Assembly: GCF_006345805.1 (NCBI RefSeq)
Contig: NC_043010.1
Coordinates: 47,864,001-47,928,000 of the forward strand
Reading direction: 5' to 3'
DNA length: 64,000 bases
DNA from: Octopus sinensis
Taxonomy: Eukaryota
The notes beneath the pieces are model-generated. The model saw nothing but the letters and a program-made list of their open reading frames with translations, ran no database searches and was not told the origin of the DNA. The translations under genes and the position numbers were made by a program. Shown here piece after piece: positions 1-64,000 of this stretch (positions are counted from its first letter, which is position 1; each line of letters starts with the position of its first letter).

Positions 1-296
1 ATCTTACGCACCTGTGTGTGTGTCTGTTTTTTTTTTTCTTCCCAATATTTAGCAGAAGTAACAAATTGACTCAAGGTCCTAGAGTTTCATGTGTTGGTGC
101 TTATCAAACAGTTTCATAAGTGCCAGCGCACGAAAGTCTTGGGCTAGTTTGCTAAGTGCCAACACACGAAACTCTCAGAGCAGTTTGAGAAGTGTCAATG
201 CACAAAATTCTCAGACCTTGGATCACTCTGTTACTTCTAAATATTCATAAAAATATACATGTACTCATTTCTTGAGTTCTATTTTTCTTGTTTGCA

Positions 297-348
<52 letters not shown>

Positions 349-350
<2 letters not shown>

Positions 351-1192
351 AGGTCATTAAAAATGTAATGTCCGATTTTCTTATGCACCAAGTTTGACAG
401 TCATTAACTGTTTTATCCCGACAATTCTTTGTTTTACAACATTGAAGAGTTACATCACTTTTCGAAATGCAATTCATGGTGTCATCTTGAAACTTGCTTT
501 TCTTTGCTCTCATGGCGTAAAAGCAAAGCATTTTTGTATTGTATTGTTACGTGTAATGAAAACTAGCAACAATAGCAAGGATTCTGCATGGTGGTTGGAT
601 AGAGACGAAGTGCCAAAACACAATCCAAAAAAGAATATTCACCAATAAAAGCTAATGGTGTCTGTTTCGTGGTCCAGTGCTGGTGTCATCCACAACAGCT
701 TCATGAAACCTGGTAAGTCAATTACAGCAGATATATACATCAACCAATTGGGTGATATAATGAGTAAACTTGCAATTAAACAACTGAGATTAGTCAAGAG
801 ACAGGCCTACTCTCTTGCAAGACAATGCTTGACCACATGGTGCACAAAGAACGCTACTCAAGTTACAGGAGCTGAACTTGGAAGTACTTTGTCATCTACC
901 AATTTCACCAGACTTTGCACCAACTGACTATCATGTTTTCCAAGCATTAGACAACTTTTTGCAAGGAAAAAAAAGTTCAAATCTGAAGAAGATGCAAAAA
1001 CAGCCTTTCCTGAGTTCATCACCTCTTGCTTGCCAGAATTCTTCGCTGCTGGCATAAATAGGCATAAATAAGCTACTGATAAAATGGCAAAATTGTGTTG
1101 ATAATTTCGGTGCATACTTTCATTAACTGCAATGCTTTTTGTTGAGATAAAGTAAAATAAGGTTTCAATTCAAAATCAGACATTTGACCTGA
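349..1192 (+). mobile_element. Internally deleted, dead Tc1/mariner element
   Basis: Frameshifted mariner transposase C-terminal half (KLMVSVSWSSAGVIH...KPGKSITAD; PDFAPTDYH-like region; KWQNCVDNFGAYF). Degenerate TIR tcaggtca...aatgtccgatttt / aaaatcagacatttgacctga in TA-rich flanks. Confidence 0.85.
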
Positions 1193-1415
1193 TATATATA
1201 TAATTACATAAATATATACATGCATGCGTTTGTGTCTCCTTGTCTCAACATTGTGTGATAGTTGTAAAATGACTGTCACTGTCATACAAACAGTGTCATT
1301 CATTTCCAATACAATGCAAGAGCATGTCTGGCCATAGTGAATACATTACTTTGCTTGGTAACAGGTGTGGGCTGGCAACAGGAAAGGCATCTGGCCATAG
1401 AAAATCTGCCTGAAT

Positions 1416-1762
1416 AGGCATACGAGTGGCTGTGGTTCTGTCCCACTGCATGACACCTTGGACAAGTGTCTTCTACTATAGCCTCCGGCCGACCAAAGTC
1501 TTGTGAGTGGATATGGTATACGGAAACTGAAAGAAGCCCGTCGTATACATGTATATGTTTGTGTGCCTGTATTTGTCCCCCCAACATCGTTTGACAACCA
1601 ATGCTGGTGTGTTTGCGTCCCTGTAACTTACCAGTTCGGCAAAAGAGACCACTAGAATAAGTACAAGGCTTACAAAGAATAAGTCCTGGTGTCGATTTGC
1701 TCGACTAAAGGCAGTGCTCCAGCATGGCCACAGTCAAATGACTGAAACGAGTAAAAGAGTAA
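1416..1762 (+). mobile_element. tRNA-derived SINE, family A (abundant octopus-type SINE)
   Basis: Matches the intact copies at 52702 and 55297 (ccttgg(g/a)caagtgtcttctactatagcc ... gactgaaac(a/g)agtaaaag), with a deletion in the head. Confidence 0.8.
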
Positions 1763-3153
1763 ACTGTCTGACCCATGCAAAAGCATAGAAAAGTAGACAT
1801 TAAAATGATGACAAGCTTAAACTTTGAATTAATCAATGAAAACAACTAGGGTGAACACAGTTTGAAAAAATTCAATCACTTCATTAGCTAATGTAGTTGA
1901 TAATGAAAATACCAAAATAGCATCCATTCACAACTTGATTTAAAACAATCTTTTTGCAATTTTTATCTTTACAGAAGATGAATTTATTAAAGAAATGCAT
2001 TACACTTAAAAAAAAAAAAAAGGAAAAAAAAAAACCATACATGAATTTGAACTTTGATAGCTTGACATCAGTTGTTTGTAAACATTGAATAAATGTCATT
2101 TTAGCTCACTGTGAAAAATGGAAGCTTCAAGAATCACGTTATTCCAATCAAATTAAATGTTTAATTTTACGCTACAATCCACCACAATGCAATTAACAAA
2201 CATTGATTTTTTGCATATGGAATCAACCAATCAGTTTTGTAGAAATTTCATGCTAAATGGTTAGGTGTTTTGGAATGTTCAACAATTAAATGAAACCAAC
2301 TGTATAATATATATATATATGCATATGTATGTACACATATACAAACATAACATTTATAGAATCATATATATATATATCCTGTCCTCACAGCCCTGTTTGT
2401 CTGTATCACTTATCTGGTAGCCCCCACTACTCTATATATAACCAGGTTTTCACCACCATTCTTTAATCCTGCTTTTTTTGCAATATCCTGCCACTTATAT
2501 TATGACATTTGAACCTAAAGGATATGCCCTGGCACTTGCCACCATCTATATTTCTCTCTTCCTTTACTCAATCATCCCCCGTCCCTTGTGAATATGCCCA
2601 GCACTTTGCCACCATCTCTATCCTGCTATTTCCCACTCTCTCTCCTCCTGCAATGCCCTCAGGTTGGGTAACCATGTATCTCCTTTGCAGCAGCACACTA
2701 GTTTCTGTCTTCATTCTTGATCTCTCTCTCTCTCTCTCTCTCTGGCCAGGTAACCTTGTACCTCTTCTACAACAAGACACCTGTTTCTATCTGTCTCATC
2801 TGATACAAGCTCACCTCCTCCAATTGCCTCACAAAATATTTTTTTCTTGCAAGTTACTTGGTGACCATGTCAGTGCAGGTGCCACTTAAGAAGTATCCAG
2901 TCCACACTGTAAAGTGGTTGGCATCCAGCTGTAAAAACCTTGCCAAAACTGACCTTGCCTGTGCTTGTGACACGTAAAAAGCATGAATTCCATTCTGTTG
3001 AGTGGTTGGTGTTAGGAAGGGCATCCAATTGTAAAAATCCTTGCCAAAACAGCTACAGAAGACTGATGCAGGTTTCTGCTTGGCTAGCTCCTTTCAAACC
3101 ATTCCACCGATGCCGGCATGGAAGGCAGATGTTAAACAATGATATGTGGTAAT

Positions 3154-3546
3154 AGGTGCAGGCATGGTTGTGTGGGTAAGAAGCTTGTTAGCCAACCATG
3201 TGGTATTGGGTTCAATCTCACAGTGCAGCACTCTGGGCAAGTGTAATCCAATCACAAGGTTTTGGTCAGTCCTTTTATCACTGGGCTGACCAAAGCTTTG
3301 TGAGTGGATTTCATAAATGGAAACTGAATGAAACTCATCATCTGTCTGTATGTGTGTGTGTGTGTGTGTGTGTCACCATTGCTCAACAAATTGGTGTTGG
3401 TTCGTTTATGTCCCCATAACTTGGAAGTTTGGCAAAAGACACTAATAACGTGTACCAGGCTTCAAAGTACTAGGGTTAATTTGACTAAAACCTTCCAAGA
3501 CAGTATCTCAACATGGCAGCAATTCAAAGACTGAAACTCATAAAAG
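3154..3546 (+). mobile_element. tRNA-derived SINE, family A (diverged)
   Basis: Head aggtgcaggcatggttgtgtgggtaag, central (GT)n and tail similar to other family A copies. Confidence 0.75.
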
Positions 3547-4075
3547 TTCATTTTTTACATCCATTTTTCCAATGTAAACAAACACATGTATATGCACACA
3601 CACATACACACCATAAATGGGACAGCTTCGATACAACATTAACCCATCACATATGTGAAGATTTTAAGTTGTTAAAGCAGCCGATGATCATGTTGGTGCA
3701 TGATTTTAGTGTTTTAATTGTCTGATATACATCTCATTTCTACTGAAACTGTATCTCTTATTAAGATAAGAGATGTTACGTTCACTTGAAACCACAGTAT
3801 GCATAAATGATATCAAACATATTTGAAACTTGACAAATGCACATTGCATGAACTTGAACTTGGCTTAATGATTGAATAGCAGCAAGGTTAGTGATGAGTA
3901 TACCTCAGCCATTTTCTAATATGAAGGTGATTTCTAAGGTGAAAGTGTGGTTGTCTGGTAATAAGTTTTGCTTCCCAACCACATAGTTCTAGATTCAATT
4001 CTATCACATGGAACCTTAAGCAAGTGTCTTCTGCTACAGCCTAAGAATGACCAGTCTTAGTGGATTTGGTAAAAG

Positions 4076-4490
4076 ATTATTTACATTTGACAAGATTTGT
4101 CATCTTGCTTGTTAACACAACGTTTCAGCTGATATACCCTCCAGCCTTTATCAGGTGTCTTGGGGAAATTTCAAACTTGGGTTCTCATTCCTAAGGTATT
4201 TTTCAATATTATTATTAGGTCACTACTTGGAATCAAACTCGGAATCTTAGGGTTAGTAGCCGCACTCTTAACCACTACACCATATGCCCATGGACAATTA
4301 TGGGAGTGAACTTTAGGGCTTATAAATCTAATAATTTCCTATCCTTCCTTAATACCGGTTCCCATATGTTATTCAATCTGCACTCGGTCTGCTTAGGAGT
4401 TTGTTGTGTCCAAGCATATGTGCTGCTTCTTTTAGTTTTCATATTTTCCAGTGGTGTTCTCTGTCTATTATTTTAACTGCATCCACAGGG
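4076..4490 (-). mobile_element. 5'-truncated Penelope-like element end: GIY-YIG C-terminus + tRNA-like segment + hammerhead-bearing terminus
   Basis: Minus frame DAVKIIDREHHWKI*KLKEAAHMLGHNKLLSRPS resembles a PLE GIY-YIG C-terminus. It is followed by a tRNA-like head (4289-4217), (AAT)n and a hammerhead motif (4159-4114). Confidence 0.7.
4114..4159 (-). ncRNA. Minimal type I hammerhead ribozyme motif (core variant CUGAUAA)
   Basis: gacac-CTGATAA-a-ggctg/cagct-GAAAC-GT-T-gtgtt. Stem I gacac/gtgtt; palindromic AACGTT stem III. Confidence 0.55.
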
Positions 4491-4697
4491 GATTCCAAGC
4501 AGTGACCTGAATAATAATAATGATAATATCGAAAAATACCTTAGGAATGAGAACCCAAGTTTGAAATTTCTCCAAGACACCTGATGAAGGCTGGAGGGTA
4601 TATCAGCCGAAATGTTGTGTTAACAACAAACAAGATGAGGACAAATATCAGTCAAATGTAAATAATGCACATAATTCCTCATCTCTTAAATATAGAA
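4491..4697 (+). repeat. Inverted copy of the Penelope terminal repeat (pLTR-like)
   Basis: 4491-4666 is the reverse complement of about 4076-4234, with a few substitutions and indels. Confidence 0.85.
4576..4621 (+). ncRNA. Minimal type I hammerhead ribozyme motif
   Basis: gacac-CTGATGA-a-ggctg(gagggtatat)cagcc-GAAAT-GT-T-gtgtt. Stems I and II pair. Confidence 0.65.
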
Positions 4698-4734
4698 TGA
4701 AAGGTAAAAGATGTTCATTGTGTGTGTGTCAGCA

Positions 4735-4935
4735 GCATCATTTAACATTTATTTCCCATGCTGGCATGGATTGGATGGTTTGACAGGAGCCGGTCAGCCA
4801 GAGAGCTGCCCAAGTTCCAACTGTCTGTTTTGGCGTGGCTTCTACAGCTGGATACCCTTCCTAATGCCAACCACTTTACAGAGAGTACTGGGTGTTTTTA
4901 CGTAGCTCAGCACAGATGCTGCTACATGGCACCAG
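4735..4935 (-). mobile_element. 3' end fragment of RTE LINE (GAT/ATC tail)
   Basis: tttaacatttatttcccatgctggcatgg...ggatacccttcctaatgccaacc matches the 3' terminus of the RTE at 27401. Confidence 0.7.
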
Positions 4936-5035
4936 CACATATATACACACACGTACATACATATAATTATACATACACACATATATACATACACATGTAT
5001 ATACATACAGCACAAGTATATACATACAGCACAAG

Positions 5036-5100
<65 letters not shown>

Positions 5101-5407
5101 ATATATGCAGGAATGGGGGTGTGTACGTGCGTGTTCCTGTCTCCTTGCTTGGACATCAAATGATAGTTTAAATAAATGTTACTGTCATGCAAGCAATGTC
5201 CTTCATTTCCAATCTTCCAAAAAAACATGTCTGGTCATGGAAACACATCACCTAACTTAGAAACAAGTGAGGAAGTGCAACTAGTGTTAAAAAATCCACC
5301 TCAAAAAAATTCCTTCCATTCCCTGCAAGCATGGAAATAGTGGACATTGAAATGATGATGTGATGAATTAAAATTGTAATTTACTGTCTAGTTTAAAAAG
5401 AAAATAA

Positions 5408-6372
5408 ACAAGTGCACTCAGAGCACAAACCTCTGCCAAGGCAACACCAATATCTTCTCAATGATTAGCCGATGATTTTTAAAATGAGAATATCTGAAAT
5501 AAACTGAACTGCTCTCACAAACAAGAATACTAAAAATGAACCTGACCATGCTCAAAAATTAAGTATAAAAAAACAGAAAAATAATCTAGAATCCTTGCTT
5601 GATACCTGATCGATCCCAATGGTAGCCATGGAATGTGAAGGTGGGTGTGTGGGCCATGTTTGTAATGATCTGCAGTGGGAATAGGGACAGTTTTCTCTAT
5701 GAAAGCCTTTTTTAGTCTATCCACTGATATAGTGTCTTCGAAAAATTTATCTGTGCATGAAAGAAAATGGGAAGGACCTGCATACGGTGCTGTTAACAGA
5801 GGTTTAACAACATTGTTGCACACAAAAACGAGAGTCCAAGAAGTAAAGCTTTTAAACAGGAGCGATATATTCAAAATTGGCAAAGCTAAACATTGTCGGG
5901 GATAAATTAAACTTATTATTGTTACTGAATATGTTAATGTTATTTAATTTCTGAACAGTTTTGCTGCCGTTTGTTTATGTAGTTTGATTTCTTTATCCAT
6001 CAGTTTCTACTAAGATAGAGACACGAGTAAAATTAATAATAGAGAAATGAAAATAAAACTGTGGAAATAGCAACGCTGCCATAACTTATGTGGAAACCGT
6101 GAGCGTGCTTTCAAGGGAATTCAGAGAAAGTCTTGAAAGTCGATGTTAAGATTGTAATACTTCATGTAAAATTAGTAATTGTAACAAATAATCCAAAATC
6201 CTTGTCCGGTACCGGATCAATCCCAAAATCTAATCAGTCCATACCAGCCACAAGGCCAAACATCGCTGAAAGTTTCATACGAATCTATCCAGCAGTTCTT
6301 GAGATAGCTTGTCCACGGACAAACAAACACGACTGAAAACAATACCACCACCTTCGCTAAGGCGGAGGTAAT
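5408..6372. mobile_element. Helentron-associated (HINE-like) non-autonomous element
   Basis: Left end gcactcagagcacaaacctctgccaaggc; right end accttcgc-taag-gcggaggt-aat (8-bp hairpin). Short subterminal inverted repeat acctctgcc/ggcggaggt. Classification is recalled, not verified. Confidence 0.45.
5606..5885 (-). CDS. Possible orphan coding exon or captured gene fragment, product unknown
   Basis: Non-repetitive open frame (SWTLVFVCNNVVKPLL...HGPHTHLHIPWLPLGSIR) with candidate acceptor tttag and donor AG|gtatca. No homology recognised. Confidence 0.25.
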
Positions 6373-7104
6373 AAAAAGCTGTGAAGACACAAACTTATAC
6401 AAGTGCTAGCATTCACACTGAAATTATTCATTCCTCATATATGGATGTATACTCAGACCAAAACACTGTACTGCTGGTGTGTTTACATCCCTGTAATTTA
6501 GTGGTTCAGCAAAAGAGTACCAAGCTTAAAATAATAAAAAGTACTGGGGTTGATTAATTCAACTTAAATTCAAGGCAGTGCCCCAGCATGGCCACAGTCT
6601 AATGACTGAAACAAGTAAAATAAAAAAATAGGCAGGCAATTAATTTTGAGGACAGAAAGAGTCAATCAACTCAGCACTCAACTTGTACGGACAAAACACT
6701 GACTTTCCAGATACCAATGGTCCAGGACCCCCTTATAATCCGTGCTAATTAATGAGAATGAACTTGAAATCCACACAACTACCAGACTAGTTTACTAGTA
6801 CCTTGCATTGTACACTTAATAAACTTGCACCAATGTACAGGTACCTGTATTTCATTTAAGTGTATTGATCAAGGTGACACCTTGATTCAGAAAAATCAGT
6901 TAGCCAGAAGGGCTTTGAACCCAAAGGTTCCAGAAAATCAATGTTGTATCTGTACTTGGTTCTATTAATTTTGGGATAACGAGGGATTAAGAGAACTTCA
7001 GCTGGATTTAAACTCAGAACATAACTCTCTAAATACTATGTAATATTTGGCTAAATGCTCTACCAATTCTATAAATGCACTGACCTACATAAATATTCTT
7101 TTAC

Positions 7105-7277
7105 TTGTTCCAGTCATTTGATTGTGGCCATGCTGGAGCACCACCTTTTAGTCAAAATCAACCACAGGATTTATTGTTTGCAATCCTAGTACTTATTCTA
7201 TCAGTCTTTTTGCCGAACCACGCTAAGTTATAGGGACATAAACACACCAACACTGGTTGTCAAGCAATGGTGGGGGG

Positions 7278-7308
<31 letters not shown>

Positions 7309-7455
7309 GCGGGCTTCTTTCACTTTCCATCTACCAAATTCACTCACAAGGCTTTAGTAGAAGCTGCTTGCCCAAGGTGCCATGCAGTAGGACTGAACCT
7401 GGAACTATGTGGTTGAGAAGCAAGCTTCTTACTACACAGCCATACTTGCACCTGT
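7105..7455 (-). mobile_element. tRNA-derived SINE, family A
   Basis: Reverse complement of the family A head and tail. Confidence 0.8.
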
Positions 7456-8000
7456 GATTTTTTTTTATAAGTATAAAGGCTCAGATTTATATGAAATGGC
7501 TAATAAAATTGTGATGTCCATGCCTTTCCCAAAAAGCAATGAAAATCAAAACCTGTATCACAAATTTGCCTCACCATACAATTAACACCACCATACCCCA
7601 GCCAGTTACATATGCCAGTTTTTGGTTCACCATGCACTTAGCACTATAGCCTTGCCAGTCCTTCACTCCAGAGTAATGCTATCATAACCACACTTAAATG
7701 ACTGTGTAGTTTAGATATTAAAAACGAAAAGACAAAGTTAAAACAGGTTTGCAGAGATTTTTTTTTCTCCAAGTTCAATCAAAAGTGATAGAAATTTTTA
7801 GTATATTTAAGATTTGATGGGGGCTGAGATGTTGATTTATGGGGATATTCGATTAAATGAATCTAATGTCACAGATTTCCTACGTGCCTTACATGCCTTG
7901 AGAAGTATGCAGCTTAACCATTCGGATACCAACCTGTCTGAAATAGCCCCTAGTTAAACGTCATGTTTTCAAATGATCTAAATAAAAACTTTCCCCTTAA

Positions 8001-8214
8001 CCCTTTTGTTACTGTATTTATTTTGAGATGCTCTGTGTTTCTTTCAATTACTTTAAATATAACAAAGAATTTAGTAAAATAACTTAGTTATCATTCAGCT
8101 AGTGTTAGGAACATAAATCGTGACTAAGGTTTGGTGGAAGATTTTAATTCAAAACTTATGAAAACAAGACATTTGTACCTAGAGCCGGTTTCAGCCGGGT
8201 TGGTAACGAAAGGG
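8001..8214 (+). mobile_element. piggyBac-like MITE (TTAA TSD), copy 1
   Basis: TTAA|cccttttgttac ... gtaacgaaaggg|TTAA. Near-identical to 10566-10786 and 58357-58565. Confidence 0.85.
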
Positions 8215-8894
8215 TTAAAATTTCATACTGTTTCAAACACCAGCTATTTTGCATTATATCCAAAATTCATTGACACAAAAGCAGTGTATTTCAACAGAAT
8301 ATTGTTACAAACAGGCTACAAAGAAACAAGAGTATAGCTGGCTAACTTGAATGCCACTATAAAATAGAAATTCTCTAAGCAGTTTTGCTTGTCCTATCAA
8401 AAATAGCAGCTAAATAACACCTTACCTAACAAAACTAATGGGGCAATGTGGTTCAAGATTCACATTCTTCAGAAAATGACAGGATGATCAAAGGTCTGTC
8501 TAACCATGTCAGACCTGGGGCTAAACAACAACTTCATAATAGACCAACCTGTCAAACAACAATGTACTTATAATAGGATCAGTATATCTTAGCCCATCCT
8601 TAACAGTTTTTATAGCACCCTGAGGATATTTTTATCCTTTTATGTATTCACTTTAAATGTTCTCATGTAAACTGAGGCATTATGCCTACATAAAAAGCAC
8701 AGCATTTAATGAAAAAAGATGATGTATAGTGACAGGACATCATAAAAAAGTATTCATCAGTATTTACTTATCAAGTTCCATGTATCAATAAATATAGAAG
8801 ATATATGTATCAATAAATTTAGAAACATTCACAATACAGAACTTCATTCAATATGTAGCAACTGACAAAGACAGCAAGCTAGCAGACACATTAG

Positions 8895-9075
8895 TACACC
8901 AGGCAGAATGCTTAGTGGCATTTCGTTTGTCTTTACGTTCTGAGTTCAGATTCTGCCAAGGCCAGCTTTGCCTTTTGTCCTTCCGGAACCAGCTGAACAC
9001 TGGGAGTGATGTAATCAACTAGCCCCCTTCCCCAAACTTGCTGGCCTTGTGCCAAAATTTGAAACCTAAGCTGTA
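8895..9075 (+). mobile_element. tRNA-derived SINE, family M
   Basis: ttacgttctgagttcagattctgccaagg...cctttt matches the copies at 39493. Confidence 0.65.
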
Positions 9076-9384
9076 AATGACAGTTCTTCATAAAGGACAC
9101 CCTGTGATAACTTGCAAATGGACATAGCACAAGCAGACAACCTATTGTGGGAGTTTCCATTTTGCTCACTTGACCTGCTAGAAATAGCACCCAAATCTTC
9201 AAAGGTTTTTATTTGTCTAACACAGTGATTTATGCATACACAATCAGCATCCACAAGACTTCAGTCTCATTGAGTTTCTTTCATCAACCAGAAGTCATAA
9301 TTGAAGACACATGCCTAAAGTATTGCAAAGGGCGAATAAACCCAAAACCACATTGATGAAAAGTGAACTTTTTAATCATATGAC

Positions 9385-9577
9385 CATGCCTACATCATCA
9401 TTTAACATCAGTTTTCCATGCTGGTATGGATTAGACGGTTTGACTAGAGCTGGTAAGACCAGGGGCTGCACCAGGATCCATTGCTTGTCCTGGCATGATT
9501 TCTACGGCTCAGTGCCCTTCCTAATGCCAACCACTCCACAGAGTGTACTAGGTGCTTTTTCTGTGGCACCAGCATGA
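9385..9577 (-). mobile_element. 3' end fragment of RTE LINE
   Basis: catcatcatttaacatcagttttccatgctggtatgg..., same terminus as 27401. Confidence 0.7.
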
Positions 9578-9594
9578 TTATATATATATATATA

Positions 9595-9735
9595 TTCTCT
9601 CCTTGTTTCTTTCTGTGGAAGAGCGTAGGCTCGAAACATTAAAAACTTTTTCACTTCCCGAGCGTTAAACTAATATATCTGTTTGTTGTCTACACCACCT
9701 GACTTCGTCTTTTGTTTTTTTGTGAATTTTCCCCT
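9595..9735 (+). repeat. Penelope-type terminal repeat with degenerate hammerhead
   Basis: CTGTGGA-a-gagc(gtag)gctc-GAAAC (9613-9637). Confidence 0.45.
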
Positions 9736-10565
9736 ATATATATATATATACACACACACACACATCAGCAATTGAGTACCCAAAACAATGAAGCCATTTC
9801 ATAAATTTCATAAGACAAAACAAACACTACATGCAGAAAAAACATGAAAAATTGGGGCAGGGGACTTTCTTTTCTTCTTAAAAATTTAGTAAATCTCTCT
9901 CCACCCAAAAAAAAAAAAAAATAACTCACTCTCTCTCTCTCTAAATTGACAAAGTGAAAAATATAGAAATATAAGTCACAAAGAATCCCCAAATGCAAAA
10001 CTGAATATTGAAAGGAAGGGAGTAACTGAAATATGCAAACAATTTTTCTCCATTCACTTCTGAGAAAAAATTTCAAGGCAGTGATAAAAGCATTTAGAAT
10101 TAGGACCTGAATTGCATTGTGAGATGCGAAACATCACTCCTTTTGCCATACAGTGGAAGGAAAGGGAAGGAAGAAATACCTTGCTTAATCCTGAAACACT
10201 TTCCTAGATGTAAATGGAGAAAGGCTAGAAGACTGACAATTACAAAGTTGGTCTTACTCATGAATTTATTTTTTTTTACCCCATGGAAATTGCTTACAAA
10301 TAACAATAGATTTTATTTTCACGATAAAAACTCTTGTAAAAAGAAGGAATACAGTTGGTTGAAAGAAAACCGCCTGCATTTTATTGGAGATATTTTATAA
10401 ACTACGGAAAGTTAGAAAAGATATGAAAATAAGAATCAGTTCCATGCATTATATTGTTAAAATGTATTTCTATTTCCTGTATTTATATTAAGAAGAGAAA
10501 AAAATTGCCTTCTCTTTGCAAATACAATATTGAGAACCAAAATTTTTGTAGCCTTGACACTTTAA

Positions 10566-10786
10566 CTCTTTCGTTACTGTATTTATTGTGAGATGCTCTG
10601 TGTTTCTTTCAATTACTTTAAATATAACAAAGAATTTAGTAAAATAACTTCATTATCATTAAGCTAGTGTTAGGAACATAAATTGTGACTAAGGTTTGGT
10701 GAAAGATTTTAATTCAAAACTTTTGAAAACAAGACATTTGTACTACAGAGTCAGAGCCGATTTCAGCCGGGTTGGTAACAAAAGGG
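10566..10786 (+). mobile_element. piggyBac-like MITE (TTAA TSD), copy 2
   Basis: TTAA|ctctttcgttac ... gtaacaaaaggg|TTAA. Confidence 0.85.
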
Positions 10787-11149
10787 TTAAAGAGCTGAAA
10801 TGGATATGCTAGCAAAGACTGACGTTGGATCTTGGTGACACTAGGGAGTAAGTTACAATACTTTCTCATTAACAAGACAAAATGATGGCCAGGTGAATAA
10901 GAATATTCAGGTGTTTTACGTTCAAATCCACCACATGAATTTCATTATTTAACTGTATATGGTCGAGACTAACAAACTTACACAAAAAACTGTCAACAGG
11001 ACATATATAAATAACGCCTCTACTTTTCATAACTTCCAAGGAGATATTAAGGACACGAGAATCACTGAAAATAAAAAACTGTCATGTACTTCTTTCTGTG
11101 AGGAACTTAGTCATAACAGTGTCTACCATACAAACCTTATAATGGTTAC

Positions 11150-11540
11150 CTGTGTGTTGGAAATAAAAGATTTGATTATCTGACTGGACTTCCAAACAAG
11201 GAACAGGTTTTCTTCCCGAACTGACTTTCTCACTATGTCTGTCCCCATTTTCACTTGGCAGTGATTTGGTTTAAAAAGAAAGTTAGCAGCTATTGGGATA
11301 CACACTATCAGAAAGAAATGCTGGAGAGAAGCAATTGTCAGATCCAGGCTAAATCCACTTTGCCTCACCTCCGGGGGACCGCCAATAATACATATGACTA
11401 CAAGAACAGACAGGACAACTGAGGCAATGTAACATGCTACACTACATCTGGCACAATGAACTAATGCATGCTGGTGGGTGATCCAGGAATAGACTACAGT
11501 ACTGGATCCATGTATTACAACTAGATATTCGACCAGCAAC
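11150..11540 (-). CDS. Putative internal exon of an unidentified multi-pass membrane protein
   Basis: 130-codon non-repetitive frame with two strongly hydrophobic stretches (CSVACYIASVVLSVLVVICIIGG; LTIASLQHFFLIVCIPIAANFLF). Acceptor cacttag|G, donor CAG|gtaacc. No family recognised. Confidence 0.45.
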
Positions 11541-14500
11541 CTAAGTGCTTAGAGGTCTGCTCAAGAAGTATTACATAACATGATCACCAGCATTATTTCT
11601 TATAGGATATAATACAGATCTTTGTTTTCCTTAGGTAGTTCGGTTGACTGAAACAATTCCAGAATTTTATCAAAATTTATTTTAAATCGACATTGGACAG
11701 ATGAAAGGCCAAGCTAGACAAGGGAAGATTTGAACTGACGAAAAAAAAAATGAGATGACAAGACATCACAAATCACTTGTTTACTTCATTATCTGCACCA
11801 AAATTGTTATATGCTTCAGCAACTGTAATCTATTAAACCACTGGCACTTAATTTATGATCATACTTCTCTAAAATAACTCAAATTGCTTTGATATTTAAG
11901 TTCAATGTTTGCTCGTATTTAAGACAACCATTTGAATGAGTGAGAATTAATTATAAAGTAATTTCAGGACCAATGACAAAATAATCAGGACAAAGTAATT
12001 TTTACATATATATATTTATATAAACAAAATTCAACACTGTACAAAGAAAGTAGATAGAACTTGAGAGATCGCGAGAAATGAGAGTGATATCAATTCATTC
12101 TTACAAAATATAAAAAAAAAGAGAGAAAGAGAAAGCAAGTTCTATATATTCGTCGACACACACAATCAGTACAGATCTAAGTGAAATATGTACAAGTAGC
12201 AAGCAACCGATTTTCTTAAACCGTTTGCTATAAAACACAATAGGAGATAATGAAATAAAAGAAAGGAGGTGGGGATTCTTAACAGAGAGCGATGCAATGA
12301 AAGAACTAAAATTATACGGTGTAATAAGTGACAACATCAAAATGAAACAGACAGTATAATGACTAATGGGGAGGAAAAACATATTCGGGGAAAATGGAAA
12401 AAAAAAAAAAATTGAAAAATAATAGACTGGCTTCACTTCAGATATGAAGTGCACGTTATACAAATTTTTTATTTCTTATATTTTGGTAAAAAGTATAATG
12501 CAAGGATAGCACAAAAATAAATAAATAAAAACTAAATCGCTCAAAGGGGGAAAAAGGCGGAGTACTTAAATTGACAACCACATTACGAACACAAAAATAG
12601 CAACACAATGATAACGAACCGAGAAATTATATGCAGTCGCCCAAACTGCAAAAAAGAAAAAATAGCAGCTAAATCTCCTCTTCAAATTAGTTTCTATCGT
12701 TTAAAACAAAAGGGCAAGACACATTGAACAATGTTATTCTTCGATATCAAAAAAAGAGAAGATGGTCACGGATGCAACGCCTTTGCCAGAGGTTTGCAGA
12801 TCCTGGACTAAACAATAACAAAGCAACGAGGCAAAAAAAAAAAAAAAAAAATACGTGGTTACTCGCTAGAAATAGCAGCCAAATCTATTTCAAACTACAT
12901 CTTACGTCTTGAAATAAAAGGTCTCACTGGATAATGTAGTCCTAGAAATAACATCTTTAAAAAAAAGAAAAGAAAAAGGAAAATGATCAAGGCTAAGAAT
13001 GCATTTGATCAGATGTTTGATGACAGCAAGTGCGTGATGAAAAACAAGCAAAATAAATAATCCTCGTCGCTTGATACTTTTTTTATTCCTTAAAAGGAAA
13101 GAAGTGTTGGGGATATTTGCTGCTAAGATTTCTGGGAGGATTGGACTAGATTGGAATTGAAAAATGTAACGAGACAAAGAACCGAGCAGAGCAGAAAGGA
13201 AATGCAATCGAATCATCATAAATTCTTCCTCTTGTTTGCTCTCTTCCCACCGTCGCTATTACATTAAACCGACCATATCAAGTTTAAATTTAGACAATTT
13301 TTAAGCCCAGAAACAAACAAACACACACACACAAAACTTCTAAATATTAAAAGGACAATACGATAAAATACACATGTAAGCAAAATTATATATATATATA
13401 TATACGTATGTATGTATACACACATATACAGAGTATTATAGATTCTTTATAGCTGATGTCACTAGCCCTACAAAAAATCTGGGTGAGTTATGATGATGAT
13501 GCCAGCAAAAACGTGTTGGATCTAGGTGTATGCAGAAAGGGTTGTTGAAGCGGGTACTGGGGTCGATATGAGCGTAGGAGTGCTTCGTCACACACACACA
13601 CACACACAGTCAACCTGTTAAATACTTTTAACTCCCTGAACACGTGCTGAGTTCGAGTTGCTTTCGCTTATACACTTATACACGCACGTGTGTATGTGAG
13701 GGAAAGAGAATAAAATAGAAAGAATTTAAGCTCCAGTTTGTCCTGGTTGAGTAAACCTGTGCGATCAGAAAGTCCAGCCGTGGCTACCTCGTCTATTATT
13801 CGGACAGCTTATCGCGGACCACATTATCAAATGTATATATGCTTCGTCTTTTTAAGACGGCATGGTGTGACTCGACTAAATAGGATTTACCTATCATTTA
13901 TAACAGGTCCAACGTCTACGCGAAAAGGTTTCGTTGGGGCTCCTGTGTAAATTACATTTTACATTGACATAAGGCCGAGAGTTGAGCCACATACCTAGTA
14001 TTTATTTTACCGACTTGAATGGAATTTGAACTCGAATCTAAGAGGTAAAAAAAATAAATAACGTATGACATTGTAATCCGACAAGCTAATCGTTTCTACC
14101 AAAAAACTATTAAAAAGAAAATTGGCACGCGACATAAATTCGAAGTATACGGTAGTTTGAACTAACTGGTGCTTTTATTGATCCAGATAGAATAAATGAA
14201 AAGCAAATCCAACTCTAACAGGATTTGAAACAGGATAAGTATCGCAAGACATTTGTTACCAACAAACTAGCCTGATGGACATGGAGCAGGTGGTATGAAG
14301 CCCATTTGATGTTGGCCGAAAAGAGAAACTTCGCTTTCAATTCTCTCTGATACAAATAGTATATCCTTTATGCCGAAACAAAGCATTGTCTTTCGGAGTT
14401 TTATCTTGTTGACGAGTAAAACATTAAAATCATTGAAACATAAAGCAGTGTTCTACCTAATCAAAAGTGTTCGGGGGATATTGGACTGTTATTTCCAGCA

Positions 14501-17438
14501 GGTTAAACGACAACGTATAGGCTCCCTCGTTTACATCAGTATTTATGTACTAAATTTGGTAAAGTGAGTTGGTAAAACTATACCCTAAAATTACCACATC
14601 AACAGTACTAAGTCGTTTCTAGCAGAGGTACAGAACCAACACATTTCGGGGTAGAAGCATAGTCCATTAGATCGTCCCAATAGCATTTGAAATTACTAAT
14701 TACTTTTAAGGAACCTCGGTGAAAAAGAAATAAAATAAAAGCAAAGTCGACGCCAACCGATTCGAACTCAGAACATAAAGGAATGCAGTTAAATACTGCG
14801 AGGTATTTTTTGCGACACACCACCGATTGTCATCCATCACTCTTAATACTACTGAAAGGACCGACTAAACATAGTACATATCGCCCTTGGACTGATGATG
14901 AGAAAAAGGCAAAGCCGATACCGGCGAGGAATTCACAGCGGACGGAATAGTGGGGGTCGACAAAAGAGCTAGTGGCTTCCATGCCTTTCCCCATGCAAAG
15001 CCGATCTCGACTACGAAGCTAGCAAGAAATTTATAGTGAACGGAGAATGGGATTGACAAAGTTGAGTTGTGACTTTCATGTCATTCCACCATGGCATTAA
15101 GCAAATGGAGAACTAGCTTTGACAAAGTGACCGGGTCCTCCCGATAATTTTAGCGCTTTGCATCTTGTTACACAATAATGCTGATAACAGCTTGTTTAAT
15201 GAATATTAAAAAAAAAGTTACACGAAAAAAACAAAAAAACAAAAAGAAAGATACCACAGTATCTAGCGTCCGTGAAATGCCCCGCCCACCAGAAATAAAT
15301 ATCTAACTAGGGAATTGACATAATTCCATATGTCAACCTCCTTTCTGAAAATGCAAAAAGGAAAAAAAAATATTAAGAATAATAAATTCTTGCAGAAAGC
15401 AAATCTTGTGGAAGACAAAGCGTTCCTTTAACGGAACTCACGTCGACAAAAAGAGAAAGAAAAAAAAGGAAAGCAGGAAGGAAGTCGTTTGATACCATCT
15501 TTTTAGAATGATGGTGGCGGAGGCGGTTGCTGGGGGGAGATTAGGAAGAACATAGAGAGGCAGACTTGAGTAAAACAATCCTTTTTCTCTCTCTCTGATA
15601 ATGGCGAATGGAAATAAAATGTAACAGGTATATTGCACACACACACATATATATATATATGCATACACACATACGTTTTGAGTTGGAGCAAGGGTGAAAT
15701 AAGCATTAAAACACTCTTGAACTGATTGACATTGTAACAAGCAAGTATAAACACAGACACATATTATAAAACAGAAAGAGAGAAGAGAGTAAGGGAGAAA
15801 AGACAGAGATAGAGTAAAAAATAAACAAGGTAACGATCGAGTGTACAAGAAGCATGAGAAAAACCACAAAAAGGTGTAATAAATACAACAAAAATATGCA
15901 AACGAATTACAAGAAAAAATTTAAACCACTCCGATAAACCATAACAAATTATTTGGTCCAGAGAAGAAAAAAACCACGATATAAATAGATTATATAATTT
16001 TGCCGTGATAAAACTATTAGAACGTACGAAACATGTTAAGAAAATATATTATGATATTGGATCGACTAAGTTTTGAATTAGTAGTTCGTAAGTTTAACTA
16101 AATAAAGCTATTAAATGTTAAGTTGCATATTAACTTTGTTTGATACAAAAGTATATACAATTTCTTTGCATTTTACAAGAGGTTTTTGGCTACGCAAACA
16201 GGATCCCACAATTATCTGAAGCGTTAGAGAACTAGTTTACTATGTGGTGATACAAACGACCAACTAGAAATAGCAGTCAAAGCTGCCTCAAATAATACGA
16301 GCCGAGAAAAGGACCCGATCTGTTGGATACGATCCTGGGTTCCCTATACAAGAAAGAAAGAAAAGAGTGGATGGTCACGAATGGAATGTCTGGCCTGAAG
16401 TTAAAACAAGTCACCTCAGCGTTTTTGCTGGCAGAAATAGGTAGAAATGCCAGATTAAACGCTTTAAAAAGATTTACTTAGACTACTAGTCCCCTCTCGA
16501 TTCTCAGTTCAAACTATCGTCTCCGGGGGTCGAGTTCAACTATTTGGTCATCAATCACCTTTCTTAGATTGATAACACGAGTTCAAAAAAAAAAAAAAAA
16601 AAAAAACTAGGGTCCATTCAATTAGCAAACTGCACTACACTCCTTTACTATAAATATCTGGCTCCGGCTAATGTAAGAAACCATTATTACTGTAAGCTGT
16701 AGAATCACTTACAGTAAAACACAGTTCGACACTTCAATCCCGTTGTTGTTCACACGACCGATATTTAAATCCTGTTCGGTGTCGTTTTATCTCACAGGGA
16801 TAAATAGATATATATATATATATTACTAAATCAATTGAACTAAAAGCCTCCTTATGAAAGTACCAACAGCAAAAAAAAAAACATTCGTGGAGATGACCAA
16901 GACAAAAAAAGTGGATAGAGAGCTAAATTGAACTCATCACACACGAAGCATCGTCAATTACGAGTTGTTTTTTTGGTACAAATTTTGCTGGAGATGAGAC
17001 ATCTTGTTAATTTTTTAATCCTTTGGGAGGGAGCTGGGTGGTAAACGGAAATAGAATCACAGAAGAGAAATATTTCATTTAAATAGTGTAAATGATTGAA
17101 ATTTTTCTTTTTTTTTTTTTACTTTAAGTTGCTTATTAAGTGATAATAAATTACTCCTACCACCAATGACAGCACAATTTATATAAAAAATTGTATGTCG
17201 AAAACATCGTTTTATTCAATATCTTAAAACAATGAAATTTAAAAAAAAAAACATTGAATCAGTCATTTATTAAAGTTTTTCCTGTAATTTTTTTTTTTTT
17301 TTATTGGATTCGATCAAACAAGTAGCATGGATCGGCAGCTAAATCGAACTTAAAACACACACACACGTCATGAAACCAAAAGAAAAAAGGGAAAAACCTC
17401 GGTAAAAATATATATTAAAAAAAAAACCTTTTACGTAC

Positions 17439-17529
17439 CGATCTGTTAAGTCTGCTCCAAATTTTTCCTCAAGTTTCCGTCGAACTTTTTTAGCCGACAG
17501 AGAGGAGAGATCTGCTCCTTTGAGTATTT
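17439..17529 (-). CDS. DEK_C-domain protein (UAF30/spp27/TRI1-like), coding exon 2
   Basis: ttccag|AA ATA CTC...GAT CG|gtacgt encodes (E)ILKGADLSSLSAKKVRRKLEEKFGADLTD(R), a typical DEK_C helix pattern. Phase 1 joins exon 1. Confidence 0.85.
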
Positions 17530-18944
17530 CTGGAACCAAAACAGATCGATGATGTTATTTATATTCATTTTCAAACAAACTCTGGATAATAATGATTTTT
17601 TGGGGTTTTTTTTTTTTTGCATATTTTGATCAGTCCTGATTAAACAGACCTTTGGGCCAAAAAACTGTGATAATCGTGTGCTTTAAGTTCAGGACCAGGA
17701 CCACATAAATTTTCTTTAAGGTATGGTTTTGAGGGTGGAGGGTGGATTTAGCTGCTATGGCGAGGAAGAAGCAAAAACAAAAAACAGCGTGGGGAAAATA
17801 CAAAGAAGAAACTTAAAACATTTGGTATTTTGTAAGAAACTGATAGAAGAGGAAGAAGTATAAATCCTAAATGAAGTAAAACTGTCTTTTACCAAAAAAA
17901 AAAAAAAAAAGACTAAGTGGTTAGGAAGGGAAAAGGTGTAGGAGGGGAAATAGCTTAGAGAGAGGTAAAAATAAAACTAATAATAACAAAGTGGAAGAAA
18001 CATTTATAAATTGGAGTTACTTCACCATTAGGTTATTGTTTCTTTTATTTTCAAAATTTGCATTCAGCACTGGGGGGGGGGGAGAATAGTAAAAATATAG
18101 TAATCTGTTACAAATCACACAAAGACAGGCGGAGAACAGACAAAACAATCGCTATTATTATCATCATTAATGCTCTTAAAAGGCGAACCTGTGATTATAT
18201 TTGGTGCATGTTACAAGAAATCATTACAAGTGGTTTTAAATTTGCTAATTCTGCAATAATAAAAATATTTTTTTGAAGTGTTGACTTCTTTTTTTTTATC
18301 ATTTTTACTTCTCCATCTTACAATCAGAACAGCTAGCAACTAAAACAAAAAGGTAAAACAGTAGAGATGGTCATGGTCACTAACAGAGAAGAAATGATAA
18401 AACTATAAATAAATCTGTTAAATAAAAACAGGTAGCGACAACAGATATATGTATTTTTTTTAGAGATCACTGTAAACATGCACACCATTAACTTCAACTT
18501 GTAAATGTAAACGGCTGACTCTACATACATACATATACACACATGTGTATATATTTATACACATAAGAGAGAGACATGGCTGCATGTGTAAAGATGTATA
18601 CATCTTAAGAATGCATCACTTCGGAAGCTTGTATCCAAGACAAGAAGTGGAAGACTATGGGAAAAAATCATCTAGCTAAACAATGCAAAGACAGCAATGA
18701 AGAGCAAGCGAAAATTCATTCGCGCAAATTAGACATATTTAGGGACATGTCCGACGAAATAATTAGCATTATTAACGATGGCATCTTATGAAGAAGGGGA
18801 GAAAAAAGGATAAAATAAAACTAGCGTAACAACAGAAACTCGGGCGAAACGAATCGAGAGGAAAGGAAGAAAGTTTATTGTTATTTCGTAAGATGTATAG
18901 ACAGGTGATAGAGATTTTTATGGATGTCTGTGTGAGTTGCTTAC

Positions 18945-18987
18945 CTCGAATGCTTCGCAAAAGCACAGCATTGCTTATCCCCGCCAT
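18945..18987 (-). CDS. DEK_C-domain protein, coding exon 1
   Basis: aaaATGG context; encodes MAGISNAVLLRSIR(E) with donor G|gtaagc. In-frame TGA upstream. Joins exon 2 in frame. Confidence 0.85.
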
Positions 18988-19297
18988 TTTCTGTGTTCAA
19001 CTCTGGCCACGCGAGATTCACGCTTGTCGGTCCTAAAAACACATGCCTACTTCTTATACAAGACACACACCACCACACACATACATATATACATATACTG
19101 TCTTTGGGTCTTCGTAAATAAAAAAAAATCTCATCTTGGAAACACATACCAAAAAAAAAAAAAAGATGATAATAATAATAATAATAAAGAATTATATCGA
19201 ACTCTGTTTTCAAATTAGAATTTAAATGAAGGAGATAGGATACAAATAGAAATATTTCAAAAGTTATTTATTGCAAAAAAAAAAGTACATACATGCA

Positions 19298-19343
<46 letters not shown>

Positions 19344-20721
19344 AGAACATATATCTGTGTGTGCGTATCGTATCTATGTCTGTATATATATGTATGTATA
19401 TGTGTATGTATGTATATGTGTATGTATGTACATGCGTGTGTATATGTTTGTGTCATAATAATTGTTGTTACGAAATCTCGTCTACTAACAATAATATTTA
19501 TTTTTAAAAAAACACAGCAAAATTTAATTTGGAGACAAATTTTGCTCAGTTGTCATGATGAAAAAGCTTGACAATCTATTATTTAGTTTTACGGAAAAAA
19601 ATAATAATAATAATAATAATAGTAGTAGTAATAATAATAGTAATAATAATAATAATAGTAATAGTAATAATAATAACAGCAGCAGAAGCGGCAATAAGCG
19701 AAAGCAAAATCAATAACATAACGGCTTTTACAGCTAGCAGACATCGTGAGTCTTCGTGATTAAATTTTCAATTATAGCATGCTAGTAAAGCATAGTTTTT
19801 GGTGGCACTTTCTGAGGCATTTGCTTTCATTTCACCTAAATCGATAAAATAAGTACCAGTAATATAAATAACATTGAACTTTATGACTTCTAATTGCAAA
19901 ATAGTGAAACTGATGTGCAGTCGTCAAAGGAAAAACCATAATAGTATTGTAGTGTTTCACTTTCCGAAAAATTGACACGCTGTTGTTTTGGTTTGTGTTT
20001 TTTTAATGGAATGCAACCAAAGTGTGTTTATGTATACAAATGCTAACATAGATATATATTTATGTTAGCATATGTATTTTTTTGCAGTTCGTTATTATTT
20101 TAACAGAAGAGGTTGAGAAAACGTTAAAGATATCTCAAAAGAAGGCTTCTTGTGAAATTTAAAAATACTGTTGCACTAATTTTTAAAGAGTAAAAACACC
20201 TTTCCACCTGCAAACAACATGTATTTATACATGTACATGTGTGCGTGTACTCAATCATTATTCAAATAAAAACCATAGTAAGCGTCAGAATACAATGTTA
20301 AAACTCAAGACTAAAATACAAATATTGAAACTTTTATTATTCCTGTTTTACTTTCATTATTGAAGTCGTATTTCTTCCTGTTACGCTTGACTACCCTGTA
20401 ATAGAGTAGACAATCAGCCTGTACATTGGCGAGGAGCCACAAAATGCATACACAAACTAAATACAACACACAGGAATGGGTGCATGGTTAAGCAAGCTCA
20501 CTTGCAACCACGTGGTTTCGGTTTCAATCCCACTTCACGGTATCTTCGGCAAGTGTCTTAAAGGCCTGATTCGAGGCCCAACCTTCTGAGTTCTTTTACA
20601 GGGGTTAGGAAAACTGAAGGACCGAGGAATATGTTCAATAAAATCATAATTAACTGATTCCTCCTGTATTTTCTTTTATCCAAAACCGGGTACTTTTCAG
20701 CACCCACTCTTGATAATATAT

Positions 20722-21085
20722 ATATTATCGTTTACTTGTTTCAGTCATTACACCACCTTGAAGAATTTCAGTCGAACTAAACGGCCCCAGTGTTTATTTT
20801 CTTTTTAAGCCTGGTTCTTATTCTATTGGTCTCTTTTGCAGAACCGCTAAGTTGCAAGGATGTAAACACACCAACACTGGTTGTCAAGTGGTGGGGAATA
20901 AAAAAAAGACACATATATACACACACACTCACACACACATTGATATATACGATGGGCTTTTTTCAGGTTCTGCCTACCAAATCCACCCACAAGATTTTGG
21001 TTGGCCCAAGGCTTTAGTAGAAGACACTTGCCTAAGGTGCCACACAGTGGGAGTGAACCCAGGACCATAAGATTAAGAAGTAAGC
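20722..21085 (-). mobile_element. tRNA-derived SINE, family A
   Basis: Reverse complement of the family A consensus. Confidence 0.8.
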
Positions 21086-21849
21086 TTCTTTTATTCATTA
21101 GATTGGCCATAAAGGCCTTACAAAGAAAGTAAGTTGTGGGCTGGACAAAGACATAATGAAATGAAATGATAAATGATATGATAATAATAAGTGCAACAAG
21201 CAATGCCCACTGATTGCTGTTTACCCGAGCACAATGTTCTTTATAAGTATCATATTTGAGGCAACAAAGCTCTTACACAGTTCAAAGCAAAACATTAATG
21301 TAGCAATAAACCTCTCACATTTACAACACAAAATCCACTGTGAGACAACAAACGTCTTACACAAGGCAATACAAATTCAGCAAAACAACAAAAATGAGGC
21401 ACCAAGTCTCTTACTTCAATCATTTACAACCCTCCCTGCCCGACTAGACTTCTCACCTTGGTCAAACGCCTGGACAGTGTCAAGTCGGGTCGTTTCAACA
21501 CAAAATTAAAAGTGTCCTCCGGGAAGGAGTTCATTATCCTACACAGATCAGTTTCCCATATGACCTCTACAGCCACCTGCGAAGGCCAGTCAGGGACCTC
21601 CATGCAGTACAGAATCCCCTCCCTTCCTTTTAATCCCCTCTCTTCCTTTTAAACTTCGTAATGAAGTTTTCTATTGTCCCTCCCTTATGGGAGAGGACCA
21701 CGAACTTCTCCTCCACAGCATGGGAGGGATCTACAGTTTCCACCTTTGGTGGCACAACTCCCACCGAAGGTGCTTTGGGACACGCCAGAGCAGTGTGTCA
21801 CAAACCGCTGGAGAAGTAAACTTCTTACTACTCAGTCATGCCTGCACCT

Positions 21850-22075
21850 AATTTATTTAAAGTTGTGAGATGGTAGAATTATCATGCCAGACAAAATGTT
21901 TAGTGGCATTTCATCTGTCCTTATATTCTGTGTTCAAGTTCTGCCAAGGTCAACTTTGTCTTTCTCCCTCTTGGGCTTGATAAAATAAGTACCAGTTGAG
22001 CACTGAGATCAAAGTAATTGACTGTCCCCTCCCCTCAAAGTTTAGTCCTTGTGCCTATAGTAGAAAGAATTATAT
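21850..22075 (+). mobile_element. tRNA-derived SINE, family M
   Basis: gtgttcaagttctgccaaggtcaactttg...gataaaataagtaccagttgagcact. Confidence 0.7.
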
Positions 22076-22479
22076 TTTACTATATTATTGTGCAGTATAG
22101 TTTTGGTTATGTCATATAACTGGCCAGAATGTTATCAACAATTTTATGCCAATGATTGCAATTAGCAATATTGGTTGTTGTAAATAAACACAATCTTCTA
22201 ACTACTGCCTGTAGTGTTTTAAAATGTTGCAAAGGATGCCAGTAGGAGGATTTAGAAACAGTCCTTGAATAAAAAAAATATTTTTGATGTGGTGATCTAT
22301 GACAATGAAGATATGGTAGCTAGCTGGTTTAAGGACCACATCATTTATATGTTTAGCCCTAACATCCACAACAGAAGGTGCTGCCATAAAGTCCTCTAGT
22401 TTGTCTCACCTTTCTCACTCAATATGAAAACCTGCATGGGAAAAGTCTTCCTTATATTAGTAGACAAACATTTTACACA

Positions 22480-23000
22480 GGACCATAGGTATAGGAAATT
22501 ATTTTCAATAGGCATAACTTAAGTGTTCTGTTCAGCTGTAAGACTAGTGTAAAAATTAAAATATTAGTGAATACCCTAAAACCCCATACAGAAGTAGGAT
22601 ATTCCTGTATGTTTAATAGTGAGGGCTCAATGCAGCATGGAAGCTATGGCCAATAAGAACAAGGGGGGGGGGGGCAAATAGAGAAGTATGTTGGGGCAAC
22701 AGAAGGCCACTTTAAGACCAGGCTTAATAATCAAAAATCCTGTTTTAAAGTTAGGGAGAGGCACAATGTTATGTCATAAACTGACTAAATATATTTAAAA
22801 GAGGAAGGAATGCTTTACAAAATCAATTGGGAACTGTTGGAACAGCCCAGATCATATCTGAATAAAAGTACACACTGCATACCTTGCTTGGCTGAGAAGC
22901 AGATCATTCCAAAAAATTTCACATAAACCAAGTGCTTTCTTGAACTTAGAAAGTGAACTATTTTGTTGTTGCCCTTATGAAGAGAAATTTATTTTGGTAA
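22480..23000 (+). mobile_element. Naiad-like Penelope GIY-YIG fragment (dead)
   Basis: KYVGATEGHFKTRLNNQKS ... KINWELL ... CIPCLAEK; same family as 36.7-37.8 kb. Confidence 0.7.
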
Positions 23001-23144
23001 TGTGGGTGGTCCCCACTTTCAGACAATAGAATGACAGGTATACACACACAGCTGACATCAACTCATGGGAAGCAACTCCTATCTCCCTCCCAGAAAATAG
23101 TATAACTTTTCACATTTCTTGTTTTGAGTCAACCAGAACTATAT

Positions 23145-23202
<58 letters not shown>

Positions 23203-23224
23203 GTTTAAATATTTGTTGTGCAAG

Positions 23225-25870
23225 ATAAGTCCGGCAGGATGTCAATAGACAGCTTACCGAACTACATCCAGGCAATGCAACCTCATATCGCTAATACAAA
23301 AGTAACAACTGTACAGGCGCATGAGTAGAGAGAAAAGGTCCTCAATGCCCACATGATGATGTGGACAATTGTTCTGGGACCTCAGAAACGTACTGCAAAG
23401 AATTTCCAAGCCTGGAACAATGATATCCCGGCACTGTATGGACTTCGCAAGGACCATAAAGGTTTTACTGACCCTATAGCAGGACCACCAACAAGACCAG
23501 TCTGTGGGCGAATATCGCTAGCAATTGCAGAATCTCCTACTTCCTCTCAATGATCATACGCCCTATAATCAGGATGTCACCTGATGTTGTGTGACAGCAC
23601 AGAAGATCTCCTAAGCAGGATCAGTGACTGTAACAAAACTTGTGACTTGACAGGATGTACAGTAGGTAGCATGGATGTGGTATCCCTATACCCATCGATT
23701 GACGTAGATTTTGCAGTGGAGAAGTGCGTGGAGATTGATCAACGAGCCAGTGGAGTTCTGTAATGTCGACACAGAAGAACTGGGCCTCCTACTTAGACTG
23801 ACATATAAGTGAATACTTAGATAAACATAATCTTAGTAGTTTCTGCCCCAGTAGATGTTTAAGAGGTAGACCGCCTACAATTACTTCTATGGCTAGGAAG
23901 ACACATATAGAAAGATGGCACGGATGGACCAGAGCCATACGGAGCCCCGCAAATGTCCATCAGGTAAAGAAAATGATCGCACATGCACTAGGAGCTAGTA
24001 TAAGAGTTACCCTAAAAGGCCACACATTTAAATTTAATAATAAAATATATGCCCAGGACGAGGGGGCAGCCATCGGGTTAGTATCGCTGGTGATGTGGCC
24101 AACCTCTTCATGGTATGGTGGGACAGAAGCTTAAAGAATGCCTACTGCAGAAATCCATACTCGTAAACATGTACTCTCGCTATGTTGATGATATCATATA
24201 GTAGTAAAGGCACCCCCACAAGAGAGTACTGTTGATATAGTAATAGAAACTAATACTATGGAGAGCATCCAGCAAATAGCTAACTCCATCCACCAGAGTA
24301 TAAGGTCACAATAGACTACCCCACTAAACACCCCAACCATAGACTACCAGTACTAGACACTGAACTCTGGCTAGAAATTGTGAAAAATAAAACCCAAATC
24401 CTTCATTCATACTATGCAAAACCTATGGCCTCAAATACCTGATCCACCGGAACTCAGCCATTGCGGGCAATGCCAAATTCAATATTTTGATGGCAGACCT
24501 CGTCAGAATAATGAGAAATGTGTCACGCATGTGCGAGCCTACAGAATAAAAAGACACATACATACTTCATTCACCGCATGCAGTTCTCAGGTTACAGCCA
24601 TAAAGAAAGGATCAGAGTATACAAAGGGCCATGAAGAAATTTGATAATATATTATGTAATGATAGGAATGGGATTTGCCCACTATAGGAACAAGTCATGG
24701 AACATATAGAAAGGACAAAAAAGAAAATAGGAAGGCCAACTCTTGGTATGATAGCCATAAATACCAGAGTGTCATGTTCGTTGACACCACCCCTGGAGGT
24801 GAACTAGCGTACCGCTTTAGAAGGACCTAGATAAACTTAAACTAAGAATTAAGGTTGTTGAAAAGCCAGGCAACCCTATCAGATCTATAATTGGTAGAAG
24901 CTATCCTTTTAGTAGAACTCTCTGTACGGATAACTATTGCACTGTATGTAGATTTAGCCCACAACGAACTGTAAAGCCAGAAATGTGGTCTATAGTATAA
25001 GATGTATAGAGGGACGATGCAGTAACAAGACAGTAACATACGTAGGGGAAACTGCAAGAAGCATTGGTGAGCGGGTGAATGAACATTGGAGACAACTCAA
25101 GGAAGGTAAAAGCTCATCGATTCTGTACCAACACGCCGAACAAGAACACGGGGGATCAATCAATAACATAGATTAAGATATTGTCCACACATAGAACAGA
25201 TGCAACAATTAGACAAATTACAGAAGCTACACATATAATAGAAAATAAACCTAGCCTGAATAGAAAACTAGAATGGAGCAATAGCGCACACCACAACATA
25301 TGACAATAGTGGATCCTGCAAACATAATAAATACACAGGTAATTAAAGAAATAGAATGAATATCTATATATGTATATGTGTATATATATGTATATGTATA
25401 TGTGTATATATGTGTGTGTATATGTATATATATATATATGTATAGTATGTGTGTGTATATCTATATATGTATATGTATATTCCTTTTTTTTTTTTTTTTT
25501 CCATTAGATTTATTATTATTATTACTAATATTGTTGTTATACCATACATACAAGCATATGTAATGATAATAATGGGTGGATGTAAACACATGAACAAAAT
25601 TAGAACAAAAGCAACAACAACAAAAACAAAATACAAATTACAAGAATGTATATAACCAGAAGATACAAATATTACAGGCATCCCCCCCCACACACACTAA
25701 ATAAACATAGACGCACATAGAGATATAAACATGCGCAAATGAAGACATACAATAGAAATATAAAATGGCTGACGGTGTAAAGGAGAGACCCAAGTAAGTG
25801 AGAAAAAACAAGGACCACTGATGCGGTCACAGGAGTGTGACGAAAGAACTTTGGCCGAAATAAGATTAAG
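23225..25870 (+). mobile_element. Neptune-like Penelope element (RT + GIY-YIG), frameshifted
   Basis: LYGLRKDHK, VGSMDVVSLYPSID, QDEGAAIG, YVDD (24181-24192), Cys-rich linker, VYSIRC...YVGETARSIGERVNEH. 3' region interrupted by a microsatellite. Confidence 0.85.
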
Positions 25871-25970
25871 ATTAATGTAAAAAATAAATATCACTGAAGC
25901 AAAATAACACCAAATATATAGTGCGTGTGTTTTTATTGGCTAAACTGGCAATATGACCATTCCGAAATAT

Positions 25971-26041
<71 letters not shown>

Positions 26042-26689
26042 TATATATATACACACACACATATATATATATATAATAATGGGTAAAATTAAATAATTAA
26101 TAATTTTACCAAATAGTTCGGTATGTTAAAAGAAACACTAACAGTAAACTTAAACAAAAACTTTTACAATTATGAGTATAATTATAATTAGGGTTCAGCT
26201 GAACCCTTATTATAATTATATATATATATATAAATCTGTGTGTGTGTGTGTGTGTGCCACCCTCATAAAAGAGACTATGTGTTTCTGGCTAGTATGTCTA
26301 AAGAGTCATCAATTTAGCCAAGTGCAACAGTAAAAAGCAGTCAATAACATGTTGACAAGTTCTATGCCATGACCATTGATATACTCAACAATATAGAATA
26401 TATAACTGTATTTCTCTTTTACAGTATGCTTTTTGTCTGATTTATGGACAACTAACAGGTAACTGTGTGTGTGTATGTAAAGAAAACATGTCTGGCCATA
26501 TTTCCCTGTGACCAGACATGTTTCCAAGAAAAATTGGAAATGAATAACATCACTTGTATAATAGAAAGACTGATCTACAAGTATCATGTGATGTCAAGAC
26601 AAAGAGGTACAAACACACACACAGATGTGCGTGTGTGTGTGTGTGTGGTCTCGATGGTCTCGATGGTGTGATGATGATGATGATATGAT

Positions 26690-26803
26690 GATGATGAATT
26701 GGGGTTTGAGGACTATATATGTATTTATATTGAGAGAGTTGTTAGATAGCTTTATATATATATTATATATATATATATAGCTAGCTAGCTAGATAGCTAG
26801 ATG

Positions 26804-26857
<54 letters not shown>

Positions 26858-26901
26858 ATAGATAGATGCATAGATACATACATACATAGATACATACATA
26901 G

Positions 26902-26946
<45 letters not shown>

Positions 26947-26990
26947 TATATATATATATATAATTATATATATATAGCTAGCTAGCTAGC

Positions 26991-27040
<50 letters not shown>

Positions 27041-27044
27041 CATG

Positions 27045-27094
<50 letters not shown>

Positions 27095-27400
27095 CAGATA
27101 TGTAGATAGACAGGTATATATATAGATATATATGTGCACATAAATGTAAATTATGCTATGCATAACATATATATCTCACATATAATATACATAAAATATG
27201 TATATATGTATGTTTATATATGTGTGTATATATGTATTTATATGTATACACATGTATGTGCTGTATATATATATATGTATTTATTTATGTATATATATAT
27301 GCATGTATATATATATATATGTATTTATGTATATGTATATACATGTGTATATATATATATGTATATATGTATGTATATGTACATACATGTATATTCATAT
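26690..27400. repeat. Compound microsatellite array ((TA)n, (TAGC)n, (GATA)n, (TATG)-like)
   Basis: Directly visible. Confidence 0.95.
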
Positions 27401-27544
27401 ATCATCATCATCATCATCATTTAACGTCCACTTTCCATGCTAGCATGGTTGGACGGTTCAACTGGGGTCTGGGGAGCCCGAAAGCTGCACCAGTCCAGTC
27501 AGATCTGGCAGTGTTTCTACACTGGATGCCTTCCTAACGCAACC

Positions 27545-29860
27545 ACTCCGAGAGTGTAGTGGGTGATTTTATGTGCCACCGACACAGGTGCCAGACGAGG
27601 CTGGCAAACGGCCACGCTCGGATGGTGTTTTTTTATGTGCCACCGACACAGGTGCCAGACGAGGCTGGCAGACGGCCACGCTCGGATGGTTTTTTATGTG
27701 CCACCGCCACAGGTGCCAGACGAGGCTGGCAGACGGCCACGCTCGGATGGTGTTTTTATGTGCCACCGACACAGGTGCCAGATGAGGCTGGCAAACGGCC
27801 ACATCGGATGGTGCTTGTTACATGCCCACAGCACGGAGGCCAGTCGATGCGGTACTGGCTACGGCCACGTTCGGATGGTTTTCTTATGTGCCACGTGCCA
27901 CCGGCACTGGTACCACAAGATACAAATTCCATTGATGTTCATCTATTTTGATTTGTTTTGATTTGATTTTCACTTGCCTCAACAGGTCTTCACAAGTGTC
28001 ACAAGAAGGAAGGTATGCACAGGTGGACTGACTACGTCCCAGGTAGGGGCCATGGGTTATGGCCTGACTAGTCTTGCCGGGTCTTCGGATGGTGTTTTTA
28101 TGTGCCACCGACACAGGTGCTAGATGAGGCTGGCGAACGGCCACGATCGGATGGTGTTTGTCATGTGCCCACCGCACTGACTACGGCACTGATGGATTCT
28201 TGTGTGCCACAGGCACTGGTACCACAAGATACAAATTCCATTGATGTTCATCTATTTTGTCTATTTTGATTTGATTGATTTCACTTGCCTCAACCGGTCT
28301 TCACAAGTGTCACAAGAAGGAAATATGCACAGGTGGACTGACTAGTCTTGCCAGGTCTTCGGAAGGTTTTTTTTATGTGCCACCGACACAGGTGCCAGAT
28401 GAGGCTGGCGAACGGCCATGATCGGATGGTGTTTGTTACGTGCCCACAGCACGGAGGCCGGTCGATGCGGAACTGGCTACGGCCACGTTCGGATGGTTCT
28501 CTTGTGTGCCACCGGCACTGGTACCACAAAGTGGTGCCACCGGCACTGGTACCACAAGATACAGATTCCATTGATGTTCATCTATTTTGATTTGTTTTGA
28601 TTTGATTTTCACTTGCCTCAACAGGTCTTCACAAGTGTCACAAGAAGGAAGGTATGCACAGGTGGACTGACTACGTCCCAGGTAGGGGCCATGGGTTATG
28701 GCCTGACTAGTCTTGCCGGGTCTTCGGATGGTGTTTTTATGTGCCACCGACACAGGTGCTAGATGAGGCTGGCGAACGGCCACGATCGGATGGTGTTTGT
28801 CATGTGCCCACAGCACGGAGGCCAGTCGATGCGGTACTGGCTACGGCCACTTTCAGATGGTTTTCTCTTGTGTGCCACCGGCACTGGTACCACAAAGATA
28901 CAAATTCCATTGATGTTCATCTATTTTGATTTGTTTTGATTTGATTTGATTTTGATTTTCACTTGCCTCAACAGGCCTTCACAAGTATCACAAGGAGGAA
29001 GGTATGCACAGGTGGACTGACTACGTCCCAGGTAGGGGCCATGGTTTATGGCCTGACTAGTCTTGCCGGGTCTTCGGAAGGTGTTTTTATGTGCCACCGA
29101 CACAGGTGCTAGATGGGGCTGGCGAACGGCCACGACCGGATGGTGTTTGTTATGTGCCCACAGCACGATGGCCAGTGATGCGGTACTGACTACGGCCATG
29201 TTCGGATGGATTCTTGTGTGCCACGGCACTGGTACCACAAGCGGTACTGACTACTTTTTATGTGCCACCGACACAGGTGCTAGATGAGGCTGGCGAACGG
29301 CCACGACCGGATGGTGTTTGTTATGTGCCCACAGCACGATGGCGAGTGATGCGGTACTGACTACGGCCACGTTCGGATGGATTCTTGTGTGCCACCGCAC
29401 TGGTACCACAAGGATACAAATTCCATTGATGTTCATCTATTTTGATTTGTTTTGATTTGATTTTGATTTTCACTTGCCTCAGCAGGTCTTCACAAGTGTC
29501 ACAAGAAGGAAGGTATGTACAGGTGGACTGACTACGTCCCAGGTAGGGCCCACGGGTTATGACCTGACTAGTCTTGCCGGGTCTTCGGATGGTGTTTTTA
29601 TGTGCCACCATGTTCCCACAGCACGGAGGCCAGTCGATGCGGTACTGGCTACGGCCACGTTCGGATGGTTTTCTTGTGTGCCACAGGCACTGGTACCACA
29701 AGATACAAATTCCATTGATGTTCATCTATTTTGATTGATTTTCACTTGCCTCAGCAGGTCTTCACAAGTGTCACAAGAAGGAAGGTATGCACAGGTGGAT
29801 CGACTACGTCCCAGGTAGGGGCCACGGGATATGGCCTGACTAGTCCTGCCGGGTCCTCTC
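27545..29860 (-). repeat. Higher-order tandem repeat within the RTE 3'UTR
   Basis: Six copies of gatacaaattccattgatgttcatctatttt (about 27919, 28229, 28559, 28897, 29413, 29702) and of the stop-adjacent ctagtcttgccgggtc. About 63-bp subunits ttttatgtgccaccgacacaggtgc...ggatgg, tandem at 27566-27810. Confidence 0.95.
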
Positions 29861-31259
29861 ATGCACAGCACACTTCCATAGGACTCGGTCTTCAGTCATT
29901 TCCTTGGTGAGACCTAAAGTTCGAAGGTCGTGCTTCACCACCTCGTCCCAGGTTTTCCTGGGTCTACCTCTTCCACAGGTTCCCTCAACTGCTAGGGTGT
30001 AGCACTTTTGCACACAACTATCTTCAGCCATTCTCGTCACATGACCATACCAGCGCAGCCGTCTCTCTTGCACACCACAACTGACACTTCTTAGGTTCAA
30101 CTTTTCTCTCAAAGTACTTACACTCTGACGATTATGAACACTGACATTACACATCCATCAGAGCATACTGGCTTCATTTCTTGCAAGCTTACGCATATCC
30201 TCAGCTGTCACGGCCCATGTTTCACTACCATGTAGCATGGCTGTACGTACACACGCATCATATAGTCTGCCTTTTACTCTTAGCGAGAGGCCTTTTGTCA
30301 CCAGCAGGGGTAAGAGCTCTCTAAACTTTGCCCAGGCTATTCTTACTCTAGCAGTTACACTTTCAGCACACCCACCCCCGCTACTGACTTGGTCTCCTAG
30401 GTAGCGGAAGCTATCAACTACTTCTAGTTTGTCTCCCTGGAACGTGGTAGAAGTTGGTCTCTGCACATTTCCAGTGTTTATTTCTCCTGAGCATCTGCCA
30501 CAGACAAAAACTATTTTCTTAGTTAGCCTTCCTTTGACATTGCTGCACCTCTTATGTGTCCATAGCTTACACTTGGTGCACCTTATAGAGTTTCTACCTA
30601 CACCTTTTTTACAGATCGAGCAGGGCCATCTACCTGAAGTTGTTTGTGGTTGGTCCACCTTCCTACTTATTAGGACTTTGGTTTTGGCTAGGTTGATTCT
30701 AAGGCCCTTCGATTCTAATCCTTGTTTCCACACCTGAAACTTCTCCTCCAGTTCTGATAGTGACTCAGCATTAGAGCAAGGTCATCAGCATATAGGAGCT
30801 CCCAGGGGCATCCTGTCTTAAATTCTTCCGTTATTGCCTGGAGGACTATGATAAATAGGAGGGGGCTGAGGACTGAACCTTGGTGGACCCCAACCTCTAC
30901 CCGGAATTCTTCACTGTACTCGTTGCCAACCTCACCTTACTAGCTGCGTCTCTGTACATGGCTCGCACAGCTCTCACTAACCATTCATCTATCCCTAGTT
31001 TCCTCATTGACCACCAGATAAGGGATCGGGGGACCCTGTCAAGGCTTTCTCTAAGTCAACAAAAGCCAGGTACAAGGGCTTACCTTTGGCTAGGTATTTC
31101 TCCTGCAGCTGTCTTACCAGGAATATAGCATCAGTAGTACTTTTCCCTGACACGAACCCAAACTGCATATCATCTAAGCTAACTCTCTCTCTAATTAACT
31201 GGGCTATAACCCTCTCCGTAACCTTCATTACCTGATCCAACAGCTTGATGCCCCTGTAG
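29840..31259 (-). pseudogene. RTE reverse transcriptase pseudo-ORF with inserted PHD-type zinc finger
   Basis: ORFs 29840-30154, 30158-30733 and the RT part of 31004-31537. C-x2-C-x10-C-x2-C-x4-H-x2-C-x14-C-x2-C at 30491-30622. Confidence 0.9.
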
Positions 31260-31286
31260 TTATATATATATATATATATATATATT

Positions 31287-31445
31287 ATGGGTGGCTGTAT
31301 GGTAAGTAGTTTGCTGCCCAACCATATGGTTCCAAGTTCAGTCCCACTGTGTGGCACCTTGGACAAGTATTTTTTTACTATACCCTTGGGTTGACCAAAA
31401 TTTTGTGAGTAGATTTGGTAGATGGAAACTGAAAGAAACCTGTCA
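31287..31445 (+). mobile_element. SINE family A, 5' half
   Basis: gggtggctgtatggtaagtagtttgct...ggaaactgaaagaaacctgtc. Confidence 0.8.
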
Positions 31446-31788
31446 TATATATATATATATATATATAGTATTTGGTTCGCAAAATTCATGTGAGTTTGTG
31501 TGTTGAAACATAATTTATTGTGTCTGAGGAGAGGCATTCTCTTTTAGTGCCTTATTATTTAACACATTAACCAATGCGATTTCCATTCATTTGCTTATTA
31601 ATTTATTCTAAAATTTCAGTAGTGTCTTGCAAATTTTTCAGTAGTCACAACTCTGTCCGTTATCAGAGCTACAAAAAGGTTTCAAGATGCAATGAAGATT
31701 TTAGGATAAAAAAGTAAGTAAATGAGTGAAAATCGAACAGTGAGTGTGTTAAGTAATGAGGCACTAAAAGAGAATGACTCTACCCAGA

Positions 31789-31846
<58 letters not shown>

Positions 31847-32377
31847 CATATATATATGTGTGTGTGAGTGTGTACATACATATCTTACATTCATACATAC
31901 ATATATACATACATACATACATGCATACACATAACCATACATACATTCATACACATACGTGCATGCATGCATACACACACATACATACATTTCTTAATCA
32001 ATAAAAAAGACATGCCTGAAACAGCTGTAATGAATCTCAGCCCATCTGTGCTATTTTTCATACTATGCCACACCCTGAACCTTCCCTGCTTTGGATCTTG
32101 AGCCTACAGTGGATAGTGGACTGCACGCCAGAGAATGCTCCAATGTGGTTTTATATATACATTGGGTATTTAGTCTATACCTGTGAATGTATATGTAACT
32201 GAAAGGACAAATCTCTATTTGCTTTAATAAGTACATGAGTGTCCGTGCACACTGTTAGTTCACAGGTATGCTATCCCCAACTCTACCTTGATACCTTTAT
32301 TATTAAAATACTTTAATTTTACTGGATCTTGAAAATAATTACATATATATATATACATGTGTGTGTATTATACATAT

Positions 32378-32418
<41 letters not shown>

Positions 32419-32446
32419 CACACACACATCTATATATATATATATA

Positions 32447-33707
32447 TTAGGTCATTCCATAAATAATGCGTTTTTTTTATACTTCTTTTATTTTTCAAAA
32501 TTAAGAAAAACAAAGTTCTTTTTTAATCTAAAATATACACTCCGTCATTTTCTACAATGCTCTTCCACCTATCTGGTAGACTTGCAAGGCACCTTTTCCA
32601 AAAATCACTTGTCCGTTATGAAAAATACTCCTCCAGTACTGTTCTAACCTCATCTACAGAATTCATAATTTTTTGTGCCCAAATGATTTTCAAGGCTGCA
32701 GAATAAATGACAACCAGATGAGGCAATATCCGACGAATATGGTGGGTGGGGCATCGTTTCCCATTCAAATTGCTTCAGCCTTTGGAGCAATGCTATCCTT
32801 ACTGTATGTGGCCGATGGAAGACCACCTTTCATCTTGAAACCAAAGATGGTCATTTTTCTTCTGGTGCTGACTTAAGCTGTTCACCATAGATCTCCTTTG
32901 TTATCATTTGGTTTGAGTTTAAAAGTTCAAAGTGACTAAATCTTTCATATCCCACCAAACAGATAACAATACCTTACGTGGATGAAAACCTTCTTTAGCC
33001 TGGAGTGCTGGGATTTCTCCTTTCTTTGCCCACTATCTTCAGCGCTTGACATTTTTATAGAGAACCCATTTCTCGTCACCAGTCACTATTCAATCCCAAA
33101 AAGGTTTATTCGTGGGATATGACAGCAAAGAAGAGCACACATTCACTCTCTGTGCATGGTTAGACTCAGCAATTTTCTGAGGAACCCATTGACCCAATTT
33201 CCTGACTTTTCCGATGGCACGCAGGTGACAATGAATGATTGAATGACCAAATCCAACCTTCTCTGCTAGTTCCTCAACAGTTACAATGGGATTTTGTTCC
33301 ACCAAGGTTTGCAGGACATCCTCATTGAGCTCTACAGATCTTCCAGGATGATGCTTGTCTTCTAGGCTGTAGTTTCCAGCCCAGAATTACTGGAACCACT
33401 GTCTTACGCTTATTGTCCAATCCCCATACACTGCATTAATATTCCTCATACTTTCCATTGCATTGTTGCCTTTATTGAACTCATAAAGAAAAATATGCCA
33501 AAAACGCTGCTTTGTCACTTCCATTATAGTGTTGAAAAAATAACTGTTAAAATTAAATTGCTCTCTTCAAAACTTGCCCTAAGAATAAGTACAAGGTAAA
33601 ATTACTACCTGCTTTTATAGTAAATTAATGCAGGTAGTTTATCCCATCCCCCTCCAACTTTTAGTTCAGGCAATTGAAAAAACTACATTATTTAGGGAAT
33701 GACCCAA
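32447..33707 (-). mobile_element. Near full-length dead mariner
   Basis: TA|ttaggtcattccataaataatg ... cattatttagggaatgacccaa|TA. Transposase remnants TVEELAEKVGFGHSIIHCHLRAIGKVRKLGQWVPQ. Confidence 0.9.
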
Positions 33708-33870
33708 TATATACATGCATGCATACATACATGCATGCATGCATACATACATGCATGCATGCATACATACATGCATGCATGCATACATACACACATACAT
33801 ACATACATGCATACATACACACATACATGCATACATACACACACACACATGCATACATACATACATACAT
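33708..33870. repeat. (ATAC)/(ATGC) microsatellite
   Basis: Directly visible. Confidence 0.9.
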
Positions 33871-34395
33871 ACCAGGTACACACCATCAGTAATTACTCAG
33901 GGTAGGCAGTTGGTGACCTTTATGTAGTAAAACACAAAAAATAAGTGAAACACAGGTGCATGACTGCTTGAAGGCACATCTATTTCTGCCTTTATAGCAC
34001 GTAAAGAAAACAGTGTTGTAGAAATGTACACAGTACGTGTACTACAGCAGTACTATGCATAGCTTATAGATACTGAGAGTGAAAAGAAGGGGCAAATTAT
34101 GCCTACCTAATCTACAAAAAATAAAACATTTTGCATTTTATGCATAATAATCAGACTAACTTTCATAATTTTATTGAATTAGTTGCATATTTTGCCATGA
34201 GAAGAAAATGTTGCTATCGATCTATTTTATTCAAGGTAGGCAATGCCTACCTTGTCTACCTAGGCGGCACGTCCCTGATACATACATATATATGTGTGTA
34301 TGTATATATATATATATATATATATATGTAGGTCCCGGGTTGAGTCGGGGTTAACCACAGTAAATAAGGTACTCAATACATAGCAGAGTAAATTA

Positions 34396-34521
34396 ATTTA
34401 TTATATAGAAGGAGCTTCTACAGGACTAGAACTGTTTCATTCAAAAGAAATCATCAGGAAGCTTCCTGATGATTTCTTTTGAATGAAACAGTTCTAGTCC
34501 TGTAGAAGCTCCTTCTATATA

Positions 34522-34527
<6 letters not shown>
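34396..34527. repeat. Perfect 132-bp palindrome (66-bp arms, no spacer) with hammerhead-like core in each arm
   Basis: Arms are exact reverse complements around AAG|CTT at 34459-34464. CTGATGA...GAAAC at 34466-34490 and mirrored on -. Confidence 0.9.
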
Positions 34528-34559
<32 letters not shown>

Positions 34560-34611
34560 ATATGTATGTATGTATGTGTATATATGTGTGTGTGTGTGTG
34601 TGTGTGTATTC

Positions 34612-35000
34612 TCCTTTTACATGTTTCAGTCATTTGACAGTGGCCATGCTGGAGCACCCCTTTAAAGGGTTTTAGTTGAAGAAATCAACCCCAGGGCTTA
34701 TTCTTTGGAAGCTCGGTACTTATTTTATCATTCTCTTTTGCCAAACCACTAAGTTATAGGGACATAAACACACCACTATCAGTTGTCAAGCTTTGGTAGG
34801 ACGGGGATGCAAACACAGACACAAAGGCACGCACACATGAATATATATACATATGTATATATATATATATATATATATAGGGCTTTCAGTTTTTCTTTGC
34901 CAAATCCATTCACAATACTTAGGTCGGCCTGATGCTATAGTAGAAGACACTTGCCCAAGGTTCCATACAGTGAGACTGAACCCAGAACCATGTGATTGGG
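34612..35000 (-). mobile_element. tRNA-derived SINE, family A
   Basis: Reverse complement of the family A consensus. Confidence 0.8.
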
Positions 35001-35599
35001 AAGCATATACACATGTGTACATATATGGGTGTGTGTATGTATGTGTACTACTGTTCTCCAGCCTTGACATTACATGATGTTTATAAAGGAGTGTTACCAT
35101 CATGTAAGCAGCATCTTCTCTTTTCAATCTTTTATGTAAACATGTCTAATCATGGGGAAATATTACCTCACTGGGAAACAACTGAAAATTGGCAACAGGA
35201 AGGGCATCTGGCCATAGAAAATCCACCTCAACAAAATTCTATCCAACCCATGCAAGTATGGAAAAGTGTATGTTAAAATGATGGAAATGAGATGAAAACG
35301 GAAAAGTCACTTTGTTATATCTTTCTGTGTACAAGCATATCTATTCCTTTACGTCTAATCACGTCTAATGCAAGTGTAAAAGGATACATGTAAGCATATA
35401 AGCAATTCATGTACACACCCTTTTAATCATTTGTTATATTTTCCAATGCCAATAGCTATGCTGGAAAATATTTCTTTATTTAATTTTACATAAATGTCAT
35501 CTATGCATTTAATTATTATAGAAGCATTTTTTTTAAATGCACAACTGTCCTGTTATTTTCTCTCAGTACAAATATATATATATATATTGTGTGGGGGTG

Positions 35600-35645
<46 letters not shown>

Positions 35646-35944
35646 TATATCTATATGTGTGTATATATATATATGATGAGGATGATTATATATATATATA
35701 TGTATATATACATACATATGTACATATACATGTATACGTATATATATAGATATAGATATACACACACACATATATATACATATATGTGTGTGTGTGTGTC
35801 TATATCTATATCTACAGGGTGCGGTGAATATATTGTCATCTAAATTACGCAAAAATGAAAATAACACTGATATCTCATTTTAACAGATATATTTACCAAA
35901 ATTACATGACATTTTAAAAGATAGAAGTCAGCTAATGGCAGTCA

Positions 35945-36225
35945 ATGGGGTTGCTGGACTGGCTCCTGTGCAGGTGGCATATAAAAAGCACCACTTCAGC
36001 ATGGCCGTTGCCAGTACCGCCTCACTGCCCCTTGGTGTCGGTGGCACGTAAAAGCCCTCACTACACTCTTGGAGTTGTTGGCGTTAGGAAGGGCATCCAT
36101 TTGTAGAAACTCTGCCAGATCAGATTGGAGCCTGGTGCAGCCATCTGGTTTGCCAGTCCTCAGTCAAATCATCCAATCTATGCTAGCATGGAAAGTGCGC
36201 ATTAAACAATGATGGTGATGATGAT
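35945..36225 (+). mobile_element. 3' end of RTE LINE
   Basis: gttaggaagggcatcc...gctagcatggaaagtg...(GAT)n. Confidence 0.8.
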
Positions 36226-36674
36226 ATATATATATATATATACATGTACATACACACACATATGAGGACATTTTGCAAACAAACTTAAAATGCCAAGTGA
36301 GTCAGTATTCTACAGAAAATAAAGAAATTCTCAAATGCAGGATGGCTGTGAAGACAGCTTAAAAAATCAGGTATATACCCTTATAAGATGGGAAGAAGTG
36401 GCCATATATATATTCACACACACACATACACAAAATAGCAAATTGTTGGTTAATTGATTATTCAGTTCTAGTGTAAGGGTGAGAACTGTGTTACCTGAAG
36501 TTAATATTTAATGGGGTCTTTTTTTCTGTTAGTGAAGCAAACTCGAGTTTCACAGAATGGAGTATATCTTATATCATCATCATCATCTTTTCTTCAATCT
36601 TCTTTTCTCTTCTATTTCAGTTATGAAATCATTAATACTGATTGCATACACACATTCACCTCTCTCTCTCTCTT

Positions 36675-38527
36675 TCTACTGTAACAGGTTGCCTTGGAGC
36701 AAATGTACTAACCCAGAAGGCTCCTTTGATGTGGCAATGGGTGCCTTGGACATTGCTGATGTATGTGACCTCATCAGTCTACATCCTAGATGTACTCAAA
36801 AAGAGATTCCCTTCAACTAGCTTTGGCCTCTACGGAGATGATGCACTGACCATATCAAGAGGAGCTAACGGTCACAGAAAAGACTTCACAGGTACCATGA
36901 ACTCCCTTTGACCAAAGGTCATAATAGAAATCAACCTGAAAATAGTAGATTTCCTTGACATGACCCTGTACTTGGAATCTGGTGCCTATAGGCCCTTTAG
37001 GAAACCAAATGAGCAGCTATCATACATTAACACAGGTTCCTGCCATCTAGCCATAGTGTTCAGGAACCTGGTTGTGGGTGTCAGCAAGAGAATCTCCAGC
37101 TTATCTCCAGACAAAGAGAGTTTTGATGCTGCCGCCCCATACTACAACTGGGCCCTGGCTGCCAGAAGTCTTGAAGATAGTATTAGTTACATGCCAGGCC
37201 CTAATCCCCCAAAGAGAAAGTGCCACTGGAAACTGTTGTGGTTCACACCGCCCTTCTCTTTAAACATTAAGATCAGAGTAGGTAAGATCTTCCTTAGATT
37301 AATCAATAAACACTTCCCCTGTACAAATAGATTCAACAAAATATTTAATAGACTTACTCTGAGAATATCTTTTAGCTGTGCACCTAGTGTAAAAAAGATT
37401 TTATAGGTAGGCCCACACCCAAAGCAGAGGCAGGATGCTCATGCAGAGGTAACACAACATGTCCACTAAATGCCTACTGTAACATGTAGAAAGTTGTATA
37501 CGAAGCAGAGGTAACAGCCATGGGCAACCGAGTGTGCACAAGTATGTGGGGCAACAGAAGGCTCCTTCAGAACCCACTTTAACAACCAATAGTCCTCCTT
37601 CAACGTCCTGGGGAGATGCAACACCACAACCTTGGCCAAGCGCATTTGGTCTTTGAAAGAAAGTGCCACAGAGTACAATATAAAGTGGAAGATCTTGAAA
37701 AAGAGTAAACTGTACTTCAATAGCAACAGGAAGTGCAGGTTGTGCCTGGCTGAGAAAGGAGTGATTTGAAAAAGTACCCAACGCCCTGATATTTACCTGA
37801 ATTCAACAACGCACCCAAGTGCACACACACCTCAACAAGGTGGACACCCATCAAATAGGCTATCTTCAATCACCCCCAACATATATTCCTTCATACACAT
37901 TGTACCCCCACACATCCCTAGACACCCCCTACACACACATTACACACCACACACTAACATAAAACCCCCCACGACCTTAACCAATACAGGAAGAGAACAG
38001 ACAGACACAATTATATATATCTACACCCCCGGAAAAAACTATACATATGATACCACTACACATATCACACACCCCATTCCCACAAGTGCATCATACTTAA
38101 TAATGCACACACTTCTCACAAACACTTCAAGATAACTCTTGCCAGCTTTACAGTGAATCCAACCAACCTAATCCTCTGCCCTTTTTCATTTCACCACCCT
38201 TTTCACAGCAAATGCAAACCAGATGTTTGAATTCACCTCTGACAATAGAGAACAGTTGCCATATTCTCTTCCATATTGGCTAACTCTGATGAGTATCAGG
38301 TTATATAATTGGATTGTTGCCTAACACTTCATTGTATTCCTTGCATGAAACTGATTGGTAAGATCAGCCCTGATCGATATATAATACTATACATTTCGGA
38401 TAATACACCCACTCTGTTGACAGATATATGAGTGCGTCTTTTCCCTGACTAATGGACTCTTAAACAACTCACCCGTGTACTTGTATATGTGTATGATTGT
38501 GTATGAATGTATGTATGTGTGTGTGAG

Positions 38528-38560
<33 letters not shown>

Positions 38561-38680
38561 ATATATATCCCAATTTCTATTCCTGTATGTTATATATTTT
38601 GATACCACTACACATCACACACACCATCCCCACAAGTGCATCATACTTAATAGCGCACACTTCTCACAAACACACATTGT
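36675..38680 (+). mobile_element. Naiad-like Penelope element (RT + GIY-YIG + terminal repeats), dead
   Basis: FDVAMG, GLYGDD (decayed YRDD), VDFLDMTL, YRPFRKPN, LLWFTPPFS, CSCRGNTTCPL, KYVGATEG, CRLCLAEK. About 80-bp direct repeat at 38045-38125 / 38598-38675. Clade assignment from recalled motifs. Confidence 0.8.
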
Positions 38681-38879
38681 GGGTGGTTGATGCAACTCTA
38701 AGGTTGTGGTCTATGACGTGGGAGTAGTGCATGCCAGCAGCAATAGCACTGATCACAGTGCAACGACACCAGCACTGGCATCAGCATCGTGTCTGGCGTT
38801 AACAGTAGTAACAGCCGGTGACAGTGGCATCCTCAACAACAACAATAGCACCAATAACTTAAGGACATAACATGGAAAC

Positions 38880-39190
38880 ATGGGATGGCTCCCTTTAAAT
38901 AGCAACTAAATAACCACATGTCCTCTCTTAGGATCCCAGAGAAAATCAACGTTACTTCTTTGGCCTACTACATATGGCGTTTAAAAGAAGATAAAACACC
39001 ATACAGGATTAAATGGAAGCTTCCAGGACAGCCTGAATCATACCTGAATAGAAGCAGACGTTGCAAATTTTGTGTGGCTGAGAGAACAAGGATCCTTAAA
39101 AAATTCGCTTGAATCAGAGGCCTTCTAAAATTCTATAAGTGAAGTGTTTACTTGGTACCCCCATATTACTGGATGCTGTGAGTAGTTCCC
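38880..39190 (+). mobile_element. Naiad-like GIY-YIG fragment
   Basis: NNHMSSLR...SLAYYIWRLKE...IKWKL...RRCKFCVAER. Confidence 0.7.
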
Positions 39191-39492
39191 CTGAAGGAAG
39201 AGAATATGTTTGTTTGAGCGCATCCATTTTTCCAAAATGAATGAGTTCAAATTTTCTTTATTTTACCGCATGTTGTATTTGTCCGCCAATTGGCTTACAG
39301 CATATAGATCAGACTGGAGTTCAGTAAGGTCTTCTATATCTTCTCTGTTTGCGAAGTAAATGAAAATTTAGTTAATTACTAATATTGGTTTTGTTTTGTT
39401 TCTCTTTTTTTACTCTTTGCATTATTGTTTCTCGTTCATTTCGAGATGCTCCCTGAAATATCTTGCCACCAACTTAAAGCAGTTAGTTTACT

Positions 39493-39905
39493 AAGGCGGC
39501 GAGCTGGCAGAAACGTTAGCACGCCGGGCGAAATGCTTAGCGGTATTTCGTCTGTCTTTACGTTCTGAGTTCAAATTCCGCCGAGGTCGACGTTGCCTTT
39601 CATCCTTTCGGGGTTGATTAAATAAGTGCCAGTTACGCACTGGGGTCGATGTAATCAAATTAGTCACTTTGTCTGTCCTTGTTTGTCCCCTCTATGTTTA
39701 GCCCCTTGTGGGTAGTAAAAAAATAGGTATTTCGTCTGCCGCTACGTTCTGAGCTCAAATTCCGCCGAGGTCGACTTTGCCTTTCATCCTTTCGGGGTCG
39801 ATTAAATAAGTACCAGTTACGCACTGGGGTCGATGTAATCGACTTAGTCCCTTTGTCTGTCCTCGTTTGTCCCCTCTATGTTTAGCCCCATGTGGGCAAT
39901 AAAAA
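39493..39905 (+). mobile_element. tRNA-derived SINE family M with internal tandem duplication
   Basis: Head aaggcggcgagctggcagaaacgttagc. Body ggtatttcgtctg...tttagcccc repeated at about 39542-39720 and 39727-39900. Confidence 0.9.
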
Positions 39906-40635
39906 AAATGTTTATTTTACCTGATGGTTTCTTCAGAGTCGCCTCCCTTACATCACTACTCGCTGAAGTTACGCTTTCAAGTTACATTTGCTTGTGTGAT
40001 AGGGAACCCTTTGCTAACACTCAAATTTGAACTCCACAACGAAATCCCCATGACGAAAAAAAAATGTAAAGAAAGAAAAAAAGGAAAAGCCCAAAACAGT
40101 AATTTAACTTATAACACGTACAGATTAGTGAAATGAAAGATTCATTATTTTCCACAGCGCAGGTTCTTTACCGACAGGTTTTTCTGGACATAGAATGGGA
40201 AAAAGGTACTTCCCAACATCTTGCTAGTGCTTTTGTTTAATGGAATATTTATTCGTTTTGGGAAGTTTGTTACGTATGTGCAGCAGCTTTCTATCTGACT
40301 TGTATCAGCTTACAGTTGTGTCACTTTTTGCTAGAGCAATCATTTGTTCTCTCTCTCTCTCTTTCGTCTCTCTTAGACATTACCTTGCATTAAATTTGCT
40401 TTTATATTCTGTTAAAATGATGCGCTACCTCCAGATTTCCCAGCCACCACCTAACCTAACGTTTCCCACCATCTTCATCTCCGTCTGTTCTTTGATGTTG
40501 CTCAACTACCTACCCCTTCGTAGTCTTAACGGGAGTTGGGGTTTGCCCATTCAAGTAAGGTGTCATGACGCCTTTGTTACACGACCAAATCACTTTATGA
40601 AATTAAATAAAAAATATTTTAGTGTATTCATTATT

Positions 40636-41055
40636 GGGATCTTTTCGGCTTGAACGGCAGTTTTTTCTAGCGGTGTCATATGAAACTGTCACCCATAATT
40701 ATGACCCTAGTATCGATCTATTGCATTTCAATCTTTTTTAGGGTTAGGGTTAGGGGTGGGGGGAAGGGTATATTTTTTTTCTTCACAAATGTAAATAAAC
40801 CCAATCTGTTTCTTAAACGATGGACATATTCATACGGCACAGAATGTTTTTTTTACCTCAATGGACGTCATTGATTGATTGAAATTGCAGAAATTGAAGA
40901 AAAAAAAACAAATATCTTACAAACTATAGAATTTTCTCAATAAAGCCAAGAGAAAAAGATGTTTTATAAACACATTCTACCAGTATACGAAGTTTAAAAT
41001 TTTTTTGTTACCTAGAAATTATGTTAAAAACTGCCGTTCAAACCGAAAAGATCCC
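40636..41055. mobile_element. MITE with about 30-bp TIRs (GGG...CCC), PIF/Harbinger-like
   Basis: gggatcttttcggcttgaacggcagttttt / aaaaactgccgttcaaaccgaaaagatccc; attatt on both flanks. Confidence 0.85.
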
Positions 41056-42445
41056 ATTATTGACATGGCTTTGTGAACAGCTTGGCAGAACGAAGTGAAA
41101 ATAGCCTGCCTCAACGTGGAATTGACATATAATTGCAGGCTCGGTTAGCTGGGAGGATAGACAACTAACTTTAAAAAATAATAAACGAACAAACAAACAA
41201 ATAAATTAGAGGAGGGTGGGGCTTGCCCATGACCTTTGCAGGCCCTCCTAGACTGGTGAAATTGATGTCGCTGATGTCGAACCTGAACATCTGCGGTAAA
41301 GACGTGAGCTAGGATGGAAGTGGGAGTGTAGCACGAATGCTTGCTTGCTTGGAAGCGATTCCACAAAAAAGAAAAAGAAGGAAAGAAAACCACCCAAAGA
41401 CCAGATCGTAGCTTTGAACCGGGACGTGTCAGAACACCGAGTTAGACTTTTGTGAATAAAGCTAATCAGGTTTTGAGGGAACTCAATAAATATCGATTAT
41501 ATTTATATTATTGGTACTTGCTTTAGTAATCCAGGGATATTTGAAACTAAACTAAATATTTGGCATCTAGTTTGGTGCTTGACAAAATGCTCTTTGTCGT
41601 GTATTTTGCATCCAGATTGTTTTGTAGTCCGAGGTCATCTAAATAAGGTGAGCGAGAGAAACAACAGAGCGTCGAACAAAATACTTCGCGGTACATAGTT
41701 ACGCCCCCTTAAATTCTGAGTTCAAATTCCACCCAGGCTGACTTTACCTTTTAGCTCATTCTAAAATAAGTACCGATCGAACCGATACATAAATATTGTA
41801 TATGTGTGTGCGGTGACCTACCCCCAGAGGGCATGTCTTATTGAATGTACAAGGTACGTAACAACTAAACAGTTGAAAGCTTGTCTGCGACCAAAAAGAT
41901 TTTCAAATAGGTAAATTATAGGAACTACCTAATACTGTAAGCAGCAGTAGCAGTGTAAAATCGATGAGTTCAATTCCTCTAGTAGACTACCAAACCAAAT
42001 TGTCGTGTATCTTTATGAGCAGATAGGTTATAGAATTCACTTGAAATCGAGTCAGAATTCTGGTTTAAGCACCCCACAACTTTTTTGTTTTTTTGGAATT
42101 TTCAGAACATGTTTGCGCATTTGTGTTCTGCACATGGGAATTCATAAGATTATGCAAAAATAGAAAAAGTATAAATTTTTGTAAGAAATTTAGGGGCTAT
42201 TGTTTTTAGCACATCTCACGACCACCTGATACCTTCTTCGTTTCTTTTTTTCACTGACATGTATTGATGTTTTTCAATATTTTTCTCCCCATAAACACAT
42301 TTAATATAATGAATATGTATCCAAGGGCAGTTCATTGTTTGATTGAAGCAAAGAATTCTGACTGTTCGTATTTCAAAGAAAAAATCCGAAAAAGAGTGAA
42401 ACTTTTAGGATTTTGCCGAAATCGATACCTCTCAATTACCGGGAG

Positions 42446-42730
42446 TGGAGGCAAATGGCCTAGTGGTTAGAGTAGCAGACACGCGGTCGAGGGATCGCAA
42501 GTTCGAATCTCAGACCGGGCGATATGTGTGTCTCCACGCGGCTCCGGCAAAAGGAAATGGCGAACTTCTGACTCTTTCGCCACAACTTTCTCTCATTCTT
42601 TTCTCCTGCATCTTGCAGCTCACCTGCGACGGACCGGCATCCCGTCCAGGTGGGGAATCTATACGCCGAGGAAACCGGGAAACCGGCCCCACGAGCCAGG
42701 CATGGTTTGAGAAGGAACAAACAGCAACAA
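42446..42730 (+). mobile_element. tRNA-derived SINE with V-domain-like core
   Basis: A box tggcctagtgg, B box gttcgaatc, core cctgcgacggaccggcatcccgtccagg, (AAC)-rich tail. Confidence 0.8.
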
Positions 42731-43210
42731 CAATTATCGGGAAAATAATTTCGCAATCTTTTCTAAGTAATTATGTATTGAATGTATTGAGCTGTTTTTC
42801 TGAAAATCATTACTATTTTAGTCACATTAGAAAAAATAGATAACGTTTTTAAATGTTTAAAAAATGTTTTAAAATTATTAAAGCAATAAAATTTCTCTTT
42901 TTTCCCCTCTCTTTCTTTTTCACTTTGTCTATCTGTATCTCTTTCTGTGTCCTGCTCTTTCTCTTTCCCTGTCTGTCACCTTCTCTCTATCTGTGTATCT
43001 CTCTCTTTTTTCCCCCCTGTTTGTCTGCTTCTTGCTTTCTTTCTCCCTTAAACCCATTCCCCTCCTTTACTGAGCAATCATATCTTCTCATACCCTTCCT
43101 GTTGTTCGTAGTGTCGCAGCAAATAAAGCTAACCTAAGGTATATATATATAGATATATATAATTTCGTTATACCGCATAAACGTGGCTGCAGTGTGTACG
43201 TCTTGTAAGC

Positions 43211-43327
43211 ATGGACCCTGAAACTAAAAGCGCGCAAACAGCTACTGCCGGTGACCCTGCAAACACTATATTCGGCAAAATATTACGTGGTGAAATTAAA
43301 AGTGACTTCATCTACGAAGATGACAAG
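43211..43327 (+). CDS. HINT1: Histidine triad nucleotide-binding protein, exon 1
   Basis: MDPETKSAQTATAGDPANTIFGKILRGEIKSDFIYEDDK, donor AAG|gtttgt; homologous to the HINT1 N-terminus (TIFGKII..EI....IFEDD). Confidence 0.95.
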
Positions 43328-43790
43328 GTTTGTTTATATATTTTTTATCGGCGTAATTTTTAGACAGCTTATTTCCTTGAACTTAATTTTCACTTTCGTC
43401 AATTTATACGTTAACAACTGGCGATTTACATACTGTAATAATATCTGAAGATTGATTTTACGAATATCTTCCGGTACAATGGTGCTCTACTGTTGAGCAC
43501 TCGAGTAAAATAATTGATTTTAAAAAATAGTTAACGAGAGTTCAGTCCAGTAGTTTTGAGGTAGGTATTTAGGGTACTAGTACCGGTATTTAGACCTTAA
43601 AACTAAATAGTATTGTTGCATTAGAGACAATAAAATTATTTAAATGTGTGTAGATACTGATAAACTCATGTCAAAAAACAGGGAACCAAATTAGGACGAG
43701 ACAGTTGTTGAGAAATGCAGTATATGCACTTGTCAAGGTGCACAAAGTCGACGAGATCTTGCATAGTTTGTTGCTTGCTTGGCATACCTA

Positions 43791-44012
43791 CACGAGTGGG
43801 TACTAGTTAAGAGTGGTCCCGGTGCGCGTACTCGCGCATTCGCGCTAGCTAGTCGTGACTATTCGATCCTACAACGACTACCTAGCAAAATAAATAATTT
43901 TTTTACACAAAGTAAATAAAGTAAAAACACAAAGTAAAGATTGACAAGTCACGACTAGCTTGTGCGAATGCGCGCACTGGGACCACTCTTCTTAAGTTAG
44001 TACCCACAAGTG
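43791..44012. mobile_element. Fold-back MITE (TA TSD, about 70-bp arms) in HINT1 intron 1
   Basis: TA|cacgagtgggtactagttaagagtggtccc...agctagtcgtgact / agtcacgactagct...gggaccactcttcttaagttagtacccacaagtg|TA. Confidence 0.75.
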
Positions 44013-44511
44013 TACCTCTTCGAATTTGTTTCTTCATAATTTCCAGAAAAATGGACATTTTTTTTTCTAATAAAATTTTCTACAATTACACTTCAGATGG
44101 TTTAAATTCCAATTTATTGTGAACAAGTTTTTTCCGAGGATGGGGCGAAGAGTTTCGAAAAACTCACTCGAGTTGGGGGTTTTTTCCTCATAACTTTCCG
44201 AAAATAGAAATTTTTTTTATTGAAATTTTCTGTAAATATCTTTCACATGGTGTATATTACAATTATATCGGTATTTACCATGAAAAAAAAAACAAGTTCG
44301 CACATGCATACTGACACCCATCACGAAATGAAACTCGAAACTTCGAAAAAAAATTGGGTAAATTGTTGTGTGTCTATGTATTATAAAGGAATTGAAGGTT
44401 CCTGATACCTGTGGAGTATCACCTTCTCAGCCTCCTGGCTTCCCAGACCCCAGTCAAACCGTCCAACCAATGCTAGCATGGAAAACGGATGTTAAACGAC
44501 GATGATGATGA

Positions 44512-47330
44512 TGTAATCTTAAGGATATGAATCTCGAAGAAGCAGCTTATAAGTGGATGCGATTCAATAATCGTTTATTTTAGTTCTCGTTCATGTGGCT
44601 CGTTCCTGATGACCATCTTCATGGCAGCATGAAGTTCGTTATAGCTCCGTTCACGTGTGGTTCATTACCTCTGGAGATAACAGGTGAGGTTAGAGCAGGT
44701 TAAAGTCCGCTGTGAGCTGCCTGCTTCACAGTGTTTCTCAGTGTAAGCGAGAAGGAGAAAAGAGACTAAATGTCTTAATACACCTGCTTAAATAGTTATT
44801 GCCGACGAGAGTCTTGCTGTGGTCTCGCGCATGGCAAATGGTTGCAGGCGAGATCTTGCTCTTGTCTCAAACATGGTAATGGTTGCTGCCAAGATCTCGT
44901 ACAAAATGGTGCTGGCTTTTTGTGCCATGCTATAGAGGCTCCACCCCTGATAATGCTAGTCCAAAATTAGAATGACTGGAGCAGGCACAAGAAAGCAAAG
45001 CTGGCCACTGATCGCAAACAACAAGATGTATTACAAAATGTGATATAAGTTGAGAAAAATAATTACAAGCAATATAAAAGGGGCATGCACAAAATTTTTG
45101 ACGAAGTTCAATGGCAAGGCATTGGAATTGTTCAGCACACGAGAAAACAATTGTTTGTCACAAGAAAAAGATTAAATGTAAATATTTCTGTTGAGTTTTT
45201 TGGGCCAATGCACAGTGCAGCCTGTCCTGGTGACAAAGGGTTTGATAAGGAGAAATAAGAGTTCCTCTGACAGAATCATCCTGAACAAAAACATGAGTCC
45301 ATTTGTCAATGTCAGGTGGGATGTGAGAGGGAATAGACTGGTCATATGGATGCATGGCTGGAAGACTTGAGAATTATGAGCGAAGTCTGGTGACATATGA
45401 CGTTGGATCAGGATGCAATGAATTGTCTGGTGTCAACATTTCACCAGGGAGTGTCAGGATGGTACCGTAAAGGAGTTCAGCAGGGGAGAAACCTAAGTCT
45501 GTTTTAACAGCAGTGCGACAACCAAGAAGAACGATAGACAGGAATTCTGTCCAAGACTGTGGATCAGGAATGGTGCGTAGAGTGGCCTTCAGTTGCCTGT
45601 GAAAATGTTCGACCATCCTGTTGGAAGCTGGTTGTACAAATGTGATGAACGTCTAGGATTTGTGACAGTTCACGAAATAAGGACTCTTTGAACTGGTGTC
45701 CATGATCAGTGGTTATTTTAGCTGGGACACCAAAGCGAGAAATCCAGTAAGAAATGAAAGCTTGAACAACTGACACAGCAGAAATGTCCACTATTGGAAT
45801 GGTTTCAGGCCAATGAGAGAAATGATCAGTGCATGTCACTATATAAGAGAAATCGCAATGGACAGGCCATGGTCCAACCAGATCAATGTGGACATGGCGA
45901 AAGCGAGTCTCTGGCAGAATGCTGGCATGATGCCAGGATGTCACAGTGAATGCAAGGCATCAAAAACAGAACACTGGTGGTTCACAGGTACAGTCTGGGA
46001 GAACCAGTAGCTGTATCACAAAGGATTGTACCTTCAGCAGATGGAAATGGAAGATAGGCAAACTTGCAACAGGACAACTGGCTGATTCTGGCAGTTAAAT
46101 TGATTGCAGCAGGAGATGAAAGAAAACATACAGGAAGACGAGAGAGTGCATCAGCAGGTACATTCTCTGTTCCAGGTATATGCTGAATGTCACTCAGGAA
46201 ATGTAGTCCAGGTGACAAAAAGCATGCGGTGAGTGTCTGTCCAATTTAGATGACAGAGCAAACATAAGAGGCTTGTGACCAGTATAAATCACAAAATCCC
46301 AGCCCTCGAGTTGATGTTGAAAATGATAAACTGACAGGTAGATAACTAAGAGTTCACGATCAAACGTACTGTAACGACATTCATCTGGCTTTAATTGACG
46401 AGAAAAGAATGCCAGAGGTTGAGTTTGATTGTTGACGGTATGTTACAAAACAGCACCAACCGCAGAATCCAATGCATCACCTGTTAAAGAGAGATGAACA
46501 TCAGGAACCGGATGTGCAAGCAAAGGAACAGAAGCTATTTCTTTCTTGAAATGCTCAAAAGGTAGTGCCTCGGCAGATAGTGATAGAATTTTTTTTGTAT
46601 TTGCTTTCAGTTGTCCGCACATTTATGTATGAATCTCCTGTAAAAGTTAACAATACCCGAGAAGTGGGAGGTGAGATGCATTGAATTGCAGTGACTTTGG
46701 AGGAGAGAGGTCAGATACATTTAGAGTTGATATAATGACCTAGGAATTCTAGAGAGGTCTGTCCGAAAACACACTTATTGGGATTGATTCGCACATTGTT
46801 GGTGCGAAGACGCTGAAAAAGTTGAGTTAAGTGTGGAGGTGATTTTCACACGTGTCGCTAGCTATGAGCAAATCATCGACATAAGCGAACACAAAGTCAA
46901 GTCCATGGACAACTTTGTCAATAAAGCTGTGGAATGTGCTCTGCAAACTGAAGCTCATAAACAGGAACTCGAAACATCCAAAGGGGGTGGTAACGGCAGT
47001 TTTGGGAATGTCGTCAGGGTTCATTAGAATTTGATGATAAGCTTGGATGAGGTCAACCTTGGAAAAAATAGTACAACCATGCAAGTTTGAAGAAAAATCT
47101 TCGAGATTCCTTATAGGATAGCGATCAGGAACAGTGACCGCATTCAAACATCTGTAATCCTCCACTGGGCGAAAGTCTTAATCCCCTTTCCATGCCAAAT
47201 GAAGAGGAGATGCTCAAGGGCTGGTGGAGGGGCAAATAAGGCCGAGTTGGAGCATATGCTCAACTCAGATCGAGCCTTTTTGAGCTGATCAGGAGCGAGT
47301 CGAGTGTGTGACTTTGACTGATATGGCGTG
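44512..47330 (-). mobile_element. Ty3/Gypsy LTR retrotransposon remnant (RT-RNaseH-integrase + 3' LTR)
   Basis: [72 protein letters not shown]-like aggggtggagcc at about 44935-44950. Putative LTR 44512-44934 ending in TACA. Confidence 0.9.
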
Positions 47331-47620
47331 CTAACATTTCTACCAGCTCGCCACCTTAGTAAAAGAAAATATTATTTCTATAATGTGTTCAAAGATGAAA
47401 AACACTCTTCCTATATACCTGACAATGTCATTAAAATCTGAAGTAATCACATCTTTGGAATTTCAAACAAACAAGATAATGCATAGTTACTTCAAATTGA
47501 CGTAAATCAATAAGTATTAAATATGCCAGAGTAATTTGAATGTTAAAGGGTTAAACCAGAATTTTGCCTAAATTTGAATAAAATGTCTATTTTTTTTTTT
47601 ATTTGTTTGTTTCTGAACAG

Positions 47621-47725
47621 TGTGTTGCATTTCATGACGTCAACAAGCAAGCTCCTGTCCATATTTTGATCATACCCAAGACACCCATTTCCCAAATATC
47701 AACAGCAAGTGATGAACATAAAGAA
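47621..47725 (+). CDS. HINT1: Histidine triad nucleotide-binding protein, exon 2
   Basis: aacag|CVAFHDVNKQAPVHILIIPKTPISQISTASDEHKE|gtaagt. Confidence 0.95.
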
Positions 47726-47744
47726 GTAAGTGAATTTATTCTTT

Positions 47745-47910
47745 TACTTGTTTCAGTCATTTGATTGCAGCCATGCTGGAGCACCACCTTAAAGAGTTTT
47801 AGTCACAGAAATTGACCCTAAGACTTATTCTATTAGTCTTGTTTGCTGAACCACTAGGTTGTGGAAACATAAACACGAGCATCAATTGTCAAGCAATGGC
47901 AGGGACACAC
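47745..47910 (-). mobile_element. SINE family A, 3' half (inverted relative to the 48955 copy)
   Basis: ttacttgtttcagtcatttgattgcagccatgctggagcacc... Confidence 0.8.
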
Positions 47911-48104
47911 ACACAATATATGATGATGATGATGATGATATATATATATATATATATATTTTTAAATTAGAGAAGAACCACCATGTAGCAATTCAACAAT
48001 GATTAAATCAAAATATATAGAAAAATTTTTTATATATGATAAAACATATACCTATAAGTAAGTAAAGTACAAAATAATAAATATATAGTATATAATTAGT
48101 AAAA

Positions 48105-48187
48105 AGACTACACGTGTTTCATGGCTATATTTTCAAACTGATAACAGTAAAATCAATTCAATTTAAATATAGTCACTCATCAGGTCC
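48105..48187 (-). ncRNA. Minimal type I hammerhead ribozyme with intact core
   Basis: ggac-CTGATGA-gtgactatattt...aaatatagccat-GAAAC-ACGT-GTA-gtct. Stem I 4 bp, stem II about 11/12 bp, palindromic ACACGTGT stem III, GUA cleavage triplet. Confidence 0.75.
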
Positions 48188-48954
48188 AAGATAAAAAAAA
48201 AGTAAAATAATTAAATAAATAAATATACGTATATTATCTCGTAAGAAAATATAAATATATATATAAATACATAATATTTTAATAAAAATTGAACAAAATT
48301 CAATAATATATCTTAAAATAAAAAGACAAAATATCTTAAATATATTCTGTTAAGTAAATCCTTAAACTTACTACATAGGACTTATTGTTTATAAAATTTA
48401 TCTCGTTAAAAAGCGTGGTGTAAATAAAACTAGAATAAATAGATATAAATATTTATTTTATCTATGAAAATAAATTTTAGCTTATAGAAGAAAAAAAATA
48501 ACAAACTATAATATATCATTACTAGAAAATTCAAATACAAGTAATTAAAACAAAATAAATAAATATATATATATATATATAAAATACATAATATACATTA
48601 AGGAGTGGTGGGGAGGGGTAGTGCTAGGAATATGGCTTAGGTACCAAGGGGGTGGCAGCCTGAAAATATTTGGGAACCACTGATGTAATCTGTTAGATAT
48701 TCATGTAGGAGCACACACATGACCAGAGTTATTAGGCTACTGAGAAAATTAGAAGTTGGAACAAACACAGCTGTTCCAAGTTGTGTTCAGCATCCTACTT
48801 ATAGCGCAGCATCAGTAATATATTACTAGCTCTTTTGATAATAACCCACCTGAAACCACCCTTGGTTCTATGACACAAGTTCTGTTTTAACCCATTAGCA
48901 TTCAGTTTAACCATGGTGCCACGTAAAAAGCACTGGTGCTGGTGCCGCATGAGA

Positions 48955-49463
<509 letters not shown>

Positions 49464-49588
49464 CTAAATTTCCAACTTCATTCCAGGATGTAAACTCCTG
49501 CAGTATTTCAAGGTGCATAATAATAATAATGTTGTAAATGTCTCTTAAGACAGTGTCTCATTTAAAGTTTTGCTGTAATCTATAAAGA

Positions 49589-49594
49589 AATAAA
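49589..49594 (+). terminator. Candidate HINT1 polyadenylation signal AATAAA
   Basis: First AATAAA 125 nt after the stop. Confidence 0.5.
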
Positions 49595-49901
49595 GTATCA
49601 TCCTGGTGCATGAAATAATTCAATTTATTTCATTTCCATATGTTCTGTCTTCTGTTTTTATCTAATTTTATAAGAGGAAATACATGTAGTGGCAATAATT
49701 TGCTGAATTGGTGATCAGAATTAAATATATGAAATAAGTTATCATTTTAACACCCATGGGTTGAATGAAATTTGAGGCAGGTTTTCTACAGCTGGTTGTC
49801 ACTGGAAATAAATAACACTGCTTGTGTTCTTTTGTCCAGTACAGTTAAATTCTCTAAGAAATGGAAAAAAAAGAAAATTACAATACTTAGATCTACATTA
49901 T

Positions 49902-50232
49902 AGGTGCAGGAGTGGCTGTGTGGTATGTAGTTTGCTTACCAACCACATGGTTCTGGGTTCAGTCCCACTGCATGGCACCTTGGGCAAGTGTCTTCTACTA
50001 TAGCCTTGGGCCAACCAAAGCCTTGTGAGTGGATTTGGTAGATGGAAACTGAAATAAGCCTGTCGTATATGTATGTGTGTGTGTCTGTGTTTGTCTCCCA
50101 ACATTGCTTGACAACCGATGCTGGTATGTTTATGTCCCTGTAACTTAGCGGTTCAGCAAAAGAGACCGATAGAATAAGTACTAGGCTTACAAAGATTAAG
50201 TCCTGGGGTCGATTTGCTCGACTAAAGGTGGT
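49902..50232 (+). mobile_element. tRNA-derived SINE, family A
   Basis: Well-preserved copy between the HINT1 and ACADSB 3' ends. Confidence 0.85.
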
Positions 50233-50690
50233 GCCTCAACAAATTCTGTTTGACCCATGAAAGAATAGAAAAGTAGGTGCTAAAATGATAAAGTTCATCA
50301 TACAACTACACAAATGCACACAATAAATGAGTCAAGAAGTATCTAATGTTAGAGTAAATTTTATTTATTTTACAGGGCTGACCGTTCTTGTGGTAATAGA
50401 AAAAAATATATATATTCAAGAATAACAAATGTACACAACTTTATGTTCCTATCAGCTGAAATTAAGAAATTCTAATTTATATTGCATTGATTTAATTTGA
50501 TTCATCACAGGTCTAGTTTTTTTGTAGGAATTGATTGCAGTATATTATTAAATTGCTTCAAAGACTCGGAGGAGGAGAGATGGAAGTTAACATTGATTTC
50601 AGCTGGAATTGAGTTCAATACATTAAATAATAATTAAATATCTTAGTCTTAACATTTTGCAGTTTCTTCCACCTAACCTGTAAATATACT

Positions 50691-50696
50691 TTTATT
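50691..50696 (-). terminator. Candidate ACADSB polyadenylation signal (one of several)
   Basis: AATAAA on minus; alternatives at 50903-50908 and 50360-50369. Confidence 0.3.
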
Positions 50697-51068
50697 AAAC
50701 ATAAGTGCATTTTTTGGGTTTGATCTGGCATGTTACTGCTACTCAGAAGGCTGCAAGGTCTGAACTCAGAACACTTAGGAACAAAACTATGAGGTTCAGT
50801 GCTCTACAATATGTAACAGTGAACAAGTAGCAACCACTGAAGAAACACCATTGCTAGTCTCATAATTTAACGAACTGGTTGATTTCTCACTTCCACAAGA
50901 GATTTATTTTTTGATATGTGTGGATTAGAATAGATTGTTGTTTTTTTCAATGGTTAGAACCCATTTTTGTTTTATCGTTGTAGACATAGTTTCTAAATTA
51001 AAAACAAGTGGTGTAACTCAAGTGAGAGAAAATAGTGGATTCAAAAACTGCAGTTTCTTGTACGGTTC

Positions 51069-51145
51069 TTACATTTGGTATTCAGTTGCAAGGCATTTGG
51101 CTATAGTGTTCAGTTGAATATTTGACGTTCCTTCATAAATAGTAC
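51069..51145 (-). CDS. ACADSB: Short/branched-chain acyl-CoA dehydrogenase, terminal exon (human exon 11 equivalent)
   Basis: ctacag|(G)TIYEGTSNIQLNTIAKCLATEYQM*; catalytic Glu in IYEG is present. Confidence 0.95.
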
Positions 51146-51867
51146 CTGTAGAAAAAACAATATTAAGTGATGATTAAATACTAAAAGGTACAGCTCAATT
51201 TGGTGTATGTGTGTGTATATGTATATATTGCAAACAACTTGGAGATACAAGTGCTACCAGTTGAAAGCTCTGCATACCAGATGCAAACAAGCTCATGTGG
51301 GTCATCAGAGGAGAATGCATGCTGTTTTGAGCCTTCTTCTCAATGTTATTGTGCACCCCAACTCACCGAGATGAGGCCCCACTTGCCAGATTAATTGGTT
51401 ACTAAGTTTCACTCAATATTCTTCTAGCCATTGCTCATCATCTCTTTTTAATCAAATCCAGTGGCTTGCTTTCTCCACTGTAGTCTGGCTATCATTTATG
51501 ATGAGTTAGGCCAAACTATATTTTGGAATGTAATAAATATTTGCATATATTCATGCTAAGCCAAAAAGTTTTTGTTTTTCAATTGAAAAGTGAGGATATT
51601 TCATATTCCAGCATTATTTCTTTTTTTAGACACAGCAAGGAGAGACAGCTGAAGAGTCTTGTTAGCATGCAGTATTTTCCTATCAATAAAAAGAAATTTG
51701 TCAAACTGGCATCTTGTGAATGGAGACAGATATTTCTCAACCATCAAGTACTTGAAAATTGAAATAATCTCTAGCACATTCTAATAGTGGTAATTTTAGT
51801 TTATGAAAAGTGAATAGAGATGGAGTGAAAATATTTTATACTATAAAATAAGTCACAAGATACACAC

Positions 51868-51967
51868 CAATTTTGCAATCTCTGAAATATTTTTCAATAG
51901 GGTAGTCTTTGGTAAAACCAACTCCACCCATCCATTCTATACACTTTGATGTAGTTTCTGTTGCTGC
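51868..51967 (-). CDS. ACADSB: ACADSB exon 10 equivalent (100 nt)
   Basis: tttag|[33 protein letters not shown](G)|gtgtgt. Confidence 0.95.
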
Positions 51968-52701
51968 CTAAAAAAAAGATTTAAAAAAATTCCAGTTAGG
52001 AAACAAAAAGCAGAGTAAAAGCAAAACAAACAAATTACTTCAACCACATACAAACTGACTGCATGTGACAGGTTTTAACTTCCACAAACTGTAAAGAGTT
52101 AAAGAACCCCTTCGGTCATGAATGACCGTGGGATTGCACCTAGAAAGTTACTTACTCTCTGAGACACAACTCTGGGCAAGATGGTTTATGGAAGACCAGC
52201 AGTTGGCCAGGCATAGCATTCTCCCCTCTCTATGCCACCAATGTTATCCAAGGGAAAGGCAAAGGCAGCTACAGCTTGGCACCAGAGATGTCACAACTCA
52301 TTTCAACAGCTGAGTGAACTGGAGCAACATGAAATAAAGTGTCTTGCTCAAGAACACAACACAAAGCCCAGTCTGGAAATCAAGCTCACATTCATGATTG
52401 TGAGCCCGATGCTCTAATCACTGTATAGAGTTATAGAATACGAAAAATATAAAATTTTATAGGACTTAAAGATGCATATTTTTATAAATATAATGTTCTC
52501 TATCCACATTTCTTAAAATTATCTTCTTCACCTCCTGTCAAGCCTCAGGGATGTTTAGATAACCTGGGAAAAGTGAAGCTTCTTTCTTAAGTTCACTTTC
52601 ATCTATCATCAATGACCAAAGAAATTCCAGTCATGACCATCCCACCTTTTTAGGGGTAGAGTTATATCTAAGATTAAAATGATCCAATATATAGCAGAGA
52701 T

Positions 52702-53077
52702 AGGCGCAGGAGTGGCTGTGTGGTAAGTAGCTTGCTAACCAACCACATGGTTCCGGGTTCAGTCCCACTGCGTGGCATCTTGGGCAAGTGTCTTCTGCTA
52801 TAGCCCCGGGCCGACCAATGCCTTGTGAGTGGATTTGGTAGAGGGAAACTGAAAGAAGCCCGTCGTATATATGTATATATATATATATGTGTTTTTGTCC
52901 CCCTAGCATTGCTTGACAACCGATGCTGGTGTGTTTACGTCCCTGTCACTTAGCGGTTCAGCAAAAGAGACCGATAGAATAAGTACTGGGCTTACAAAGA
53001 ATAAGTCCCGGGGTCGATTTGCTCGACTAAAGGCGGTACTCCGGCATGGCCGCAGTCAAATAAAAGTAGTAAAAGAG
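52702..53077 (+). mobile_element. tRNA-derived SINE, family A (young, CpG-retaining)
   Basis: Near-consensus copy in ACADSB intron 9. Confidence 0.9.
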
Positions 53078-54022
53078 TATGTGTCCTTCACTTTTTTTAG
53101 ATGAAGTGTGGTTTGAAGGAGAGTTGGCTGCTATTTCTAGCGTGTCTTTCTGAATGACTTGTCACAAATACTTACCTGTACTGTCGAATAAGTGAAACAT
53201 TATTTTAAGTTATATGAAGTGTTGTTGACCAACATCTGAACAAAGTGTATTAGATAAAGTGAGATAAATTATGATAGAGTTACACATATATACAATCATA
53301 CTTACTTACAGCATAGATAGTAACAACACAAAACAACCTCAATGCATGACTAAATATAACAAAATCTAATTATTTTTTCTCTAAGCACACATCTATACAT
53401 ATCTTTATCTTTCTCCTTAAATTCAATCCCCAGTTGTTGTCTAACCCCAGGTCAACCTTGACTGATAACACCTTTAATTAAAAGCATTTCAGGTCAAACC
53501 GCCCTATCTTAGTTTCAAACAGTGCATCAAGACTATTAAACAGACTGAATCCTTCACTTTTTAAAATGGTGGAATGCGGCTTGAGGGGAATTTGGCTGCT
53601 ATTTCTAGCAAGTTGAAAGACTACATACAAACTCCCTCTTGTGTGCTCTAGTCCAGGTTAAATCATGTGAGTCGTAACACATCAACAAGCAGGTATTTTA
53701 TTTATAGATACTTAAACATCTAAAATAGGTCTGATGGTTAAATTGTTAGGGCATAACTAATCATGTGACCAAATAGACTATTAAATGTTGTTACACATCA
53801 CTGGTCAAAATGTGCCTTGCATGGCTTTTAACCTTTGAATAATGCTACTCCACTGGCTAGGTGAGCAGGCCAACATTCCCTGCTGATCTAAAGGAGGACT
53901 ATAGCAATGTGAAATGAAGTGTTTTGCTCAAGAACACAATGCACCACCCAGTCTGGGAATCAAACCCATGATATAGCAATCGTGAGTACAACAGCCTAAC
54001 CACTTTCACATATGAGGACATA

Positions 54023-54529
54023 CCGTAAATCCTCGAGCATAGTCCGCCCTTGAGTATAATACACAGGGGATTTTTAAGGGGCGGTACCTCTGAAAAACCT
54101 AAACCTTGTGTATAATACGTACCCCTTCTCTAACTTGAGTCAAGGAGGTCTATATAACATTCTTGGTTTGTAAAAATGTAAATGGTTACATCCTTTATTA
54201 TTATTGTATATATAACATAATGCAAACGTGTAGCTTTTGTGTGCATTTTGTTTACAGATAATAAAGAAATAACAGTAATAACGTTTAGTAAATGTTGCTT
54301 ACTGCAAGTTATGGATGATTCTTTTATGACTTCATTGCTTTCAGGTTTAGCTTAAGGTATTTTTGCGCCCGACATCACAAAATGCATCTGAATAAACATT
54401 GCCAGACAGCAAATCAAGACTCAGACACTGCTTAGAAAATATTTTTCATTTTTAATATATAGTACACACTAGGGATTTTGACCTTTAAATTTTGGGGAAA
54501 AAATGCAAATTATACTCGAGGATTTATGG
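54023..54529. mobile_element. pogo/Tc1-like MITE (TA TSD)
   Basis: TA|ccgtaaatcctcgagcata ... tatactcgaggatttatgg|TA. Confidence 0.85.
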
Positions 54530-54778
54530 TAGGTAATGAATTGATAAAATAACAGAATTGCATTATTAGGCAAGGAATTCTATTCCACTTGCTTATTTCT
54601 AATTATTTGCCTGACAAGTTAGTTCTTTTGTCTTACTTCATAATTGATTGGTTGATGCTAGTAAAACATCTAACACCAGTAAATTTCCAAATTTGTAAAA
54701 TTACTTGACCCAGCAAAACATAAAAAAGAATGGAACTAGATGATATAAATTTGTTCAATAAATAATTTCTTTTTTAAC

Positions 54779-54916
54779 CTCAGATGCAAACAGCTTTGCC
54801 ATAGCTGCTTCCTTCATAATAGGGAGACCAGCTTCCTTCATTCTGGCAGCATTGTAAACAAGGAGTCGAGCAGCTTCAATCTGTGTAGCAACACGGGATA
54901 TTTGGTGCTGCATGGA
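54779..54916 (-). CDS. ACADSB: ACADSB exon 9 equivalent (138 nt)
   Basis: tttcag|[46 protein letters not shown]|gttaaa. Confidence 0.95.
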
Positions 54917-55296
54917 CTGAAACAAGACAAAATAGCAAACAGTTAAAAGAATTGGGTAAAGAATAATTAAAACACTGATATTGATATCTAACACAATACT
55001 GGTTTCAAATTTTGGCATAAATAAGACCAGCAATTTCAGGAGAGGAGCTACATTGATTAAATTGACTCCAGTGTTCAACTGGTATTTATTTAATCAACTA
55101 TGGAAGGACGAAAGGCAAAGCCGACTCTGGCAAAATTTGAATCCAACCCAGAAATGTAAAGACAGATGAAATACCGCCAAGTATTTTGCCTGGCATATGA
55201 CCAAGTGGATAGGGATGCGATGTGGCAGGTGTTGCAGTTGTATGTAGATTGTTGAGAGTTGACATGCAAATTCGTGAAGCGTTCCCTATTTTTCAT

Positions 55297-55693
55297 AGGC
55301 GTAGGAGTGGCTGTGGGGTAAGTAGCTTGCTTACAAACCACATGGTTCCGGGTTCAGTCCCACTGCGTGACACCATGGGCAAGTGTCTTCTACTATAGCC
55401 TCAGGCTGACCAAAGCCTTGTGAGTGGATTTGGTAGACGGAAACTGAAGGAAGCCCGTCATATATATATGTATGTGTGTGTGTGTATGTTTATGTGTCTG
55501 TGTTTGTCCTCCCCTCAACATCACTTGACAACAGATGCTGGTGTGTTTACGTCCCCATAACTTAGCGGTTCAGCAAAAGAGACCGATAAAATAAGTACTA
55601 GGCTTACAAAGAATAAGTCCTGGGGTCAATTTGCTCGACTAAATGTGGTGCTCCAGCATGGCCACAGTCAAATGACTGAAACAAGTAGAAGAG
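55297..55693 (+). mobile_element. tRNA-derived SINE, family A
   Basis: Near-consensus copy. Confidence 0.9.
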
Positions 55694-55739
55694 TTGTTCA
55701 GAGTTTTTATAGAAAAAGAAGGGTGTGTGTTAGGGTGGG

Positions 55740-56295
55740 TGGTGAAGTGAGTGGTTTGATATGAAGGTGGGGGTTAAGTCTCCATGGCTGTTTAATTTAT
55801 AAATGGATGGTGTGATGAGAGAGGTAAATGCTAGAACCCTTGGTAAGGGAGCCCAAATTGTGGGAGAAAATGGAGAGAAATGGTAGGTGAGTCAGTTATT
55901 GTTTGCTGATGATACAACACTGGTGGCTGATTTGGAAGAATAACTGAGGAGACTGGTGTTAGAGTTTGGAAAAGTGTGTGAGAGGAGGAAACTGAAAGTG
56001 AATGTAGCTAAGAGTAAGGTGATGAGATGTTCGAGAGATAGAATGGTTGGTAGGATGGATGTAAGTATAAATGGTGAGATGTTAGAGGTGGTGGGTGTTT
56101 TAAGTATCTGGGGTCACATGTGACAGTGGATGGGGGTTGGCTGAGGAGGTGGGATACAGAGTGAGGGAGGGGAGTAAGATACTTGGAGTTGTGAAAGGTA
56201 TGCTGAGAGATAAAAGGTTGAGTATGAAAGCGAAAAGAGGTGTGTGTGAGGGCGCGATTGTGCCGACAATGTTAGGTGGTCCTGAGACGTGGGGC
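55740..56295 (+). mobile_element. RTE/BovB-like LINE RT fragment
   Basis: LLFADDTTLVAD, LKVNVAKSKVM, KYLGS, IVPTMLGGPETWG, with stops and frameshifts. Confidence 0.85.
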
Positions 56296-56487
56296 CATGT
56301 AGTGGGACTGAACCTGAAACCATGTGATTGGGAAGTAAACTTCTTAACCACACAGTCATGCTTTCACCATTAGCAAAATAAAAATCATATAGAGACAAAG
56401 TAGTTCCTTAAGAGCTGATCACTGTATTATTACTACATCGTAAATATAAGGAAATAGTAAAAAAAAAAAGGAAGAAATCTCACTGAC

Positions 56488-56577
56488 CTGGAAATTCCAT
56501 ATACTTTGTCCAAATTGCTTTCGTTGCATAACATAATCAATAGTGTGAGCTAGACAACCACTAGCCAGACCAATCAT
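56488..56577 (-). CDS. ACADSB: ACADSB exon 8 equivalent (90 nt)
   Basis: ttcaag|MIGLASGCLAHTIDYVMQRKQFGQSIWNFQ|gtcagt. Confidence 0.95.
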
Positions 56578-56672
56578 CTTGAACAAAATACATAGGATTA
56601 TAAGTTTTATATATAGATAGATAGATAGACAGATATATAGATTCCCTATATTTCATTACATCACATTACTTA

Positions 56673-57052
56673 TCTCTCTCTATATAAAGCTGAAGTTGTC
56701 TGTGTATGGCAGGTTTGGTAGCCTTCAACTAACACTATCTCCTCCGAGACCCTGTGGCACAAGTTGACCAAAATTGAGAGTATGATAGAAGGCGGCTTGC
56801 TCTTCCCTCCGTAGAAGAAAAAATTCAAATCGGACCATGTTAACATCAAAAAGGTGCTTTGCTTTTTTCTAGGAAATTCTCTATTTTTTACGATTTTTTG
56901 ACTGCTGTGTCTCCATTTTTCAGTGTATTTTAACCAGAAAAATGTTCACTTAAAAAGAATAACAAGCTACATAATGCAAAATTTTTACTTTACAAAAATT
57001 CCAATTCTAAAGGGTCAAAACAAACCTGAGCAACGCCAGGCGATACTGCTAG
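56673..57052 (+). mobile_element. Non-autonomous Helitron
   Basis: A|TC 5' end, subterminal hairpin cctg-agcaacgc-cagg, CTAG|T 3' end. Confidence 0.75.
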
Positions 57053-57072
57053 TATATATATATATACATATA

Positions 57073-57280
57073 CATGGGGGTGCTAAAAAGTTCCTGGCTT
57101 TGGGTAAAAGAAAACACAGGAGGATCAGTTAATTATGATTTTATTCAACATATTATTCCCCTTTGAGATTCACACACTTATTGCAGCGGTCCTTCAGTTT
57201 TTGTAAGTCCTGTAAAAGAACTCAGAAAGTTGGGCCTTTCATGATACCCTTAAAGCCAGGAACTTTTCAGCACCCCCTCA
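57073..57280. mobile_element. mariner-derived MITE
   Basis: TIR gggggtgctaaaaagttcctggcttt / aaagccaggaacttttcagcaccccc, TA flanks. Confidence 0.85.
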
Positions 57281-58356
57281 TATTATACAGAATAAATAGA
57301 ATAATTTTTGTATAAAGAGACAAATCCATTGGTGCTTTAAAATTCTAAACCTTCAGCTAGTTTTGCCAACGTAAAAAAAAAAAAATCCTATCATCATCAC
57401 CACCACCACCACCACCATCGTCATCATCATCATCATCAGCAGCAGCAGCAGCATTTTAACATCCACTTTTCCATGCTTGCATGGGCCAGACAGAATTTGT
57501 TGGAGCAGATTTTCTATGGTCAGATGCCCTTCCTGTCTTCAAGAAAGGAGGTGATATTTCCCTAGGGCTAGACATTTCATGGAAGACTGGAAATGAAGGA
57601 CACCACTTGTATGACAGTGACACTTGTTTACAACTACCATGCGATGTCAAGGCAAGGAGACACAAGCATACACACACATATACACTTGCATGAGTGACAC
57701 TGTCTTAAAAGTGTGTGTGTATGTGTATATACACATGCGTGCATGCACACAAACACACACACAATGAGCTTCTTTCAGTTTCCATCTATCAAATTCACTC
57801 GTATGGTTTTAGTCAGCCTGAGGCTATAATAAAAGACGCTTGCCAAAAGTGCTATGTAGTGGGACTAAATTCAAAATCATGTGTTTGGGAAGCAAGCTTC
57901 TCAACCACGCAGTCACATCTGTACTGATTAATGAAAAGAAATTTCTTAGTCAGAGAAATAAAAGGTCTGATGAGGTCCAAAATGATTGAAAACACTTGAA
58001 AGTGATACTCCAGTATGGCCACAGTCTAATAACTAAAACCAGTAAAAAAAATAAAATAAAATAAAAACACACTATACTAATGACATTTGCAGGAGTACAC
58101 TGCATGCAAAACCTGACTCGTATTTGAAAAGTGTGATGGTTAGTACCAGCATACATGTGAGAATACAAGTCACTGTAGCATATAGTGTAAATCTGCAAAT
58201 ATCATCATTATCTTACCAAATCCTGCTGCATTTCACATGGAACTTTTGGCCCACAAAAGTTGTCTTGGTGCAGTGGTTCTCAATCATTTTTCGTCTGTGA
58301 ACCCCCTTTGATTCCCGTTTTATCCTGGTGGACCCCCACAGCCATTCGATGTTTAA

Positions 58357-58565
58357 CCCTTTCATTACCAACCCGGCTGAAACCGGCTTTGGCTCTGTGG
58401 TACAAATGTCTTGTTTTCATAAGTTTTGAATTAAACCTTAGTCACAATTTATGTTCCTGACACTAGCTGAATGATAACTAAGTTATTTTACTAAATTCTT
58501 TGTTATATTTAAAATTAATTGAAAGAAACACAGAGCATCTCAAAATAAATACAGTAACGAAAGGG
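58357..58565 (-). mobile_element. piggyBac-like MITE, copy 3, nested in a hAT-like (cagtggttctcaa) remnant starting at 58271
   Basis: TTAA|ccctttcattac ... gtaacgaaaggg|TTAA. Confidence 0.85.
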
Positions 58566-58932
58566 TTAAAAACTAGTTTTATAAATACTTCTTTTAAAAT
58601 TACTATTTTGCTTGTGTTGGTTGAACTTTGTAAGATATTAGAGAAAGAAATCTTGCTGTTTCTTACAATAGATACATCTAAAGCAAGTTTTTCACGTACC
58701 ATAATATACTACTGTAGGTCCCCAATTTAATATTTTGCTTAATGTTTTAGTGTGAATTTGTTTTTTTTTAACTGTAAAGTTTGACCTGAAAACTGACATG
58801 TATGCTGGAAAATATAGTTGCTCATTATATAACCCATAAGCTATCACATTTCTTCAGACACAACTTACAATTCTGGAACCAAAAAAAGAAAGGGAAAAGT
58901 TTTTTAAAAAATTTCTTAAATTTAATACAAAC

Positions 58933-59025
58933 CTGAGATCCAATGGCAATTCTTCCTTCATTAAGAATACCTATAGCATATTTATAGCCATGACCAATAG
59001 TTCCAAGTATGTTTTCTTCTGGAAC
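58933..59025 (-). CDS. ACADSB: ACADSB exon 7 equivalent (93 nt)
   Basis: tttag|[31 protein letters not shown]|gtttgt. Confidence 0.95.
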
Positions 59026-59974
59026 CTAAAAATTAAAACAGATTAAGAATTGTTTATAACTGATGTTATTTAAACCAACCATATCTGGCCCAAACATTCT
59101 ACCTATTTTATCTTCAGACCAGCCAGATCCAGCCTCTCACACCTACCCTGAAATGTCATTCTCAAAATAAACAATCGTAACTTTAAAATCTCAATGCTAC
59201 AAGGTAATGCATGATTGATTCAAAACACTGTGAATAAATAAGCATTACATTTGACAGAGTAATCTGAATGCTAGAGGATTAAACCTTAAATTTTAGTAGA
59301 TGTTGTTTAGCCCCAGGTTAACCATAATCTGAGTGGATCTCTGATCAAAGAACCTTCAGCTATGAACTTCCTTTAAATTACATAATATAATGCATCCTTC
59401 TTTTCTAAGACAGTAAGGTAAAATTTCAAAGAGATTTTTACTGCTATTTCTAATAATTCAATCAGCTGCATAGTGGATCTCTCTGGTAGACATACTATCA
59501 TAACAGTGAAAACTGGTAGACATACTATCATACTGCTGGCATCAGTTGTTAGTTGTCAGAGCACTGCATCCTTCAAAACTTCCGTGCTTTCTGAGATTCG
59601 CCAACACTATACCTGATTTTCCCCACTTTCATACACACGCAAGCATGTATCTGACTCATACACTGTTTGCTTTCCAGACATTTGTACATTACTGCATATA
59701 CTTTATATGCACTTTTGACAAGTTGTGGTGCACCTGAGCACTGTATACAATAATTTCATTATATTATAATTCAGCCTTTAAATTTGGTGTAACAAGTTTT
59801 AATCACACCCTTTAGTTGAGTTAACTTTCTATTTGTAAGCATCTCCTTTGAATTAGGTATATTGTCTCAGGTTAATGATATTCTTTCTGGTATGCTAGTA
59901 CCGAAGATCAGACAGTGTGTTTCTAGATGACTTTTTAATTACCATAATCAATCATTCAAAATGTCTCACTTTAC

Positions 59975-60100
59975 CTTTACATTATCAAAATGAACCATAC
60001 AAGTGCTGGATGCTCGGATTCCTAATTTGTCTTCTTTTTTGGCCACTGTTAACCCTTCAGCGTCTTTTTCAACTATAAAGCATGTGATACCTCGATAACC
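59975..60100 (-). CDS. ACADSB: ACADSB exon 6 equivalent (126 nt)
   Basis: tttcag|[42 protein letters not shown]|gtaaag. Confidence 0.95.
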
Positions 60101-60642
60101 CTGAAAATATTATGAAATATTTTTTTAAAGAGAGACATTTTAAGACATACAAAAATATAAAATTTTGTTATTTCAATTGATATTGGGTTTGATAAAGTAC
60201 TATTTATACATATCCAGGTTAATTAAATTGTATCTTCCCACCTATTTATGATCTTGTGCTTATGTGATAAACTAATATGTAACAAGTGAATATCTATGGA
60301 AGCAACGTGTGGTGATCAGAAAAGATCTACTGCAATCCACAGCCACACAGGAAGTAAAGTACAGTGAAAACTGAGGAGAGGAGGGATTAATTGAAAGATG
60401 AGCAATAGGTACGGTTAAAAGAGAAACATGGATAACAGTGGTTTGTGCAATAGACAGATGAGTGTAATGTGAGTGGCAATGAGGGAAGGAGAGTAATATT
60501 GGATGAGAGAGGGGCAAGAGGCTATCAGAGAGATCAATGATGTAGACTCGACAGTAAGCATATATATATATATATATATATAGATAGATAGATAGATAGA
60601 TAGATATGTGATTATGATGTCACATTCGTTATATATATATAT

Positions 60643-60702
<60 letters not shown>

Positions 60703-60959
60703 ATAGATATGTGATTATGATGTCACATTCATTGAAAGCATGCAAAATAATCTGGAAAAGAAAAAGAAAACACACAAAACAAAACCCTGTTGCTGGAAAA
60801 CTCAGAGTTCCCCAAGGTCACGGGTAGTCTAGTATTATATAGAGATGATATTTATATAGATATTATTGAAAATAAAAACTATTGAATAGAATATTTGAAT
60901 AAATATTGTGCATATAATACTAATAAATAACAGCATATAATATTAACACTAGACAATAA

Positions 60960-61160
60960 TAATAATCCTTTTTTACTATAAGTGCAAGGCCTGAAATTTT
61001 GGGGGAGGGGGTAAGTCGATTTCATCGACCCCCAGTGTTTCACCAGTACTTAATTTATCGACCCCAAAAGGATGAAAGGCAAAGTCGACCCTAGCAGCAT
61101 TTGAACTCAGAAATTGAAGACAGAAGGAATACTGCTAAACATTTCGCCTGGTCTTTTTGA
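60960..61160 (-). mobile_element. SINE family M
   Basis: atcgaccccaaaaggatgaaaggcaaagtcgacc... Confidence 0.75.
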
Positions 61161-61268
61161 CAATAACTGATTTGTAGAGAGATCTGTATCGAGGGAGATA
61201 TGGGAATAAATCCAACAGAACCTTGACCTCAATGCTGTCTAACAATTTACCAAAACAAAGATACTTAC

Positions 61269-61439
61269 TGCTTCAGGATTGACATTTGCCATCACTAAAA
61301 ACACACCAGCATGTTCAGCATTTGTAATCCACATCTTACTGCCATTAATAATATAGTAGTCGCCTTGTTTCACAGCTGATGTTTTCAAAGCAAAAGCATC
61401 GGAACCAGCTCCTGGTTCTGATAAACAGAAACTTCCAAC
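61269..61439 (-). CDS. ACADSB: ACADSB exon 5 equivalent (171 nt)
   Basis: accag|[20 protein letters not shown]...[26 protein letters not shown]|gtaagt. Confidence 0.95.
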
Positions 61440-62118
61440 CTGGTTAAAAGAAAAAAAAAAAAAAGGAAAAGTAGAAAAATTAATTTCAGTGTCTTTTTAA
61501 TTCACTTTTATTACTTTATATCTAATTTTCTTCATTTCAGCAATTGTTTAGACATGTGGCATACATTAGGTGTAAATTATATCATTTTTCTTGCTCGCAT
61601 TTTACCATGTAATATATATATATATATATATAATATATGTATGTATGTATGTATGTATGTGTGTTGTGTGTGTGTGTGTGTGTGTAAAGTCCCCCTTCAC
61701 TCATACATGACCATGGGATAGCACCAAAATGTTACCCTGCAAGGCACAAGTCCAAAGAAGGTTGTTTATGGAAGGCCAGCAGTCGCCCATGTATACTAGC
61801 CTCTCCTCTCCAAGCCACTGATGTTATCCAACGGAAAGGCAAATGCCAATACAGCTTGACACCAGTGATGTTACAACTCATTTCTACAGCTGTATGTGTG
61901 TGTGTGAGTTTGTCCCCTGTCACCACTTGACGATCGGTGTTTGTTTTGTCCCATTAACACAGTATTTCAGTAAAAGAAACTGATGGACTAAGTACCAGGC
62001 TTAAAAATAAGTGCTGGGATTGATTCATTTGGTTAAAACTTTACATGGTCATGCTCCAACATAATCATAAACCAAAGACTGAAACAAGTAAAAGATAAAA
62101 AGAAAAGTACAAACGGAC

Positions 62119-62325
62119 CGTATCACTTGTCAATCGAGGCAGGTACTTTTCTTTGTGAGCTGGAGAAGCATGACTTCGAAATACAGCATTGACAACCGTG
62201 TTGTGTACATCCACCATAGCACTAACTGCTGGATCAACTTTAGCCAGTTCTTCTATCACCAGGTTAGCAACAAAGAATGATGAGCCAGTGCCACCATACA
62301 TTGGATCAATATCTATTCCCATTAA
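62119..62325 (-). CDS. ACADSB: ACADSB exon 4 equivalent (207 nt); exons 1-3 lie beyond the window
   Basis: tttcag|LMGIDIDPMYGGTG...IEELAKVDPAV...KEKYLPRLTSDT|gtccgt. Confidence 0.93.
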
Positions 62326-62799
62326 CTGAAAAGAAAAAAAAAATTGGTTTCAAATTTTAGCACAAGGCCAGAAAGTTCAGGAGTAGGGATAAACTGATTA
62401 CATCAACCCCAGCTAGGTTTCTTTCTCTGACGTTTTCAATCTATACAAGTTAATGTGTGAAAAACAAAATAAGAATTTTGAAGACTGGGGCTTATTTTAT
62501 TGACCCCGAAAAGATGAAAGGCAAAGTTGACCTTGACATCATTTGAACTCAGATCTCAGAACATAAAGATGGACGAAATACTGCTAAGCATTTTTCCCGA
62601 TGCAGTAATAATTCTGCCAGTTTGCCACCTTAGAAAAAATATTGCAGGTGTGACTGTGTGGTAAGAAGCTTGCTTCCCTGCCATGTGGTTCTGGGTTCAG
62701 TCCCACTGCAAGGCACCTAGGGCAAGTGTCTTCTATTACAGCCTCGGGTCAACCAAGGCTTTGTGAATGGATTTGGTAGATGGAAACTAGATTCATAGG

Positions 62800-63290
62800 A
62801 CTTGACATTTTTTCATCTTTTTGAGATGTTGCAGTTTCAATTACCAAACAGTTTATTTAAGGTGCTGACAGTCCCATTCTTTAAGTTTCAGATGCTCTGT
62901 GACAATGAGGTGAATTTCTTCTATTTCTGAAGATGGGGATATGTTGTGTGGGCCAGTTCTTGAATGCATTTTCTATAAGCCAATATAATTTCTCTGTATA
63001 TCATCTTCAGATAACATCTTAGTTAGGTACACAAGTACCTTTGAAAATTAATTGTTGCCATGCAGATAGATATCGTGTTACTGTAGTAGCACTCTGGTGG
63101 TGGATTTCGACTTGTTCTTTGCAATGCAGTTAGCCTATCTACTTTAAGCTATAAGTGAGGTCTAAAAATGTCAAGTCCTTTAGAGTTATAATACAGTTAA
63201 ACATTCTACTGTCATTTATCTTGTACTGAATTGCTAGTGATTGTGATTCCTTATAAATTTTGTTATGTGATTGCTTTTTATTAGTATGCT
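62800..63290 (-). mobile_element. Highly decayed Penelope-like RT fragment
   Basis: Minus-strand FLDLTYS-like motif followed by PLE thumb-like sequence with many stops. Confidence 0.4.
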
Positions 63291-63299
63291 TTTGTTATA

Positions 63300-63630
63300 T
63301 TGCAACCACATGTTTTTAGGTTCAATCCCATTGGGCAGGTGTTTTCCATTTTAGCTCCGGGTTGACTAATACCTTGTGAGTGAATCTGGTAGACAGAAAC
63401 TGGGGAAGCCTGTCATTTACATGTGTGTGTGAGTGTCTTTGTGTTTGTCACACACCATTACTACTTGGTTGGTGTTGGTTTGTTTACATCCCCGTAACTT
63501 AGCAGTTTGGCAAAAGATAGCGATAGAGTAAAGTACTAGACTTAAAAATAAGTATTGGGGTCAATTTGTTCAACTAACCCTTTCATGTAATGCTCCAGCA
63601 AGGCCATAGTTCAATGACTGAAACAAGTAA
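63300..63630 (+). mobile_element. SINE family A (diverged)
   Basis: Similar to other family A copies. Confidence 0.7.
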
Positions 63631-64000
63631 AGGTTGTTTGAGGTACCACATTTCATCCCTTGACAGTAAATATGTAGATATAACCTAAGTCTCTTACAAG
63701 TTTTTACATCTGCAATTAGATTTTGGAAGTTGTCTGTATACTTTCAAAATCTTACCATTTTATTATGTTGATGAAGAGTAACTGTGATTTACATATTTAT
63801 TTCCATTAAATCAAATTCATCCTTTTATAATTCCCAAGTGTTTACTTGGAGGGGAACGTGTTTAATTATGATTTCTGCAACATTAAGCATGAAGGAAATG
63901 AAGTTTCTTATGGACAGGATATTAATCTAACACAAATATAGGCTTAATTATTTACCAGCAAGACTGTTTAAGCCACAGGCAAAGAAAGACAACATAAAAC

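What the first reader, a model, noticed from the sequence alone, without database searches (positions are those of the whole stretch)
48105..48187. Intact-core hammerhead antisense to HINT1 and downstream of ACADSB: a possible self-cleaving barrier between convergent genes
Seen: canonical CUGAUGA, GAAAC and GUA, all three stems, and the palindromic ACACGTGT stem III typical of dimer-active minimal hammerheads. Predicted cut is between 48109 and 48108 on the minus strand. It is harmless to HINT1 pre-mRNA but in sense to ACADSB read-through, about 3 kb past its stop. Established: ribozyme cleavage downstream of a poly(A) site can promote Pol II termination, and minimal PLE hammerheads cleave mainly as dimers. 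Inference: a Penelope-derived ribozyme might be co-opted to limit antisense read-through into HINT1.
Basis: partly seen in the sequence, partly recalled or inferred. Interest (0 to 1): 0.75.

Follow-up and report, generated by a model that had tools for sequence, protein, structure and literature searches.

The report
Repeat-derived hammerhead motif in octopus HINT1 intron
The hammerhead ribozyme motif is really there, but it is one stray copy of a repeat family that carries such ribozymes around octopus genomes, and nothing indicates it was recruited to stop transcription between HINT1 and ACADSB.

Summary
On the minus strand, 48187..48105 reads GGAC-CUGAUGA-[56-nt hairpin]-GAAA-CACGUG-UA|GUCU: a full type-I hammerhead core with a three-helix junction, cut predicted at 48109|48108. 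It is not a chance motif. Related copies occur on other Octopus vulgaris chromosomes (L008, an inverted pair; L010). They keep the core boxes while helix III changes from ACACGUGU to ACGUACGU or ACAUAUGU, always a perfect 8-nt palindrome. The window is Octopus sinensis. The site lies in HINT1 intron 2, antisense to HINT1, and 2,882 nt past the ACADSB stop, in sense to ACADSB.

The barrier idea is not supported. The ~845-bp segment holding the motif is missing from O. bimaculoides, and no copy is found in the Argonauta hians locus. Both keep the convergent HINT1/ACADSB arrangement. The O. vulgaris copy is identical, but so are its flanks (0.6% intron divergence). The site sits 2.3 kb inside HINT1, not between the genes. 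It is a lone copy with a 4-bp helix I, a G·U at 10.1-11.1 and a helix III that needs a partner. Best reading: a passenger copy of a retrozyme- or Penelope-type hammerhead repeat. This is a new member of a known kind, of low interest.

The parts
48184..48187 (-). Helix I, 5' strand (GGAC)
   Evidence: Pairs with GUCU at 48108-48105: C-G, A-U, G-C, G.U. There is no pairing beyond 4 bp. Predicted pair probability is about 7%.
48177..48183 (-). Hammerhead core box CUGAUGA (C3-A9)
   Evidence: Exact match. The related copies keep it as CUGAAGA, where only the free position 7 differs.
48121..48176 (-). Helix II: long AU-rich imperfect hairpin (3+8+10 bp, 9-nt loop). G10.1.U11.1 wobble and A.C mismatch at 10.4/11.4.
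   Evidence: The MFE fold forms it with pair probabilities above 0.96. The proximal part (UGACUAUA...UAUNGCCAU) is conserved in L008. The distal part differs in sequence and length but still forms a hairpin.
48117..48120 (-). Core box GAAA (G12 A13 A14 A15.1)
   Evidence: Exact match, and conserved in all related copies.
48110..48117 (-). Helix III: 8-nt palindrome ACACGUGU (A15.1...U16.1). As a monomer it is 2 bp plus an ACGU loop; in a dimer it is 8 bp.
   Evidence: L008 has ACGUACGU and L010 has ACAUAUGU at the same place. All are perfect palindromes reached through changes on both sides. The dimer duplex is -12.3 kcal/mol, whereas monomer pair probability is about 0.1%.
48108..48109 (-). 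Predicted self-cleavage site: after A17 (48109), before G1.1 (48108)
   Evidence: This follows from hammerhead numbering applied to the sequence. Cleavage itself was not tested.
48105..48108 (-). Helix I, 3' strand (GUCU)
   Evidence: It is followed by UUUUACUAAUUAUAUA, a flank shared with the L008 copies.
47961..48804 (.). Lineage-specific segment that contains the motif. Present in O. sinensis and O. vulgaris, replaced by 128 unrelated bases in O. bimaculoides.
   Evidence: blastn of intron 2 against L004 leaves window 47960-48804 unmatched, with conserved flanks on both sides. O. vulgaris is 96% identical over it.
47938..47965 (.). (AT)n microsatellite bordering the lineage-specific segment. 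A second AT-rich tract lies at 48553-48590.
   Evidence: O. bimaculoides diverges from the window right after its own (AT)n tract. PLE-type elements favour microsatellite targets. This link is inferred, not shown.
47621..49463 (+). HINT1 exon 2 (47621-47725), intron 2 (47726-49298) and exon 3 (49299-49463). The motif lies in intron 2 on the opposite strand.
   Evidence: tblastn and splice sites. The spliced product is 100% identical to the Octopus vulgaris/sinensis HINT1-like protein P0001.
51069..51145 (-). Last coding exon of ACADSB, stop codon at 51071-51069. Convergent with HINT1.
   Evidence: Translation ends ...GTIYEGTSNIQLNTIAKCLATEYQM*. The C-terminal 100 aa match human ACADSB 2JIF best, E 3e-45. 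An Acyl-CoA_dh gene is annotated there in L001-L004.

Best explanation
The element is a solo copy of an AT-rich dispersed repeat of octopus genomes that carries a type-I hammerhead ribozyme. This is the kind found in animal non-LTR retrozymes and Penelope-like-element repeats. The copy entered HINT1 intron 2, next to an (AT)n microsatellite, in the O. vulgaris/O. sinensis lineage after the split from O. bimaculoides.

In the repeat's own life cycle the ribozyme would cut multimeric or read-through element RNA. It would do so most efficiently when two copies pair through their palindromic helix III to form an 8-bp intermolecular stem.

At this locus the copy is a passenger. Its orientation relative to HINT1 and ACADSB is accidental. 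As a lone copy with a 4-bp helix I and a G.U at 10.1-11.1, it would cleave any minus-strand RNA weakly, if at all.

Shown: the motif, family membership, compensatory helix III changes, lineage restriction and gene geometry. Inferred: the retrozyme/PLE life cycle, the microsatellite target, and weak activity at this site.
For: 1. The motif is complete at the stated coordinates.

2. It has relatives elsewhere.
- Window 48085-48286 aligns to an inverted pair in L008 on another O. vulgaris chromosome (blastn E 1e-6 and 2e-5; sequence). Mean column identity over the hammerhead is 82%.
- A covariance model built from these copies picks up a third locus, L010 18262-18152. That copy has CUGAAGA, G.U at 10.1-11.1, GAAAC, the palindrome ACAUAUGU, A17 and a 3+7-bp helix I.

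3. Helix III covaries. ACACGUGU, ACGUACGU and ACAUAUGU are all perfect 8-nt palindromes, and pairs 15.3-16.3 and 15.4-16.4 are changed on both sides. The innermost pair can form only between two molecules. Neither L008 nor L010 was found by requiring a palindrome, so the chance of both inner 4-mers being palindromic is about (1/16)^2.

4. Octopus DNA is rich in such motifs. A descriptor for core plus palindromic helix III gives 9 hits in 467 kb, against 1.15 in shuffles. One further family (ACAGCUGU; L010 +16504, L012 -25631) is among them.

5. The architecture matches published descriptions of metazoan type-I and PLE hammerheads: short helix III capped by a palindromic loop, low GC, short helix I, long helix II, and inverted pairs.

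6. The segment is lineage-specific and abuts an (AT)n tract.
Against: - Only three independent loci of the family were recovered, because no octopus genome could be searched directly. Copy number, a consensus, tandem organisation and an autonomous partner are therefore unknown.
- No PLE ORF lies near any copy.
- The L010 match is weak by model score alone (19 bits, E about 5).
- No Rfam hammerhead model matches. This negative is uninformative, because the models also miss the clear PLE-type min-hammerhead at 4576-4621 and both L010 hammerheads.
- The O. bimaculoides site is not a clean empty site, so insertion versus deletion or replacement is inferred rather than proven.
- Activity was not measured for any copy.
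Confidence: 0.78

Rival explanations
1. Co-opted barrier. ACADSB read-through transcripts are self-cleaved at 48109|48108. The cut gives exonucleases an entry point, Pol II terminates, and antisense transcription into HINT1 is limited.
For: - The geometry is right. The motif is in sense to ACADSB and 2,882 nt past its stop.
- Candidate ACADSB poly(A) hexamers lie at 50908-50369.
- Efficient engineered hammerheads placed downstream of a poly(A) site do cleave co-transcriptionally, and the Pol II-associated RNA is degraded before termination (West et al. 2008, PMC2288634).
- The core is intact.
Against: - The motif is absent from O. bimaculoides and from the Argonauta locus, although both have the same convergent gene pair.
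- It is no better conserved than its flanks between O. sinensis and O. vulgaris.
- It lies about 2.3 kb inside the annotated HINT1 transcript, beyond exon 3 and the whole 3' UTR. Read-through would already have crossed the part of HINT1 most exposed to it.
- Membership of a repeat family explains its presence without any function.
- It is a single copy with an unstable helix I and helix III, so slow cleavage is expected. Single PLE-type motifs showed no detectable cleavage in vitro.
- Hammerhead cleavage leaves a 5'-OH end. From my own knowledge, this is a poor substrate for the 5'-3' exonuclease.
Confidence: 0.04
2. Chance motif. An AT-rich intron happens to spell the hammerhead boxes with fortuitous pairings.
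For: - A relaxed hammerhead descriptor hits 11.6% of shuffled windows, and 70% of chance hits have a long helix II span like this one.
- Helix II is made of TA-rich sequence that pairs easily.
- The fold z-score is only -1.5.
- There is no Rfam match.
Against: - Homologous copies at two other loci keep every core position at 63-71% overall identity, and they change helix III only in compensatory ways.
- Motifs with core plus palindrome are about 8-fold enriched over shuffles in octopus DNA.
Confidence: 0.05
3. Locally active element. The copy is itself transcribed, from its own promoter or as part of a longer element, and yields processed or circular retrozyme RNA from this locus.
For: - Animal retrozymes with type-I hammerheads are expressed as small linear and circular RNAs.
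- In L008, a copy of the sequence downstream of the hammerhead begins 2 nt from the predicted cut site. This hints that the family's ribozyme has cut in vivo.
Against: - Releasing a unit-length RNA needs two ribozymes in tandem. The window has one copy and no tandem repeat.
- Helix I is degenerate compared with the L010 copy.
- No expression data could be consulted.
Confidence: 0.08

Closest known systems
Type-I hammerheads of animal non-LTR retrozymes (Cervera & de la Pena 2020, PMC7229834; bioRxiv 10.64898/2026.07.22.740005)
   Same: - Type-I topology (helix I open).
- Helix III of 2 bp capped by a palindromic tetraloop.
- Low GC (23-27%).
- Dispersed solo copies exist, including in introns.
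- Molluscs are known hosts.
   Different: - No tandem array at this locus or in L008, which holds an inverted pair.
- Helix II is 21 bp plus a loop instead of about 4 bp.
- Helix I is 4 bp instead of about 6.
- No recognisable loop 1 / loop 2 contacts.
- G.U instead of G-C at 10.1-11.1.
Minimal hammerheads of Penelope-like elements (Cervera & de la Pena 2014, PMC4209133)
   Same: - Short helix I (4-5 bp) and longer than usual helix II.
- Palindromic 15.2-16.2 and loop 3.
- Occurrence as inverted pairs and as many solo copies.
- Low activity expected for single motifs.
   Different: [quoted passage not shown]
- No G10.1-C11.1 pair.
- Not inside a recognisable pLTR and no PLE ORF nearby.
- The window's own PLE-type min-hammerhead (4576-4621) and the motif of its young PLE family (about 25825-25870) look quite different.
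Newt/axolotl satellite-2 hammerheads that cleave as dimers
   Same: A weak helix III with a palindromic loop, so that two copies form an extended intermolecular helix III.
   Different: Those sit in long tandem arrays, which supply the partner in cis, and they have conserved loop-loop contacts. Here there is a single copy.
Engineered hammerheads and CoTC elements used to study Pol II termination (West, Proudfoot & Dye 2008, PMC2288634)
   Same: A self-cleaving element placed downstream of a poly(A) site, in sense to the transcript.
   Different: Those ribozymes are fast, optimised monomers placed just beyond the poly(A) site. This one is a weak-looking solo copy more than 2 kb away, inside the neighbouring gene, and it is not conserved.
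Conserved intronic hammerheads of amniotes (HH9/HH10; de la Pena & Garcia-Robles 2010, cited; details from my own knowledge)
   Same: A hammerhead located in an intron of a protein-coding gene.
   Different: Those are in sense to the host gene and ultraconserved across species. This one is antisense and lineage-specific.

Membership tests
Hammerhead ribozyme, type I | Invariant core: C3 U4 G5 A6 N7 G8 A9, G12 A13 A14, A15.1-U16.1 pair, H17 not G | tested here: met
   CUGAUGA at 48183-48177, GAAA at 48120-48117, U16.1 at 48110, A17 at 48109.
Hammerhead ribozyme, type I | Three helices around the core, with helix I open and helices II and III closed | tested here: met
   Helix I is 4 bp (one G.U). 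Helix II is 21 bp and imperfect. Helix III is 2 bp plus an ACGU loop, or 8 bp in a dimer. Helix I and monomeric helix III are thermodynamically weak: the HH fold is -12.5 kcal/mol against an MFE of -16.9 kcal/mol.
Hammerhead ribozyme, type I | G10.1-C11.1 base pair | tested here: not met
   G.U in the candidate and in L010; U.U in L008. G10.1 itself is kept in the candidate.
Hammerhead ribozyme, type I | Match to curated covariance models (Rfam hammerhead families) | tested here: inconclusive
   No hit at the gathering score or at E<=10. The same models also miss the PLE-type min-hammerhead at 4576-4621 and both L010 hammerheads.
Hammerhead ribozyme, type I | Tertiary contacts between helix I and loop 2 | tested here: inconclusive
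   No internal loop in helix I and no canonical loop 2 could be recognised in the candidate. The L010 copy has a UU/U internal loop in helix I.
Hammerhead ribozyme, type I | Site-specific self-cleavage giving 2',3'-cyclic phosphate and 5'-OH ends | not testable with these tools
   Needs in vitro transcription or end mapping.
PLE minimal hammerhead (Cervera & de la Pena 2014) | Located in the flanking repeat (pLTR) of a Penelope-like element | tested here: not met
   There is no RT or GIY-YIG coding remnant in intron 2 or within several kb of the L008, L010 or L012 copies. The nearest PLE in the window is at about 23329-25300 and carries another motif.
PLE minimal hammerhead (Cervera & de la Pena 2014) | [quoted passage not shown] | tested here: not met
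   Helix II starts directly after A9. The min-hammerheads at window 4576-4621 and L007 28754 do have this nucleotide.
PLE minimal hammerhead (Cervera & de la Pena 2014) | Palindromic 15.2-16.2 and loop 3 | tested here: met
   ACACGUGU. The relatives have ACGUACGU and ACAUAUGU.
PLE minimal hammerhead (Cervera & de la Pena 2014) | Belongs to a consensus family within the genome that shows covariation | tested here: met
   Three independent loci. There are two-sided changes at two helix III pairs and a U-A to U.G change in helix II. The sample is small.
Animal non-LTR retrozyme | Short tandem repeats (about 150-450 bp), each unit with a type-I hammerhead | tested here: not met
   Single copy in the window and no tandem structure. 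L008 holds a head-to-head inverted pair. Solo monomers are known for retrozymes.
Animal non-LTR retrozyme | Low GC content (<45-50%) | tested here: met
   GC is 0.23-0.27 over the hammerhead copies and 0.31 for window 48001-50000.
Animal non-LTR retrozyme | Expressed as small linear and circular RNAs | not testable with these tools
   No transcriptome data were available.
Functional ribozyme terminator / read-through barrier | Retained across species that share the gene arrangement, with conservation above the flanks | tested here: not met
   Absent from O. bimaculoides and from the Argonauta locus. Between O. sinensis and O. vulgaris the flanks are as identical as the motif.
Functional ribozyme terminator / read-through barrier | Transcribed in sense, and cleaved co-transcriptionally | not testable with these tools
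   Only the orientation and the distance (2,882 nt past the stop) could be checked.

The most novel reading that the evidence does not exclude
The lineage-specific hammerhead copy is catalytically competent in vivo and cuts ACADSB read-through RNA inside HINT1 intron 2. A recent repeat insertion would then have changed how two convergent genes interfere with each other in O. vulgaris/O. sinensis compared with O. bimaculoides. This would be a natural case of a transposon-borne ribozyme acting as a Pol II read-through trap.
Probability: 0.04. Interest if true: 0.65.

Novelty: new member of a known kind. Interest (0 to 1): 0.25.

Why it matters
The result shows that octopus genomes, like those of many other animals, are seeded with repeat-borne type-I hammerheads. 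At least three kinds were seen in about 0.5 Mb. One family has an unusually long helix II, a non-canonical 10.1-11.1 pair and a strictly palindromic 8-nt helix III. I found no paper describing hammerheads in cephalopods, so these copies could seed a proper family description.

For gene regulation the result is negative. An intact-looking ribozyme core next to a gene is not evidence of co-option when it belongs to a repeat family and is missing from sister species.

Tried and rejected
- Rfam at the gathering score and at E<=10 gave no hammerhead hit for the candidate. I rejected this as evidence, because the same models miss the clear min-hammerhead at 4576-4621 and the L010 hammerheads.
- The MFE fold and z-score of the 93-nt region (z = -1.5) are not informative for a hammerhead.
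- A search for other copies of the 846-bp segment in the window and the orthologous loci found none.
- An exact-pattern scan of metagenome contigs for the conserved 3' box gave 0 hits.
- nhmmer with a three-copy profile over 521 kb found nothing beyond L008 and the orthologues.
- I looked for a Penelope ORF next to the hammerhead copies. tblastn with 48 octopus PLE fragments found none. The idea that the candidate derives from the young PLE family present in the window was dropped, because that family's 3' motif is unrelated.
- Permissive alignment of the AT-rich flanks of the window and L008 copies aligned everything to everything at about 60%, so the element boundaries could not be set.
I used motif greps instead.
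- The octopus genome itself could not be searched as DNA with the tools at hand. I sampled about 0.35 Mb of O. vulgaris by fetching loci around PLE-derived gene models.

Full report
**Observation**

The minus strand of 48187..48105 reads GGAC CUGAUGA GUGACUAUAUUUAAAUUGAAUUGAUUUUACUGUUAUCAGUUUGAAAAUAUAGCCAU GAAA CACGUG U A | GUCU. Every invariant hammerhead position is present, and the topology is type I (helix I open).

- Helix I has 4 pairs, one of them G.U.
- Positions 10.1-11.1 form G.U rather than G-C.
- There is an A.C mismatch at 10.4/11.4.
- Helix II is a 21-bp AU-rich imperfect hairpin with a 9-nt loop.
- Helix III as a monomer is 2 bp plus an ACGU loop.

In the nearest-neighbour model the hammerhead fold costs -12.5 kcal/mol against an MFE of -16.9. 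Helix II is stable (pair probability above 0.96). Helix I reaches about 7% and monomeric helix III about 0.1%. Two copies pairing through the palindrome gain -12.3 kcal/mol.

**Context**

The window is Octopus sinensis chromosome CM016872.1, 100% identical to L002. HINT1 lies on the plus strand, with coding exons at 43211-43327, 47621-47725 and 49299-49463. Its spliced product is identical to the annotated Octopus protein P0001. The motif therefore sits in intron 2, antisense to HINT1.

The convergent gene is ACADSB. Its C-terminal 100 residues match human ACADSB (2JIF) best, at E 3e-45. Its stop codon is at 51071-51069 on the minus strand, so the motif starts 2,882 nt downstream in sense.

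The O. vulgaris annotation ends the HINT1 transcript at the equivalent of window 50527. The motif is therefore about 2.3 kb inside the HINT1 transcription unit, beyond its 3' UTR and exon 3. It is not between the genes.

**Chance**

A descriptor fitted to the candidate finds one site in the window. It finds 0.01 per dinucleotide shuffle and 0.015 per block-wise shuffle. A relaxed hammerhead descriptor finds 0.135 per shuffled window, and 70% of those chance hits have a long helix II span like this one. Taken alone, such a motif would occur by chance some hundreds of times in a genome of about 2.7 Gb (genome size from my own knowledge).

Rfam gives no hammerhead match at the gathering score or at E<=10. 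This negative proved uninformative, because the same models also miss a clear PLE-type minimal hammerhead in the window and two further octopus hammerheads.

**What decided the matter: related copies**

No octopus genome could be searched as DNA. I therefore sampled O. vulgaris by fetching loci around gene models derived from a Penelope-like element whose degraded copy lies in the window.

*L008.* In L008, on another chromosome, window 48085-48286 aligns to two places in opposite orientation (E 1e-6 and 2e-5). They form a head-to-head inverted pair. Each arm reads ...AAC CUGAAGA UUGACUAUAA...UUAUGGCCAU GAAA CGUACG U A | GUGG UUUUACUUAUUAUAU. Over the hammerhead the mean column identity to the candidate is 82%. 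The 3' flank UUUUACUNAUUAUAU is shared, and the AT-rich sequence further out is not reliably alignable.

*L010.* A covariance model of these copies recovers a third locus, L010 18262-18152. The score is low (19 bits, E about 5). However, this copy has features the model did not ask for:
- the palindrome ACAUAUGU;
- G.U at 10.1-11.1, as in the candidate;
- a helix I of 3 + 7 bp interrupted by a UU/U internal loop;
- a 5' strand AUAUCCUUGG that resembles the candidate's UUAUCUUGG.

*Covariation.* Across the three independent loci the core boxes are unchanged except at the free position 7. Helix III reads ACACGUGU, ACGUACGU or ACAUAUGU, always a perfect 8-nt palindrome, reached through changes on both sides of pairs 15.3-16.3 and 15.4-16.4. 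The innermost pair cannot form within one molecule. This is the signature of hammerheads that extend helix III between two copies, as described for metazoan type-I and PLE hammerheads. Helix II also shows a U-A to U.G change, and its distal part is replaced by a different hairpin.

*Enrichment.* A descriptor that asks only for the core and a palindromic helix III gives 9 hits in 467 kb of octopus DNA, against 1.15 in shuffles. These include a second family with ACAGCUGU and a short helix II (L010 +16504, L012 -25631).

The candidate is thus a member of a population of repeat-borne hammerheads, not a chance motif.

**Conservation at the locus**

O. vulgaris is identical over the 181 nt around the motif. 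The two species differ at only 9 of 1,570 aligned intron positions, and by 1.6% over the locus. An 83-nt element without a change is therefore expected.

In O. bimaculoides the flanks of intron 2 align, but window 47961-48804 is replaced by 128 unrelated bases. The break comes directly after an (AT)n tract. The Argonauta hians intron does not align at all.

Neither locus contains any hammerhead-like motif by either descriptor or by the covariance model. Both species nevertheless keep HINT1 and ACADSB convergent and close together. O. vulgaris and O. bimaculoides diverged 13-34 My ago.

**Mechanism**

Most likely the copy is a passenger. The ribozyme serves the repeat's own propagation: processing of multimeric or read-through element RNA, aided by dimerisation through helix III. 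Published work supports this class of role, and also reports low or undetectable cleavage by single PLE-type motifs.

One observation hints that the family's ribozyme has cut in vivo. In L008, a third copy of the 300 nt that follow the hammerhead is joined to unrelated sequence 2 nt from the predicted cut site. This is a single case in a rearranged region and may be coincidence.

A link to Penelope-like elements is plausible but not shown. In its favour are the inverted pairs, the microsatellite borders and the minimal architecture. Against it, no PLE ORF lies near any copy, and the young PLE family present in the window and in all fetched loci carries a different conserved 3' motif.

**The barrier hypothesis**

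Its factual premises hold: the orientation, the distance, and the fact that engineered hammerheads downstream of a poly(A) site cleave co-transcriptionally before termination. Everything that could be tested speaks against co-option:
- The motif is restricted to one lineage.
- It shows no excess conservation.
- It lies inside HINT1 rather than between the genes.
- It is a single copy without a dimer partner.
- Helices I and III are weak.
- Membership of a repeat family is a sufficient explanation for its presence.

Transcription and cleavage could not be tested. I put this hypothesis at about 4%.

**Verdict**

This is a real hammerhead motif of repeat origin: a new member of a known kind, in a phylum branch where I found no published description. 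The regulatory interpretation is unsupported. Interest is low to moderate.

Noticed in passing
window 4576-4621 (+) and 4076-4234 (-): A textbook PLE-type minimal hammerhead: GACAC CUGAUGA A GGCUGG-AGGGUAUA-UCAGCC GAAA UGUU|GUGUU. It has the bulged A after position 9, G10.1-C11.1 and a 6-bp GC-rich helix II. It lies in a 176-nt segment that is repeated in inverted orientation 260 nt away (85% identity). The inverted copy has the core change G8>A and keeps CG at 15.2/16.2, so the ancestral form was GAAACGUU.
   Followed up: partly
window ~23329-25300 (+), 3' motif at ~25825-25870: A degraded canonical Penelope-like element: RT motifs DVVSLYPSID, QDEGAAIG and YVDDII, followed by a C-terminal GIY-YIG domain, with frameshifts. 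Young copies (97-99% identical at protein level) occur in every fetched O. vulgaris locus. All of them carry a conserved 3' motif GGACCA CUGAUGC GGUCACAGGAGUGUGAC GAAAGAACUUUGGCC, often as inverted pairs. It looks like a hammerhead with C in place of A9.
   Followed up: partly
L010 16464-16583 (+) and L012 25671-25552 (-): A second octopus hammerhead family with a short helix II: GUCU CUGAUGA (A/U)GGGAUAU...AUAUCCC(A/U) GAAACAGCUGUA|AGAC. The two loci share flanks. Positions 10.1/11.1 are A.A in one copy and U.U in the other.
   Followed up: partly
L008 49898-54329: A complex rearranged region around the hammerhead pair. A 300-nt direct repeat (50320-50619 = 53203-53502, 100% identical) starts 2 nt 3' of the predicted cleavage site. 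There is also a 424-nt perfect inverted repeat (49898-50321 / 53906-54329). This could be hammerhead-processed element ends, a recent rearrangement or an assembly artefact.
   Followed up: partly
L007 28754-28728 (-): Another minimal hammerhead of the GAAACGUU type: GUUU CUGACGA A GAGC-UCC-GCUC GAAACGUU|AAAC.
   Followed up: no
window 47739-47898 (+), inverted at 49142-49234 and 50102-50185; many copies in L001-L004: A SINE-like repeat flanks the lineage-specific segment and recurs several times per 25 kb in all Octopus loci. HINT1 intron 2 is highly dynamic: O. bimaculoides has an extra ~1.45-kb insertion at L004 17032-18482.
   Followed up: no
window 361-1054 (+): Remnant of a mariner-type transposase reading frame (...DYHVFQALDNFLQGKK...), broken by stop codons.
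   Followed up: no
window 49463-51069: The HINT1 and ACADSB stop codons are only 1.6 kb apart. The O. vulgaris annotation gives HINT1 a ~1.06-kb 3' UTR ending about 540 nt from the ACADSB stop, and ACADSB poly(A) hexamers lie at 50908-50369. The two 3' UTRs therefore probably overlap in antisense.
   Followed up: partly
L003 361-433 (+): A tRNA gene (39 bits) about 9.6 kb upstream of HINT1 in Argonauta hians.
   Followed up: no
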